Source: Alphaproteobacteria bacterium
GTDB taxonomy: Bacteria > Pseudomonadota > Alphaproteobacteria > CAAHEQ01 > UBA3637
NCBI GenBank assembly: GCA_017540065.1
Contig: JAFYBU010000081.1
Span: forward strand, 1-31,994
DNA: 31,994 bases
Direction of reading: 5' to 3'
Shown here: positions 1 to 31,994 of the stretch, piece by piece
How the letters are laid out: every line of letters begins with the position of its first letter
Numbering within the stretch: position 1 is the first letter of the stretch
The notes under the pieces: model-generated
Told to the model about the DNA's origin: nothing
What the model saw: the letters and a program-made list of their open reading frames with translations, nothing else
Databases searched by the model: none
Made by a program: the position numbers and the translations under genes

Positions 1-942
1 ATTATCCAAACATTCTTCACATATGCGCTTATCGCTACACCAAGGTTTACCTAATTTATCTTTTTCATCTTCACACCCTCTGGAATATCCGCCGGGTTGG
101 ATATCATGTGGAATACAATCAACACACTTATGGGTTTCCAAATCACACGCCTTTCCCGGACAATGGGCATCCTCTAAACATTCCACACAAGTATTTGTAT
201 GTTTTTCAGGATCCCCTGCATCACAATAAGTTTTGTCCGGACATTTACAAACACCACATTCATTTAATTCGGATTCTTTACAACAATTGTGGTGTTTATC
301 TTCGGTTGTTCCTTCGGGACAGAACCAACATTTCCCATCATAGTGATAGCTGGCCGTTGACTTAGGACAATTTCCGCCCCAAATTAAAGCCATAAAATGG
401 GTCCCCGTACGTTGCTCATTGCAAACTTCATCTATAATTTGCTCTTTTGTCTTCCCGGCCATTTTAGATAACCTTTTTTGTTCATTTCCGTCCAGTTTTT
501 TACCATTCAAATATTCTGACCCGATGGCAATCTGTTTACCTGCACCTACATCATACAAAAGGGAATCAAAAGCCCCACTGGCCAAAATTTCACGACAGGA
601 ATTATCTGTTATATTATTCACTTCGACTTGATAAGAATCCGTATAATTAGCAGAAACACTAACCCGGCCGTGATTCGCTGTTATCATTGTGACGGCATCT
701 TCACGTTCTGCTTCAGGATAGACGTTCTTCAAAAGTACCTTTTTATCATGACGAGGTTTAACACGGTTCAAACCATAACGTATACCAACTTCTGCCACCT
801 GCTTTACTGTTTGTTTATCTTGGTGTTTTCTGAGAATAAAACTGTACCCCAGTAATCCCGCAATTGTCAAAATAGCAATGATGACCAAAACAGCCAAAGT
901 TTCAAGCAATGAACGCCCAGTTTGTTGTGATTTTTCGCGCAT
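1..942 (-). CDS. Type IV pilin-like N-terminus fused to a Cys-rich repeat region (truncated by the window edge; not in the ORF track)
   Basis: Hand translation from ATG 942 (RBS GGAGG at 949-953) is open for 314 codons down to base 1. It starts MREKSQQTG|RSLLETLAVLVIIAILTIAGLLGY, followed by about 20 Cys in the last ~130 residues (e.g. TCVECLEDAHC, KCVDCI, ICEECLDN). Confidence 0.9.
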   Translation of the reverse strand, partial: MREKSQQTGRSLLETLAVLVIIAILTIAGLLGYSFILRKHQDKQTVKQVAEVGIRYGLNRVKPRHDKKVLLKNVYPEAEREDAVTMITANHGRVSVSANYTDSYQVEVNNITDNSCREILASGAFDSLLYDVGAGKQIAIGSEYLNGKKLDGNEQKRLSKMAGKTKEQIIDEVCNEQRTGTHFMALIWGGNCPKSTASYHYDGKCWFCPEGTTEDKHHNCCKESELNECGVCKCPDKTYCDAGDPEKHTNTCVECLEDAHCPGKACDLETHKCVDCIPHDIQPGGYSRGCEDEKDKLGKPWCSDKRICEECLDN

Positions 943-976
943 AGAAAACCTCCTGAATATACGTATACTCAAGCAA

Positions 977-1005
977 CGTATAACACATTTTTTTAGCCTT
1001 GACAA
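977..1005 (-). promoter_or_regulatory. Sigma70-type promoter for the Cys-rich pilin-like gene
   Basis: TTGTCA (1005-1000), 17 nt spacer, TATACG (982-977) with an extended TGn. Confidence 0.55.
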
Positions 1006-1029
1006 GAAATTTTTTGGGAAAAACATAAA

Positions 1030-1329
1030 AAATGAGGCCGTTCTGTTGCTAGGCCGACCCCTGCCCCACTAAAGCGTACAAATAGCTTTAGAATCAGTCG
1101 TTGCATCAGACGCTGTTAAGCGGCCATTGCAACAGGTGCAAAATTATCGTTTGCATCTATTTTTTTCAGCGCGATAACGGTGCTACCATACCGGATACCA
1201 AGCGAAATCTTTACTATGCGTGTCAACGCTATTTCGCCCCCGTTGGTGGAGGCGTCGGGTACCGCCCCCGAGTCCACTACATCTATTCCATTTGCCGTCT
1301 AGTATCATAGTCCTTGATAAATCAAGAAC
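1030..1329 (-). ncRNA. ssrA: Circularly permuted (two-piece) tmRNA
   Basis: Minus strand: the acceptor piece ends ...GACTCGGGGGCGGTACCCGACGCCTCCACCA (CCA at 1246-1244), then the coding piece starts GGGGGCGAAATAG (1241). The acceptor stem GGGGGCG/CGCCTCC has the G3.U70 Ala determinant. The tag ORF 1154-1116 reads ANDNFAPVAMAA*. Outer ends are approximate. Confidence 0.95.
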
Positions 1330-1335
1330 AATATA

Positions 1336-1363
1336 ATTATAGCATATTTTAAAGAAATGTCAA
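1336..1363 (-). promoter_or_regulatory. Consensus sigma70 promoter of ssrA
   Basis: TTGACA (1363-1358), 16 nt spacer, TATAAT (1341-1336) with an extended TGn. Confidence 0.8.
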
Positions 1364-1417
1364 CGAAAAGAGGGATTCTGCATCAAACCAAAAATGACGT
1401 CTGTCATTTAACCAAGC

Positions 1418-1864
1418 TTAACAGGGATCATAAATACGATCCTCATCAGCAACGTCATCACAACAACGCCCATTTTCGCGTTGCACGCGAGGATTATAGA
1501 TGCCGCCCGTTCCGGTTTTTTCCCATTGACACTGCGGGAAACTGGTTCCGACCAATCCTTTTATTTCCGCACAATCTTGTGTAAATTTGATTTTAACAAT
1601 ACCGTTTGTTTTGGCGGTAATCGTATCAATACAATCAGACAATTCCCCATCAATCATAGAGTTAATCTTATCTTTTGTAAGAGTCATTCCATGTGTCATC
1701 GCATACGTGGATGCCAAAGAAATTGTTTCGGTTATATCATTTGCTTTCATTTTTTGCATAGCTTTACGAAAACCTGACAAACCGCCTATGGTAATAATAG
1801 CGGCAATGGCCAGCACAGCCAACATTTCAATCATTGAACGCCCCAAATCATTATTTTTTTGCAT
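1418..1864 (-). CDS. Type IV pilin-like protein (148 aa, 6 Cys)
   Basis: MQKNNDLG|RSMIEMLAVLAIAAIITIGGLSGF: Gly -1, Glu +5, hydrophobic helix. GGAGG RBS. Confidence 0.9.
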   Translation of the reverse strand: MQKNNDLGRSMIEMLAVLAIAAIITIGGLSGFRKAMQKMKANDITETISLASTYAMTHGMTLTKDKINSMIDGELSDCIDTITAKTNGIVKIKFTQDCAEIKGLVGTSFPQCQWEKTGTGGIYNPRVQRENGRCCDDVADEDRIYDPC

Positions 1865-1884
1865 TTTCTGCCTCCTTGTGTTTT

Positions 1885-1913
1885 CAATATATCCCCTTTA
1901 TATAATATAGTCA
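1885..1913 (-). promoter_or_regulatory. Sigma70-type promoter for the 1864 pilin
   Basis: TTGACT, 17 nt spacer, TATATT on the minus strand. Confidence 0.55.
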
Positions 1914-1965
1914 AGAGATTTCTTTTATTATCCAAGGCATCATTCAGATAAAAAACACAAAATTA

Positions 1966-1981
1966 TTAACAAAAGGTTAAC
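1966..1981. promoter_or_regulatory. CtrA-type binding site
   Basis: TTAA-CAAAAGG-TTAAC matches the alphaproteobacterial CtrA consensus TTAA-N7-TTAAC. It lies between divergent pilin genes. AT-rich DNA makes chance matches possible. Confidence 0.5.
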
Positions 1982-2141
1982 AAATTAAAAAAAGTTGAAA
2001 ATAGGGCTTGATTTTTCACTGAAAAAGGTCAAGAGTGGACTTCGTAAGATCTCCCCAAGGGGGAAGCATAAAGCGATTTATGTACCCATAAGGGAGGTAA
2101 AAGTTAACTTTTACAAAAGTAAAAAGAAAGGAAAATTTAAA

Positions 2142-2543
2142 ATGAAAACAAATGAAACAGGCCGTTCAATGGTTGAAATGCTGGGCGTTTTGGCCATTAT
2201 CGGTGTTTTGTCTGTGGCCGGTATCGCCGGATACACACAGGCAATGAAGAAAAACAAAATCAATAATGCTGTTGCAGAAATTTCTATGGCAGTTATTTTA
2301 GCAAAGACAGGTAATGGTGGTGAAGGGCTTACCTCTGGTGGCACTGCCAATCTTTCCGATTTAGGCTTTAACGGTAAAGTCCTCACAGCAGCAACCATTG
2401 CAAATGAAAATGGTGAGAAAGATTATAAAGTTTCCGGCATCACTGTGAAAGAATTGGATTGTACAGACTTGACAAGTGTAGCTCCAAGTGTAGCACGTTC
2501 ACCTGCAGCCACGAAAGCCGGTTACTACATCGACTGCGAATAA
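2142..2543 (+). CDS. Type IV pilin-like protein, candidate major pilin (133 aa)
   Basis: Start reassigned from 1995 to ATG 2142 (AAAGGA RBS). MKTNETG|RSMVEMLGVLAIIGVLSVAGIAGY. Two C-terminal Cys (DCT...DCE), as in a pilin D-region. Confidence 0.9.
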   Translation: MKTNETGRSMVEMLGVLAIIGVLSVAGIAGYTQAMKKNKINNAVAEISMAVILAKTGNGGEGLTSGGTANLSDLGFNGKVLTAATIANENGEKDYKVSGITVKELDCTDLTSVAPSVARSPAATKAGYYIDCE

Positions 2544-2670
2544 GAAAGGAGAATGAAAATGAAAAATAATGAAACAGGTCGTTCAATGGTTGAAATGCTG
2601 GGCGTTTTGGCCATCATCGGTGTTTTGTCCGTGGCCGGTATCGCCGGATATTCCATGGCAATGAAGAAAA
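2151..2670 (+). repeat. Two near-identical 103-nt pilin 5' segments (2151-2253 and 2568-2670)
   Basis: Manual alignment gives 8 mismatches in 103 nt. The first 84 nt differ only at 4 synonymous third positions. The sequences diverge downstream. Confidence 0.85.
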
Positions 2671-2987
2671 TTAAAGTGAATGATATTTTGTCAATTGCTT
2701 CACAATGTTCCATCTTGGCCCGCACCTATCAAGGTATCGGAGCAACCACAGCAACTTCATGTACTGCTTTGGGTATTGATCCAGACGAAATTCCATCAGG
2801 GATTTCTTCAGCCTCCTTTACAGGAAAATTTGAAGAGGCAGTAGCTGGACAAAACGGACATCCTGCTAGAGTAGTAGTGAATTTGACTGCAGAAGATAAT
2901 AATCAATGCAGCCAATTGAAACAAATGGTTGCAAATACTAGTACTTGCAATGGTAGTGCTGCCACACTTTACTTCCTTATGGATTAA
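2559..2987 (+). CDS. Type IV pilin-like protein (4 Cys)
   Basis: MKNNETG|RSMVEMLGVLAIIGVLSVAGIAGY. ATG 2559 has better spacing to AAAGGAG (2545-2551) than ATG 2553. Confidence 0.9.
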   Translation: MKNNETGRSMVEMLGVLAIIGVLSVAGIAGYSMAMKKIKVNDILSIASQCSILARTYQGIGATTATSCTALGIDPDEIPSGISSASFTGKFEEAVAGQNGHPARVVVNLTAEDNNQCSQLKQMVANTSTCNGSAATLYFLMD

Positions 2988-3001
2988 TTTCAATCCGTAT
3001 C

Positions 3002-3036
3002 AAAAAAAGCATCCCGTTTTTGCGGGGTGTTTTTTT
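3002..3036. terminator. Intrinsic terminator after the pilin pair
   Basis: A7, stem GCATCCCG/CGGGGTGT, then a T-run. Confidence 0.8.
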
Positions 3037-3050
3037 ATGAAAAATCCCCC

Positions 3051-3079
3051 TTGCATCAAATAAAAAAATATGCTATACA
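3051..3079 (+). promoter_or_regulatory. Sigma70-type promoter for the 3104 pilin
   Basis: TTGCAT, 17 nt spacer, TATACA with an extended TGn. Confidence 0.6.
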
Positions 3080-3103
3080 AATTTCATTAAAGGAGGAATT
3101 TTC

Positions 3104-3523
3104 ATGTTTCAAAAATCGCAACAATCCGGTCGTTCAATGATTGAAATGTTAGGCGTTTTAGCCATTATTGGCATTTTGTCCGTGGCCGGCATTGCCGGAT
3201 ATACTCAGGCAATAAAGAAAAATACAGTAAACGATATTCTTTCAGCGGCAACCACGTGCGCTATTTTAACCAGAAGTTACAAGGGTGGCGACATCGATGT
3301 GGGGAAAAATTGCACAGATATCGGTTTAGAACCCGAAGCTATCCCCAGCGGTGTTTCCATCACGGGAAAATATGATGAAAGTCAAAATATAGTAACCGTC
3401 ACCGTAACCGCACAAAACGAAGAACAATGTTTGGCTGTGGCTGCCGGCGCAAAAGGACGCAGAGATAATTGCGCTACCATCGGGGGATATAAAACAGATA
3501 TCATCACCAATTTTAATGATTAA
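3104..3523 (+). CDS. Type IV pilin-like protein (139 aa, 4 Cys), paralog of the 2559 gene
   Basis: MFQKSQQSG|RSMIEMLGVLAIIGILSVAGIAGY. AAGGAGG RBS. Shares VNDILS, C-x-IL-x-R-x-Y, C...G..P..IPSG and a later QC with the 2559 product. Confidence 0.9.
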   Translation: MFQKSQQSGRSMIEMLGVLAIIGILSVAGIAGYTQAIKKNTVNDILSAATTCAILTRSYKGGDIDVGKNCTDIGLEPEAIPSGVSITGKYDESQNIVTVTVTAQNEEQCLAVAAGAKGRRDNCATIGGYKTDIITNFND

Positions 3524-3540
3524 AATATTTTCAGCCCAAT

Positions 3541-3569
3541 AAAAAACCCGCCATAAGGCGGGATTTTTT
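3541..3569. terminator. Bidirectional terminator between the pilin and efp
   Basis: A6-CCCGCC-ATAA-GGCGGG-A-T6. Confidence 0.85.
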
Positions 3570-3582
3570 AATCATTACCTGT

Positions 3583-4146
3583 TTATTTTGCGCGTTCCAC
3601 GTAAGAGTTGTCAATGGTGGAAACAACAATCTTTTCACCCGCATTCACAAACGGAGGAACCGTGGTACGAATCCCGTTTTCCAAAACGGCAGGTTTATAC
3701 GAAGATGTTACAGTTTGATTCTTTAAGGCCGGTTCTGTTTCCGTAATTGTTAAAACAACATGCGGCGGTAAATTCACGGAAATGGGTTTCCCTTCAATAA
3801 AATTCACTGTAACAGGCATATTATCTTGCAAATAAAGAGCTTTATCACCCATTGTTTCTGCCATAATTTCAAATTGATCATAGGTTTCGGAATTCATAAA
3901 GCACAATTTTTCACCTTCACGATACAAATAGGTGCAATCAAATTCTTCACTCATCAACTTTTCAACCGTATCAGCCGTGCGCCAACGTTGTTCTGTCTTT
4001 AACCCGGAATCTACACCACGCATTTCCACTTGGATAAAAGCGCCACCCTTACCCGGGGTAATGATGTTAATTTTGGTAACCAAGTATTGTTTACCGTTGT
4101 GTTCAATAACCCAGCCGGGTCTGATTTGGTTTGCTTGTTGTTTCAT
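3583..4146 (-). CDS. efp: Elongation factor P
   Basis: N-terminal KOW-like IRPGWVI, PGKGGAF loop with the modifiable Lys, and YKPAVLENG...VPPFV..GE.I motif. Confidence 0.97.
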   Translation of the reverse strand: MKQQANQIRPGWVIEHNGKQYLVTKINIITPGKGGAFIQVEMRGVDSGLKTEQRWRTADTVEKLMSEEFDCTYLYREGEKLCFMNSETYDQFEIMAETMGDKALYLQDNMPVTVNFIEGKPISVNLPPHVVLTITETEPALKNQTVTSSYKPAVLENGIRTTVPPFVNAGEKIVVSTIDNSYVERAK

Positions 4147-4214
4147 GTTAAATCCTTTCTTGCAAAAAATGATGAAAAGGATTATACTCTAATCAGAAAG
4201 GAAAGTCAAGAAAG

Positions 4215-5192
4215 ATGTGGTGGAATCCCGAAATTTACATGAAAAATGCACCGTTGCGCCAGGCACGCGGAAAGGTCATCCAAACAATACGAAAATATTT
4301 TAATCAACAAGGATTGATTGAAGTGGATACCCCCGCACTGCAACCTGCACCCAGTGATGAAGTTCATTTGAAATGTTTTCAAACCGGCGATTTTTATTTA
4401 CATACAAGTCCGGAATTGGCCATGAAAAAATTATTGGTGGCCGGAGAAAAGGCTATCTTTCAAATTTGTCACACTTATCGGGACGAACCCGTTTCCGATA
4501 CACATTCCCCTGAATTTACAATGTTGGAATGGTATCGCACGGGAACTGATTATTCAGCCATGATGAAAGATACTGTTAATGTAGTCAGAGCGTGTGCTAA
4601 AGCGTGTAACGTCAAAGAATTACGCCATAATGAACGGACATGCAATCCTTTTATAAAATGGCAAAAACTGACGGTCGAACAAGCTTTCAAAAAGTACGCT
4701 GATGTTAATTTGTGGGCCAAGGATTTACGGGCTGAAGCCGAACGCGTCGGTATCGAATGTTCCGATAATGATACTTGGGAAGACATTTTCTTTCGGATAA
4801 TGTTAAATAAAGTGGAATATAAATTAGGAGATAACGCGCCCACCATTTTGTGTGAATACCCCACTCAATTAGGGGCTTTGGCACGAACAAAACCGGGAAA
4901 TCCGCACGTTTGTGAACGCTTTGAAGTATATGCATGCGGTGTGGAATTGTGTAATGCTTTTTCTGAATTAACTGACGCAAAAGAACAACGGGAACGTTTC
5001 CAGGCCAATTACGCTGAACGTAAACGTTTGTACGGTTGGGATGATCCGATGGATGAGGATTTTTTGAACGCTTTGGAATATGGAATGCCGGAAGCATCGG
5101 GAAATGCTTTGGGCGTAGATCGATTGATTATGCTGATTACCGGCGCCGAAAAATTAGCCGATACGCAATGGGTTCCTTGCAATTTTCGTTAA
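4215..5192 (+). CDS. epmA: EF-P lysine (R)-beta-lysyl ligase (LysRS-like, lacking the anticodon domain)
   Basis: LHTSPELAMKKLL, YRDE...HSPEFTMLEWY, ERFEVY..GVEL.NAFSEL and GNALGVDRL motifs. Divergent from efp. Confidence 0.93.
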   Translation: MWWNPEIYMKNAPLRQARGKVIQTIRKYFNQQGLIEVDTPALQPAPSDEVHLKCFQTGDFYLHTSPELAMKKLLVAGEKAIFQICHTYRDEPVSDTHSPEFTMLEWYRTGTDYSAMMKDTVNVVRACAKACNVKELRHNERTCNPFIKWQKLTVEQAFKKYADVNLWAKDLRAEAERVGIECSDNDTWEDIFFRIMLNKVEYKLGDNAPTILCEYPTQLGALARTKPGNPHVCERFEVYACGVELCNAFSELTDAKEQRERFQANYAERKRLYGWDDPMDEDFLNALEYGMPEASGNALGVDRLIMLITGAEKLADTQWVPCNFR

Positions 5193-5205
5193 AATATGAT
5201 ACAAT
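5177..5205 (+). promoter_or_regulatory. Sigma70-type promoter for two small ORFs
   Basis: TTGCAA (5177-5182), 17 nt spacer, TACAAT (5200-5205) with an extended TGn. Confidence 0.6.
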
Positions 5206-5229
5206 TCCTACCCGAAAGAAAGGATTAAT

Positions 5230-5406
5230 ATGTCAAAAATTCAATTAAAATGGATCGATACCGATTACTGTTTTCTTCAAAAAGAAGTCCCTCAAAACAA
5301 GAAAAGCTGGGAACGTCAGGAAAATAAAAGAATAAATCTTCAGATAAAACAAATCAATCGTAAACAAAAACACATCCAGTTCACCCAATTCGGCAGAACA
5401 CGATAA
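5230..5406 (+). CDS. Small basic hypothetical protein (58 aa; below the ORF-track cutoff)
   Basis: Hand translation MSKIQLKWIDTDYCFLQKEVPQNKKSWERQENKRINLQIKQINRKQKHIQFTQFGRTR. AAGGA RBS and an upstream promoter. Confidence 0.55.
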   Translation: MSKIQLKWIDTDYCFLQKEVPQNKKSWERQENKRINLQIKQINRKQKHIQFTQFGRTR

Positions 5407-5417
5407 AGGAGGGCAAA

Positions 5418-5603
5418 ATGAGAAAAGGATTATTTACAAGCCAGGAAGAAATTATTTTCCAGCGCGTTTATGTGGAAGGAAACATCCCCAAAAAACAATC
5501 TTCGGATCCGAACGCGAGAAGAAATCCCGCCAAAACACAATTTTTATGTTCGAAAAAATCCAACAAAAGAAGCCCTGTTTACGTAGGCAGAGTTAGATAT
5601 TAA
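5418..5603 (+). CDS. Small basic hypothetical protein (61 aa)
   Basis: AAGGAGG RBS directly after the stop of the 5230 ORF. 4-nt convergent overlap with the glycosyltransferase. Confidence 0.55.
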   Translation: MRKGLFTSQEEIIFQRVYVEGNIPKKQSSDPNARRNPAKTQFLCSKKSNKRSPVYVGRVRY

Positions 5604-7444
5604 ATTTTATTACGCCGTTTTTCATAGGCCTTACACCAATTTTTTACATCTTTGGAATAAGAGCCGTTGTGAATTTTTTTCGCTTCAAGAAAGAAGTTGT
5701 ATAAGATGGATTTGAATCTTCGGCGCGCTTCCTCGGAACACCCCGGATCATAAACCTTCAGAGCATTTTGAAGAGCATCTTTGAAATAATTGTTTAACGT
5801 CTGTTCATCCGCATATTTTTTCATTAAAGCAATCGCCTTTAAAACAACCGCCAAAAAGTCTGGAAAATTCGTGTCCAATTTTTCTGTTATTGCCCCCGAA
5901 TGCTTACGACGATGATAGAAAGTTTCCTTTAACGCCCCAATACGTTCGGCACGAAGTAATGATTCAATAAAAAAGGGCGTATCTTCATAACATAAAGCCT
6001 CTTTAATCCATTCAATATGATTCTTCTTCAAAAAATCGTGCCGATAAAATGTAAAACAAGACCCCACATTCACACGCATTATAATGTTTGTTAAATGCTT
6101 ATAGGTAAAAACAGGACCAAAATTGTCCGGCATCCACTTCAATTGCATAGGACTACTATTCAAGTGGTGATCATATCCATCCGTAAAATTTTCCCCCATA
6201 AAGAAGCACATATCCAATTCATACAATTTGCTGTACAAATAAAGACATTCCGAAGCATTCAATTCCAAGTAATCATCTGCATCCACATATTGAACATATT
6301 CCCCAGAGGCAATTTCCATAGCATGACGTCGTGCCAAAGGCAATTTTTGATTTGTTTGCGTTAGGACCTTTATCCGATTATCTTTTGTTGCATAATCTTG
6401 CAAAATTTTCAAAGAACCATCTGTTGAACCATCATCTACACAAATAATTTCAATGTTTTTCAAAGTTTGATTAACCAAAGAATCCAAACATTGCGGTAAA
6501 TACTTCTCCATATTATAAACAGCCAGAATCAAAGAAACGGCCGGCCGATCCTTAGGGGCAAATAAATCTTGAACAACAGATGTCGGAAGATTTTGCAAAA
6601 TCAAAGGTAATAATTTACTTTTATTTTGACATGCACTTATTAATTCAAACGAAATAGATTCTCGCACTCGCTTAGTGTACGCTGCCTTATAAATTTCATA
6701 TAATCCCTTTTCAAACAAATTATTGAAAAGAAATGCAAGCGTCTTTAAAACATCCATTAATTTTCTTTGATTTTCAATTAAAAAAGAAGCCTGTTCTTTA
6801 TTAAACCAACGGTAATGAATAAATGGAATATTTGTAAAACTGATTCTTTGGGAATTTGCCAACGCAGTCCAACTAAAAAAAGCATCTTCGCTATAAGGGC
6901 AATTACCAAATTCAATGTTGTTTTTCTTGATTAATTCTGTCTTCCACAATTTTGTCCAAGCATTAGGTCCGGTAAAAGTAAATAAATTTTCACCCAATTC
7001 CTTTGGCTCACACGGAGAAACAAGAGTTTCAGGTATATGGGGATACGCGATATCAATGTCTTCTTTTGTTCGATTATCATACATATAGAAAGCACAAACA
7101 ATAACATCCGATTGTTCTGCTTTGGCCGTGTAATAAAGGTATTCCAACATATTATCTTCAACAAAATCATCAGAATCCAAAAAAGCCAAATAGTCACCGA
7201 CCGCATGTGCTATACCTGTATTCCGCGCTGCCCCAACTCCGGCGTTTTTTTGATCAATGATTTTGAAACGATTATCTTTGGCAGCGTATTCGTTCAAAAT
7301 TGCCAAAGAATTATCTGTGGACCCATCATTCACACAGATGATTTCAATTTCCTTTAACGTTTGATTGACAAGCGAAGCCAAACATTCTTTCAAATAAGCA
7401 GCAGCATTATAAACAGGAACAACGACAGAAACTTTCGGAGTCAT
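5600..7444 (-). CDS. Glycosyltransferase family 2 with two tandem GT2 domains
   Basis: VSVVVPVYN...EIICVNDGSTD...FLDSDD and VSLILAVYN...EIICVDDGSTD...YVDADD. Start probably ATG 7444 (MTPKVSV) rather than 7501. Confidence 0.92.
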   Translation of the reverse strand: MTPKVSVVVPVYNAAAYLKECLASLVNQTLKEIEIICVNDGSTDNSLAILNEYAAKDNRFKIIDQKNAGVGAARNTGIAHAVGDYLAFLDSDDFVEDNMLEYLYYTAKAEQSDVIVCAFYMYDNRTKEDIDIAYPHIPETLVSPCEPKELGENLFTFTGPNAWTKLWKTELIKKNNIEFGNCPYSEDAFFSWTALANSQRISFTNIPFIHYRWFNKEQASFLIENQRKLMDVLKTLAFLFNNLFEKGLYEIYKAAYTKRVRESISFELISACQNKSKLLPLILQNLPTSVVQDLFAPKDRPAVSLILAVYNMEKYLPQCLDSLVNQTLKNIEIICVDDGSTDGSLKILQDYATKDNRIKVLTQTNQKLPLARRHAMEIASGEYVQYVDADDYLELNASECLYLYSKLYELDMCFFMGENFTDGYDHHLNSSPMQLKWMPDNFGPVFTYKHLTNIIMRVNVGSCFTFYRHDFLKKNHIEWIKEALCYEDTPFFIESLLRAERIGALKETFYHRRKHSGAITEKLDTNFPDFLAVVLKAIALMKKYADEQTLNNYFKDALQNALKVYDPGCSEEARRRFKSILYNFFLEAKKIHNGSYSKDVKNWCKAYEKRRNKI

Positions 7445-7502
7445 TTTAAGGCCTTTCATTCTATTGAGAATCAGCATACAAAAAGATGGCGAAAAAAGCA
7501 AG

Positions 7503-7524
7503 AAAAAAACGCCCGTAAAGGGCG
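7503..7524 (-). terminator. rpsU terminator
   Basis: CGCCC/GGGCG stem followed by T7 on the minus strand. Confidence 0.7.
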
Positions 7525-7549
7525 CTTTCTGATTTAATATTTAACAAAA

Positions 7550-7762
7550 TTAAAAACCTTCTGTTAAACGACGTTTCCGTTGATTTTTACGCGTACGACG
7601 AATACATTCTTCCAACTTACGCTTCCGGCGTTCACAGGGTTTTTCATAAAACTTACGCATTCTGAGTTCACGCATCAAACCATCTTTTTGCATTTTGCGT
7701 TTCAAAACACGAATTCCTGCTTCCACATTATTTTCGCGGACCACAATCTTTGACACTAACAC
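7550..7762 (-). CDS. rpsU: 30S ribosomal protein bS21
   Basis: VRENNVEAGIRVLKRKMQKDG...FYEKP.ERRKRK. The start may be GTG 7756, which is better spaced from AAGGAGG. Confidence 0.96.
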   Translation of the reverse strand: MLVSKIVVRENNVEAGIRVLKRKMQKDGLMRELRMRKFYEKPCERRKRKLEECIRRTRKNQRKRRLTEGF

Positions 7763-7799
7763 CCCTCCTTTCGGGAATCTGAATTTAACAATTTGGGGT

Positions 7800-7870
7800 A
7801 TTATACCCTATCTTGAAGAAAATAGCAAGAACAATTTTTCCTTGACCCTATATCATTTTTGTGATACTCT
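7800..7870. promoter_or_regulatory. Divergent sigma70 promoters (rpsU and the ialB-like/rlmN operon)
   Basis: Minus: TTGCTA-17-TATAAT (7828-7800). Plus: TTGACC-17-TACTCT (7842-7870). Confidence 0.6.
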
Positions 7871-7889
7871 TTCAAAAAAAGGAGGACGT

Positions 7890-8402
7890 ATGCGGTATTT
7901 CATTTGTTTTATATTGGCATTAGCGACATTTCCTTGTTTAGCAGCAAAGGATCCTAATTTAGAAAATTTGGGCACTTTCGGTAATTGGACAGCCTATACC
8001 TATCACGATGAAATGGGCAGAATTTGCTATATTGCCACCGAACCACAAAAATCATCCGGAAAGTATTCCAAACGGGATGACGTTTTCTTGATGGTAACAC
8101 ATCGCCCACAAGAAAAAGCATATAACGTTGTCAATGTTGTGGCAGGATATACATACCAAAAAAAGTCTGTCCCAACCCTTACGATTGACAATAAAAAAGC
8201 CATATCATTGGTTTCGCATGAAGACACCGCCTGGGCAAAAGATGCCAAAACAGATGCCCTTTTGGTAGAACAAATGAAGGCAGGTTCAAACGGCGTTTTG
8301 AAGGGGAAATCAAAACGCGGAACATTGACAACAGATACCTTTTCTTTCAAGGGTTTTTCAAAGGCCTTTGAAAAAATAAATGAGGCATGTAATTACCTAT
8401 GA
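7890..8402 (+). CDS. Invasion-associated locus B (IalB)-like exported protein
   Basis: Start ATG 7890 (GGAGG RBS). Signal peptide, then GTFGNWTAY...CYIAT.P...SKRG..T.D.FS.KGF..A..I..AC. Position upstream of rlmN is typical of alphaproteobacteria. Confidence 0.75.
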   Translation: MRYFICFILALATFPCLAAKDPNLENLGTFGNWTAYTYHDEMGRICYIATEPQKSSGKYSKRDDVFLMVTHRPQEKAYNVVNVVAGYTYQKKSVPTLTIDNKKAISLVSHEDTAWAKDAKTDALLVEQMKAGSNGVLKGKSKRGTLTTDTFSFKGFSKAFEKINEACNYL

Positions 8403-9463
8403 AAAAGGAACTGATCGGTTTAACTTTTGATGAATTAAAGGATGAGTTGGTTCAAATCGGTGAAAAGCCGTTTCGTGCCAAGCAACTTTGGCAATGGATT
8501 TATAACAAAGGCGAAACTGATTTTGACAAAATGTCCAGCTTGTCAAAAGATTTCCGCACAAAATTAAAGGAAAATTACACCCTTACACATCCGAAAATTG
8601 TAACCGAACAAACATCCGTTGATGGGACACGTAAATGGTTAATGGAATTTCAAGACGGTGCACGTGTGGAATGCGTTTACATCCCCGAAACAGATCGGGG
8701 AGCCGTGTGTATTTCCACACAAGTGGGATGCGCCCAAGGATGTAAATTTTGCCATACGGGAACACAAAAATGTCAACGCAATTTAACGGCCGGTGAAATT
8801 GTGGGACAAGTGATGTCGGCCAGGGATTCTTATGGTGAATGGCCAACAAAAACGGATGAAAATCGCCTGCTTTCCAACGTGGTTGTTATGGGGATGGGTG
8901 AACCGCTTTACAATTTTGAAAACTTAAAAAAAGCCCTGAGTATTTTAAATGATGGAGACGGAATGGCGATTTCCAAACGAAAAATTACCGTCAGTACCTC
9001 CGGACGCGCAGATAAAATTCCGGAATTGGCAGATATAGGTGTGAAATTAGCCATCAGTTTGCATGCCCCCACCGACGAAATTCGCAACAAAATTATGCCC
9101 GTCAATCGTAAGTTTCCTTTGGCTGAATTGGTGAAGGCATGTAGGGAATATCAAAAACGGTGCGAACATCGCCATTATATTACAATGGAATATGTCATGT
9201 TAAAGGGGATCAATGATTCATTGGAATGTGCCGAAAAATTGATTCCTTTGGTTAAAAATTTAGAGGTAAAATTTAACCTGATTCCTTTTCATCCGTGGGA
9301 AGGATGTCCTTTTGAATGTTCCAGCAATAATACAATGCACAAATTTTCAAAATTTTTGGAAGACCGTTTTATTGCCGCCCCCATTCGCAGATCAAGGGGA
9401 GAAGATATTATGGCGGCTTGCGGTCAATTAAAATCAGCAAATAAAAATAAGGAGAAGAAATGA
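8399..9463 (+). CDS. rlmN: Dual-specificity RNA methyltransferase RlmN (radical SAM)
   Basis: CISTQVGCAQGCKFC (CxxxCxxC), MGMGEPL, SLHAP and RRSRGEDIMAACGQL motifs. Confidence 0.97.
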   Translation: MKKELIGLTFDELKDELVQIGEKPFRAKQLWQWIYNKGETDFDKMSSLSKDFRTKLKENYTLTHPKIVTEQTSVDGTRKWLMEFQDGARVECVYIPETDRGAVCISTQVGCAQGCKFCHTGTQKCQRNLTAGEIVGQVMSARDSYGEWPTKTDENRLLSNVVVMGMGEPLYNFENLKKALSILNDGDGMAISKRKITVSTSGRADKIPELADIGVKLAISLHAPTDEIRNKIMPVNRKFPLAELVKACREYQKRCEHRHYITMEYVMLKGINDSLECAEKLIPLVKNLEVKFNLIPFHPWEGCPFECSSNNTMHKFSKFLEDRFIAAPIRRSRGEDIMAACGQLKSANKNKEKK

Positions 9464-10203
9464 TTATGTTCCAAAAATTATCCGTTGTTTTGGGAATAGC
9501 TCTTTTCAGTTCATCTGTATGGGCAGGAAACACTCAGCTTTATTCTTTTTCAAAAGCCAAAAAATTGCTGACAAATGTTGTTTATGCGGGTCATAACGAG
9601 ACCTTTTATTGCAAGGGTCATTTTGATTTGAAAAATAACATTGTTTTGCCGGAAGGTTTCAAAACACCGACACACGAAAAACGTGCCCATAAATTGGAAT
9701 GGGAACATGCTGTGCCTGCCGAAAACTTTGGACGAGCTTTCGCCGAATGGCGTGACGGACATCCGAAATGTATAGATTCAAAAGGAAAATCGTTCAAAGG
9801 ACGTAAATGTGCTGAAAAAATGAGCAAAGATTTTCAATTGATGCAATCCGATATGTATAATCTGTATCCTGCTATCGGTGCTGTTAATGCGATTCGTAGC
9901 AATTTTAATTATGCAGAATTACCTTCGGCAGAAATTACTTTCGGCACCTGTCCCATGAAAATTGAAGGAAAAAAAGCAGAACCGCCCGCATACACAAAAG
10001 GAACCATTGCACGAACATACCTTTATTTCGAAGCAGAATATCCGCAATATCATATGGGTGATGCCATGAAAAAATTGATGCAAGCATGGGACAAAATGTA
10101 TCCTGTGGATGCTTGGGAATGTGAACGAGCAAAACGCATTGAAAAATTACAAGGAAACCCCAATCGCTTTGTAAAAGAAGCATGTGAAAAGGCGGGTTTA
10201 TAA
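9460..10203 (+). CDS. endA: Periplasmic endonuclease I (EndA/Vvn family)
   Basis: Signal peptide, SFSKAKK, TFYC, EWEHAVPA, DMYNLYPAIGAVNAIRSNFNY and KGTIARTYLYF motifs. Confidence 0.9.
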   Translation: MIMFQKLSVVLGIALFSSSVWAGNTQLYSFSKAKKLLTNVVYAGHNETFYCKGHFDLKNNIVLPEGFKTPTHEKRAHKLEWEHAVPAENFGRAFAEWRDGHPKCIDSKGKSFKGRKCAEKMSKDFQLMQSDMYNLYPAIGAVNAIRSNFNYAELPSAEITFGTCPMKIEGKKAEPPAYTKGTIARTYLYFEAEYPQYHMGDAMKKLMQAWDKMYPVDAWECERAKRIEKLQGNPNRFVKEACEKAGL

Positions 10204-10205
10204 AG

Positions 10206-10763
10206 GTGCGTTGTCGGTGGGTAGATTTAACGGATCCGGAATATATTCATTATCATGATTGTGAATGGGGTGTTCCAGTTCACAGCGATCGGCTTTTGTT
10301 TGAAATGTTATGTTTGGAAAGTTTCCAGGCAGGACTTTCGTGGCAATGTGTTTTGCACAAAAGGGAAAATTTTAGAAAGGCTTTTGATAATTTTGACGCA
10401 AAAAAGATTGCCCTTTACGATAATGAAAAAGTAACCCAGTTAATGCAAAACAAAGGACTGATTCGGCACAAGTTGAAAATTAAGGCCAGTATTCAAAATG
10501 CCAAAGTTTTCCTTGAAATCCAAAAAGAATTTGGATCTTTTGATCAATATATTTGGATGTGGACCCAGGGAAAAACAATTAAATCTGATGGGGCACAAAC
10601 ACGATCTGAATTGTCCGATCAAATTTCAAAAGATTTGAAAAAACGAGGAATGAGTTTTGTCGGGACAACCATTATTTATGCATATCTGTGCGCTGTTGGT
10701 ATTATTAACGCACATGATAAGACTTGCGATTTCAAGGGGGGAAAATATGCAAACACTGATTAA
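10206..10763 (+). CDS. tag: DNA-3-methyladenine glycosylase I
   Basis: RCRWV...YHDCEWG...LFEMLCLESFQAGLSW...LKKRGMSFVGTTI...NAH...C. Confidence 0.95.
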   Translation: MRCRWVDLTDPEYIHYHDCEWGVPVHSDRLLFEMLCLESFQAGLSWQCVLHKRENFRKAFDNFDAKKIALYDNEKVTQLMQNKGLIRHKLKIKASIQNAKVFLEIQKEFGSFDQYIWMWTQGKTIKSDGAQTRSELSDQISKDLKKRGMSFVGTTIIYAYLCAVGIINAHDKTCDFKGGKYANTD

Positions 10764-11823
10764 ACCGAAAGCATTAAAAAAGGGAGATACGATTGCCAGT
10801 ATTTCTTTATCATCCGGGACGGCCGGTCTTTTTCCCAAACGTTATGAACAAGGCGTTAAACAAATCGAAGAAACCTTTGGAATTCACGTTATCCCTGCCC
10901 CGCACGCGTTATGTTCTCCACAAGAAGTTTATGAACATCCCGAATGGCGTCTGGCTGATTTTATGTGGGCTTTTGAAAACAAAGAGGTCAAAGGTATCTT
11001 ATCCAATATCGGCGGAGATGATACCATTCGAATGCTTCCCCTGATGACAGACAAACATTTTGAAATTATTTATAATAATCCCAAAATTTTTATGGGACTG
11101 TCCGATACCACCGTCAATCACATGATGTGCTTTAAGGCCGGATTAACCTCATTTTACGCCCCCTCTCTTTTATTTGGGTATGCGGAAAACAAAGGCATTC
11201 CCGAAATCATGATTGAAAATACAAAAAAGACTCTGTTTTCTACGGATCCTGTCGGTATTCTGCCGGAAAGTAAAGAATTTATTGTGGAAAACGTGGATTG
11301 GGGATTGAAAAATCCACCAAAACGTGAAAGGATTCCTTCAACTCCTTGGCGTTATATTCAAGGGGATAACGTTGTTTGTGGTCCTTTAATCGGGGGATGC
11401 GCTGACGTTTTAATGAACACCATTATCGGAACAAAATTATGGCCGGAACCGGATGATTTTGATAATGCTATTTTATTTTTGGAAGATTCCGAAGAACAAC
11501 CACCGGCTGAATGGGTGCTGTATTGGATGCGAAATTTGGGTGCGCAAGGGATATTAGAACGATTAGGCGGATTGTTATTTGCACGCCCCGGAAATGAACG
11601 TTTCAAGAACAAAGAAGAAGAACAAAAATGGTTGGCAAAATATCCCGAATTTGATAAAGCTATCTTAAAAGGTCTGAAAGAATTCGGACGTACGGATTTA
11701 CCCGTTGTAACCAACATGGATTACGGGCACACCTTACCACAATTGATTTTGCCTTATGGCGTTATGGCAGAAATCAACCCTGAAAAAAAGACTGTGTCTT
11801 TGTTGGAAAACGGTGTTATTTGA
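10747..11823 (+). CDS. S66 family peptidase (LD-carboxypeptidase / MccF-like)
   Basis: IKPKALKKGDTI start at ATG 10747. Ser-Glu-His triad motifs GLSDTT, LFLED and DYGHT are intact. Confidence 0.88.
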   Translation: MQTLIKPKALKKGDTIASISLSSGTAGLFPKRYEQGVKQIEETFGIHVIPAPHALCSPQEVYEHPEWRLADFMWAFENKEVKGILSNIGGDDTIRMLPLMTDKHFEIIYNNPKIFMGLSDTTVNHMMCFKAGLTSFYAPSLLFGYAENKGIPEIMIENTKKTLFSTDPVGILPESKEFIVENVDWGLKNPPKRERIPSTPWRYIQGDNVVCGPLIGGCADVLMNTIIGTKLWPEPDDFDNAILFLEDSEEQPPAEWVLYWMRNLGAQGILERLGGLLFARPGNERFKNKEEEQKWLAKYPEFDKAILKGLKEFGRTDLPVVTNMDYGHTLPQLILPYGVMAEINPEKKTVSLLENGVI

Positions 11824-11829
11824 AACAAA

Positions 11830-11859
11830 AAACAAGCCCCGGATAAAAGGGGCTTGTTT
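11830..11859. terminator. Bidirectional terminator
   Basis: AAACAAGCCCC/GGGGCTTGTTT 11-bp stem between convergent genes. Confidence 0.85.
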
Positions 11860-11875
11860 GAAAGATAACAGCAAA

Positions 11876-12673
11876 TCAATTTCTGCCAGTAATCCGTGAA
11901 TGAATAATGGGTTTACCACCTTTTTTCGGCCAAGAAGGACAAACCTCATCAACAAGTTTATAAAATTCATTTTCAGGCATGGGTTGTCCATTGTGCATAT
12001 CTTTGTAATACTTTCTTGTATTTAAGATACTTTCCAATTGTTCCTTTGAAAGAGGTTGTTTCGGATTGTTCGAATTCCATGAATTAGCTTGGAGAGAACG
12101 AGCACCCGGAAGCCAAGATTTGCCTCTTGATCCCGCTTCTACGTCGGTGATAAATTTCAAGAAAGAAGGACGAGTCGTAAAATCTTCAAATCTTTCGGCG
12201 CCTTCTTTTGCACCTTCACTGACGGAAGTAGCAGCATCTGCACCGGCTTCAGCAGTATCCAAAGTGGCAGTGGTAACTTTTTTACCGATACGTGTGATAC
12301 GGTTACCACTTTCACCGTCCTTATTGTTATCAGAGTCTTCTTTTACGGCTTCACAGCCACCTTTCAAAAGAAGAAATAAAGCGGTAAGAGCAGCACCCCA
12401 CGCAGCCCATTTGCCGACAGACTTCATAAGTTTCACACCATTATCGCTTCTGGCTTTCCATAAATCACCTTGAGCAGCTGTTTTTTCGGCTTGGGCTTTT
12501 ACAAGTTTTGCTTCGGCAGAGACTTGTTCAGCTTCTTCAGAAATGGCAGCGGCACCAGACTTTTTTACAGGTGTTTCACCTGATTCTTCGGCCAATTTTC
12601 TTGCAGCTTCCTTATCCCGCTGAATCACTTTTTCTTCCCCCTCTTTAATTTCATCTAAATAATCTTTTGACAT
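11876..12673 (-). CDS. Hypothetical single-pass membrane protein (265 aa)
   Basis: GGAGGA RBS, charged coiled-coil-like N-terminus and hydrophobic WAAWGAALTALFLLL. No family recognised. Confidence 0.75.
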   Translation of the reverse strand: MSKDYLDEIKEGEEKVIQRDKEAARKLAEESGETPVKKSGAAAISEEAEQVSAEAKLVKAQAEKTAAQGDLWKARSDNGVKLMKSVGKWAAWGAALTALFLLLKGGCEAVKEDSDNNKDGESGNRITRIGKKVTTATLDTAEAGADAATSVSEGAKEGAERFEDFTTRPSFLKFITDVEAGSRGKSWLPGARSLQANSWNSNNPKQPLSKEQLESILNTRKYYKDMHNGQPMPENEFYKLVDEVCPSWPKKGGKPIIHSRITGRN

Positions 12674-12681
12674 TTTTCCTC

Positions 12682-13059
12682 CTATGCGGCATCACGATAA
12701 TTTGTTCTTTCGGTTTCGCCAGTTTTAGCATGCCATCTGCCCAAAAAGCGAGGAGCTTTCATACCCCATCTTTTGCGAGCAGAGCGCGTTTTTTCCCGTG
12801 TATTTGTTTTTTCATTTTGCAAAGCATTTTGTTGCGGTTGAACTTCAATTTTTACAGTTTCACTCTTTTGAGGAACTTCATTCCACAAATCTTTCCATGC
12901 CTTGCGTAATCCACAAAAACCTAAAGCACCGATTCCCACTTGAGTTCCCAATATGACTGCACCAGCTTCAGCGGCTAAAAATGCAGGGGCATACAATAAA
13001 GCTCCGGCAGTTACCACACCTACAACAGCTGTTTCAACTAAAAACTTCTTCCAATTCAT
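12682..13059 (-). CDS. Hypothetical membrane protein (125 aa)
   Basis: AAGGAGG RBS, two Gly/Ala-rich hydrophobic segments and a basic tail. Confidence 0.75.
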   Translation of the reverse strand: MNWKKFLVETAVVGVVTAGALLYAPAFLAAEAGAVILGTQVGIGALGFCGLRKAWKDLWNEVPQKSETVKIEVQPQQNALQNEKTNTREKTRSARKRWGMKAPRFLGRWHAKTGETERTNYRDAA

Positions 13060-13086
13060 ATGTTACCTCCTTTATGGTATGCATAT

Positions 13087-13115
13087 AGTATACCATAAAT
13101 CCAGATTTTTGTCAA
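13087..13115 (-). promoter_or_regulatory. Near-consensus sigma70 promoter of the 13059-11876 operon
   Basis: TTGACA (13115-13110), 17 nt spacer, TATACT (13092-13087). Confidence 0.75.
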
Positions 13116-13133
13116 GTTTAACGCAATAAGTGT

Positions 13134-14015
13134 TTAAGAAATAAAAGCAATTCCAATAATCATCAATATAAAACAGATCATCTTTTTTGCAAAAGAAACA
13201 TTAAGTTCTTTGAATTGAAAACGATAAAAAGGTTGAATAAGCCAAACCAGAAAAAGCAGAAAAATGGGTTCGGTTGCTTCTATTGCAGCACTGATGACCA
13301 GAGACAACTTAGAAAGTGCATAAATAGCACATAGAATAGCCACAAAATAAACAAATTCGTTTATCAAAAACAAAGGGAATTTTTTCATATAAGAACGAGA
13401 ATGTTTGCGAATATCCGGTCGAAATTTTTTGACTAATAAAAATAAAAAAACAAGCACCCCGGAAATTAAGTTAGGATAAACAATCGTATTCACCCATATT
13501 CCATCTGATCCCAATGCATACTTGGCTAAAATACCCCGACAAGAAAGTAAGAAACTGGACAAAAACATCAAATAAAAAGCTTGATTTATTTTCAAGGAAC
13601 TCCCCTTTTTCATATTCAGAATAAAAGAAGCCGATATCACAATGAAAAATCCTGTGTACTGCAGAGGAGTTAAAACGTCCCCCAAAAAGCAAAAAGACAA
13701 AACCGGAATAAAAATTTTACCAATGGAAAACAGCGAAGAAACAACAGAAGTATCCGTCTTTTTCAAAGCAATATAATACGGACATAAATATACAATATCA
13801 ATGATTGCCAATAAAGCATAAACAATCCAAAAACGAACCTCAGGCAATGTGGGTGTTCCAAAATAAAACATCAATGGAACAAACAAGGCGTTTGTTAAAG
13901 AAGCATAAAAACACATCGTCACCGGCTTCTTAAAAATATCCAACGACAAAAAGCTTTCAATTAAGACTGAAAGTGCATAAAATAGAGGCGATAAAAACGC
14001 AATTAAATAAATCAT
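13134..14015 (-). CDS. EamA/DMT family transporter
   Basis: About 10 hydrophobic segments in two repeats (ALKKTDTSVVSSL...; ALSKLSLVISAAI...). Start ATG 14015 or TTG 14021. Confidence 0.85.
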   Translation of the reverse strand: MIYLIAFLSPLFYALSVLIESFLSLDIFKKPVTMCFYASLTNALFVPLMFYFGTPTLPEVRFWIVYALLAIIDIVYLCPYYIALKKTDTSVVSSLFSIGKIFIPVLSFCFLGDVLTPLQYTGFFIVISASFILNMKKGSSLKINQAFYLMFLSSFLLSCRGILAKYALGSDGIWVNTIVYPNLISGVLVFLFLLVKKFRPDIRKHSRSYMKKFPLFLINEFVYFVAILCAIYALSKLSLVISAAIEATEPIFLLFLVWLIQPFYRFQFKELNVSFAKKMICFILMIIGIAFIS

Positions 14016-14113
14016 CGTCAACAGGTATACCCCATTTTCAATGAAAGTTCAAGAGAAGCCTTTCCTTTTCTTTCAAAATTTGATATACTTTTGCGTAAAG
14101 GGGGTAAATAAAA

Positions 14114-14536
14114 ATGCCTTATGAATTTAAAAAAGTATCAGCAGTTTGTCTTATTGAAGATAATGGAAAATTTTTATTTGTCAAACGTGCTCACACTGGA
14201 ATGGCTGATGGATTTTATATGTTGCCGGGCGGCCATGTGGATCAAGGAGAATCCGTTTTACACGCAACCGTCAGAGAATTAAAAGAAGAATTGGGAATAG
14301 ACGTCAAAGAAGAAAACTTGGAATTCAAATTGGTAGAACCGATTCACACACATATTACTTTCTTTTTCAAGGTTAAAAAATATACCGGAACCCCCAAAAA
14401 CATGGAACCGGAAAAACATGATGAAGTGGAATTTTTAAGCCCAGATCACCCGCTTGTTCATCCTTTTTCCAGACGAGAAATATCCTTGATTGAACAAGGA
14501 GTTTCCTTTTTTCCAAATGATAATTTTGAATTATAG
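14114..14536 (+). CDS. NUDIX hydrolase
   Basis: Nudix box GGHVDQGESVLHATVRELKEELG. Confidence 0.92.
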   Translation: MPYEFKKVSAVCLIEDNGKFLFVKRAHTGMADGFYMLPGGHVDQGESVLHATVRELKEELGIDVKEENLEFKLVEPIHTHITFFFKVKKYTGTPKNMEPEKHDEVEFLSPDHPLVHPFSRREISLIEQGVSFFPNDNFEL

Positions 14537-14544
14537 GAGGCATC

Positions 14545-15381
14545 ATGAAAGATTTAATTCCAATGGCTATTTGTTATGATTTTGATGGAACTTTGTCCCC
14601 CGGAAATATGCAAGAATACGGATGGATGAAGGCCTTAAAAATTAAAAAACCAAAAGAATTTTGGACAAAGGCAAACATGTTAGGACGCAACCAGGAAGCA
14701 GATGAAGTGGCTGCCTATATGTACCAAATGATGAGCGAAGCTAAAAAACATAATCAATTAATTCACCGTGCTACTTTGCACGCTGCAGGCAAAGATATTG
14801 AATTGTTTAAGGGCGTTTCAACTTGGTTTACCAGAATTAATAAGTATGCATTAAAACAAGGAGTTTTATTGAAACATTATATCATTTCATCTGGCTTGAA
14901 AGAAATGATTTCGGGAACCCCTGTTGCTAAAAATTTTGCTGAAATTTTTGCATCCAGTTTTATGTATGATGCTCACGGTAATGCTATCTGGCCGGCTGTT
15001 GTTTTGAATTATACATCAAAAACACAATTCATTTTCCGAATCAACAAAGGATGTGAAGATATTTGTGACAGAGAAGGAGTTAACGCTTATATGTCCACAA
15101 AAGACAGAGCTATTCCTTTTGCACATATGATTTATGTGGGAGATGGCGATACAGATATTCCTTGCATGCAAATCATTCGTCGCCACAATGGACACGCAAT
15201 AGCCGTTTATAATCCTGATAAAAAAAATGGAAAAAAGAAAGTAGAACATTTAATTCCCGAAAGGCGTGTCAACATTATTGCCCCTGGGGATTATTCCGCA
15301 GATAGCCCTATCGATAAATACGTTAAAGCCATTATCGACAAAGTTAAAGCTGTCCACGTATTACAAGAATTGGAAAGATAG
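14545..15381 (+). CDS. HAD superfamily hydrolase
   Basis: Motif I DFDGT, motif II IISSG and motif IV GDGDTD. Confidence 0.88.
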   Translation: MKDLIPMAICYDFDGTLSPGNMQEYGWMKALKIKKPKEFWTKANMLGRNQEADEVAAYMYQMMSEAKKHNQLIHRATLHAAGKDIELFKGVSTWFTRINKYALKQGVLLKHYIISSGLKEMISGTPVAKNFAEIFASSFMYDAHGNAIWPAVVLNYTSKTQFIFRINKGCEDICDREGVNAYMSTKDRAIPFAHMIYVGDGDTDIPCMQIIRRHNGHAIAVYNPDKKNGKKKVEHLIPERRVNIIAPGDYSADSPIDKYVKAIIDKVKAVHVLQELER

Positions 15382-15384
15382 TTA

Positions 15385-16296
15385 ATGAAAGGACTTGGAA
15401 TGAGAAGATGTTTTAATTTTATCTTTGTTATTACTATCATTATCACCACATCAATTGCTTCTGCTGAAATAGTAGAAGTAGTGCCAGATTGTTGTGATCC
15501 ACCGCTTCCAAAGATCATTCAATGTGGTTATTCTCGTCCATTACGTGTTGCGGGGATGGTTTCTACTCCCCCTTTTGGTTGGGTGAAACGTCATGATGAA
15601 CTTCTTACAAAAGACTTAGAAAGTTTTGGATTGGGACGACTGGTTTTGGATAAAATTTCTTCTAAATTAAAAATCAGTTATAAAAGCACCGGTTTTTCAT
15701 CTTATTCAGAAGCTATTAAAGCATTAAAAAAGGGAGAGATTGATTTGCTTTTAACTGCCTATTATCGTCCTCAGGATTTGGGGGCAGGAACCACTATTGT
15801 CTATCCCGGCTATTTTAAAAATGTTTTCACGGTTTATTTTAAAAAAGGGAAAGAAATTTCTGTGAATTCTTTAGATGATCTAAAAGGAATAAAAGGTATT
15901 GTTCGTACAGCTGAGCATATTTACCCCTTATTTCAGCATAGATTACCAGAAGACGCCAATATAGTACAAATTTCAACAACCAAAAAAGCTCTTGAGATGT
16001 TGATGAATGAAGAAGTAGATTATTTAATTGGTAGTTCCTATTCTGTGGACATGGAACTACGACATTACAATTTAGAAAATGATATTATTTCTGCCCCAAA
16101 AATTTTATTAGATGGTAACTTGTTTTTTGTCTTTAGTATGAGCTCAGATTGTGGAAGGTTAGGAGAAAAATTTTCAGAAATTTTACAAGCAGAAGACTTC
16201 TCGGAGGAAAATATGAAAATTATGCTTCAACAATCAATTAATGATTACAAGGAAACAATTCATAATGGGGCTCAATTGATTGAAGAAGAAAATTGA
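15385..16296 (+). CDS. Periplasmic solute-binding protein (family 3-like)
   Basis: Signal peptide, PPFGW, ALKKGEIDLLL, VNSLDDLKG and L..EEVDYLI. The start could be 15400. Confidence 0.75.
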   Translation: MKGLGMRRCFNFIFVITIIITTSIASAEIVEVVPDCCDPPLPKIIQCGYSRPLRVAGMVSTPPFGWVKRHDELLTKDLESFGLGRLVLDKISSKLKISYKSTGFSSYSEAIKALKKGEIDLLLTAYYRPQDLGAGTTIVYPGYFKNVFTVYFKKGKEISVNSLDDLKGIKGIVRTAEHIYPLFQHRLPEDANIVQISTTKKALEMLMNEEVDYLIGSSYSVDMELRHYNLENDIISAPKILLDGNLFFVFSMSSDCGRLGEKFSEILQAEDFSEENMKIMLQQSINDYKETIHNGAQLIEEEN

Positions 16297-16328
16297 CTTT
16301 TAAGGGGTTTTCGGGTATAATAGGGGGC

Positions 16329-18581
16329 ATGCAAAAACCTGAATTATTAGCACCTGCAGGCGATTTAGAAGCCGGATATGCTGCCCTTTATTATGGGGCA
16401 GATGCTGTTTATTTGGGACTGAAAGCTTTTTCCGCACGTGCCAGCGCCACCAATTTTTCGCCCGAAGAATTAAATGAATTTACCGCCTATGCTCATTATC
16501 TAAAACGCAAAGTTTACGTAACAATTAACACGTTAATACAAGAAAAAGAATTAACGGATTTATTGGCAACGTTGGATGTGTGTTCTGCCTGTCAGGTGGA
16601 CGGCATTATTTTACAGGATTTGGGCGTGGCCAGAATTATCAAAAAAAGCTATCCGGAATTGTCCTTGCATGCCAGCACACAAATGGCCGTTCATAACAAA
16701 GAAGGAGCTTTAGCATTACAAAAAGCAGGATTTTCACGGATTGTTTTGGCGCGTGAATTGACTTTATCAGAAATCAAAGAAATTGCCCAAATCCCAGGAT
16801 TAGAAACCGAAGCGTTTATTCATGGCGCCTTGTGCTATTGTTATAGTGGCTTATGCCTTTTTTCTTCTATGGAACAAGGACGCAGTGCTAACCGTGGAAA
16901 ATGTGCTTACCCTTGTCGCTCATTATTCAAACGAGGCGATACAAGTGCACACTTTTTTTCCATGAAGGACATGGCTTTACAAGAAGAAATCCTGAAATTA
17001 CCCGTTACTTCATTAAAAATTGAAGGACGCAAGAAAAAGGCTCTGTATGTGGCAGCGGTCACAGATTATTATCGGCGAATTTTGGATAAAGGTAAAGCTG
17101 ACCCTAAACGTGCTGAAAATATTCGCCAAATCTTTTCACGTCCTTGGACAAAATTCCGCCTGCATGGCAAAAATACAGAAGTGGTAGATAATGATTTTGT
17201 GGGACATCGCGGATTAGAAATCGGAAAAGCGGAAAATATTTATCACAACACCTTGGTGTTTACCCCCAATCATCCTGTCGCCCGTTTTGACGGAATTCAA
17301 ATTGATGTTCCCGGTTCCGAAAAACCTTTCGGATTTTCTGTCCAGGAAATGCGGGCAAAAAATAAAAACGTTTTTGAAGTAAAAGCCGGTGAAAAAGTTG
17401 AAATCAAACTTCCACCAAAAGCACCTTTTATTGAAGCAGGTCAAACAGTATATTTGGCTTCGTCATCAGAGGTGAAAGGCAGTTATAAATTCATTTCCCC
17501 CAAACCGCATGAATACAAAAACAGAATAACGGTTCCCGTGGAAGTTATATTAAAGACAAAAGAAATTGTGGCGCGTTCTGGTAAAACAGAAGCGCGTATT
17601 GTCGGCGATTTTCAACCGGCACAAAATCCCGAAAAAATGAATGACGCTGTAAAATCGGCCTTTTTGAAATTCAAAGATACCGAATTTTTACCAACTATTT
17701 CCATTAAAAATGATCCGCCGGTTTTTGTGCCGATGTCTACTTTGAATCAGTTGCGACGCGACCTGTATGAAAAAATCGAAATAGCACCTAAACATGGGAC
17801 ATTACCAAAAACAGACACACGCCCCTTACCCAAAGATATTCAATGGATTTTGAAAACAGATGATTTGGAAAAGATAAAAGATTTAGATACATCTGATTTC
17901 AATGAAATAATTATCGTTTTGCAGGAAGATTTGGATTTGAAGGATTTGAAAAAACTCCCCAAAGAAAAGGTGCGTTTGGCTTTGCCCACTTGGTGTCTGA
18001 ATCCCTATCATCTGAAAGAAAAAGCAAACGAAGCATTTAAGGCCGGTTATACCCGTTTTGAAATCGGAAATGTATGGGGATTAGAAGCATTGCCAAAGGG
18101 CGCCGAAATTACAGCCGACGCTTCTTTTTACATGATGAACACCGAAGCTGTCCAGACAGCGAAGGAATGGGGAATAACAAGAATTACACTTCCCGTAGAA
18201 GACACTTTAGAAAACTTAAAAACCATTTCAAAAAAAGCCGCTTTACCAACCGTTTTAACCGTGTATCAGGATGTCCCGTTGTTCCAAAGTGTGAATTGTT
18301 TAACACGCCATTGCGCTGTATGCCAGAAAAAAGAATGTCGGATGCGTCTTACCAAAAACGGACAAATTTACCACGTGTGGACAAAGGATTGTCAGACAAC
18401 TGTTTTTAATGACAAACCTTTTTATATTGGAAAAGAACGCGCAGACACAAGTGTTGATTTTTATCGTATTGATTTTATCAACAGACCTTATACACCAAAA
18501 GAAGTGGCGGATATTGTTCAAAAAGTTCAAAATTGTGAAAACATCCCTTCCATAAACGGAAATTTGAAAAAAGAAATCTAA
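16329..18581 (+). CDS. Peptidase U32 family Fe-S protein, long form (RlhA-like RNA hydroxylase)
   Basis: PELLAPAG, HASTQ, EAFIHGALCYCYSGLC, NRGKCAYPCR and LKIEGR motifs plus a long C-terminal extension. Start ATG 16329. Confidence 0.85.
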   Translation: MQKPELLAPAGDLEAGYAALYYGADAVYLGLKAFSARASATNFSPEELNEFTAYAHYLKRKVYVTINTLIQEKELTDLLATLDVCSACQVDGIILQDLGVARIIKKSYPELSLHASTQMAVHNKEGALALQKAGFSRIVLARELTLSEIKEIAQIPGLETEAFIHGALCYCYSGLCLFSSMEQGRSANRGKCAYPCRSLFKRGDTSAHFFSMKDMALQEEILKLPVTSLKIEGRKKKALYVAAVTDYYRRILDKGKADPKRAENIRQIFSRPWTKFRLHGKNTEVVDNDFVGHRGLEIGKAENIYHNTLVFTPNHPVARFDGIQIDVPGSEKPFGFSVQEMRAKNKNVFEVKAGEKVEIKLPPKAPFIEAGQTVYLASSSEVKGSYKFISPKPHEYKNRITVPVEVILKTKEIVARSGKTEARIVGDFQPAQNPEKMNDAVKSAFLKFKDTEFLPTISIKNDPPVFVPMSTLNQLRRDLYEKIEIAPKHGTLPKTDTRPLPKDIQWILKTDDLEKIKDLDTSDFNEIIIVLQEDLDLKDLKKLPKEKVRLALPTWCLNPYHLKEKANEAFKAGYTRFEIGNVWGLEALPKGAEITADASFYMMNTEAVQTAKEWGITRITLPVEDTLENLKTISKKAALPTVLTVYQDVPLFQSVNCLTRHCAVCQKKECRMRLTKNGQIYHVWTKDCQTTVFNDKPFYIGKERADTSVDFYRIDFINRPYTPKEVADIVQKVQNCENIPSINGNLKKEI

Positions 18582-18605
18582 TTTTTTGAAAATCAAAACT
18601 TTTTC

Positions 18606-19955
18606 TTAAAATTGACCGATAGCACGATACAGATTAGCTTTGGCGATCAACACATCATAGAAGGAAGTTGCCACCCCCTGACGTGCAGCAGCCAATTCAG
18701 CCTGCGCAGTCAACAGATTCAAAATACTTTCCTTACCGGCTTGATAAGATTTAAACGATACACGTTCGCTTTCTTTAGCACTTTCCAAAACTTCTTTATT
18801 TACTTTGTAAGAAGAAACCGCCGTTTGATAATCTTGATATGCATTAAAGACTTCTTTTTTAACAGAATCTTGTGTTTCAATGGTGGATTGTTGGGCTGCT
18901 GCATATTGATACCGTGCCTTTGCAACGTTGTAGGTCGTTTTGAAACCATTAAATAAAGGAACAGATAAAGAAAGTCCTGCCGATCCGTTCATCCGATAAG
19001 GATCATTTCCTTTCCAATAATCATTATACCCCACATTGGCATTGGCAGACAAAGAAGGATAATGACCTGCTTTAGCAATATCAATGGCGTATTTGGCAGC
19101 TTGTTCTTGACTTTCAGCACTTTTCAGTTCCGGGCGCAATTTCAAAGCTTCTTCCATCATCTGCCCGACCGTCATATCTGTAGAAATGGCTGTAATATCC
19201 TTATCCTTTTTGGGCAAAGAAAGTTTAAATTCCGTATCCGTTGGTAAGTTTAACAAAGTCGCCAACGTTGCCCCTGATTTTTTCAGTGTATTTTCCGCTT
19301 CAATCACTTTTAATTCGGATTTTTTATAAGTGGTTTGTGCCAACAATTTGTCACTTAAAGCCGCCATTCCTAACTTATAACGTTTGGAAGTTTCTTCAAA
19401 TGATTTTTTATAAGATTTCATTGTTTCTTGGGCACTTTTCAAAACTTCCCCGTTGGACAGATAATCAAAATAAGCTTGATTGATTGCTAACACCGTATTG
19501 TGCAAAGCCGCATTATACTGAAAAGATTCGGAATCCAAATAGGCTTGCATTTGATCCGTGGTTGCCCCACGTGCACCGAAATCATAAATCAGCCATCTTA
19601 AGCCGATATTTCCGGAAAAAGGAGAAGTATTTTCACGTTGTCCGCCTTCCACTTTACTGACAGACTTACTGGCAGAACCGGTTGCTTCGATGGTCGGCAA
19701 GTATTCCGATTTTGTGGAACCGAGAGATGCTTCCTGCGCCTTCACGGAGATATAATCGCGATTAAGGGCCGGATTATTACAAATCCCAATTTGAATCAAT
19801 GTGGGTAAATCCAATTCCTTTGTCACATCCGCATCCACACAATTTTCAGGAGCATTTTGCGTGTAAACAAAAAACGGATCCAACGCCCACACAGGAGTCG
19901 CCGAAAAAACTAAAGCCAATACAAAAAGTTTGAATTTCATTTTTTCCTCTGTCAT
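18606..19955 (-). CDS. TolC family outer membrane efflux protein
   Basis: Signal peptide, NNPAL, YLPTI and HYPSL repeat motifs, LSVPLFNG and C-terminal LYRAIG. Confidence 0.9.
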   Translation of the reverse strand: MTEEKMKFKLFVLALVFSATPVWALDPFFVYTQNAPENCVDADVTKELDLPTLIQIGICNNPALNRDYISVKAQEASLGSTKSEYLPTIEATGSASKSVSKVEGGQRENTSPFSGNIGLRWLIYDFGARGATTDQMQAYLDSESFQYNAALHNTVLAINQAYFDYLSNGEVLKSAQETMKSYKKSFEETSKRYKLGMAALSDKLLAQTTYKKSELKVIEAENTLKKSGATLATLLNLPTDTEFKLSLPKKDKDITAISTDMTVGQMMEEALKLRPELKSAESQEQAAKYAIDIAKAGHYPSLSANANVGYNDYWKGNDPYRMNGSAGLSLSVPLFNGFKTTYNVAKARYQYAAAQQSTIETQDSVKKEVFNAYQDYQTAVSSYKVNKEVLESAKESERVSFKSYQAGKESILNLLTAQAELAAARQGVATSFYDVLIAKANLYRAIGQF

Positions 19956-20078
19956 ATAGGGTAAAAGAATTTTTTTTATTTTGCAAGAAAAATTTTAACC
20001 TTCTCCAGACTTTTGTTGACTTGTTCCCACACCATTTTAATCTTATGTAAAAAAGAGCATCAAACAAAAGGAGGAAAT

Positions 20079-20255
20079 ATGCAAAAAAAGCTGTCTAAAT
20101 GCACACCGGAACAAAAACATAAACAGGTGGAATTAAAAGCCTATGAATTGTGGCAAAAAGCGGGATCTCCAATAGGACGTGATCAAGAATTTTGGTACAC
20201 GGCCGTTGCTGTTTTGGAAAATTCGCCCAAAAAGAAAACAAAGGTCTGTTGTTAA
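20079..20255 (+). CDS. DUF2934-like small protein (58 aa)
   Basis: Start ATG 20079 (AAGGAGG RBS). AYELWQKAGSPIGRDQEFW..A matches the DUF2934 pattern. Confidence 0.75.
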   Translation: MQKKLSKCTPEQKHKQVELKAYELWQKAGSPIGRDQEFWYTAVAVLENSPKKKTKVCC

Positions 20256-20285
20256 AAAAAAGCCCTCGACTTATCGGGGGCTTTT
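20254..20285. terminator. Bidirectional terminator
   Basis: A-run, GC-rich ~10-bp stem with a CTTA loop, T-run, between convergent genes. Confidence 0.75.
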
Positions 20286-21006
20286 AATTTATCATTTGTA
20301 ACAATGCTGAAATGTTTTCTTTTACAAATAAATATGTTTGTTGAAAAGCCAAACGTTGCCAATCTCCTAAACCGGCCCAACCATTCAAAACAAAGCTCCA
20401 CAAATACCCTATCAGTAAAATATTTGCTCCGGGAATAAAAAACAACGAAAACAAATACCCCGCTTTCTTAAAATCCGTCTGTTCTGAATGAATTTGATAA
20501 AAGTTGGAAACAATGTGATAACCGACCAAAAAGCCGAAAGCCATAATATACCACGAGGGAAAAGGTTGATGATGATATTGAAACCAAAGCCCCGCTAACA
20601 TCCACAAAAACGGAAACGTAGGAAAAAAATAAGGTGCAATCGTAATCAGCCAGTTGCCTTTTCCCTGATAACTGAAAGATCCCCCTTCCCCATCACGAAT
20701 ACTCATTGCTTTGGGCTTATGAAAAGTCAAAATTGCAGCCAGCATATGCGTGGATTCATGAGCAAAAATAGTCAATGCGCTGCCACTTAAACCGGGAATA
20801 AGCCCCCAAACGACCATAACCCCGAAAGCCGGCATCAAAAAAGTAATAAAAATATCAGCAGAAAATGTGTTTGTTATCATCTGTAATAACGCTCTTGACA
20901 TCGGATAAACGGAAACAATGCAAAAAAGGGCTATGGGCCATTTAATAAACTTTAAAATCGTGTTGATAAAACTTTGCATTTTGTCTCCTTTTATGGTATG
21001 TATCAT
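20284..21006 (-). CDS. Membrane metallopeptidase, M50-like
   Basis: Multiple TM segments, HESTH (HExxH) and IAPYFFP motif. The start may be 20979. Confidence 0.7.
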   Translation of the reverse strand: MIHTIKGDKMQSFINTILKFIKWPIALFCIVSVYPMSRALLQMITNTFSADIFITFLMPAFGVMVVWGLIPGLSGSALTIFAHESTHMLAAILTFHKPKAMSIRDGEGGSFSYQGKGNWLITIAPYFFPTFPFLWMLAGLWFQYHHQPFPSWYIMAFGFLVGYHIVSNFYQIHSEQTDFKKAGYLFSLFFIPGANILLIGYLWSFVLNGWAGLGDWQRLAFQQTYLFVKENISALLQMIN

Positions 21007-21040
21007 ATATCAATTTTTTATAAAAGGAAAGGACTTTTTT

Positions 21041-22147
21041 ATGTTGTGGGCTGTTTTGGGATTATTAGTGTTTGTTCTGATCTTGTGCGTTATTGTATTG
21101 GTGCGTTTAGCACAAATTTCAAAACCAGCGCCGACAAACGATTTAGAACGTTTGGAACGCATGATGCACGGAGACGCAAAAGATTTACGCCAAGAATTGG
21201 GACAAAATTTGATGAACTTTAACGAGGCTGTCCGAAAAGTTTTAGAAGAACGTTTGGAAACTATGCGTGCTACCGTGGATGAAAAATTACAAAATACTTT
21301 GAATCAACGCATCAGTTCGTCTTTTACACAAGTTTCCGAACGTTTGGAACAAGTCTATAAAGGATTGGGAGAAATGCAAAATTTAGCAACGGATGTGGGC
21401 GGATTAAAACGCGTTTTGACAAATGTAAAATCTCGAGGCACTTGGGGAGAAGTACAATTGGGAACTTTATTGGAACAAATCTTAAGTCCGGATCAATTCA
21501 TTAAAAATGCCCACATCAAAGAAGAAGGCGAAGTGGTGGAATATGCTATCAAATTACCGGCCGGTGATGTATTAGTACCGATTGATGCGAAATTCCCCAT
21601 TGAAGATTACGAACGTTTGTTGGCCGCCAGCGATTCGGGGGACAGTGAAGCTGTTGAAAAAGCCGGACAAGAATTAGAACGTCGCGTCAGAAGTGAGGCA
21701 AAAAAAATTCAAGAAAAATATGTATACCCCCCAAAAACAACGGACTTCGGGATTTTGTTTTTACCAACGGAAAGTTTATATGCCGAGGTAATGAAACGTC
21801 CGGGATTAGCGGCGGATATTCAAAATAAAAACCGAATTTGTATTGCGGGCCCCAGCACTTTAGGTGCATTTTTGAACAGTCTTCAAATGGGATTCAAAAC
21901 GTTAGCCATCCAAAAAAAATCCGGCGAAGTATGGCAAGTGCTCAATGAAGTGAAAACAGAATTTTTGAAATACGCTGATTGGGTGGAAGATGTAAAAAAG
22001 AAAATTGAACAAACACATAAAACATTAGATGCGGCTGAAACCAGAACACGTGCGGTCAGGCGTCGTTTGGAAAAAGTGGAAACTTTGGCCCCGACCAACA
22101 AAGATAATTTATTATCCGAAACATCAGAACAACTGATAAAGGAATAA
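21041..22147 (+). CDS. rmuC: DNA recombination protein RmuC
   Basis: Start ATG 21041. N-terminal TM, coiled coil, K.RGTWGEVQL, PIDAKFP, PKTTDFGILFLPTESLYAEV and PSTL.AFL.SL. Confidence 0.93.
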   Translation: MLWAVLGLLVFVLILCVIVLVRLAQISKPAPTNDLERLERMMHGDAKDLRQELGQNLMNFNEAVRKVLEERLETMRATVDEKLQNTLNQRISSSFTQVSERLEQVYKGLGEMQNLATDVGGLKRVLTNVKSRGTWGEVQLGTLLEQILSPDQFIKNAHIKEEGEVVEYAIKLPAGDVLVPIDAKFPIEDYERLLAASDSGDSEAVEKAGQELERRVRSEAKKIQEKYVYPPKTTDFGILFLPTESLYAEVMKRPGLAADIQNKNRICIAGPSTLGAFLNSLQMGFKTLAIQKKSGEVWQVLNEVKTEFLKYADWVEDVKKKIEQTHKTLDAAETRTRAVRRRLEKVETLAPTNKDNLLSETSEQLIKE

Positions 22148-22150
22148 AAG

Positions 22151-22957
22151 ATGGATAAAATTTTATTTGATTATAATTTATTCAACAAAAGTGAGCGTAA
22201 AAAAATACCCGTCGAATTCAGAGAAATAGCCGACCTTACTCTGCATGCATTAGAACAAATCCAAAAACACAACCCTTCACTATATCAAGCAGCCATGGAA
22301 GGGGGAAAACCAGTAACAGAGTTGTGTTTATCCGGCCCGGATCCGAAACGTTTGGGACAAACTTTTGTCAAAGATGAAAATTCATTAAAGATCTTTTTAG
22401 AACCGATTAATTTATCCGAAAAAATTAAGGAATTAAAACCAAATGAAAAACTTACTTTTATAACTTATATACTGGCTCACGAAATGGCGCATGCCCGTCA
22501 AGAACAAAAAAATCATTTTTTGCAAAAATGGGGAACCGTGAATAAAAAAGAAATGGATGAAGCAGATTATGCACGCGAAATTGCCACAGAATCTGATGCT
22601 ACGGCGATTGGTATTACCACAGTGAAAAAAGCCGGCTTACCCGCATATGAAACATTAAAAGAATGGTTCAAAACAATTCATCCCCAATTAAAAACAACCC
22701 TTTCAATGAAAAATTATTCTGATATGGAAAGCACATTATTTGAAGAAGACCTAAAATTTCGGCTCTTTCATTTTGGTAAAAAAGCTCAAGAAAAAGGAAT
22801 CCGTGTGGGAATGTTTTCTGAAAACTTAATTGGCTCTGTTCAACATGGAGATATTCTGGAAAGATTCAATAATTCAACAATAAGACGGTTGATTTTATCT
22901 GAAAATAATCCCCGCAACAATCAAATTACAAAATCTAATTCGGAATCATCCCGTTAA
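22151..22957 (+). CDS. Hypothetical zinc metalloprotease-like protein
   Basis: ILAHEMAHARQ (HExxH) with a downstream ATESDA Glu. No signal peptide. Confidence 0.7.
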   Translation: MDKILFDYNLFNKSERKKIPVEFREIADLTLHALEQIQKHNPSLYQAAMEGGKPVTELCLSGPDPKRLGQTFVKDENSLKIFLEPINLSEKIKELKPNEKLTFITYILAHEMAHARQEQKNHFLQKWGTVNKKEMDEADYAREIATESDATAIGITTVKKAGLPAYETLKEWFKTIHPQLKTTLSMKNYSDMESTLFEEDLKFRLFHFGKKAQEKGIRVGMFSENLIGSVQHGDILERFNNSTIRRLILSENNPRNNQITKSNSESSR

Positions 22958-24113
22958 AAAGGTGGCAGGCAGGACAGACTGGTTCCCATTTGCCGGATTG
23001 GTGACCACAATGTGTACAAATCCAACCCGTTTTTTCTTGCAGATTCAAGGCCTTTTTTTCCCAATCAAGAGCTGCTTCTTCATGTTTCCACCCTTGGCGT
23101 TCCACTTTGGCCATCATCAAAGCCACTTGTTGTGTTAAGGGGAAATTTTCCAAATATTCTTCCAAAATATCTTTGGCCTTTGGGGCGTTTCCTGTTTCCA
23201 AATTCATATCTGCTAACGCCAATAACGAAAAACGATTCCCTTTATTTTGTTTCACCAAGGCCTTTACCGCTTTCATTTTTTCTTCATCTGTTTTACCTGA
23301 CAATGCCGATTTAAAAGCATTATAAATTTCTTGACAAGGCGTTTTTTTCCACGCCGCATTCAAAATCTTTAAGGCCTTTTCCGGGTTTTCTTTTGCTTTT
23401 GCTAATACAATCGGAGCCTGAGTATCATCTAATTTATAAGCTTTATCCACCTGCCCCATCATCATCAAACAACAGGCACGACTACGTTTATATTCAGATT
23501 TAGGCATCACTTTTTTCAACGTTTCTAAATACTGACAAGCTTGTTCCCAATCGCCTTCCATTAAAGACAGCTGAAAATAGGCCTGTTTCACCCATAAAAC
23601 CTGTCTTTGTTTTTCAGGCAAAGAATCCAACAAATTGCGCATTTCCGTTGTATTCCCCATTCCTTCGGCCATATTCAAAAAACCATATATCCCCCCTAAA
23701 ACCGTTGACGGGAAAGTCAACAATTTTTGATAAACTTCTTCGGAAGGTTGCAATAAGGATAAAATAACCCAATAAATCACTTCTTCTTTTTTGAAATGGT
23801 GTAAGGCTTGTTTTACCAAAAGAGGATATTGTTCCTTGTTTTGGTTAGCCAGCGCTTCTAAAACAGACGCCAAAAAAATCCGTTTTTGGTCTTGTTTGGA
23901 TTGTTGGCGCCATAACGAAAATTTACGGAATAAGCGAAACGGTAACAAAAGCAAGTTCCACAGCCAAACGATTCCCAATACCATTCCAACAAAAGTGAAA
24001 ACAGATAAATAAATTTGATAATTTCGGAAAGTAAGCGTTACAAAAAACGTTTCATTTGTAATAACAGCACCCAATCCCAACAAAGCACAAATCAGAAAAA
24101 AGCTCAAAATCAT
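22935..24113 (-). CDS. HemY-like membrane TPR protein with a C-terminal zinc ribbon
   Basis: Two N-terminal TMs, TPR-like helices and WICTHCG...WEPVCPAC. Confidence 0.75.
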   Translation of the reverse strand: MILSFFLICALLGLGAVITNETFFVTLTFRNYQIYLSVFTFVGMVLGIVWLWNLLLLPFRLFRKFSLWRQQSKQDQKRIFLASVLEALANQNKEQYPLLVKQALHHFKKEEVIYWVILSLLQPSEEVYQKLLTFPSTVLGGIYGFLNMAEGMGNTTEMRNLLDSLPEKQRQVLWVKQAYFQLSLMEGDWEQACQYLETLKKVMPKSEYKRSRACCLMMMGQVDKAYKLDDTQAPIVLAKAKENPEKALKILNAAWKKTPCQEIYNAFKSALSGKTDEEKMKAVKALVKQNKGNRFSLLALADMNLETGNAPKAKDILEEYLENFPLTQQVALMMAKVERQGWKHEEAALDWEKKALNLQEKTGWICTHCGHQSGKWEPVCPACHLFNGMIPN

Positions 24114-24712
24114 TTTTCCCCCTTTCCTAAATCTTGTTTAAAGTCAAGTAATTGTGTTATTTCATTAAAAAGAGGCATGAAAAAAAGTTGCTGTGATGGA
24201 GATAAATCTTGCATTAAAGCAAGAACTTTTTCCAATTTTTTGTTATCGATGGCATTTTGAATCTTGTCCAGTTTATCCTGCAAGGTATGTCCTTGCGGAT
24301 TTGCGTTATGAATGTCCCACAAATAAATCGGAATCATTTTAACATACCGTATAACAAACCATTCTTCTTTTGCATTTTGATTTAACAGCAAGCTTTTTTT
24401 ATTCTGTCTGAAAATTTTCTTTAAATCATCCCAAACGGAAACAGAAGAAAGGCAATAAGTTGTCATTTCATTTTTTAATTTTTCCTGTTCCGGCGTTAAA
24501 AAGGGAAGACCGGATAAAAGAGCAAAATCGTCCCGACAAGATTCCCCGATCAAAAAATCTGCCCATGTGTAATTTATTTCCGGCGTATCAAAAATCACCT
24601 TTTGAACAACAGGTGCATCTTCTTGCAGTTCAATTTCCTGTGATAAAACTTCATTTGAAAACAGTATTCCGACACACAGAAAAAACTTAAAAAAAAGCTT
24701 CTTTTTCCCCAT
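24110..24712 (-). CDS. Exported/membrane protein, possible reduced Mic60 (COG4223/mitofilin-like)
   Basis: Signal-like N-terminus. The C-terminal amphipathic helices QDKLDKIQNAIDNKKLEKVLALMQDLSP resemble the mitofilin motif. ATGA overlap with the hemY-like gene. Confidence 0.5.
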   Translation of the reverse strand: MGKKKLFFKFFLCVGILFSNEVLSQEIELQEDAPVVQKVIFDTPEINYTWADFLIGESCRDDFALLSGLPFLTPEQEKLKNEMTTYCLSSVSVWDDLKKIFRQNKKSLLLNQNAKEEWFVIRYVKMIPIYLWDIHNANPQGHTLQDKLDKIQNAIDNKKLEKVLALMQDLSPSQQLFFMPLFNEITQLLDFKQDLGKGEK

Positions 24713-24739
24713 TTTCCCCCCATTCAAAAGATTAAAAAA

Positions 24740-26197
24740 TTAATCTTCTTGTTTATCGTAAATTGAAAAAGCTTTTTGGATCGCTTTTTGATGAACACTA
24801 ACAGGATACAATTCTGTGTAAGATTGTTGAACTGCTGCCAACAAATCAGCATTCCACATTTTTGCTGCTTCCACCAATTCTGCTTCCGTAGGCGCTTGCT
24901 TTGAAGGAATAATCTTTTTCACATACGCCACAAAAACACCCGTTTCTGTCGGTATGGAAACGACTTGTTCGGCACCCGTTTTTTGTTGCATTAAAACAGG
25001 AATAACGTTTTTCGGAAATTGCCCAGCATTTGTTTGAGAAACAATCCCGAAAACAGGCGTATATCCCGCCCATCCTTTTCCTTCTTTGACAGAAGTAAGC
25101 ACCTTATCCGCCGTTTTTGAAAGAGCAGATTTTTGTTGTTCCGTTTTCCAAAGTTGAACGACATCATTTTTAACCGAATCGAAACCTTTGTATCCTTGAG
25201 GAATAATCTTTTCAACACCGGCAACAATAAATCCACCTTCTACATCAACAAGTGTTGTCGTTTCCCCTTCTGCCAATCCGAAAGATTCTTCCAAAAGCAC
25301 TTTCAATTCTTTTTGTTCTTTTCCGTTTTTATCTTTACCGGAAGCATCAACCGTTACCAACGATCCTTCCTTTAATTTCAATTCGGAACAGGCTTCCTTT
25401 AAGGTCTTACCTGCGCCTAACAAATCTTCCAATTTACGAGAAGCGTCATACATTTTATCATAATTGTTTTCAAAACTGTCCGCCTTCAATGAAACAATTC
25501 GCAAAGTACGATATTCCGGGATACCGAATTCTTCCAGATATGCTTCATAATAATCCTTTAATTCTTGCAAAGTCGGTTCGGCAACGGAAATCATTTTCGG
25601 GGTCAACAAAACACCGACAATTTCTCTTGTTTCTTTTTGAGCCAAAACAGCCGCATTCATCAATTTTTGATTTTTAGGAACGGCAGCAGAAATTGTTCTG
25701 AGCAAATGTTGATTGGCCAATTCCGCACGCATTTGATGTGCAAATTCTGCTTGAGACATATTCATCCCTGACAGATAAGAGTAAAATAAATTTGCATCAA
25801 ATTTCCCCAAATTGTCTGCAAAAACAGGATTTTTTTCAATGTAATTACGAACCGCATTATCTGAAGCCGACAAGCCGATTCTGTCTTGGATTTTCGCATT
25901 TAATTCACGCAAAGTTAATTGTTGAACAACCTGATCCAATAAACCCGCTTGAATTGCTTGTTTAGGACTGATATACGCCCCTGTAATCCGTGTCATTTTA
26001 TTTCGTTCTTGGTCAAAAGTGTGTCCCAATTCTTGCATAGAAACTTCATTACCGGCAACTGAAAGAGCCGTATTATCGGATCCTGCCGTATTGGAAATAC
26101 CGCCCAACCCCCAAAAAACCATCATACTGGCCCCAAGTAAAAAGAATATTCCTTTGGCAATCCAACTGTTCCCGATTCTGTTAAAAAAGCTAATCAT
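24740..26197 (-). CDS. SurA-N/PpiD-like periplasmic chaperone
   Basis: N-terminal anchor (NSWIAKGIFFLL...FWG), SurA-N-like region (VAGNEVS, SDNAV...NPVF...GKFD) and degenerate parvulin-like middle. Confidence 0.82.
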   Translation of the reverse strand: MISFFNRIGNSWIAKGIFFLLGASMMVFWGLGGISNTAGSDNTALSVAGNEVSMQELGHTFDQERNKMTRITGAYISPKQAIQAGLLDQVVQQLTLRELNAKIQDRIGLSASDNAVRNYIEKNPVFADNLGKFDANLFYSYLSGMNMSQAEFAHQMRAELANQHLLRTISAAVPKNQKLMNAAVLAQKETREIVGVLLTPKMISVAEPTLQELKDYYEAYLEEFGIPEYRTLRIVSLKADSFENNYDKMYDASRKLEDLLGAGKTLKEACSELKLKEGSLVTVDASGKDKNGKEQKELKVLLEESFGLAEGETTTLVDVEGGFIVAGVEKIIPQGYKGFDSVKNDVVQLWKTEQQKSALSKTADKVLTSVKEGKGWAGYTPVFGIVSQTNAGQFPKNVIPVLMQQKTGAEQVVSIPTETGVFVAYVKKIIPSKQAPTEAELVEAAKMWNADLLAAVQQSYTELYPVSVHQKAIQKAFSIYDKQED

Positions 26198-26223
26198 ATC
26201 AATTCCTTTCGTTCTTGTGTGAT

Positions 26224-26318
26224 ATTCTAGTCAAAAATACGTAATAAATCAAGCTTTTTTTTCATTCTTTAAAAGAGTGGGAAAAAGACTTGCTTTTTGA
26301 CAAAAAGTATGCTAAATC
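26224..26318. promoter_or_regulatory. Divergent sigma70 promoters (surA-like and glgB)
   Basis: Minus: TTGATT-17-TAGAAT (26252-26224). Plus: TTGCTT-17-TAAATC (26290-26318). Confidence 0.5.
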
Positions 26319-26338
26319 TCTTTCCAAAAAGGGGGACA

Positions 26339-28540
26339 ATGTCAGCAATATCCGAAAAGGTTTTATACGGGTTACAAAACGGTTCATTGAAGGGTGATCC
26401 GTTTTCTGTTTTGGGTATGCACGAAGCGCTTTCCGGAAAAGGTTTATTCATCCGAACCATGCAACCCCAGGCAAAATCCGTAGAGGTTTTGGACAAAAAC
26501 AAAAAATCTTTGGGCAAAATGACTCTGATTATGGATGGTATCTTTCAATTGGATCTACCCAAACAAAAAGATTTTTTTGAATACGAATTCAAAATTACTT
26601 TGCCCGACAATTCTTCTTATGAAGTGGATGACCCTTACCGGTTTTTACCTGTATTAGGTGATATGGATTTATACCTGTTCGGGGAAGGGCAACACTGGGA
26701 AATTTATCAAAAATTGGGCGCACACCTTATAACACATCAGGGGGTGCAAGGTGTTTCATTTGCCGTTTGGGCCCCCAACGCATCCCGCGTTAGTGTTGTG
26801 GGCAGTTTTAATAATTGGGACGGCAGACGGCATTTAATGCGTCCCCGCGGTTCCAGCGGTATCTGGGAAATTTTTATCCCTGGCCTTCATGAATGGGATA
26901 TTTACAAATATGAATTGTTGGATAAAGACGGAAGATTGTTACCGTTAAAGGCAGATCCTTATGGTTTTGTCAGCGAGGTACGCCCTAAAACAGGCAGTTT
27001 GGTTTATGACATCAAAAGCTATACTTGGCATGATGAAAAATGGATGAAAAATCGGGCACAAAATACCAATTATCGCGAACAACCGATTTCCATTTACGAA
27101 GTCCATTTGGGATCTTGGCGTCGGAAAGAAAATAACAGATGGATGACCTATCTGGAAATGGCAAAAGAGTTACCTGAATATATAAAAGAAATGGGTTTTA
27201 CACACGTGGAATTTTTACCCGTTGCGGAATTTCCCTTTGACGGCAGTTGGGGATACCAAGAAACAGGATTATATGCCCCCACTAGCCGTTACGGAACCCC
27301 CGGCGACTTTCGATATTTAATTGATCAATTGCATCAAGCCGGCATTGGTGTTATTATGGATTGGGTACCTGCCCATTTTCCCAAAGATGCCTTCGGATTG
27401 GCTAATTTTGATGGAACTGCCCTTTATGAACACGCAGATCCGCGTAAAGGAGAACATAAAGATTGGGGAACAAAAATATACAATTACGGACGCAATGAAG
27501 TATCCAATTTTTTGTTAGCTAACGCTTTGTTTTGGATCCGGGAATATCATATTGACGGATTACGCGTGGATGCCGTAGCCAGCATGCGTTATTTGGATTA
27601 TTCACGCAAAGAAGGAGAATGGATCCCTAACCAATATGGTGGCCGAGAAAATTTGGAAGCAATCGCCCTTTTGCGTCAATTAAACGAACTGGTATATGGT
27701 GAAAATTCGGGGGCTGTTACCATTGCCGAAGAATCTACCGCATGGCCGATGGTATCACGTCCCACTTATTTAGGCGGATTAGGTTTCGGTTTCAAATGGA
27801 ATATGGGGTGGATGCACGACACACTGGATTATATGAAAGAAGATCCCGTCAATCGTAAGTATCATCAAAATGAACTGACTTTCAGTTTCTTGTATGCTTT
27901 TACCGAAAATTTTGTTTTACCTTTGTCGCATGATGAAGTCGTTCACGGCAAAGGGACAATTTTGGGACGAATGCCCGGAGATGAATGGCAAAGATTTACA
28001 AATTTACGTGCCTATTATGGTTACATGTTCATGCATCCCGGGAAAAAATTGCTTTTTATGGGACAAGAATGGGGTTCCACACGGGAATGGAATTTTGCAA
28101 GTTCTTTGGAATGGCATTTATTACAATACCCGGTTCACAGCGGAGTCCAAAACCTTATCAAAGAATTAAATACTTTTTATAAAACACATTCTCAACTGTA
28201 TTCATTGGATGCGGAAGGAAGCGGATTTGAATGGATTGACGGGGGAGATGTTGAAAATTCCTGTCTCACTTTTATCCGTAAAGATAAACAGGGAAATCAG
28301 TTAATCGTGGCTTGCAATTTTACACCTGTTCCCCGTTATAATTATCGAATAGGTGTGGAACAAAAAGGGGTGTATCAAGAAGTGTTCAATACGGATTTGA
28401 AACGCTTCAACGGGTCGGATACAAAAAATATCGGGGATCTTCAAACCGAAGAACCAGGATGGAACTTCCGCCCTTATGCCATCAGAGTCGTTTTACCGCC
28501 GTTAGCGGTTGTCGTATTTCAAATCAAGGATAAAAAATGA
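26339..28540 (+). CDS. glgB: 1,4-alpha-glucan branching enzyme
   Basis: [47 protein letters not shown] and [10 protein letters not shown]. Start ATG 26339. Confidence 0.97.
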
Positions 28541-29331
28541 AAATCAATTTAGATAATAAAATGGTTCGTTTTTTGGTTCAAGAATACGTAAATCAGATTT
28601 GTAATTATTCAACAGATAACGATTTGAATTACAATACCTATAAATTAATTCACACTTTTCAAGTTGTGGAAATGGCCCAAATTTTAATAGATAAAACACG
28701 TCCTGCTTTGTCGGAAAAAATGAAAAAACATATTTTGGATGCCGCCCTTTTGCATGATTTGGGACGTTGCCACGAATTCAAAAACGGAAAACGTTTGAAG
28801 GTAGATCACGGAAAAATCGGTGCAAAGTTAATCAAGAAGAATTTTCCCCAAATGAAAACAGAAGCATTGGCAACCCTTTTTCATAACAAACTGCCTTCCC
28901 GTAAAGATCCACAATCTTGCCAACCCGTTTTGGATTATGTCAGAGATGCAGACATGTTGGCCAATTTGAAATATCAATCGGATGATGCCAATATGTGGTT
29001 AGTTCGCATTCTGGACAGTGAAGACAAATCCTTTTTAACGCCTGTCATAGATAAGGAAATCTTTAATGCCGTAAAGGAAAATCGTCCTGTAAAGTGCAAC
29101 AAAATTAAGACACGAAATCTTTTAACAATGTGGCTGTGGGAATTGTGTTGGTTTTTTAATTTAAGAACGACCGTCGGTATAAATTATGCCAAAAAAGAGA
29201 AAATCTTCATCAAGTTTAAAAAAGTGATTATGAAGAAAATCGTTCCTTTAACAACTTTGAAACCGCGAAAACAAAAAGAATTAACCCAACAAATTCAAAC
29301 TGCATTTCCAGACAGTCTGTTTTTGAAATAA
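28537..29331 (+). CDS. HD-domain phosphohydrolase
   Basis: IHTFQV, LLHDLG, VDHG, FHN and RDADML metal-ligand pattern. Confidence 0.82.
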
Positions 29332-29405
29332 ATTTATTTTGTTTTTGAGATAATATTTCTTTCTTTTTTATCATTTTTATATTATATTAAGAAAAAGGGG
29401 AGAAA

Positions 29406-31457
29406 ATGAATTTAGAAGTTTTACCGGGTTTGCCATATCCTTTGGGGGCCAATTATGATGGCAACGGTGTCAATTTTGCATTATTTTCTAAAAATGCAAC
29501 GCGCGTACAATTGTGTTTGTTTGACCATGATGGCAAACACGAACACCGTATTGACTTACCCCGCTATACAGATGAAGTTTGGCACGGTTATATCAAAGGG
29601 TTGAAATGGGGACAAAGATATGCTTATCGTGTTTACGGCCCTTACGAACCTGAAAAAGGCATGCGTTTTAATCCACACAAGTTGGTGTTAGATCCTTATG
29701 CAAAAAAATTAACGGGGCCTGTTATTGCTAATAATGCACAATTAGGATATAACTTGAATTCCGAAAAATCAGACCTGTCTATGTCCCGCAAAAATGATGC
29801 GGACTTCATGCCCAAATGCATTGTGGTGGACGACAATTATTTCCAATGGGAAAATTCAAAAAAACCTTGCTTAAATTGGGATGAAGAGGTCATTTACGAA
29901 ATGCATGTCAAAGGCTTTACCGCATTAAATCCGGAAGTAGAAAAAGCCTTTCGGGGAACTTTTGACGGATTGGCCAGTCGTAAAGTAATTGACTACCTTA
30001 AATCTTTGCAAATTTCTGCTGTTGAATTATTACCGATTGCTTGTTTTATGACAACGGGAAGCATTCAAGCCAAGGGATTATCAAATTATTGGGGGTACGA
30101 CCCCATCTTGTTCATGTGTCCGCACGCAGGTTATTTATCCTCCAACAGCACATCCGAAGTTAAATGGGCTGTCCGTTTATTACATGAAGCCGGAATTGAA
30201 GTTATTTTAGATGTTGTTTATAACCACACAGCAGAGGGAAATCAATTTGGTCCGACATTGTGTTACCGGGGAATTGACAATGCCGTTTATTATCGACTGA
30301 ATTCAGAAAACCCACGCTATTACGAAGATACAACGGGATGTGGTGCCAGCTTTAATTTAGGGCACCCGAGAGTTTTGCAACTGGTAATGGATTCTTTGCG
30401 TTATTGGGCTGAAACCGTACAAATTGACGGTTTCCGTTTTGATTTAGCTACCACCTTGGCACGGGATGATAAAAATACCTTTGTACGCAACAGTGATTTT
30501 TTGAGTATTGTACAACAAGATCCGCAATTACAACGATTAAAATTGATTGCAGAGCCGTGGGACTTGGGTGAAGGCGGTTATCAAGTCGGTGGATTCCGTC
30601 CCGGGTGGGCTGAATGGAACGATAAATTCCGTGATACCGTGCGACGTTTTTGGAAGGGCGATTATAATCAAGCCGCTGAATTTGCCAAACGTATGACTGC
30701 GTCATCAGATGTTTTCCAAAAAGACGGACGAAAACCATGGGAATCTGTTAATTTTATCACGGCTCACGATGGTTTCGGGCTGGCAGATTTAGTTTCTTAT
30801 AATTCAAAACATAACGAGGCAAACGGGGAAAATAATCAAGACGGTACCGACAACAATTCTTCTTGGAACGGAGGCGTGGAAGGACCGACAACAGACAAAG
30901 CCATTTTGAAAAATCGTATTAATCGGGCTCGTGCCATGATGACTTCTTTGTTATGTTCAGCCGGAACACCGATGATTCGGGCGGGCGATGAAATTTTACA
31001 ATCCAATCAAGGTAATAATAATTTGTATGCCCAAGATAATGAGCTTTCTTGGATTGATTGGGAACACGTTTCGCCCCAAGGAAAAGAAATGCAAGAACTG
31101 GTACGCTTTTTAATGAATTTCAGAAGAGCTCACAAAGTTATGGAGCATTACGATTTTTATCACGAAGGCGAATTTATCTGGTACAGACCAGACGGAACAC
31201 CGATGAAACCAGAAGATTGGCGTGATTATGTTCGCAGCGTTTCTTATTTTGTTAAGCAGGAACAAACCCGCCTTTTCTTCATTTTTAATGCTTACAGCGA
31301 ACCGATTACCTGGAAACTTCCCGCCTTGGAAAAAGGACGAAAATGGCAAATAAAATTGGATACTTCGGACACGAATCCTTTGATGAAGCACAATCAAATT
31401 GAAGCACCTGCATGGAGTGTACTTATCTTTACGGGAAAAGATGATTTAGAAAAGTAA
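29406..31457 (+). CDS. glgX: Glycogen debranching enzyme
   Basis: PLGANYDG.GVNFALFS, YEMHVKGFT, NYWGY, DVVYNHTAEG, DGFRFDLA, AEPWD and TAHDGF. Confidence 0.97.
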   Translation: MNLEVLPGLPYPLGANYDGNGVNFALFSKNATRVQLCLFDHDGKHEHRIDLPRYTDEVWHGYIKGLKWGQRYAYRVYGPYEPEKGMRFNPHKLVLDPYAKKLTGPVIANNAQLGYNLNSEKSDLSMSRKNDADFMPKCIVVDDNYFQWENSKKPCLNWDEEVIYEMHVKGFTALNPEVEKAFRGTFDGLASRKVIDYLKSLQISAVELLPIACFMTTGSIQAKGLSNYWGYDPILFMCPHAGYLSSNSTSEVKWAVRLLHEAGIEVILDVVYNHTAEGNQFGPTLCYRGIDNAVYYRLNSENPRYYEDTTGCGASFNLGHPRVLQLVMDSLRYWAETVQIDGFRFDLATTLARDDKNTFVRNSDFLSIVQQDPQLQRLKLIAEPWDLGEGGYQVGGFRPGWAEWNDKFRDTVRRFWKGDYNQAAEFAKRMTASSDVFQKDGRKPWESVNFITAHDGFGLADLVSYNSKHNEANGENNQDGTDNNSSWNGGVEGPTTDKAILKNRINRARAMMTSLLCSAGTPMIRAGDEILQSNQGNNNLYAQDNELSWIDWEHVSPQGKEMQELVRFLMNFRRAHKVMEHYDFYHEGEFIWYRPDGTPMKPEDWRDYVRSVSYFVKQEQTRLFFIFNAYSEPITWKLPALEKGRKWQIKLDTSDTNPLMKHNQIEAPAWSVLIFTGKDDLEK

Positions 31458-31481
31458 ATTCCGCTTTTCATAAAATAGTTC

Positions 31482-31510
31482 TTGCAAAAAAAGATTTTTT
31501 CGAGTATAAT
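31482..31510 (+). promoter_or_regulatory. tRNA promoter
   Basis: TTGCAA, 17 nt spacer, TATAAT. Confidence 0.75.
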
Positions 31511-31528
31511 AGAGTGCATTGTTCGATT

Positions 31529-31604
31529 GACCCTATCGTCTAGAGGCCTAGGACATCGCCCTTTCACGGCGGTAACGCGAGTTCGAATCTCGCTAGGGTC
31601 ACCA
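31529..31604 (+). tRNA. tRNA-Glu (TTC)
   Basis: 76 nt. Acceptor GACCCTA/TAGGGTC, anticodon loop CTTTCAC, GTTCGAATC T-loop and encoded CCA. Confidence 0.97.
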
Positions 31605-31609
31605 AGTTT

Positions 31610-31636
31610 AAGTCCTTGTAAATCAAGGGCTTTTTT
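31610..31636 (+). terminator. Hairpin/terminator after tRNA-Glu
   Basis: AAGTCCTTG-TAAAT-CAAGGGCTT followed by a T-run. Confidence 0.7.
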
Positions 31637-31675
31637 ATTTAGAAAGTTTTCCACTTATTTAGTGGTTTTATGTTT

Positions 31676-31696
31676 TAGGAACCCAATAGGAACCCA
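31676..31696. repeat. Two perfect 10-bp direct repeats TAGGAACCCA (candidate integrase arm sites)
   Basis: Copies at 31676-31685 and 31687-31696, about 70 nt past the tRNA 3' end. Confidence 0.75.
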
Positions 31697-31745
31697 CTTT
31701 TAAAAATCCTAAAGTGATTTTGGAGCGAAACCTAAAATTTTCTGA

Positions 31746-31994
31746 TTACCACCAAGATGGAACCGGTGCATTTTCCAATGTGTCTCTAAGTAGTATATAA
31801 GCTTTTACATCTCCCTTCATGGCTTTTTTAATCAAACCCATGCAGACAGCTTCTTGGTTTGTAGCACCCGTATCGTCTTCCATAACAATTAGCTGTTCCA
31901 GAGTTTCTCTGAAGCTTTTTTTCTTCCTCCTAGCTTCACCACTTGCAATACCACCTTTTTTTGCAATTTCTCTCTGTTCATCCACTGTTCGTTG
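31746..31994 (-). CDS. Phage-type KGG-motif / terminase small subunit-like protein (5' end outside the window)
   Basis: The frame is open to the edge (QRTVDEQREIAKKGGIASGEARRKKK...GDVKAYILLRDT), a pattern I associate with proteins encoded upstream of phage large terminases. Confidence 0.6.
   Translation of the reverse strand, partial: QRTVDEQREIAKKGGIASGEARRKKKSFRETLEQLIVMEDDTGATNQEAVCMGLIKKAMKGDVKAYILLRDTLENAPVPSWW

Follow-up and report, generated by a model that had tools for sequence, protein, structure and literature searches.

What are the five open reading frames (ORFs) with which this alphaproteobacterial contig begins, and which machine, if any, would assemble their products? The window, the whole 31,994-nucleotide stretch of DNA analysed here, comes from a metagenome-assembled genome (MAG), and an initial annotation had described its first ORFs as type IV pilin-like, each with a short leader ending in glycine, an RS[ML][VIL]E motif and a hydrophobic helix. 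We recovered all five at the following positions, each starting at an ATG downstream of a Shine-Dalgarno (SD) site and each with a hydrophobic stretch of at least 20 residues after RSxxE (the arrow in G↓R marks the predicted cleavage position after Gly-1).

1..942, minus strand: pilin A, 314 aa visible; leader MREKSQQTG (9 aa), SD AGGAGG, then RSLLE; 21 Cys
1418..1864, minus strand: pilin B, 148 aa; leader MQKNNDLG (8 aa), SD AAGGAGG, then RSMIE; 6 Cys
2142..2543, plus strand: pilin C, 133 aa; leader MKTNETG (7 aa), SD AAGGA, then RSMVE; 2 Cys
2559..2987, plus strand: pilin D, 142 aa; leader MKNNETG (7 aa), SD AAGGAG, then RSMVE; 4 Cys
3104..3523, plus strand: pilin E, 139 aa; leader MFQKSQQSG (9 aa), SD AAGGAGG, then RSMIE; 4 Cys

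The cysteine counts agreed with those first given for A to E (about 20, 6, 2, 4 and 4). The N-terminus of pilin A is pilin-like as described, but the ORF is not a complete gene: the contig end cuts it, leaving only the first 314 aa.

Organization and expression of the pilin genes

The motif shared by the five genes is far beyond chance. A degenerate DNA pattern encoding G-R-S-M-[VI]-E-M-L-[GA]-V-L-A had 6 matches in the MAG, and its reversed control had none in 401 genomes. A regular expression run over the whole MAG found three further G↓R[ST]xxE ORFs (contigs C12, C16 and C22) and no G↓F pilin. Pilin D, for which an alternative ATG lies at 2553, begins 15 nt past C; the two are probably co-transcribed, and the first 105 nt from its Gly codon are identical to C at 93 of 105 positions. 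Many orthologues of pilin C carry an identical leader.

Gene order is kept on the independent metagenome contigs L099, L102 and L103: giant ORF (minus), small gene (minus), three small genes (plus), efp (minus) and epmA (plus). The gene syntenic with pilin B encodes 151 and 143 aa on L099 and L103, respectively. Most of the genes had been credited with their own promoter, a claim for which support is weak: pilin B is the one gene with a good sigma-70-like site. Promoter-like matches within genes coincide with conserved GTTGAAATG coding words, and a perfect 12/12 site (1363->1336) is that of the tmRNA gene found between pilins A and B. The regulatory candidates are as follows.

1886..1914, minus strand: sigma-70-like promoter candidate of pilin B, TTGACT-17-TATATT, 10/12, a consensus match only
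1966..1980, plus strand: TTAA-N7-TTAA, a CtrA-box-like putative element between the divergently oriented pilins B and C
3547..3562, no strand assigned: hairpin rich in G+C and flanked by T runs on either side, in the gap that separates pilin E from the convergent efp

The TTAA-N7-TTAA element is identical at L099:6035 and L103:3458, and the hairpin is likely a bidirectional terminator. A contig from a sheep-gut RNA library spans 2226-2862 (pilins C-D); this is weak evidence, consisting of two contigs from one library that possibly contains DNA and that covers neither the tmRNA gene nor efp.

The predicted structures resemble type IVb pilins

An AF2 model of pilin E (pLDDT 75.4) showed lollipop topology. 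Foldseek returned nothing significant for it, and VIA placed CofA (Z 7.4) and TcpA (Z 6.4) first, with roughly a dozen other pilins or pseudopilins among its 15 best matches; Z values of 6-7.4 fall in the range which VIA terms 'middling'. In the model of residues 1-220 of pilin A (pLDDT 92.9), a pilin head predicted with high confidence spans residues 1 to about 190 and gives way to Cys-rich repeats. For this head the sole notable Foldseek match was the S. Typhi type IVb pilin PilS (3fhu), and the top two VIA matches were TcpA and CofA, with CofB and PilS next. CofA and TcpA, of ETEC CFA/III and V. cholerae TCP, are the best structural matches of both models, over 127-151 residues, although sequence identity to them is only 6-15%. 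The +1 residue of these two systems is Met.

At the sequence level, profile alignment put G↓RSMvE in register with the G↓FTLIE of solved pilins. Pilin E passes TIGR02532 (18.6 vs 16.3 bits), while the scores of the other four proteins do not reach the curated cut-offs of PF07963 and TIGR02532. Pilin E has 319 homologues, and precomputed Pfam matches to PilS_N or Bundlin are attached to many homologues. With the type IVa pilins and T2SS pseudopilins that these two models describe (G↓FTLIE), the proteins share a short leader, Gly-1, Glu+5 and small size, and their alpha1-N is very like the FTLIELLVVIAIIGIL type of that group; yet they read Arg-Ser-Met where the group reads Phe-Thr-Leu.

An R64-thin-pilus-like machine is encoded elsewhere in the MAG

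The window was said to hold no assembly ATPase, secretin or peptidase gene, and this was borne out; the machinery sits on contig C95 of the same MAG. There, a type IVb operon in R64 gene order encodes a TcpQ/PilL-like protein, PilN secretin, PilO2, a PilP-like protein, ATPase and platform protein, with profile matches to the TcpQ domain, the TIGR02520 PilN-family secretin (269 bits), PF06864 PilO2, T2SSE and T2SSF, and a weak PilP-like match. Two reference plasmids have the same gene order, and the R64/IncI thin pilus (PilL-PilV; also S. Typhi pil, PAPI-1 and Burkholderia Tfp7) has the same assembly genes in the same order (PMC3984277). The Tcp and Cof machines, unlike this one, are without PilO2. 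A stand-alone PilT-like ATPase gene is on contig C44. No PilO (PF04350) was detected in five genomes of the genus, and PilM_2 gave only weak actin-like matches in them.

In four genomes from two other GTDB families (L105, L106, L107 and L108), as in R64, the platform gene is succeeded immediately, on its own strand, by one to four pilin genes with G↓RSMIEML; within the genus studied here, the pilin genes are unlinked from the machine. Rather than orphans from an unknown system, the genes are tied to an R64-thin-pilus-like type IVb machine. In a 100-genome sample of the class, motif and PilO2 occurred together in 6 genomes, the motif alone in 3, PilO2 alone in 7 (one of these, G058, is unpublished) and neither in 84; the three motif-positive genomes with no PilO2 match each hold only 1-2 copies of the motif. 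Sister PilO2 systems of other Alphaproteobacteria have G↓F (L112), so that a machine of this type can work with more than one kind of +1 residue.

The pilins themselves depart from R64. The sequence is G↓WGFLEQ in the reference R64-type PilS and G↓WANLD in PilV, with Trp rather than Arg at +1. Their leaders are 13-30 aa against 7-9 aa here, and their sizes 180-240 aa against about 130-145 aa for the small pilins here (PMC9045228); leaders and sizes are type IVa-like rather than R64-like. The system studied here is chromosomal.

The lineage peptidase lacks the domain linked to N-methylation

No prepilin peptidase gene was found in the MAG, which is 60% complete. The gene is absent because contig C103 ends at its expected site: the contig stops 85 nt beyond a rodZ-like gene, which is where the peptidase gene lies in congener G007. 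Searched across the lineage, Peptidase_A24 is present, one per genome, in 17 of 18 congeners. These findings bear on whether the five proteins could be uncleaved signal-anchor (bitopic) membrane or periplasmic proteins, with GRSxxE a membrane-flanking motif, Arg serving the positive-inside rule, and no pilus at all. Arg beside a transmembrane helix is indeed normal in signal anchors, and the missing peptidase gene and mostly sub-threshold pilin HMMs would fit. We nonetheless regard this as very improbable: hundreds of diverged homologues keep Gly-1 and Glu+5 without exception, a charged Glu five residues into a transmembrane helix is the mark of class III signals (PMC4471445), the predicted structures are pilin folds, other families have these genes where pilS would stand in a type IVb operon, and the peptidase is present in the congeners and its absence here explained by the contig break.

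The congener peptidases have canonical motifs (LLPD, GGGDxK) and a PilD-like catalytic domain, nearer PilD than PilU. PF06750 (A24_N_bact) was not detected in the lineage's A24 peptidase (positive control L005, 106.7 bits), in which it differs from the peptidases of type IVa and T2SS systems with their methyltransferase domain and resembles enterobacterial PilU, likewise without A24_N_bact. This domain is linked to N-methylation (PMC4471445), and because the lineage peptidase is without it, Arg1 is probably not N-methylated.

Arginine at +1 is nearly invariant

The view that these genes form a distinct pilin class with a characteristic Arg at +1 was upheld by broader searches. Arg, in place of the usual hydrophobic residue, is at +1 in 118 of 118 homologues (word-index search), in 134 of 137-138 relatives of the pilin A head (exhaustive HMMER search, 1.84 billion representatives) and in every copy recovered from the 99%-complete congener G014, and positions +2, +3, +4 and +6 vary among diverged relatives that keep it. 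That very diverged paralogues keep it almost without exception suggests that processing or assembly requires Arg1. As speculation, the Arg1 guanidinium, one helical turn from Glu5 (i, i+4), could offset the charge of Glu5 within the membrane or at contacts between fibre subunits, in place of the (methylated) N-terminal amine that usually has this role.

The annotation's further proposal, a peptidase of different specificity, is not supported by the canonical motifs and PilD-like catalytic domain, and its methylation alternative gains indirect support from the missing A24_N_bact domain. Strom and Lory are said to have found that PilD tolerates many +1 substitutions. An ordinary PilD-like peptidase may simply cut G↓R, with Arg kept for assembly, membrane extraction, the fibre core or as a frozen founder state, and we give this reading somewhat less than even weight. 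It accords with the PilD-like catalytic motifs and domain, with the G↓F of sister PilO2 systems and with the assembly of non-methylated +1 mutants (Strom & Lory 1991 as cited in PMC4471445); however, retention of Arg in 134 of 137 relatives goes beyond what founder inertia predicts, and in 22 of the 25 motif-positive genomes the class goes together with loss of A24_N_bact.

Paralogue expansion and the giant pilin A

The ORF at 1-942 is the N-terminal start of a giant Cys-rich modular pilin. Its orthologue on contig L099 is at least 1,681 aa long and has Ephrin_rec_like Cys-rich repeats, and among the relatives from the exhaustive HMMER search lengths reach 2,152 aa, with 254 Cys. Pilin A is like the modular type IV pilins, in which a pilin module is fused to a non-pilin module, but differs in scale, has Arg at +1 and belongs to a Gram-negative host with a secretin; CofB, a large minor pilin with extra modules, offers a precedent. 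The congener genomes (about 1 Mb) contain 13-76 motif copies each, compared with PilS plus a shufflon-varied PilV in R64, and many paralogues are 350-1,345 aa.

So many copies in a 1-Mb genome mean that the majority of paralogues must be something other than major subunits. Both this expansion and the giant relatives of pilin A would suit a scheme in which most members are not long-pilus subunits and the class III signal is a 'handle' by which proteins are exported or anchored, either in a short pseudopilus or in a system that displays or releases many different Cys-rich modules at the surface, much as T2SS pseudopilins or the archaeal bindosome do, only one or two paralogues forming a fibre. 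The type IVb systems TCP and CFA/III secrete proteins (TcpF, CofJ), which favours it. Bindosome proteins with class III signals (PMC4471445) favour it too. We consider it unlikely, since the small pilins B-E have ordinary filament-subunit size and fold, the machine, with secretin, PilO2 and PilT-like ATPase, is typical of true type IVb pili, and modular pilins can become part of genuine pili; it is, moreover, compatible with our preferred explanation and not exclusive of it.

A proposed assembly pathway

In that preferred explanation, which as a whole we judge likely from the sequence evidence, the five ORFs would be genuine type IV pilin genes of a class specific to this lineage. Prepilins would be made with a hydrophilic leader of 7-9 residues, and a PilD-related aspartic prepilin peptidase would cut after Gly-1, giving mature Arg1 with Glu5 retained. 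The C95 machine, the sole type IV filament machine in these genomes, would polymerise the subunits, with retraction possibly driven by the stand-alone PilT-like ATPase. Pilins B to E (126-140 aa when mature) would be small filament subunits, with C the best candidate for the major one, and A would supply the pilin 'handle' for a giant protein of Cys-rich repeats, probably a displayed adhesin. The heterogeneous adhesive filament suggested in the initial annotation would be a hypothetical product of such assembly.

Of 401 Alphaproteobacteria genomes, 24 carry the DNA motif, each of them small, and we found no paper that describes a G↓RSxxE, Arg-first pilin class. This large, unannotated pilin class belongs to small-genome, uncultured Alphaproteobacteria of the gut and rumen.

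Five pilin-like genes with arginine after the predicted cleavage site

The source genome is a metagenome-assembled genome (MAG) of 662 kb (103 contigs; 59.7% complete; 39% G+C), and the window is its contig C70. All five pilin-like ORFs of the initial annotation were confirmed at their positions in the window, each with a leader of 7–9 residues ending in Gly, followed by R-S-[LM]-[LIV]-E and at least 20 hydrophobic residues, and each starting at an ATG downstream of a Shine-Dalgarno site. Their positions and signals therefore stand as first described; ORF A, by contrast, is incomplete, as it runs off the contig. We refer to the five as pilins A–E.

Features of the pilin locus
1–942, minus strand: pilin A, 21 Cys, open at the contig end
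1031–1367, minus strand: alpha_tmRNA gene, two-piece (permuted), between pilins A and B (RF01849, 217.9 bits; RF04321, 135.6 bits)
1418–1864, minus strand: pilin B, 6 Cys
2142–2543, plus strand: pilin C, 2 Cys
2559–2987, plus strand: pilin D, 4 Cys
3104–3523, plus strand: pilin E, 4 Cys

An alternative start for pilin A at ATG 1026 was rejected because the longer ORF would abut the tmRNA gene, making ATG 942 the better start. Most of the pilin genes had also been credited with their own promoter, which did not hold: only pilin B has a sigma-70-like site (10/12). The perfect site at 1363→1336 (12/12) is that of the alpha_tmRNA gene, not of a pilin, and promoter-like matches inside the pilin genes coincide with conserved coding words. 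Pilins C and D are separated by 15 nt. Positions 1–3700 hold no microsatellite tandem repeats of the kind that could make the leaders phase-variable. Upstream of pilin C, the divergent intergenic region holds TTAACAAAAGGTTAA (1966–1980), a CtrA-box-like TTAA-N7-TTAA element that is identical on two independent metagenome contigs with a syntenic locus (L099:6035 and L103:3458) despite differing flanks; full TTAA-N7-TTAAC sites number only 2 in the 32-kb window. A 638-nt contig of a sheep-gut RNA library covers C–D, a weak indication since the library may hold DNA and the tmRNA and efp are uncovered.

Counted from the Gly codon, pilins C and D are identical at 93/105 nt (2151–2263 vs 2568–2680). 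Over these first 105 nt each is identical to E at 86 positions and to A and B at only about 61–70, and the 3′ halves of the C and D genes differ strongly. This pattern is consistent with homogenization of a 5′ cassette or with recent duplication.

Independent metagenome contigs preserve the arrangement, in which a giant ORF (−) and a small pilin (−) are followed by three small pilins (+), efp (−) and epmA (+). A regular-expression search of all six frames of the MAG found three further G|R[ST]xxE ORFs, on contigs C12, C16 and C22, and no G|F pilin. Finally, a degenerate DNA pattern for G-R-S-M-[VI]-E-M-L-[GA]-V-L-A matched 6 times in the MAG, and its reversed control had 0 matches in 401 genomes. 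The five-gene G|RSxxE array is thus real and beyond chance.

Arg+1 is conserved across gut and rumen Alphaproteobacteria

We found Arg at +1, the residue after the predicted cleavage-site Gly, in all five window genes, in every such gene of the MAG (8/8) and in every homologue recovered through a word index (118/118). An exhaustive search with the diverged head of pilin A returned Arg+1 in 134 of 137 matches (exceptions: one Ala, one His and one without the motif), with positions +2, +3, +4 and +6 variable among them. Arg+1 was likewise present in all copies recovered from a 99%-complete genome of the same genus (G014). One locus there (G014:C17:24860-25200) reads ...SD|RNMVEIL, with Asp in place of Gly at −1, and may be a decaying copy.

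Published type IVb pilins carry Met, Leu, Trp or Ser at +1 (PMC9045228). Reference PilS and PilV proteins of the R64 type read G|W, and sister PilO2 systems elsewhere in the Alphaproteobacteria have G|F or other residues. Pilins A–E break the rule, common to all bacterial pilin classes, that +1 is hydrophobic or neutral.

Of 401 sampled Alphaproteobacteria genomes, 24 carry the motif; these come from about 12 GTDB families and are all 0.9–2.5 Mb in size. The homologue records are almost all MAGs of gut or rumen Alphaproteobacteria. An HMM-based count of copies in related genomes gave 13, 15, 19, 33 and 76 profile matches in five genomes of the genus; by rough estimate, 76 paralogues amount to about 7% of the genes in a 1-Mb genome. 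The highest of these counts belongs to G012, a congener of 1.1 Mb, and 63 strict-motif matches were found in G402, a genome of the same family (2.0 Mb). Many family matches in these two lie at contig ends, suggesting repeats that break the assemblies.

Signal and predicted fold identify the products as pilins

Gly−1, which ends the leader in all five window proteins, is invariant in the homologue alignments, as is Glu+5 within the hydrophobic alpha1-N. Curated profiles detect the window proteins poorly: PF07963 (N_methyl) scores 13.2–18.4 bits, always under its 21.2-bit cut-off, pilin E alone passes TIGR02532 (18.6 bits; cut-off 16.3), and PilS_N (PF08805) and Bundlin (PF05307) gave no match in the five at E ≤ 1. 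Many homologues of 160–240 aa from other genera do have precomputed PilS_N and Bundlin matches. A profile of 40 homologues places G|RSMvE in register with the G|FTLIE of solved pilins.

For pilin E, AlphaFold2 predicts one long N-terminal helix (H5-58) and a small sheet (pLDDT 75.4). Foldseek against the PDB returned nothing significant for it, and VIA, a structure search independent of Foldseek, returned CofA, a type IVb pilin of ETEC (Z 7.4 over 127 residues), TcpA (Z 6.4) and then about 12 pilins or pseudopilins. The head of pilin A (residues 1–220), modeled from 35 relatives out of an exhaustive HMMER search, reached pLDDT 92.9 and pTM 0.85. Its sole notable Foldseek match was 3fhu, the type IVb pilin of S. 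Typhi; in VIA only TcpA and CofA reached Z ≥ 5, with CofB and PilS next. The predicted structures thus bear out the pilin fold, in which a long N-terminal helix packs on an antiparallel sheet, and pilins head both VIA lists. While the Z values are moderate (6–7.4), pilins, and especially those of type IVb, are clearly enriched among the structural matches of these models.

Pilin A alone among the five has a modular layout, with a pilin head (residues 1 to ~190) followed by a Cys-rich region. It resembles modular type IV pilins, in which an N-terminal pilin module is fused to a non-pilin module. Its orthologue on L099 (P0121) is open-ended at ≥1,681 aa and carries Cys-rich Ephrin_rec_like repeats (PF07699). 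A second long protein with a pilin handle is encoded at C16:2–1342 (−) of the MAG; it is Cys-rich, comprises at least 447 aa before running off its contig, and has repeats of C..C..CSCSNR[RT]F units without a Pfam match.

An R64-like assembly operon is encoded elsewhere in the genome

The filament machinery that a pilin reading calls for was found on contig C95 of the MAG. Its operon encodes, in one direction, a TcpQ protein (66.8 bits), a type IVB secretin of the PilN family (TIGR02520, 269 bits, slightly under the 287.65 cut-off), PilO2 (PF06864, 89.7 bits), a weakly PilP-like protein, a T2SSE ATPase (220 bits) and a T2SSF platform protein (85 bits), and its gene order is that of two annotated plasmids (Thalassospira, Mixta). 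A PilT-like ATPase is encoded on contig C44. In L105–L108, four genomes representing two other GTDB families, 1–4 G|RSMIEML pilin genes stand directly after the platform gene and on the same strand, which is the pilS position. On C95 the platform gene is followed by opposite-strand genes and has no adjoining pilin gene. Just downstream of the C95 pilus operon and opposite to it in strand (10551–10958, minus strand) lies a gene for a cell-wall hydrolase similar to SleB (Hydrolase_2, 70 bits), which might substitute functionally for the PilT transglycosylase of R64.

PilO2 was found in every genome with ≥3 motif copies. A class sample of 100 genomes had motif and PilO2 together in 6, the motif only in 3, PilO2 only in 7 and neither in 84; related genomes in the sample do not count independently, and G058, which has PilO2 only, is unpublished.

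We also considered other machines. A Tad/Flp origin is unlikely, since complete relatives have only three T2SSE-family ATPases each: an assembly-type enzyme, a PilT-like enzyme and a protein of ~330 aa. Looking for a type IVa machine in five genomes of the genus, we found no match to PF04350 (PilO), a weak negative as the control was detected in just 2 of 14 genomes, and matches of just 20–22 bits to PF11104 (PilM_2), in actin-like ORFs of 350 aa. At these scores, and with a control that also matches E. coli and B. subtilis, we did not accept the PilM_2 matches as a type IVa machine and treated the ORFs as putative actin-like cell-division proteins.

The system resembles R64-type type IVb pili in its mode of working and is related to them by descent. 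The assembly genes of C95 are of the same kind and order as those of the R64 thin pilus, whereas the pilins depart from R64 PilS: R64-type criteria specify a leader of 13–30 aa and a pilin of 180–240 aa (PMC9045228), while the leaders of pilins A–E have 7–9 aa and pilins B–E measure 133–148 aa. The window pilins also have Arg where PilS has Trp, Met, Leu or Ser at +1, and do not match the PilS_N domain. In leader length and alpha1-N sequence they are similar to type IVa pilins, yet the PilM/N/O/P alignment complex and the bifunctional PilD with a methyltransferase domain that go with type IVa pili are not matched in this genus (the PilO test being weak). We rejected pilin E as a sequence-level relative of plasmid R64 pilS, because tblastn against 72,556 plasmids gave no match. 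A full-text literature search of limited reach found no paper on an Arg-first pilin family.

The prepilin peptidase of the genus lacks the methyltransferase domain

A search for the prepilin peptidase located it in the lineage: 17 of 18 congeners each encode a single Peptidase_A24. In the source MAG, neither the profile nor a congener peptidase used as query found one, and the locus falls at a contig break. Congener G007 carries the gene between a rodZ-like gene and yqeY/dnaG, and contig C103 of the MAG ends at this site, 85 nt beyond its rodZ-like gene; we therefore read the absence as an assembly gap.

In the congener peptidases the catalytic LLPD and GGGDxK motifs are present, a CxxC...CxxC motif is not, and the A24_N_bact domain (PF06750) gave no match even at E ≤ 1; as a positive control for that domain, a canonical PilD of the same class scored 106.7 bits. 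PF06750 is missing from 22 of 25 motif-positive genomes. According to reviews, this domain is what N-methylates residue 1 (PMC4471445), and because the congener peptidases lack it, Arg1 is probably not N-methylated. We considered a PilU-like peptidase and rejected it, as in BLASTP the catalytic domain matches PilD (4e-12) better than the enterobacterial PilU of Mixta (3e-4). A changed cleavage specificity had been suggested for the peptidase, and nothing in its sequence demonstrates one.

A model for Arg-first pili

The analysis establishes the signal layout, a predicted pilin fold, an R64-like machine with operon linkage in relatives, a single methyltransferase-less A24 peptidase in the congeners and extreme conservation of Arg+1. 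We propose that the prepilin would be cut after Gly to give an unmethylated Arg1, that subunits would be polymerized by the C95 machine, and that the PilT-like ATPase would drive retraction. Pilins B–E would be the filament subunits. The likeliest major pilin would be C, since it stands first in the plus-strand unit, has two Cys and the conserved TTAA-N7-TTAA upstream, and is covered, weakly, by the RNA-library contig. Pilin A, giant and modular, would serve as an adhesin. More speculatively, the guanidinium of Arg1 (i, i+4 to Glu5) might neutralize Glu5 in the membrane or the fiber core. We entertain, tentatively and at rather low confidence, a broader reading in which Arg-first pilins form a separate variant of the class III signal peptide that co-evolved with a methyltransferase-less peptidase, the Arg1 side chain stands in for the (methylated) N-terminal amine in its charge pairing with Glu5, and this altered 'handle' underlies massive surface display in reduced gut Alphaproteobacteria.

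Arg+1 contradicts the textbook rule for the residue after the prepilin cleavage site, so most genes of the class escape curated pilin models and motif finders, and hundreds of its loci stand in public data without a Pfam call or a name. As a natural experiment, the class bears on the roles of residue 1 and its N-methylation, and on how Glu5 is neutralized during membrane extraction and fiber assembly. In uncultured gut and rumen Alphaproteobacteria with 1–2-Mb genomes, a widespread group, Cys-rich modular proteins with a pilin handle appear to dominate among expanding gene families, which suggests that attachment is of key importance to how these bacteria live. If the separate-variant reading were true, the surface-display repertoire would be at the core of how reduced gut Alphaproteobacteria live with their hosts.

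Follow-up and report, generated by a model that had tools for sequence, protein, structure and literature searches.

A truncated gene at the contig edge

The stretch of DNA analysed here (the window, 31,994 nucleotides) comprises all of contig C70, which belongs to a 662-kb metagenome-assembled genome (MAG) that consists of 103 contigs, is 59.7% complete and has 39% GC. At its left edge, an open frame of 314 codons without a stop occupies positions 942 to 1 of the minus strand. An earlier reading of the window from its sequence alone had picked out this frame, which was absent from the list of open reading frames (ORFs), and our analysis bears it out. We annotate it as a partial coding sequence (P0001, 1..942, minus strand, 3′ end missing) for a type IVb-like pilin of modular design that bears a Cys-rich stalk. 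As no sequence of contig C70 lies outside the window, it is the assembly itself, and not merely the window, that ends within the frame. P0001 is the front part of a real gene.

Translation of P0001 starts at the ATG at 942-940, and a ribosome-binding site, AGGAGG (949..954, minus strand, read from the sequence), precedes it with a 6-nt spacer. A 342-codon version beginning at an ATG at 1026 was considered and rejected; that start lies inside a permuted tmRNA gene (1025-1340), and the extension is absent from homologues. The tmRNA gene leaves 83 nt upstream of P0001. An 18-mer, TAAAAAAATGTGTTATAC, is common to P0001 and a small pilin gene at 3104. Its copy upstream of P0001 occupies 978..995 on the minus strand and the other copy lies at 3061-3078 on the plus strand, the two forming an inverted repeat (I1). 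When up to three mismatches are allowed, there are five sites genome-wide, two of which sit 25-35 nt upstream of P0001 and of the 3104 pilin gene. The 18-mer is promoter-like and may act as a promoter. It also includes an A7 tract, but neither a phase-variable G/C tract nor an invertible promoter cassette was seen at P0001.

The pilin gene at 3104 is one of four small pilin genes (133-148 amino acids) near this end of the window, at 1418-1864 on the minus strand and at 2142-2543, 2553-2987 and 3104-3523 on the plus strand. These ORFs have weak matches to the N_methyl model and share the N-terminal pattern G|RSM[IV]E, and over its first 40 residues the 3104 product shares 53% identity with P0001. 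They are candidates for the major subunit or for other minor subunits of a pilus.

Leftward extension of the contig had been suggested as a way to obtain the full length of the protein. The frame does reach the contig end, but no continuation was recovered from either the assembly or the Logan contigs. Specifically, a tblastn search of the assembly with the tails of four relatives found no contig that continues P0001, and the first 200 bases of the window have no repeat elsewhere in the assembly. Position 1 is likewise the end of the Logan contig of the source run, those of two other runs end at or near it, and no extension was gained from any of them. The closest protein in a set of 5.8 billion is P0002, at 56% identity, and no closer full-length protein was found there. 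P0002 (317 amino acids) has an odd Lys/Leu tail and stops 7 bases from its own contig end, whereas P0003 (431 amino acids) ends in a TGA that is followed by nine open in-frame codons to the contig end, and so neither fixes the length of P0001. Indeed, the closest relatives P0002, P0005 and P0012 all lie at contig ends, as does P0001. Word depth at P0001 is low, at about 4-8×. Contigs with parts of the P0001 sequence are present in three independent gut metagenomes, and no differences are listed inside the gene.

The pilin module, the neck and the repeat units

The N-terminus of P0001, MREKSQQTG|RSLLETLAVLVIIAILTIAGLLGY, has the features of a class III signal: a short charged leader ending in Gly, about 20 hydrophobic residues and a Glu at position +5. 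The leader peptide comprises codons M1-G9 (916..942, minus strand), with a predicted prepilin-peptidase cut after Gly9 that would yield a mature N-terminus of RSLLE. Both Gly9 and Glu14 (+5) are invariant in 12 of 12 homologues, in agreement with the pilin N-terminus originally proposed. An AlphaFold2 (AF2) model built with 12 sequences has a mean pLDDT of 82.4, with values of about 90 in the head. Secondary structure assignment by DSSP places a helix at residues 10-58, a sheet head from there to about residue 190 and small hairpin modules after that. The proposed globular region of about 150 amino acids thus corresponds to residues 59-190. Together with the α1 helix, this head constitutes the pilin module (373..915, minus strand), which is delimited by the DSSP assignment and the structural matches and contains an invariant pair, Cys116 and Cys174.

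Structural searches with the model also agree with the view that the protein is anchored by a pilin, and they point to a type IVb-like fold. The top hits of an exhaustive search with VIA-align are TcpA (8uhf, Z 6.4) and CofA (9iuf, Z 6.3), aligned over residues 9-189, and many further pilins follow at lower scores, including CofB (Z 4.1) and TcpB (Z 3.6). Among Swiss-Prot models, BfpA (E 2.5e-4) and TcpA (1.3e-3) are followed by seven R64 shufflon (PilV) proteins at 4e-3 to 2e-2, the shufflon match covering residues 1-189 of P0001. AlphaFold DB clusters return proteins with a ‘PilS N-terminal domain’ (E 8e-5), and the structural neighbours in the ESM Atlas include Bundlin/PilS clusters, whereas Foldseek against the PDB yields a weak PilS match alone (E 0.03). 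The modelled pilin fold of P0001 comes nearest to those of type IVb pilins and of the constant region of R64 PilV, with moderate scores (Z about 6).

It is important to note that sequence models do not make this assignment. P0001 scores 14 bits against Pfam N_methyl, below the threshold of 21.2, and has no match to PilS (PF08805) or Bundlin (PF05307) at E up to 0.1. Because these pilin HMMs are all sub-threshold, the type IVb assignment rests on structure and context. Members of the type IVb class have leaders of about 13-30 amino acids and large pilins of about 180-200 amino acids. The P0001 module of about 180 amino acids fits this description, but its nine-residue leader and the Arg at +1 are both atypical. 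This Arg is found in eight of the eight pilin-like ORFs of the same genome, and GR[ST] is nearly universal among the representatives of the family.

The remainder of the frame is dense in cysteine, as the earlier reading had noted. Residues 192-314 include 19 Cys among 123 residues (15.4%), against a background of 1.12% in the long ORFs of the genome (binomial P about 3e-16). Outside the N-terminal helix, P0001 is just 26-36% identical to its homologues. Conserved Cys spacing, on which the sequence-only reading had staked its proposal, is nevertheless what we find, with cysteine retained by 11 or all 12 of the aligned homologues in 17 of 21 Cys columns. The first part of this region is a conserved Cys-rich ‘neck’ (residues 191-252; 187..372, minus strand) with the pattern CP..Y.Y.GKCW.CP.G..ED..G.CC...CG.C.CP...C...C. 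Eight of its cysteines (C205, C208, C220, C221, C229, C232, C240 and C252) occur without exception in 12 of 12 homologues, and the neck that carries them is the signature of the P0001 subfamily. The neck is modelled with a pLDDT of 77-87 in P0001 and above 90 in the full-length relative P0009.

Beyond the neck, C-x-x-C units start at C252 (CVEC), C273 (CVDC) and C308 (CEEC). Recurring units had been proposed for this region, and while the three starts are present, residues 252-276 (CVECLEDAHCPGKACDLETHKCVDC; 115..189, minus strand) are the sole unit that is both complete and canonical. Its pattern matches the units of the relative P0058 and agrees with the description of a repeat of some 22 residues in which three Cys are invariant (PMC3325183). 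The second unit, at residues 273-308 (19..126, minus strand), is a long-loop variant recognized by regular expression and alignment and conserved in P0003; C273, C276, C302 and C308 are each kept in at least 11 of 12 homologues. The third, CEECLDN (1..21, minus strand), is cut by the contig end.

The canonical unit resembles the NCBIfam repeat TIGR04201 (Myxo_Cys_RPT), which aligns to residues 251-268 with E 9.8e-5 and 22.3 bits, below the curated cut-off of 25. Matches at E≤0.01 occur in seven of 44 long relatives, and among relatives scored singly the cut-off is passed by P0058 (85.4 bits over seven stretches, the best of all) and P0022 (33.2 bits). An HMM and structural comparison of the repeat had been recommended, and it yields this match and the modelled hairpin modules, albeit with a score for P0001 that stays under the cut-off. 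The myxobacterial kinship proposed for the repeats gains further from relatives that align to the Cys stalk of TraA (see below).

The other kinship proposed, with EB/Dickkopf-like modules, is not supported. No EB or Dickkopf match was returned by Pfam for eight long relatives and paralogues (E≤0.05) or for 44 members (E≤0.001), and the Cys part of P0001 itself has no Pfam match of any kind at E up to 0.1. A single weak Foldseek match (E 3e-3) is to a bacterial protein automatically named ‘Dickkopf N-terminal’. Neither a PDB sequence search nor an ESM Atlas feature search returned anything for the Cys region.

The family, its host genomes and the pilus machinery

Homologues, the existence of which the sequence-only reading had likewise made a test of its proposal, are found in 62 clusters (50% identity) at E≤1e-30 in a profile search of 1.84 billion cluster representatives. 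Full-length relatives are mostly 800-1300 residues long with about 10% Cys, which corresponds to 80-130 Cys each, and intact relatives of 800-1300 amino acids are found inside long contigs. Compared over their last 220 residues, 53 long members divide into at least eight unrelated C-terminal classes. Two of these classes carry vWA-like DxSxS...TDG motifs, where Pfam does not call a vWA domain, and Pfam also finds nothing in the Cys-rich regions of 44 long relatives. The model of P0009 is confident for head and neck but uneven along the stalk, it leaves the C-terminal domain without a predicted structure (pLDDT <35), and none of the C-terminal heads could be given a fold. Public records name the family members ‘hypothetical protein’, and we did not find the family described in the literature searched. 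This large, unnamed family probably serves to place binding domains on a type IVb pilus.

The relatives belong to entries named Alphaproteobacteria bacterium, from UBA3637 and UBA3650, and the metagenomes in which the sequences occur are from bovine, sheep and other guts. The order has one single family, and its genomes are about 1-2 Mb. The host lineage of P0001 is probably the group known as Rs-D84 or ‘Candidatus Enterousia’, a name that we assign by inference. Members of that group have been described as reduced, partner-dependent bacteria of the farm-animal gut that are missing most biosyntheses and possibly live off other cells (PMC12306168).

All 20 genomes of the genus have a full match to the head and neck, usually one or two copies of 850-1300 codons, with a tandem arrangement in some cases. 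Across the order's 15 other genera, the pilin part alone matches, again on long frames. The genomes of the family have dozens of pilin-like genes, with up to about 50 matches per 1-Mb genome. In the genome of P0001 there are at least three further pilin-anchored Cys-rich ORFs, which belong to other subfamilies and all lie at contig ends; the paralogue on contig C53 has a weak match to VSP. The fusion of a pilin with Cys-rich modules had been called unusual for bacteria. That judgement stands with respect to the literature, where we found no description of such a design, but modular pilins as such are widespread (PMC8179133), and this particular design is the rule in the genus.

The same genome encodes pilus machinery. 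On contig C95, genes for a TcpQ-like protein (E 1.8e-18), a secretin, PAP_PilO (2.4e-25), a 644-residue T2SSE ATPase (4.8e-65) and a T2SSF platform protein lie in a row. This operon is that of a type IVb pilus of the R64 PilL-R / TCP type, and pilin genes are absent from the operon itself. A search of the 59.7%-complete MAG found no prepilin peptidase (Peptidase_A24); 14 of 15 genomes of the genus do encode the enzyme. The genome of P0001 encodes two DsbA-like proteins, and searches of five genomes of the genus found neither DsbB nor VKOR.

A proposed role on the pilus and its alternatives

We lean towards the view that P0001 represents the 5′ portion of the gene of a type IVb-like minor pilin of modular build that is displayed on the pilus and acts as an adhesin. 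This view builds on the class III N-terminus, the type IVb-like fold, the conserved neck with its TraA-type repeats, the varied C-terminal ends of the long relatives, the small pilin genes close by and the pilus operon in the same genome. Counting against it are the short leader with Arg at +1, the sub-threshold pilin HMMs, the moderate fold scores, the prepilin peptidase not found in the incomplete MAG, and the failure to find DsbB or VKOR, which would re-oxidise DsbA, in bacteria of a reducing gut. The adhesin or tip role suggested here is drawn from analogy and from the C-terminal domains of the relatives. Given that the C-terminus of P0001 is missing and that the C-terminal domain of P0009 is unpredicted, a binding head for P0001 itself is only assumed. 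Since its distal part is missing, P0001 also adds little beyond its membership in the family.

Under this proposal, P0001 would go into the inner membrane, the prepilin peptidase of its lineage would cleave it after Gly9, and its cysteines would be oxidised in the periplasm by the DsbA-like proteins. The protein would then enter the pilus via its α1 helix, most likely at or near the tip as with TcpB, CofB and PilV, since the body of the filament has no room for a long C-terminal extension. The Cys repeats might form a thin, rigid and protease-resistant stalk that holds out a C-terminal binding domain (the part missing in P0001), and several paralogues with different ends could provide alternative binding specificities for one pilus machine. 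Parts of this proposal have precedents in described systems. The large minor pilins of type IVb pili are associated with the tip, where they initiate assembly (PMC5207764), variants of PilV are alternative adhesins (PMC9045228), modular pilins have been modelled as pilus caps (PMC8179133, PMC10628169), and the TIGR04201 repeats of TraA have been proposed to form a disulfide-bonded rigid stalk (PMC3325183).

The R64/IncI protein PilV, TcpB of Vibrio cholerae and CofB of ETEC likewise consist of a type IVb pilin module with Glu5 and a long C-terminal extension that carries the binding function, and PilV resembles the P0001 family in having several C-terminal variants on one constant handle. However, the family shares no sequence homology with these proteins beyond the pilin module, and their extensions are beta-repeat or beta-sandwich domains whereas that of the P0001 family is a stalk with about 10% Cys. 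The leader of P0001 is also short (nine residues) for a type IVb minor pilin, and its +1 residue is Arg. Unlike those of PilV, the variants of the P0001 family are separate genes outside the pilus operon rather than shufflon cassettes, in which site-specific inversion at short repeats swaps the C-terminal variants, and no shufflon-like repeats were found in window positions 1-3600. TcpA, CofA, BfpA and PilS, which are the best structural matches to residues 1-190 at 9-15% identity, differ from P0001 in being pilins of about 190 amino acids without an extension.

Two further systems combine some of the same parts. PilB (vWA) and PilC (lectin) of Streptococcus sanguinis have the same arrangement of a pilin module with one or more grafted non-pilin modules, and a cap and adhesion function has been proposed for them (PMC8179133). 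These proteins are type IVa-like, come from a monoderm and have a short linker, whereas the P0001 family places a long Cys-rich stalk between handle and head. In Myxococcus TraA, the repeat unit follows the pattern C-x2-C-x5-C-x4-C-x6-C that is also seen in the P0001 family, and the repeats have been proposed to hold a variable recognition domain on a rigid stalk (PMC3325183). Two relatives align to the Cys stalk at TraA positions 305-445 (62 and 44 bits), and a TraA cluster is among the ESM Atlas structural neighbours. Relatives nevertheless fall below the 750-bit cut-off of the TraA receptor model NF033759, to which they align through the Cys-repeat part alone. TraA has no pilin module, belongs to a different phylum and is of reversed polarity relative to P0001, with a Sec signal, an N-terminal PA14-like head and a C-terminal MYXO-CTERM anchor. 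The best reading of the part grafted onto this modular type IVb pilin is a Cys stalk of the TraA type.

Modular pilins are a recognised route to new binding functions of pili, and the survey that charted them was built on InterPro signatures (PMC8179133). Since the modules of the P0001 family are invisible to Pfam, that survey probably would not have found them. Pfam and NCBIfam together see almost nothing in a family whose members fill a noticeable share of 1-Mb genomes. The host organisms, for which the literature describes no attachment device, are thought to be partner-dependent. If the family is borne on a pilus, it would be a candidate for how uncultured gut bacteria hold on to hosts or partners, and it would represent a second, independent use of a TraA-type Cys stalk. 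It would also offer a test case for how an anaerobe without DsbB or VKOR makes proteins so heavily disulfide-bonded (or metal-bound). A further-reaching interpretation, which we regard as doubtful and offer tentatively, is that the family is the apparatus by which an obligately partner-dependent gut alphaproteobacterium with a genome of about 1 Mb attaches to its partner or host. In this interpretation, one type IVb machine would be equipped with a conserved handle and neck, a TraA-type stalk and interchangeable heads encoded as separate genes. Such a system would do with a gene family what the PilV shufflon does with cassettes, and it would serve cell-cell recognition in place of conjugation.

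Alternatively, the prepilin N-terminus might be an export and anchor signal alone, such that P0001 is a periplasmic or surface Cys-rich protein that its hydrophobic helix tethers to the inner membrane or cell envelope and that is never polymerised. Having up to about 50 pilin-like matches in a 1-Mb genome is more than one pilus obviously needs, and both the sub-threshold scores of the pilin HMMs and the pilus operon without a pilin gene are compatible with this idea. However, the Glu at +5, which is needed for docking into the growing filament, is invariant, the head has a full pilin fold rather than a signal alone, and a complete type IVb machine is retained in a genome of about 1 Mb. We therefore judge a mere tether to be unlikely.

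A separate question, compatible with display on a pilus, is whether the CxxC-rich modules bind Zn or Fe instead of forming disulfides. Metal binding has been proposed for the VSPs of Giardia, and the C53 paralogue has its weak match to this type of protein. The ruminant gut is a strongly reducing habitat, and the failure to find DsbB and VKOR in the five genus genomes points in the same direction. On the other side are the two DsbA-like proteins, as well as the AF2 model, in which the cysteines sit in small, compact hairpins modelled with good confidence and with a pairing pattern that is not readable. Furthermore, disulfide bonds are assumed for the homologous TIGR04201 repeats of TraA (PMC3325183). 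Metal-binding modules appear rather improbable to us.

Returning to the proposal that P0001 is displayed on the pilus, one might ask whether the protein is instead a pseudopilin-like component, or a cargo, of a type II-like secretion device, in which case a Cys-rich protein would be pushed out or released. The T2SSE ATPase, the T2SSF platform protein and the secretin are common to type II secretion, and type IVb pili are themselves able to secrete proteins such as TcpF (PMC5207764). The TcpQ-like and PAP_PilO components, however, indicate a pilus of the R64/TCP type, and the relatives end in adhesin-like motifs such as the vWA-like DxSxS. To our knowledge, the cargoes known to be secreted by type IVb systems carry no prepilin N-terminus. 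We hold a secretion role to be quite improbable.

Finally, a non-functional gene remnant or an assembly artefact at the contig end might be suspected from the truncation of P0001, the position of P0002, P0005 and P0012 at contig ends and the low coverage, but this is very hard to reconcile with 314 open codons behind a strong ribosome-binding site, partial copies without listed differences in three independent metagenomes, conserved Cys columns, a confident fold and the intact relatives inside long contigs. Expression has left a possible trace as well. Contigs from an RNA library could derive from contaminating DNA, and so we take as a hint that P0001 is transcribed the 157-nt contig from a sheep-gut metatranscriptome library that is identical to window positions 296-452.

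Upstream region and neighbouring genes

Directly upstream of the stop-less 314-codon ORF that encodes P0001 (window 942-1, minus strand), a type IVb-like pilin with a Cys-rich stalk, lies a permuted tmRNA gene (1025-1340, minus strand; tag ANDNFAPVAMAA), whose end is separated from the ORF start by only 83 nt. A perfect TTGACA-16-TATAAT promoter that includes the TG dinucleotide is located at 1363-1336. Within the short gap is an 18-mer, TAAAAAAAT[G/A]TG[T/C]TATAC, that occurs both at 978-995 on the minus strand and at 3061-3078 on the plus strand, 25-35 nt upstream of both the P0001 ORF and the small pilin gene at 3104. This shared 18-mer, which includes an A7 tract, looks like an extended -10 promoter element common to the two genes.

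A 140-nt 5' cassette is common to the three small pilin genes that lie in tandem (2128-2267, 2545-2684 and 3096-3235), with the second and third copies being 86% and 70% identical to the first, respectively. The 3' halves of the genes, in contrast, differ from one another. Farther along, an EF-P gene (3583-4146, minus strand) adjoins a truncated class II lysyl-tRNA-synthetase-like gene of 325 aa (4215-5192, plus strand), the arrangement in which EF-P is paired with its EpmA/PoxA-type modifier.

Related ORFs and possible variants

The same genome carries three additional pilin-anchored Cys-rich ORFs that belong to subfamilies other than that of P0001, all of which are broken at contig ends. These are located on contigs C16 (L004; 450 aa, 32 Cys), C51 (L002; 639 aa, 69 Cys) and C53 (L003; 796 aa, 47 Cys). 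The C53 ORF yields a weak Pfam match to Giardia-VSP (E 4e-6), and the 5' cassette of the C16 ORF is repeated at the end of contig C12 (L005).

The terminal TGA of P0003, a 431-aa homologue of P0001 on L008, is followed by nine open in-frame codons (QMKQACNPD; TGA and codons at 1782-1811) and then by the contig end. This stop might interrupt the reading frame instead of marking where the gene naturally ends.

In a Logan contig from the source run, window position 397 is joined to 679 with 284 differing letters between them (compare window 398-678); on either side the contig matches the window over very short stretches of just 21 and 46 nt. This contig may represent a diverged allele or a paralogue of the pilin head from the same sample.

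DsbA-like and pilus assembly genes

Two DsbA-like (Thioredoxin_4) genes are present in the genome (C60, 8069-8491; C24, 20435-20908), and neither DsbB nor VKOR was found there or in four near-complete genomes of the same genus. This combination is odd in cells whose proteins include some with about 100 cysteines.

A type IVb pilus operon encoding TcpQ-like, secretin, PilO, ATPase and platform components is located on contig C95 (L033, 1460-12366), with no pilin gene within it. It is followed, on the other strand, by a cell-wall hydrolase gene and an ORF resembling a terminase large subunit.
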